Assembly: GCA_031431875.1 (NCBI GenBank)
Contig: JANPEF010000033.1
Location: 1 to 16,064, forward strand
Source: Candidatus Eiseniibacteriota bacterium
GTDB taxonomy: Bacteria > Eisenbacteria > RBG-16-71-46 > DASYSL01
Length of the DNA: 16,064 nucleotides
Direction of reading: 5' to 3'
The notes under the pieces were generated by a model. The model ran no database searches. It was given only the letters and a program-made list of their open reading frames with translations, and was not told the DNA's origin. Made by a program: the position numbers and the translations under genes. Shown in pieces: positions 1 to 16,064 of this stretch. Position 1 is the stretch's first letter. The number at the start of each line of letters is the position of its first letter.

Positions 1-57
1 CTCCACGGCGATCCGCGGTGGAGCGCATTCCTGAAGAAAATGGGACTCGAGGACTGA
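1..57 (+). CDS. 3' end (partial) of an upstream TolB-like/TPR protein, probably another Ser/Thr kinase-TPR paralog
   Basis: Frame 1 reads LHGDPRWSAFLKKMGLED* (TGA 55-57). This matches the C-termini of the three complete kinases here: IGDDPRYTALVERMG, LRPDPRFKDLMRRMG, LRQHPRFMALLARMG. Not in the ORF track. Confidence 0.8.
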   Translation, partial: LHGDPRWSAFLKKMGLED

Positions 58-74
58 TCCCGGGCGGAGCCCGA

Positions 75-187
75 GTTGTAAAGCCCGGAGGGACCGTCCT
101 CTTCCGGGGAGCAGCGTTCGGTTCGTACGAATCGTACAGACCGTACGCTCACCTCCGAGAGACCACCGCGCCCGCGGGCTTTACAAC
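75..187. repeat. ~110-bp nested palindromic intergenic element, copy 1
   Basis: Perfect 13-bp terminal inverted repeat GTTGTAAAGCCCG (75-87) / CGGGCTTTACAAC (175-187). Central imperfect hairpin GCGTTCGGTTCGTACG-AAT-CGTACAGACCGTACGC (114-148). Homologous to 12974-13082. Confidence 0.85.
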
Positions 188-211
188 CCGCCCACGCCTC
201 CCCCTTCCGGG

Positions 212-217
212 TAAACT
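212..217 (+). promoter_or_regulatory. Putative -10 element (TAAACT) of a leaderless promoter
   Basis: TAnnnT hexamer 8 nt upstream of ATG 226; no Shine-Dalgarno in the C-rich spacer GCCGCCCC. Confidence 0.55.
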
Positions 218-225
218 GCCGCCCC

Positions 226-2580
<2,355 letters not shown>

Positions 2581-2846
2581 GTCGGACCGGAGTCGAGGCG
2601 GGAGTGGGGGCGGGCGAGACGTGGCCTGTCCCGGCACGGACACATCGGTCTCCCCGATGGCCCCGGTGGGCCATCCCGTACGATGATCGGCCGACGATCG
2701 CGATCGCAGGTTCGCGCCAATGCTGCATTCACGTGCCGGGTTCCGACGGCACGCCCCTTGCGAGCGGAAGCGGCGACCCGTGGACCAACCTTTCCGCGTC
2801 CATGCGGCTCGCTCTCAGGCATTCCACCTGAAGGGACCCTTGCTCC

Positions 2847-4154
2847 ATGAGACCGCACCGCCCTCACCGAGTCACCCCGCTCGCCGCAGTGCTTGCAACG
2901 GCCGCGTTGCTTGCGACCAACGCGCCACTCGCGCCCATCGTACTCCCCGCCTCGGCCGACGTCTCGCCGGTCTATGTCGTCCTCTTCACGCACGTCGAGG
3001 ACAACACCCCGGGCGGCATACTGGGCTCGATGCAATCGCAGCAGAACTACCTGGTGCAGCGCGCGAACCTGATCGCCATGGCGGACCTGGCGTTGGGCGC
3101 GGGCGTGCAATGGACGCTCCAGCCCGACTGGAAACTGCTCGAGGCCGCCCTCCTCTACGAGGACGCGGCGCTCCAGGCATCGACCGGCGACAAGAACTTC
3201 CTGCGCTACCTGAGGGAGGACCTTGGGGTCGTCATCGATCCGCACTCGCACGAGAACGGCGGCTACAACTACACCGACGTCGCGCACCTGCTCGACTCCC
3301 TCGGCGTCGGCGCGACGTCCGTGATCGGCGGGCACGTCTGGGATCCGTCGCTGCCGCAGTTCCAGGCCTGGGATCGCTTCCGCACGCCGGTGATCGGCGA
3401 GCACTACCCCGGTGCGTCGTGGCGCGGCGACATCCTGATCGGCAGCGGGACGCCCAATCACGTCAACGATCCGATCCTCAGCGGCGTGTGGCGTCCGCGC
3501 GATCGCGATCACTATTTCGAGCACGACCCCGCCGCCAACATCGCGGCGATCGGCTCGTACAAGAAGTCGATCGCGAGCATCGCCGAGCTGGTCGAGTCAT
3601 ACCGCTCGGGTACGGTCCCGCCGACCGCCATGCTCACCTTCGGCACGAACATCAACCCCGCCACGCTCGGCGCGCCCGGCGGGCTCGCGGCGGTCGCCGA
3701 CACGGTGATCGCCCCGCTCGTCGCCTGGCGCGACAGCGGGCTCGTGGTCCTGACCGACTTCACCTCGCTCATCGCGACCTGGGAGACGACGTTCGGCGCG
3801 TTCGGCTATGTCCACGACGCCGAGGCGTCGGTGGTCGGCGTCCCTGCGCAGTCGGCGGCGAGCCCCGCCGCCCTCGTTGCGCTTGCACCGGCCGCGCCCA
3901 ATCCGGTGAGCGGGACGACGCTCCTGCGCTACGCGCTGGGGAGTGAGGCGCACGTTCGGTTGTCGATCGTCGACGTGCGCGGCCGCGAGGTGGCGGTGCT
4001 GGTCGACGGGCAGCGGGCCGCAGGCGCGCACGTGGTCACCTGGGATGCCCGGCCTCAGGCGCGCGGCGTGTATGTCTGTCGACTCGTGGCCCGCCGCACG
4101 GATGGAATCGGCGGGTCGGCGGGCCAGGCGCGGAAGCTGATCATCGTGCGGTAG
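2847..4154 (+). CDS. Secreted protein: polysaccharide deacetylase/glycoside hydrolase-like barrel plus C-terminal FlgD-Ig/T9SS type A-like domain
   Basis: Hydrophobic N-terminus ending ...LPASA-D. Candidate metal-binding motifs VLFTHVED and IDPHSHE. C-terminus PNPVSGTTLLRYAL...VRLSIVDVRGREVAVLVDG...GVYVCRL...RKLIIVR. SD-like AAGGGA at 2831-2836. The catalytic assignment is tentative. Confidence 0.8.
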   Translation: MRPHRPHRVTPLAAVLATAALLATNAPLAPIVLPASADVSPVYVVLFTHVEDNTPGGILGSMQSQQNYLVQRANLIAMADLALGAGVQWTLQPDWKLLEAALLYEDAALQASTGDKNFLRYLREDLGVVIDPHSHENGGYNYTDVAHLLDSLGVGATSVIGGHVWDPSLPQFQAWDRFRTPVIGEHYPGASWRGDILIGSGTPNHVNDPILSGVWRPRDRDHYFEHDPAANIAAIGSYKKSIASIAELVESYRSGTVPPTAMLTFGTNINPATLGAPGGLAAVADTVIAPLVAWRDSGLVVLTDFTSLIATWETTFGAFGYVHDAEASVVGVPAQSAASPAALVALAPAAPNPVSGTTLLRYALGSEAHVRLSIVDVRGREVAVLVDGQRAAGAHVVTWDARPQARGVYVCRLVARRTDGIGGSAGQARKLIIVR

Positions 4155-4180
4155 GGAGCCGCGTCAGACCCCCGCCCACG

Positions 4181-4209
4181 AAACAACCTGCCCCGGGGCA
4201 GGTTGCTTT
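4181..4209. terminator. Probable bidirectional intrinsic terminator between convergent genes
   Basis: Perfect 22-bp palindrome CAACCTGCCCCGGGGCAGGTTG (4184-4205), flanked by AAA and CTTT, between stops at 4154 (+) and 4221 (-). The T-tracts are short. Confidence 0.7.
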
Positions 4210-4220
4210 ACTCGCCCCCG

Positions 4221-7200
4221 CTACCGTACCAACACGATCTTTCGGACCGCGCCCAGTCGCGCGCCATCCGCCGTCCGCAGGTCGAGGCGGACGAAGTAGG
4301 TGCCGGCGGCGAGCGGCGCGCCCCGGTCCTCGCGGGCGACCCAGCGCAGGTGGTGGCTGCCGGCCGCGAACTCGGCCGCCGGAATGCGCGCGACCTCGCG
4401 GCCGCGCACGTCGTGCACCGTGAGTTCGACTTCGCCACGCATCGGCAGGTCGAATGCCACGTCGGTCGCGCCGCGGAATGGGTTGGGGCGCGGCATCTGC
4501 AGCGCGAAGGCCAGGCCGGCACCGTCGGCTTTGCCCAGCTCCGCATCGGCCGCATGCCCGCCGTTGCCGCCGCCGAGCGCCGGAGTGTGGATCACGATCG
4601 AACCGCCGCCCAGGGCAGTCGTGTCGTCGGTATCGTCCGCCGCTCCGCTCTGGTTGTCGTACACGATGCCGCCGCCGGCGGCGTACCAGATCTTCATTCG
4701 CATCCGATCGGGCCCCGGGGATCCACCCTCGTCCCCGTCGATCGCCGTGAGCAGGAAGCGGTACGAGCCGCTGCCGTTGATCGTCCCGAAGCCCTTGTAC
4801 TGGGCGCGCGAGCCGGCGACGACCAGCCACTCGTACGACGTGCTGTGGAAGGTGAGTCCCGCGAGCTTGAACATGAACTCGGTCTCGCCGGTCGGGATCG
4901 AGGCGCCGCGCTTGTAGCGCGATTCGAAGCCGAAGTTCGCCTTGCCGCTGAGTCCGGGATTCGCCGCGTACGCGCCGGCAGGCGAGGTGATCCAGCCGCC
5001 TCCGGTGACGAAACCGGCGGCGGGATCGTAGATCACGACCATTGCGTCGACGCCGCCGACCTCGGTCGCCGTGCCCGTCGTGCCCAGGTCATTGGTGACC
5101 GTGAGGCGCACCAAGTAGACGCCCGCCTGCGTGAACGTGCGCATGGCCGTGACTGTGCCCGCGGCGTCGTTGACCACGCCCGCCTGCGTTGCGGTGTCGA
5201 AGGACCACTGGGCGAAATGCGTGCGTCCCGGGCCGTCGCCACCGAAGCTCCCGCTGAACGCCACCGGCTGGCCCACCGGGAACACCGAACCCGACGCGGG
5301 CGCGGTGATCGCCACGTTGAGCGCGAGGCTGGCGACGGTCACGGCGACATCCGCCAAATCGGCGCCACCGGCCCCGTCGCTCACCACGACACGGATCACG
5401 ATTGCGCCCGCCGCCGCCGGCGTCCACGCCACCTGTCCCGTGCCCGGATCGATGGTTGCGCCGACCGGGGATGGTGCGATCAACGAGAAGCCGAGCGTGT
5501 TGGCCGGCAGGTCGGCGTCGATGGCCGAGGTGGCGAACATTAGTGTCGCCCCCGGGGTCGTCGCCTGCGCGCCGGGCACGGTGAGAACCGGGGCCTGGTT
5601 CACCTCGTGGACGTGAATCGTGAACGCCTGCGTCTCCAGCAGTAGCGGAACGCCGTTGTCCGTGACGTGGGCGATGAGGCCGTAGTCGCTCGGCCCCTGG
5701 GCCTCGGTCGGCGTCCAGTCGAACATTCCGCTGCTCGCGCCGAGCGTCACGCCCGTCGGGACCGGCGGATCGAGCGAGAAGATCAGGTTCTCCGGCGGCA
5801 TGTTGCGCGAGCAGGGCTTGGCGAGCGGGCCCATGGCGCTCCCGTCGACCAGGAAGTAGTGCTCGTCCACGGCCGCGTAGCCAATGTGACCGGTGAGATT
5901 GCCCGCCGGCGCGGGGCTGTAGATCCCCACCGACGAGAACGCCGCGGCGGACCAGGCAAACGACGCGGGGCGGCCTCCGAGTGCGGACCACTTGATGGCG
6001 AACTCGCGCCCTTGCCCGTAGATTCCGCCACCGGGACGGTAGGCCTCGCGCCCACCGATGGCGGCCGTATTGGGGACCCACTCCCCCGACCCATCGGCCA
6101 GAAAGTACGGATTGCCCGTGGTCGTCTCGACCTGGATGTCGGCCCGGAACGGCAGGTGTGCCCAGGCCGGATTCACCGGGCCACCGCTGTTGAAGTTGCC
6201 ATTTGCCGCCGTGCCCCCGTCGCTCATCGGGTTGGTGGCGACGAGCTGAAACGACAACAGCGACTCCTCGTTCGCGTCCTTGTCGCCGACGGCCGCGAGT
6301 CCCAGCGGTGCGAAGGGATCCTTGTCGAGGAAGAAGAACAGGCCGTTGAACGGTTGCGCCGTGCGGAAACCCACGTAGAGATTCTCTTCGTCCCACGTCA
6401 TGAACCACTCGCCGTCGCCGCTCTGGAAGCGATTCATCCCGTCCGCATGATCGCCATACTCGTGTGGCGACACGAACCCGTCGACGATCGAGAGCGAGAT
6501 GAAGTCGCCCTCGTCCGCGCCACAGTCGGGATAGGCCGGGTCGCGTGGCTGCCCGTCGATATCCGTCGACGTCCAGGCGGGGACGATCGGCGTTCCTTCG
6601 CTCTCGACCGGGTTGGGCAGGGTGCTGCTGATGTGCAGGTCGTCGGCGGACAGAAACCGGGGATCGAACGGGCGGCTCGCATAGTCGAGGAGGCCGGATG
6701 CCAGCATCCAGTCGCGGAGCAGCGGCTTGTCGACGCCATTGAACGAGCCCACGAATCCGTTGGCCGGATCCGCGACGTGGAGCACGTTGAAGTCCGATTC
6801 CGATCCGTATCCCCCGATCCGTTCGAACCCGATGAACATCGCGTAGTGCTTCGCCGAGCCGGACTGGGGGCCCGTGAAGTTCGCGTAGATGTTGTTCAGG
6901 TTGACGATGCCCCCGGCGGTCGGCGAGAACAGGTCGATGGGCATCCAGCTTTCGTACGCCGTATTCGAGCATGCCGGATTGGTCGGTGCGATGCGCACGC
7001 TGTTGAACATCACGTTGTGGCGACCCGTCGTGGCCTGGCCGAAGGGCTGCAGCGCGATGCCGATGATGCGGCGCGTCGCCGTGACCGTGCTGTTCGACTG
7101 CAGGCCGGACACCATGTTGTTGTGGATCCGCGTCTCGCCCCCCGTGCTGGGCAGGGTGGCCCGGATCCCGGTCACGACTCCTGCCGCCACGTTCAGGTTC

Positions 7201-8825
7201 GCCAGGTCATGGATGCGATTGCTGGATATCGCGGCGACCCCGACCCCCCCGGCGTACGCGCCGGCGGATTCGAACAGGATGCCATCCACCGTGTTGGTCC
7301 CCGTGCTCGTGATGTTGCGGATCTCGCAACTCGCGATCGTGACGTCCTTCTGGTTCAGGCAGCGGACCCCGTAGGCCAACGAAGTGCCGCCGAGGTTGTT
7401 CACCGCCGCGCCGCCGATGACGGTGACCCCCCCGTCGATGACGCCGATCTCGTTGCCCTCGTCCGGAACCGTGCCGTTGCCCTCGAGGGCGATCCCCGCC
7501 GCAACGTCCTCGATCGTCAAGTTGAGGTAACGGTTGTGCGAGTTGGTGCCGGCCACGCCCAGCGGAACCAGCACGCTGCGCGCGCGGATCGCGATCGAAG
7601 TCGCGCGCAGGCGATTCTGCCGCACGGTGAGATCACGAAACGTGTTGTGCTGCGCCCCGTCGCTGGTCGACGAGGGCATGACGAGCAGCGCGGTCACCAG
7701 CGTCGTGCCGCCCCCGCTGGTGAGCGTCAGGCCACGCAACGTCAGGTAGTCGGCGCCGACGACACCGAGGAGCGGCCCGGCGCCCGCGAGATTCAGCGAG
7801 ACGGATCCCGTGCCTCCACTCTCCGTGCCGCGATACGACAGCGTTGCATTCCCGGCCGCCGGTTCGATCATCACCGGACTCGCGGCCGAGGCGCCCGCCA
7901 CGGGCCCGATCAGGAGCGGGAACGTCGTGTTCGTCGAGTCGTAGAGCGCGTCCGTCAGGAGCAGCGTGACTGCGCCGGCGATGCCGCGATGATTGAGGTC
8001 GGCGATGGCCTCGGACAAGCTCGGATACGCCTGGCCCGCCCCGACCGTGTAGGTTCCGCCCGCCAGCGGCGCGGGAGCTCCCGGCGTGAAGCGGATGAAA
8101 CGCGTCGGCCACTTGTTCGTCGTCATGTCACTGGTGTTGGTCGCGCTCGATCCGGTGATCGCGTCGATGTACGAGAATTCGGCGGCCGCCAGGCCGATCG
8201 AAGCGGACTCGCCCGTGTTGTAGGCGACGCCGCTCGTCGGTCCGTAGCGGAATTCGATGGCGTTGCTGCCCTCCTCGAGGACGAGCTGGAAATTGATGCG
8301 CCGGGGCTGGCCGAGGGCCACCGTGGCGAAGGACGAGACGTCGGTCCATTGCACGGTCAGCGTCTGGCTGCCGGCCACACCCGCCACTTGATACAGCACG
8401 GCACCGGCCGGATTCGCCCCGACGGCCCCGATCGTGAGGTTGTCGAACCACGGCTCCATCGCGGGCAAGCCCAGCGCGGGGCCGAAATTCGCGTTGTTCG
8501 CTGGGGTGGTGACGCTCGAGGTCGAGAGGAATGCATGTCCGTTGGTGCAGATGGCGAGGAACGAAGCGGTGGTGTAGGACGCCCCGCCGTAGGTGAAGGC
8601 GAACGGCAGCGGAATCGAGGTGGTCCCGTCGTTGAGATCGGCAAACGCGACCGCAGTGGCCCCGCCGCCCGGACTGATGGCCGTGTAGGTCCCGACCGAC
8701 GTCGAGCGCGTGTAGCTGAGCTGGGCCTCGGCCGGGAGGGTCACTCCGAGGCCGAGCCCCGTGAGGACGAGCAGAATGCCGACAGGGCGGAGACCTGGGC
8801 GCAACTGTGGTCGTGTGACGGTCAC
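4221..8825 (-). CDS. Large secreted multidomain surface protein (~1534 aa): N-terminal beta domain, parallel beta-helix, DOMON/CBM9-like domain, two cadherin-like Ig repeats, PKD domain, VTGGGWI domain, FlgD-Ig/T9SS-like CTD
   Basis: Start re-called to GTG 8825 (GGGGGA 5 nt upstream), giving signal peptide MTVTRPQ...GILLVLTGLGLGVTLPAEA-Q. Beta-helix cap YTVGAGQAYPSLSEAIADL; tail DIDGQPRDPAYPDCGADE; WFMTWDEENLYVGF; NQAPVL..DADLPANTLGFSL..WTP; FTQAGVYLVRLTVTND; YDPAAGFVTGGGWI; PNPFRGAT..VHDVRGREV..GTYFVRL..RKIVLVR. Confidence 0.9.
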   Translation of the reverse strand: MTVTRPQLRPGLRPVGILLVLTGLGLGVTLPAEAQLSYTRSTSVGTYTAISPGGGATAVAFADLNDGTTSIPLPFAFTYGGASYTTASFLAICTNGHAFLSTSSVTTPANNANFGPALGLPAMEPWFDNLTIGAVGANPAGAVLYQVAGVAGSQTLTVQWTDVSSFATVALGQPRRINFQLVLEEGSNAIEFRYGPTSGVAYNTGESASIGLAAAEFSYIDAITGSSATNTSDMTTNKWPTRFIRFTPGAPAPLAGGTYTVGAGQAYPSLSEAIADLNHRGIAGAVTLLLTDALYDSTNTTFPLLIGPVAGASAASPVMIEPAAGNATLSYRGTESGGTGSVSLNLAGAGPLLGVVGADYLTLRGLTLTSGGGTTLVTALLVMPSSTSDGAQHNTFRDLTVRQNRLRATSIAIRARSVLVPLGVAGTNSHNRYLNLTIEDVAAGIALEGNGTVPDEGNEIGVIDGGVTVIGGAAVNNLGGTSLAYGVRCLNQKDVTIASCEIRNITSTGTNTVDGILFESAGAYAGGVGVAAISSNRIHDLANLNVAAGVVTGIRATLPSTGGETRIHNNMVSGLQSNSTVTATRRIIGIALQPFGQATTGRHNVMFNSVRIAPTNPACSNTAYESWMPIDLFSPTAGGIVNLNNIYANFTGPQSGSAKHYAMFIGFERIGGYGSESDFNVLHVADPANGFVGSFNGVDKPLLRDWMLASGLLDYASRPFDPRFLSADDLHISSTLPNPVESEGTPIVPAWTSTDIDGQPRDPAYPDCGADEGDFISLSIVDGFVSPHEYGDHADGMNRFQSGDGEWFMTWDEENLYVGFRTAQPFNGLFFFLDKDPFAPLGLAAVGDKDANEESLLSFQLVATNPMSDGGTAANGNFNSGGPVNPAWAHLPFRADIQVETTTGNPYFLADGSGEWVPNTAAIGGREAYRPGGGIYGQGREFAIKWSALGGRPASFAWSAAAFSSVGIYSPAPAGNLTGHIGYAAVDEHYFLVDGSAMGPLAKPCSRNMPPENLIFSLDPPVPTGVTLGASSGMFDWTPTEAQGPSDYGLIAHVTDNGVPLLLETQAFTIHVHEVNQAPVLTVPGAQATTPGATLMFATSAIDADLPANTLGFSLIAPSPVGATIDPGTGQVAWTPAAAGAIVIRVVVSDGAGGADLADVAVTVASLALNVAITAPASGSVFPVGQPVAFSGSFGGDGPGRTHFAQWSFDTATQAGVVNDAAGTVTAMRTFTQAGVYLVRLTVTNDLGTTGTATEVGGVDAMVVIYDPAAGFVTGGGWITSPAGAYAANPGLSGKANFGFESRYKRGASIPTGETEFMFKLAGLTFHSTSYEWLVVAGSRAQYKGFGTINGSGSYRFLLTAIDGDEGGSPGPDRMRMKIWYAAGGGIVYDNQSGAADDTDDTTALGGGSIVIHTPALGGGNGGHAADAELGKADGAGLAFALQMPRPNPFRGATDVAFDLPMRGEVELTVHDVRGREVARIPAAEFAAGSHHLRWVAREDRGAPLAAGTYFVRLDLRTADGARLGAVRKIVLVR

Positions 8826-9021
8826 GGGGATCCCCCGATGGAGTCGTTGGTCGTGAGTCGGCCTGGTGGGTCGGGGGGTGATCGCTCGCCTGCAATGCAG
8901 CGCGACGGGGCAGGAGTCGCGCCCCGTGAAGCTCCGGTTCCCCCCGGATCCGGAGTCCGCGGGGGCTTCTGTGCCCTCGTCGCTCATGAGGTGCAACGAT
9001 GCCGCGCGAGGGAACGCACAG

Positions 9022-9045
9022 AAAAAATTGCGCCATGGGTGGCGC
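9022..9045 (-). terminator. Putative intrinsic terminator downstream of the minus-strand kinase
   Basis: Minus strand reads GCGCCA-CCCA-TGGCGC-AA-TTTTTT, starting 16 nt after the stop at 9062. Confidence 0.55.
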
Positions 9046-9061
9046 GGGTGCGGGCAGGCGG

Positions 9062-11434
9062 CTAGGAGTCGATCCCCATGCGGCGCATCAGGTCCTTGAA
9101 GCGCGGGTCCGGGCGCAGCTTGCGGTAGGTGGGATCGGAGCGGACGTAGAGCAGGGCCTGGTAGCGTTTTGCGTACGCCAGCTCGAGCCAGGTCATGGCG
9201 CTGTCGGGTTCATCGAGGTAGCAGAAGAGGCTGGCGATGGCGCACGGGTTCTCCTGTCCGTAGCCGTCGCGCATGCGCGCGATGTCCGCGCGCCAGAACG
9301 CCTCGGCACCGCCGCGCGCGTAGGCCGCGCGCAGGCCGGCGATCTTCGCGGGCTCGGCGCTCTGGAACCCGATGCTCGACAGGTAGTCGTAGACGATCAA
9401 TTGTTGCTCGATTCCCTCGTGGATCAGGCCCTTCTGGTGGTAGGCGCTCTCGAGGGAGAAGTAGATGTCCATCCAGGTCGAGTCCAGCTCCAGCGTGCGG
9501 TAGCCTTGGCGGATGCCGTCGTCATAGCGACCGACATTGATCAGCAGCTGGGTGAGTCCCTGGTTGGTGCGGATCGACAGCGGGTCGAGTTCGCGCGCGC
9601 GCTGCGAGTGCGCCACCGCCTCGTCACCGCGCCCCATCACGCTCAGGTAGCTGGCCATCGCCCGATGCGCCATCGCGTTCCCCGGACTGAGCCGCAGTGC
9701 CGTGCGGAGATGGGCGGCGGCCTCGGGGAAGTTCCAGTCCGCGATCATCAGCAACCGGCCGACGATGATGTGCGCCTCGACGGAGGTGGAGTCGATGGCG
9801 ATGGCCCGGAGCGCGAGAGCCCGGGCGCGATCGTACGCCGACGTCGTGGGCATTCCACCGAACAAGCCGAGGTGCAGGTAGCAATCCGCCTGCTCCGCGT
9901 AGGCGCGCGCGAAATCCGGCTGGCGGCGGATCGCGTCGGCGAAGTACTCGATCGCCTTCCGCACGTCGACCACCTGGACCTTGTCGCGGTAGTAGCGGCC
10001 CTTGAGATAGCTGTCGTACGCGGCCGGGTCGACAGGTCGCGGGCGCGCGAGTTGCGCGCGCTTTCCGGGCGAGATCTTGGCCTCGATCTCGTCGACGATC
10101 GCCAGGGCCACTTCGGTGCGCAGGCTCGACAGGTCGGAGGCGTCGCGATCGTAGGAGTGCGCCCACAGGTGCTCGTCGGTCGAGGCGCGGATGAGCTGGG
10201 TGGTGACGCGCAGGCGGTCGCCGACGCGACCGATCGAACCCTCGATGACGGCGTCCACGCCGAGCTCGCGGCCGATGACTGGCATCGGCTTGGGGTTCTT
10301 CCTGTACCCCATGGTCGACGTGCGCGAGATCACGCGCAGGGATGGGATCTGCGCGAGGTTGGCGATCAGTTCCTCGGTGAGGCCGTCGGCGAGGAACTCC
10401 TGCGTCGAATCGGCCGATAGATTGGCGAACGGCAGCACCGCGAGCGAGCGGATCGGCGGCCGCCCGGCGATGCGCTCGCGCCAGTCGCCGACGTCGAGCA
10501 ACGCCAGCGCCGCCCCGGCGGCCACGACGGCGAGGGCGATCGCGAGCGTGCGCCAGCGCGGGCGACGCATGGTGAACGTGCGCTGCGCCTGCTCCACGGG
10601 GTGCATCGGCTGGTCGATACGATCGAGGTCGGCGAGGAGCGCGGCCGCGTCCGGGTAGCGGCGCGCGGGATCCTTCTGCAGCAGTTTCCAGATCACCCAC
10701 TCGAGTCGGCGCGACAGTGCCGGGTTGAGAGAGCGCGGCGGCCGGGGACGCTGCTTGAGGATCTGCAGGCACAGCGCTGCGGGTGCATCGGAATCGAACG
10801 GCAGGCGCCCGGTCGCCATCTGGTAGAGCACGACGCCGAGCGAATAGAGGTCGGCGCGTCCGTCGACCTCGTGCCCCAGCACCTGCTCGGGCGCCATGTA
10901 GGACAGGGTGCCGCCGGCCGGGCTCATCGAGCTGAGCCGCTCGCTCAGCGCCTGGCTGCGCGCGGAGTCGAGCTTGGCCAGCCCGAAATCGAGCACCTTC
11001 AGCCCGCCCGAACCCGTGAGCATGACGTTGCCGGGCTTGAGGTCGCGGTGAATGACCTTCTGTTCGTGCGCGGCCTGGAGCGCCAGGGCGATCGAGCGTG
11101 CCGAGGCCCGGACCTCGGACTCCGGCACGGCGCCTTCGTGCATCCGGGCTTCGAGCGTCTTCCCGACGAGGAATTCCATGACGAGGAAGTCGACGCCATC
11201 CTGGGTATCGAACTCGAAGATCGAGGCGATGGAAGGATGGTTCAGTCGCGAGAGGGCAGTGGCCTCGCGCCGGAACCGGCGGCGTGCCTCGGGATCGGCG
11301 CCCGCGCCGGCGTGGAGCACCTTGAGTGCGACGTCGCGGTCGAGTTGTTCGTCGCGCGCACGATAGACCACGCCCATCCCACCCGCTCCCAGCCGATCGA
11401 GGATGCGATAGTGGGAAAGCGACGAACCGATCAT
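9062..11434 (-). CDS. Ser/Thr protein kinase with one predicted TM segment, TolB-like domain and TPR repeats
   Basis: Start re-called to ATG 11434 (MIGSSLSHYRILDRLGAGGMGVVY). Motifs VALK, HRDLKPGN, DFG, GTLSYMAPE. Hydrophobic WRTLAIALAVVAAGAALALLDV (~10490-10555). SLAVLPFANLSADSTQEFLADGLTEELI, TPR-like repeats, DPRF..RMG tail. Confidence 0.95.
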   Translation of the reverse strand: MIGSSLSHYRILDRLGAGGMGVVYRARDEQLDRDVALKVLHAGAGADPEARRRFRREATALSRLNHPSIASIFEFDTQDGVDFLVMEFLVGKTLEARMHEGAVPESEVRASARSIALALQAAHEQKVIHRDLKPGNVMLTGSGGLKVLDFGLAKLDSARSQALSERLSSMSPAGGTLSYMAPEQVLGHEVDGRADLYSLGVVLYQMATGRLPFDSDAPAALCLQILKQRPRPPRSLNPALSRRLEWVIWKLLQKDPARRYPDAAALLADLDRIDQPMHPVEQAQRTFTMRRPRWRTLAIALAVVAAGAALALLDVGDWRERIAGRPPIRSLAVLPFANLSADSTQEFLADGLTEELIANLAQIPSLRVISRTSTMGYRKNPKPMPVIGRELGVDAVIEGSIGRVGDRLRVTTQLIRASTDEHLWAHSYDRDASDLSSLRTEVALAIVDEIEAKISPGKRAQLARPRPVDPAAYDSYLKGRYYRDKVQVVDVRKAIEYFADAIRRQPDFARAYAEQADCYLHLGLFGGMPTTSAYDRARALALRAIAIDSTSVEAHIIVGRLLMIADWNFPEAAAHLRTALRLSPGNAMAHRAMASYLSVMGRGDEAVAHSQRARELDPLSIRTNQGLTQLLINVGRYDDGIRQGYRTLELDSTWMDIYFSLESAYHQKGLIHEGIEQQLIVYDYLSSIGFQSAEPAKIAGLRAAYARGGAEAFWRADIARMRDGYGQENPCAIASLFCYLDEPDSAMTWLELAYAKRYQALLYVRSDPTYRKLRPDPRFKDLMRRMGIDS

Positions 11435-11473
11435 GCGCCCCAAGCCTGTTCGAGGGAACTGCGGGGGTGGTCC

Positions 11474-11507
11474 ATCGTAGCACGCGGCCGAGGAACTCTG
11501 ATATCAT
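11474..11507. promoter_or_regulatory. Back-to-back divergent extended -10 promoters for the kinase (-) and the ECF sigma (+)
   Basis: Minus strand TG-c-TACGAT (11482-11474). Plus strand TG-a-TATCAT (11499-11507), followed 8 nt later by ATG 11516 with no SD. Confidence 0.55.
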
Positions 11508-11515
11508 CCTCGCCG

Positions 11516-12115
11516 ATGAGCGAACCGACCAACCTCCCCCCGGGCGCAGCCGTACAGTCGCCGTCGCTCACCGAGCTCGTCACGCGCGCCAAGTCGGGAG
11601 ATCAGGCTGCACTCGACGAGCTGTTTCGCCTCCACTACCCGATCCTCCGGCGCCTCGCCCACCGCCGGCTCTCGGATCGATCGCGCCGCGACAAGGACAC
11701 CGACGACGTGGTGCAGATCACCTTGCTGCGGGCCATGCGCGGGCTCAAGGATTTCGAGTCGCGCTGGGAAAACGCGTGGCTCTCCTACCTGCGGCAGATC
11801 CTCTTCAACTACCTGCGCGACGAGGGCCGCCGGGCCGGACGACTGCCGGAGGTCGAGGAGTTCGACGGCGACATGCCGGGCACGACCGCCTCGCCATTGG
11901 ATCGGATCGTCGAGGCCGAGACGCTGTCGGCGTACCAGGCTGCGCTCGCCCGGCTGCCGGACCGGCAACGCCAGGCCGTGGTGCTGCGGATCGAGCAGGG
12001 GCTGGGCTACGCCGAGATCGGCGAGCGACTGGGCCTGCCGACCGGGGGCGCGGCGCGCATGATGGTGAAGCGATCGATCGCGCGACTCGCGGGGATGATC
12101 GACCAGCGGAAGTGA
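11516..12115 (+). CDS. ECF-type RNA polymerase sigma-70 factor (199 aa)
   Basis: True start inside track ORF 10601..12115 (MSEPTNL...). Sigma2: LVTRAKSGDQAALDELFRLHYPILRRLA...DTDDVVQITLLRA...WLSYLRQILFNYLRD. Sigma4: ALARLPDRQRQAVVLRIEQGLGYAEIGERLG...RSIARL. Confidence 0.93.
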   Translation: MSEPTNLPPGAAVQSPSLTELVTRAKSGDQAALDELFRLHYPILRRLAHRRLSDRSRRDKDTDDVVQITLLRAMRGLKDFESRWENAWLSYLRQILFNYLRDEGRRAGRLPEVEEFDGDMPGTTASPLDRIVEAETLSAYQAALARLPDRQRQAVVLRIEQGLGYAEIGERLGLPTGGAARMMVKRSIARLAGMIDQRK

Positions 12116-12137
12116 ATCGCAGCGGGATCACAGTGGC

Positions 12138-12166
12138 TTGACGGCGCGCGGCGGATCGATCATAGT
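12138..12166 (+). promoter_or_regulatory. Sigma70-like promoter TTGACG-N17-CATAGT
   Basis: Near-consensus -35 (12138-12143) and -10 (12161-12166) at 17-bp spacing, upstream of GTG 12235. Confidence 0.55.
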
Positions 12167-12234
12167 TGCCGTCCCCCCTTCACCCGCCGATTGCCGTGGC
12201 ACTCCACCATTTCCCCCCAGAAGTGAGCCCTTCC

Positions 12235-12846
12235 GTGAAGCGTTTCTCTGCAGTTGTGGCCGCAGTCGCGTTGGCCATCGTCGCCGCGCCGGCCCAGGCG
12301 CATGATCCGTCGTGCATTCTCGTCTATGAAAACATCACCGGCACGATTGCGTTCGCGTCGGTCCTCGCTCCGGACTACGAACTTCTCGACGACGTCCATA
12401 CGAACGTGTCGGGGACGATCGTCCTCTGCGCGGTCGACGTGCGTGGGCGCCCCACCGCCGCCGGCACGCTGTCGGTCAGCGTGTACGCCAACGGCGGCGA
12501 CGGGCTCGCGCCGGGCGCACTCCTCGCCGGGCCGATCCCCATGGTGTTCCCGGCCGGGCTGACTTCGAACGCCATCTATCACTTCGAGTTTCCGATGCCG
12601 ACCGTGGGCCAGAACCTGTGGATCGGGCAGCGCTGGACGGCTGCGGGCGGCGCGTGGGTTCCCACGCCCCGCACGACGCCCACGGTCGGCACATCGCACG
12701 ACACCTGGTACTTCCGCACCCCGAGCGGCGACTTCTTCGACGACAACGGGACGAGCCAGGCGGACCTGCACCTCGACGTCTTCGGCACGGCGCCGGTCGC
12801 GGCGGCCCCGTCGACGTGGGGCGCGGTGAAGGCGATCTATCGGTAG
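12235..12846 (+). CDS. Small secreted hypothetical protein (203 aa) with C-terminal PVxxxxSTWGAVKAIYR motif
   Basis: GTG 12235 gives a textbook signal peptide MKRFSAVVAAVALAIVAAPAQA-H. Beta-rich body (SVYANGGDGLAPGALLAGP). Ends TWGAVKAIYR*. Confidence 0.85.
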   Translation: MKRFSAVVAAVALAIVAAPAQAHDPSCILVYENITGTIAFASVLAPDYELLDDVHTNVSGTIVLCAVDVRGRPTAAGTLSVSVYANGGDGLAPGALLAGPIPMVFPAGLTSNAIYHFEFPMPTVGQNLWIGQRWTAAGGAWVPTPRTTPTVGTSHDTWYFRTPSGDFFDDNGTSQADLHLDVFGTAPVAAAPSTWGAVKAIYR

Positions 12847-12973
12847 TTTGAGGACGCACCTTCCCCGGAAGTCCGCCCGGCGCGAACTGGTTCAAGTGCC
12901 CCGCGTGTCCTGTGTTGTTGAACTGCTTTCGCGAGACCGTGGGCACGACTGCGTCGCAAGGGACTGGCGGGAC

Positions 12974-13082
12974 TTGTGAAGCCCGGGGGCCGGAACCTCT
13001 CCCGGGAGGTGCGTACGGTTTGTACGTTTCGTACGGAACGTACGCCCTCCCGGAGAGACCAGCCCGACCCCGGACCTTGCAA
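12974..13082. repeat. ~110-bp nested palindromic intergenic element, copy 2
   Basis: Outer imperfect IR TTGTGAAGCCCGGGG / CCCCGGACCTTGCAA. Middle stem CTCTCCCGGGAGG / CCTCCCGGAGAG. Core GCGTACGGTTTGTACG-TTT-CGTACGGAACGTACGC (13011-13045), 29/35 identical to 114-148. Confidence 0.85.
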
Positions 13083-13096
13083 CTTCGGGTCGGGAG

Positions 13097-13142
13097 CCCG
13101 CCCCGCCCGCCCCGCCCGTCCCCCGTCCCCGACCCCCGTCCC
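13097..13142 (-). repeat. Low-complexity C-tract array (G-quadruplex-forming potential on the minus strand)
   Basis: Nine runs of 3-5 C separated by 1-2 nt: CCCGCCCCGCCCGCCCCGCCCGTCCCCCGTCCCCGACCCCCGTCCC. Confidence 0.6.
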
Positions 13143-13161
13143 ACGGCAACGTCGGTTGCGG

Positions 13162-13167
13162 TAGAGT
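13162..13167 (+). promoter_or_regulatory. Putative -10 element (TAGAGT) of a leaderless promoter
   Basis: TAnnnT 9 nt upstream of ATG 13177, no SD. Same GG-TAnnnT...CC-ATG layout as 210-228. Confidence 0.5.
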
Positions 13168-13176
13168 CTTCCCGCC

Positions 13177-15432
13177 ATGCCCCTCTCCCCTGGCACCCGC
13201 CTCGGCACCTACGAGATCGTCGCGCCCCTCGGCGCCGGCGGCATGGGCGAGGTGTATCGCGCCCGCGACCTCAGGCTCGGTCGCGAGGTCGCGCTCAAGG
13301 TGCTGCCCGCCGACGTGGCCTCCGACGCCGGGCAGCTGGCCCGCCTCGAGCGCGAGGCGCGCACCGTCGCCGGGCTCAATCATCCGAACATCGTCACGTT
13401 GTTCTCGGTCGAGGACGAGGACGGCGTGCGCTTCCTCACCATGGAGCTGATCGAGGGCCCGCGCCTGGACCAGCTCGTCGTGCCCGGCGGGCTGCCGATC
13501 GCGCGCGTGCTCGAGCTGGGCGGCGCCATCGCCGACGCGCTCGCGGCCGCGCACGAGAGGGGTGTCGTCCACCGCGATCTCAAGCCCGCCAACGTCATGC
13601 GCACGCGCGACGGGCGCGTGAAGGTGCTCGACTTCGGACTTGCCCGCATGGCGACCGGCAGTCAGGACGCGCTCGACGCCACTCGGCTCACCGGCGTGGG
13701 CGAAGTGATGGGCACCGCCCCCTACATGGCGCCCGAGCAGGTCCGCGGCGAGGCGCTGGACGCGCGCACCGACCTGTTCGCGCTCGGCGTCGTGCTCTAC
13801 GAGCTCTTGACCGGGCGTCGGCCGTTCGTCGGTGTCACCGCGGCGGACGTGAGTTCTTCGATCCTGCGCGACGCGCCGCCGCCCGCGCGCGAGCTGCGCC
13901 CCGACCTGCCGTCGGACGTCGGTCGAATTCTCGAGCGTTGCCTCGAGAAGGACCGCGAGCAGCGCGTGCAGACCGCCAGGGACGTGCGCAACGAGCTCGA
14001 GCGCGCGCGGCGGGCGCTGGAGTCCGGCGCGACCGAGGCACAGCACGCCCCGGCGACGGAGCCGCCCTCGATCGCCGTGCTGCCGTTCACCAACCGCGGC
14101 AAGGACGAGGAGGACGAGTACTTCGCCGATGGCATCACCGAGGACGTGATCGCGCAGCTGTGCAAGGTGCGCACGCTCAAGGTGATCTCGCGCTCGTCGG
14201 TGATGTCGTTCCGCAATCGCGAGGAGAGCGTGCAGGACATCGCGGCGCGCCTGCAGGTGCGCAACATCCTCGAGGGCAGCGTGCGCCGGGTCGGCGATCG
14301 CGTGCGCATCGTCGCCCAGCTCATTCACGCCGCCTCGGGCCGCCACCTGTGGGCTGAGACCTTCGACCGCCAGCTCACCGACATCTTCGCGATCCAGAGC
14401 GAGGTCGCGCTGCACATCGCCAACGCGCTCAAGGCCGAGCTGTCGCCAAACGAGCGCGAGCGCATCGGCAGGAAGCCGACCGACGACGTGCAGGCCTACG
14501 AGATCTACCTGCGCGGACGGCAGGCCCTGGACCGTTTCACGACCGAGGAGACGCTCCGGAGCATCGACTTCTTCGAGCTCGCCATCGCCCGCGATCCCGG
14601 GTTCGCGCTCGCGCATGCCGGACTCTCGTTGGCCTACTCCGAGATGGTCGACTACGGCTCGATGGCCCGTGACCAGGCCCGGGCTCCGGCGCTGGCCGCC
14701 GCGGCGAAGGCGGTCGCGCTCGATCCCGATCTCGGTGACGCACACTGTGCGCAGGCGTTCGCGCTGCTGGTCATGGAGCTGGACTGGGTGGGTGCCGAGG
14801 CGGGGTTCAAGCGCGCGCTCGAACTCGCGCCGGGAAACTCGCACGTCTACGACCTGTACGGACTCCTGTGTTCCGGCCTCGAACGCTTTGACGAGGCGAT
14901 CGTGCTGCAGAGGCGCGCGCAGGAGCTCGACCCGCTCACCCACCGCACGGACGTCGGCAACACGCTCCTGCGTGCCGGCCGGAACGAGGAGGCGGTGGAA
15001 GCCCTCACCCGTTCCGCGAAGTTCGATCCGCATGATCCGCGCTTGCGCGCGACGCTTGGCTGGGCGTTGTTCCGTCTGGGGCGCATTGACGAGGGCCTCG
15101 CCGAGCTGGAGCGCGCGGTCGCGATCACGCCCGCCGAGAACCTGTGGCTGGCGCAACTCGGGCAGGCCTACGGCATGGTGGGCCAGCGTGAGCGGGCGCT
15201 CGATATCCTGAGGCGGCTCGAGGATCCGTCCCGGCCGACGCCCGTGTCGCCGTACCAGCTCGCGTTCGTCCACCTGGGGCTCGGCGACCAGGAGCGCGCG
15301 ATGGACTGCCTGGAGCGCGCCTACGAGCTGGGCATCGGCTCGGTCTACGGGATGAGGGGATCGTTCCTGTTGGCGCCCCTGCGGCAGCATCCGCGGTTCA
15401 TGGCGCTGCTCGCGAGAATGGGCCAGGGGTGA
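13177..15432 (+). CDS. Ser/Thr protein kinase with TolB-like domain and TPR repeats (paralog of 226..2580, no TM seen)
   Basis: GAGGMGEVY, VALK, HRDLKPAN, DFG, GTAPYMAPE; SIAVLPFTNRGKDEEDEYFADGITEDVI; TPR-like repeats; HPRF..RMG tail. The first 31 aa differ from the 226 kinase at only 3 positions. Confidence 0.95.
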   Translation: MPLSPGTRLGTYEIVAPLGAGGMGEVYRARDLRLGREVALKVLPADVASDAGQLARLEREARTVAGLNHPNIVTLFSVEDEDGVRFLTMELIEGPRLDQLVVPGGLPIARVLELGGAIADALAAAHERGVVHRDLKPANVMRTRDGRVKVLDFGLARMATGSQDALDATRLTGVGEVMGTAPYMAPEQVRGEALDARTDLFALGVVLYELLTGRRPFVGVTAADVSSSILRDAPPPARELRPDLPSDVGRILERCLEKDREQRVQTARDVRNELERARRALESGATEAQHAPATEPPSIAVLPFTNRGKDEEDEYFADGITEDVIAQLCKVRTLKVISRSSVMSFRNREESVQDIAARLQVRNILEGSVRRVGDRVRIVAQLIHAASGRHLWAETFDRQLTDIFAIQSEVALHIANALKAELSPNERERIGRKPTDDVQAYEIYLRGRQALDRFTTEETLRSIDFFELAIARDPGFALAHAGLSLAYSEMVDYGSMARDQARAPALAAAAKAVALDPDLGDAHCAQAFALLVMELDWVGAEAGFKRALELAPGNSHVYDLYGLLCSGLERFDEAIVLQRRAQELDPLTHRTDVGNTLLRAGRNEEAVEALTRSAKFDPHDPRLRATLGWALFRLGRIDEGLAELERAVAITPAENLWLAQLGQAYGMVGQRERALDILRRLEDPSRPTPVSPYQLAFVHLGLGDQERAMDCLERAYELGIGSVYGMRGSFLLAPLRQHPRFMALLARMGQG

Positions 15433-16064
15433 ATCTGCGCCGACTGATCGGAACGCTACGTTCCTCGACCGGCCGGGTTGCAGTTCCTCTCCTCATCATC
15501 CTGCTCGGAGCGTATCTCGCCCTGGTCTACGGCCGGGGACTGCATCTCCCCTTCCTCAACGACGATTACGTCTTCCTCGACAAGGTTCGTGGCTTGTCCT
15601 TTTCCGAGCTCTGGAAGCCCGAAAGGCTGTTCTTCAACTGGTACCGGCCGTGGTCCCGGGAACTGCACTTCTGGGTCCTCCGAAACGTCGCAGGACTTCG
15701 CGAATGGCCGTTCCACCTCGTCAGCTTCGGGCTGTGGATGGCCACGATGGTTCTCTACTTCCTGTTCGTGAGGCGGCTGTCCGGCCCGTCAGCGGCAGCG
15801 ATCGCGACGGGCGGCCTCGCGGGCCTCGCGTTGTGGAGCGCGCCGCTGCTCTGGATCTCGGGTGCGCAGGATCTCTGGATGCTCTTCTTCGCGCTCCTCT
15901 TCCTCCATGCCCTGGCGCGGGGGCGAGACAGCCTTGGATTATTGTTTCTGCTCCTCGCGCTTCTCAGCAAAGAGGCCGCCGCGGTCCTTCCTGCCGTCGC
16001 ATTCTGTTTCCTGTGGCTCATCGAGGGCCGTTCCCCGATCCAGGCGCTCCGCCGGACTGCATGG
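15429..16064 (+). CDS. Polytopic membrane glycosyltransferase, GT-C fold (TMTC/PMT/ArnT-like), 5' part only
   Basis: GTG 15429 overlaps the kinase TGA (GTGA). Open for 212 codons to the window end: MNLRRLIG...VPLLIILLGAYLALVYGRGLHLPFLNDDYVFL...NWYRPWSR...WPFHLVSFGLW...LLWISGAQDLWMLFFALL...LLLALLSKEAAAVLP. DD after TM1, YRP and SKE motifs. Absent from the ORF track because it has no stop in the window. Confidence 0.85.
   Translation, partial: MNLRRLIGTLRSSTGRVAVPLLIILLGAYLALVYGRGLHLPFLNDDYVFLDKVRGLSFSELWKPERLFFNWYRPWSRELHFWVLRNVAGLREWPFHLVSFGLWMATMVLYFLFVRRLSGPSAAAIATGGLAGLALWSAPLLWISGAQDLWMLFFALLFLHALARGRDSLGLLFLLLALLSKEAAAVLPAVAFCFLWLIEGRSPIQALRRTAW

Follow-up and report, generated by a model that had tools for sequence, protein, structure and literature searches.

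A dispersed, two-fold symmetric repeat of Candidatus Eisenbacteria shares its hexamer core with Phd/YefM toxin-antitoxin promoters

The Escherichia coli antitoxin YefM binds TGTACA cores placed 12 bp apart in the L and S palindromes of the yefM-yoeB operator (PMC1802561). Upstream of pneumococcal yefM-yoeB, a dispersed BOX element adds a promoter which the antitoxin does not control, and another antitoxin, MqsA, is reported to act at other genes (PMC4803016). Among dispersed bacterial repeats, REPINs are extragenic and two-fold symmetric units of about 100 bp which are vertically inherited, diversify within lineages, and are anchored to one single-copy gene, the RAYT (bioRxiv 10.1101/2021.07.10.451892). 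MITEs such as ERIC, RUP, and Correia have terminal inverted repeats, a long predicted hairpin, a bias toward gene 3' ends, and no transposase gene, and some of them carry protein sites (IHF) or promoters (PMC3184786, PMC10969869).

The repeat described here combines features of each of these systems. It has the same class of hexamer (YGTACR) as yefM-yoeB and likewise precedes a Phd/YefM antitoxin gene of the same fold family, followed by a gene of the RelE/ParE superfamily; it differs in having three to seven sites at a 9-bp period rather than two at 12 bp, in that the array is embedded in a symmetric unit of 110-140 bp present in 6-16 copies per genome off the operon, and in that the toxin is eroded or deleted. 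Judged on these sequence features, it may be classed as a putative Phd/YefM operator. It shares with REPINs all the properties listed above, but occurs in tens rather than hundreds of copies, has ends that are not short hairpins, is most conserved at its centre, and is anchored to an antitoxin instead of a RAYT. With MITEs it shares size, terminal inverted repeats, hairpin, 3'-end bias, and the lack of a transposase gene, but no target-site duplication was found, nor, among 14 IS110 and rve loci, an insertion sequence (IS) with matching ends; the available portions of the MITE sources (PMC3184786, PMC10969869) make no mention of an antitoxin-type operator array. Both BOX and the present element are dispersed repeats at a yefM-type promoter, but BOX is not built of operator sites, and the MqsA sites are single palindromes that form no repeat family, as far as the available part of the source describes them (PMC4803016). 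Listings of openly accessible literature showed no prior description of the element.

The window, i.e. the whole stretch of DNA analyzed (16,064 nt), is an entire contig (C33) of genome G000, which comprises 3.75 Mb at 70% GC. Features of the window are summarized in Table 1.

Table 1. Positions of the two element copies, their parts, and neighbouring kinase genes in the window.
Feature	Position (nt)	Strand	Remarks
3' end of kinase-TPR gene (…KKMGLED, stop)	4..57	+	Same as end of the C69 kinase
Element copy 1	76..186		111 nt, TTG...CAA; inverted repeat runs a few bases beyond the terminal motifs
Left terminal motif, copy 1 (TTGTAAAGCCCG)	76..87	+	39 nt ahead of core
Core, copy 1	115..147		Four YGTACR hexamers, 9-bp period (115, 124, 133, 142)
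Right terminal motif, copy 1	175..186	-	39 nt past core
Ser/Thr kinase-TPR gene (kinase 1)	226..2580	+	Downstream of copy 1; neighbour, outside the element
Third kinase-TPR gene of the window	9062..11443	-	No element copy adjoining; internal control
Element copy 2	12974..13082		109 nt; identical at orthologous site of G002
Core, copy 2	13012..13044		Four YGTACR hexamers, 9-bp period (13012, 13021, 13030, 13039)
Ser/Thr kinase-TPR gene	13177..15432	+	94 nt downstream of copy 2; neighbour

The initial annotation, made from this DNA alone, had described the two copies as a palindrome repeated upstream of two kinase genes, and that description holds. Their 35-nt cores are identical at 29 of 35 positions, and in a search against the G000 genome the copies share 76% gapped identity over 116 columns (E 4e-13). 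Copy 1 begins 18 nt past the stop codon of the kinase-TPR gene that ends at position 57, and its first hexamer, CGTTCG, has one mismatch to YGTACR. Within the window a three-hexamer pattern has four matches, all in the two copies, and none was obtained in 200 shuffles. Likeness between the copies ends at the element borders and returns only at the kinase ATG, and the element is therefore a discrete unit, as had been proposed; the combination of just two copies with similarity continuous into the kinase coding sequence, which the initial annotation took to speak against its reading, was not seen.

An iterated profile identified 16 copies in G000 (E 1e-26 to 1e-12, next match E 8), all intergenic, with one overlapping a doubtful gene start, where gene positions are those of a simple purpose-made gene caller. 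Using a covariance model together with patterns, 63 more loci were found in relatives (10 in G001, 15 in G002, 11 in G003, 13 in G004, 6 in G005, and 8 in G007; L230, L242, L243, and L244, which are inside genes or weak, L246, which gave no hit, and duplicate hits were left out), for a family total of 79 loci in seven genomes. The earlier suggestion of a MITE/REP-like element is supported. Across the order (102 genomes), the model finds six carriers, and G005, missed by the model, was recovered by pattern; the remaining 95 genomes gave no match at E<=5e-4. The four-hexamer pattern is present in 5 of 206 genomes of the phylum. In a contig collection, the best-scoring named records for the element profile, among the matches listed, were Candidatus Eisenbacteria, and locus L158 scores likewise among those listed. 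Neither the element nor a relative of the antitoxin was found in viral contigs, and plasmids gave one Phd/YefM match.

Several other kinds of match were set aside. Elsewhere, matches of the bare four-hexamer pattern were, among those listed, mostly Streptomyces 9-bp tandem repeats without arms; the loci concerned (L069-L148, Streptomyces and others, again among the matches listed), from many actinobacterial genomes, are simple tandem 9-mers with a CGTACG core, both genic and intergenic. Further order-wide matches of the terminal 13-mer were chance matches in coding or promoter sequence, bar one extra G004 copy. At L230 and L243 (G003 and G004) a hexamer array falls inside a gene resembling those for metal-binding proteins, at its start, and codes there for RTFRT repeats in a signal peptide. 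G000 also contains a second repeat family, GCCTTCGCYTGATTCGGCAAC, in inverted pairs (C91:82055, 82434, 82641; C7:3124/3212; C90:134/201) and at the ends of C24, C51, C71, C112, C113, and C118; two direct copies of it flank the C91 element with its antitoxin remnant.

Each copy of the element is two-fold symmetric, with a core of three to seven YGTACR hexamers and a terminal TTGT(A/C)AAGCC on each side, such that either half reads, outward from the centre, as YGTACR hexamers, about 26 variable bases, and CC(C/G)GGCTT(G/T)ACAA. Most copies have four hexamers at a 9-bp period, those of G005 have three, and those of G007 have six or seven, irregularly spaced. The terminal motif is kept on the left in 42, on the right in 43, and on both sides in 29 of 73 copies, most of the others retaining one end, and its distance from the core is constant, at 38-39 nt, in 72 of the 79 arms that keep it. 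In 14 pairs of orthologous copies, identity is highest in the hexamers (297/308, 96%), and lower in the spacers (95/111, 86%), arms (1056/1257, 84%), and flanks (1384/1608, 86%). Conservation of the hexamers could be a product of gene conversion or slippage.

The predicted fold of each window copy, in agreement with the folding described initially, is a single long hairpin with interruptions; z lies between -5.1 and -6.3 for both strands, and none of 200 shuffles did as well. A structured RNA or hairpin at transcript ends (terminator, stabiliser, or small RNA) would account for this, as well as for the bias of copies toward gene 3' ends and convergent gaps, but we consider it quite improbable: arms pair no better with their own partners (0.53-0.57) than with those of other copies (0.53-0.56), compensation within lineages is missing at both the Y/R positions and the spacers of the core, RNAalifold on a rough alignment returned almost no covariation, and nothing came near a gathering score of Rfam in the window or at seven loci. 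Own-partner pairing in the terminal part of the arm was 0.587 versus 0.56 (11 of 300 permutations). Complementary spacers, suggested by a pooled test (0.59 versus 0.37), reflected a mixing of lineages, and the effect was gone within lineages. The small RNA proposed from the window thus found no copy-specific complementarity or Rfam family in its favour. Among 34 two-ended copies, the check for target-site duplications that had been advised (lengths 2-9, offsets 0-6) gave nothing of at least 5 nt and short ones near shuffled levels, where it should be noted that old copies may have lost theirs. Taken together, the lack of compensatory change, of target-site duplication, and of an Rfam match argues for a protein-binding DNA site, presumably a symmetric one read by proteins on double-stranded DNA, rather than a structured RNA.

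What the initial annotation missed is the real anchor of the family, a Phd/YefM-RelE operon elsewhere in G000. Each of the seven carrier genomes has a copy immediately upstream of a Phd/YefM antitoxin gene; the site is orthologous among the six members of the genus (G000-G005), and in G007 it is elsewhere on the chromosome. The G002 antitoxin scores above cut-off for PF02604 and TIGR01552 and returned just three close proteins in a homology search; the closest solved relatives of the antitoxin are RelB (9g12) and P1 Phd. A RelE-like gene follows the antitoxin in six of the seven carriers. Of these toxins, that of G007 alone passes the Pfam ParE cut-off, and five are without equivalents of R81 and Y87, the joint loss of which nearly abolishes activity of E. 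coli RelE (PMC2807027); the G005 toxin keeps an HR pair. In G000 the toxin is deleted and the antitoxin loses its reading frame past residue 58; in that genome, therefore, the repeat may no longer have a reader. Comparison of G001 with G002 reveals 18 synonymous and 3 non-synonymous changes in antitoxin codons 1-50, and 19 of each in the toxin; across toxin genes, a synonymous excess over neutral expectation persists. As read from the gene sequences, the toxin of the carriers is eroded or deleted. Related operons without the element have ordinary promoters and the full toxin C-terminal motif wherever the toxin is readable.

The hexamers themselves link the element to this antitoxin family. In 39 related antitoxin promoters (non-redundant and element-free, from 46 loci minus 7 duplicates) there are 45 YGTACR in 3,900 nt versus 81 in 128,989 nt of the same loci, an 18-fold difference; 28 of the 39 have at least one, and the spacing of GTAC is 9 in 14 of 23 cases and 18 in 4. 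Without L101, which was found by the hexamer pattern itself, these values are 41 hexamers in 3,800 nt and a spacing of 9 in 11 of 20. Eight genomes (G008, G043, G049, G139, G153, G156, G194, and G195) have a related antitoxin, no element, and no four-hexamer array, and in seven of them the three-hexamer pattern is confined to their own TA promoter, plus one non-element match. G000-G002 have one more gene of the Phd family, and no YGTACR precedes it. By virtue of these shared hexamers, the operator that was among the initial suggestions is supported, and we infer that the core of copy 1 is an antitoxin operator array. An orphan Phd-type antitoxin gene without a toxin (L306, L307) has two YGTACR about 40 bp upstream of the -35 box, and not behind the -10 box.

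In G000, G001, and G002, the arm facing the antitoxin contains TTGTAA-17-TATGCT/TATGTT and resembles a sigma70 promoter that the array directly follows; the TA loci of G003, G004, G005, and G007 show no clear -10 box, and a promoter scan left the G000 TA promoter uncalled, below threshold (8/12 matches). Ordinary promoters have a -35-to-hexamer register of 38-39 in 4 of 12 cases and of 41-42 in 6 of 12. Promoter activity could not be generalized to the dispersed copies: as outward -35 boxes of hybrid promoters, just 2 of 85 ends have TAnnnT at 16-18 nt, and arms directed toward gene starts and gene ends are alike (P=0.51), which discounts inward promoters as a general feature. Given that the core matches the TA-promoter motif, and that a copy stands before the antitoxin in all seven carriers, the antitoxin likely binds copies genome-wide. 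We regard it as probable that the element is a TA promoter-operator which became symmetric and is being copied slowly, and that the antitoxin would bind every copy.

The main rival is an ordinary non-autonomous MITE/REP-type repeat which once picked up operator-like DNA, or arose from it, and whose core is silent, the dispersed copies being passengers and the hexamers off the operon being unread; we give it a lesser but real chance. Its terminal inverted motifs around a non-coding core, length of about 110 bp, below the roughly 400 bp to which MITEs run, and intergenic location are those of such repeats, as is its position: a copy is found within 30 nt of the gene 3' end in 40 of 73 cases and of the gene start in 12 of 67, and 20 of 66 gaps with a copy are convergent compared with 10-12% in G000, in counts that pool relatives which are not independent. 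Copies are moreover gained and lost between close relatives, and 16 persist in G000 although its TA operon is broken. However, the best kept parts are the interior hexamers, not the ends, many copies keep the core after losing one or both ends, the 34 two-ended copies lack a target duplication, and no IS with these ends was found among 14 IS110 and rve loci.

Candidates for a mobilizing enzyme were rejected. RAYTs have an HUH motif and a catalytic tyrosine; no RAYT (NF047646) scored above cut-off in five genomes, and the element flanks neither of two weak RAYT-like genes. Genes of IS110 and of IS3/IS21/IS481 type have no ends matching it, the only resemblance at the 14 IS110 and rve loci (five genomes) being a -35-like CTTGACAA at IS110 right ends. 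A single-copy Y1/IS200-like gene on C120 was dismissed, as it lies in the lexA operon, is without HUH, and has a relative, nearly always in single copy, in 91 of the 102 genomes of the order. The locus (L059:1456-2789) consists of lexA, the IS200/Y1-like gene with HUH replaced (TQIRL), and dinB, and appears to be an SOS operon carrying an HUH domain that was domesticated and has lost catalysis. A TGCAC-N4-GTGCA palindrome upstream of lexA and at two other intergenic sites is a candidate LexA box, which we take to resemble the Fibrobacter type.

Integron attC sites have ends of the form RYYYAAC ... GTTRRRY and operate with an integron integrase. A site of the attC or pdif kind, at which recombination captures and shuffles gene cassettes and the antitoxin array is an accessory, is brought to mind by contig C69, where a 550-bp insert splits an element: the left arm stays with the core, a DUF2200-like gene occupies the insert, and an orphan right arm follows 550 bp on. 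The left part is identical to window 1-105 (C69:5561-5665), beyond which the two diverge within the element. The two copies on C117, which separate small cassette-like genes, and the fixed two-fold geometry of the element point the same way. Nevertheless, we hold such a site to be improbable, as most copies lie at orthologous sites between stable housekeeping genes, the element ends GTTGT...ACAAC run in the opposite order to attC R''/R', no contig with a copy carries any of the three tyrosine recombinase genes, and an arm-only scan revealed no further convincing orphan arm. At this split element (L035, G000:C69:5634-6533), the DUF2200-like gene has an internal stop; past the orphan right arm come the spacer found at window copy 1 and a kinase gene truncated after 66 codons. 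In the sequencing reads, one run spans the C69 form, and window 1-210 was uncovered in four runs, which proves nothing; because the reads leave the junction of copy 1 unsettled, its left arm may represent a genuine repeat, variation among strains, or a branch in the assembly.

Association with kinase genes, the central proposal of the initial annotation, is weak, with a residual excess above chance that concerns a minority of copies. G000 contains 49 kinase-like ORFs or fragments, and 4 of its 16 copies adjoin a kinase gene compared with 3.5% of intergenic gaps (P=0.002), three of them upstream of one (P=0.004); in G003 and G004 a copy lies between two kinases. That the element should be an operator or a boundary mark of the kinase-TPR family in particular is most improbable, indeed already largely refuted: 12 of the 16 G000 copies and 69 of all 79 loci have no kinase next to them (where one G002 locus stops at the edge of its contig), only 6 of 63 copies in relatives do, and none of these is in G005 or G007. 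Within the window, the third kinase has no copy, and the orthologues of kinase 1 in G002 (92% nucleotide identity) and G001 (84%) have other DNA upstream, without the element. Both kinase genes downstream of a copy have their own -10-like box (TAAACT at 212-217 and TAGAGT at 13162-13167). More broadly, of 13 kinase genes with an MPLTPG-type start (including those preceded by window 212-225 and 13162-13176), most lack a Shine-Dalgarno sequence and show a TA(G/C)A.T-like box located 8-13 nt ahead of the ATG, a pattern suggestive of leaderless transcripts. A 9.5-kb block of the window (2588-12078), holding secreted FlgD-tail proteins, the third kinase, and an ECF sigma factor, is missing from the orthologous G002 contig and ends without an element.

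In an rpoB tree of five genomes with midpoint root, carriers G000, G001, and G007 grouped against G006 and G008 (100/100). With carriers forming one clade, their link to an eroded toxin counts as one event, not seven, and the pattern fits what would be a single origin of the repeat; the antitoxin tree does not resolve. The nearest neighbour of 71 of 74 copies is in the same lineage, even at sites shared between lineages, of which there is one at a gene 3' end in G003, G004, and G007 and one at a gene start in G004 and G005; by resemblance, we take these genes to be glucosidase-like and pruA-like, respectively. The closest paralogue of the TA-locus copy is a dispersed copy in G000, G003, and G007, and the C91 copy of G000 retains a decayed antitoxin start. 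In the comparison with empty sites that had been proposed initially, presence differs between close relatives, but empty sites are too diverged to give clean ends.

To return to the operator reading, the repeat has probably spread, slowly, from the promoter of a Phd/YefM toxin-antitoxin operon. On double-stranded DNA, antitoxin dimers would occupy adjacent YGTACR sites; in the case of the TA operon, occupation of the array would amount to autorepression. At gene 3' ends and in convergent gaps, a bound array could serve as a roadblock or insulator that blocks read-through, or the dispersed copies could form a decoy pool, with the disarmed RelE as a putative co-repressor. The step with the least support is copying itself: some enzyme might read the terminal TTGT(A/C)AAGCC at its fixed distance from the array and copy the unit without target duplication, in a REPIN-like manner, and recombination between copies may contribute to turnover. 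A more far-reaching version, which we put forward tentatively as a possibility, is that the TA module has been domesticated: its toxin would have been disarmed, and its promoter-operator would have become a repeat, symmetric and self-propagating, which provides the antitoxin with landing pads genome-wide, the array being perhaps an accessory site for the copying enzyme.

If the domestication of the module is true, the element would represent a regulon or chromosome-organizing network spread by a mobile operator, and a REPIN-like partnership founded on an antitoxin instead of a transposase. In each of four lineages the array has a version of its own, which corresponds to the TA-locus copy of that lineage; together these may offer a natural set for protein-site co-evolution. 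The TA promoter would give a dispersed bacterial repeat a traceable origin, with a small antitoxin of 88 residues as its candidate reader, and the family bears on the origin of REP/MITE-like repeats and on chromosomal antitoxins that may have turned into wider regulators.
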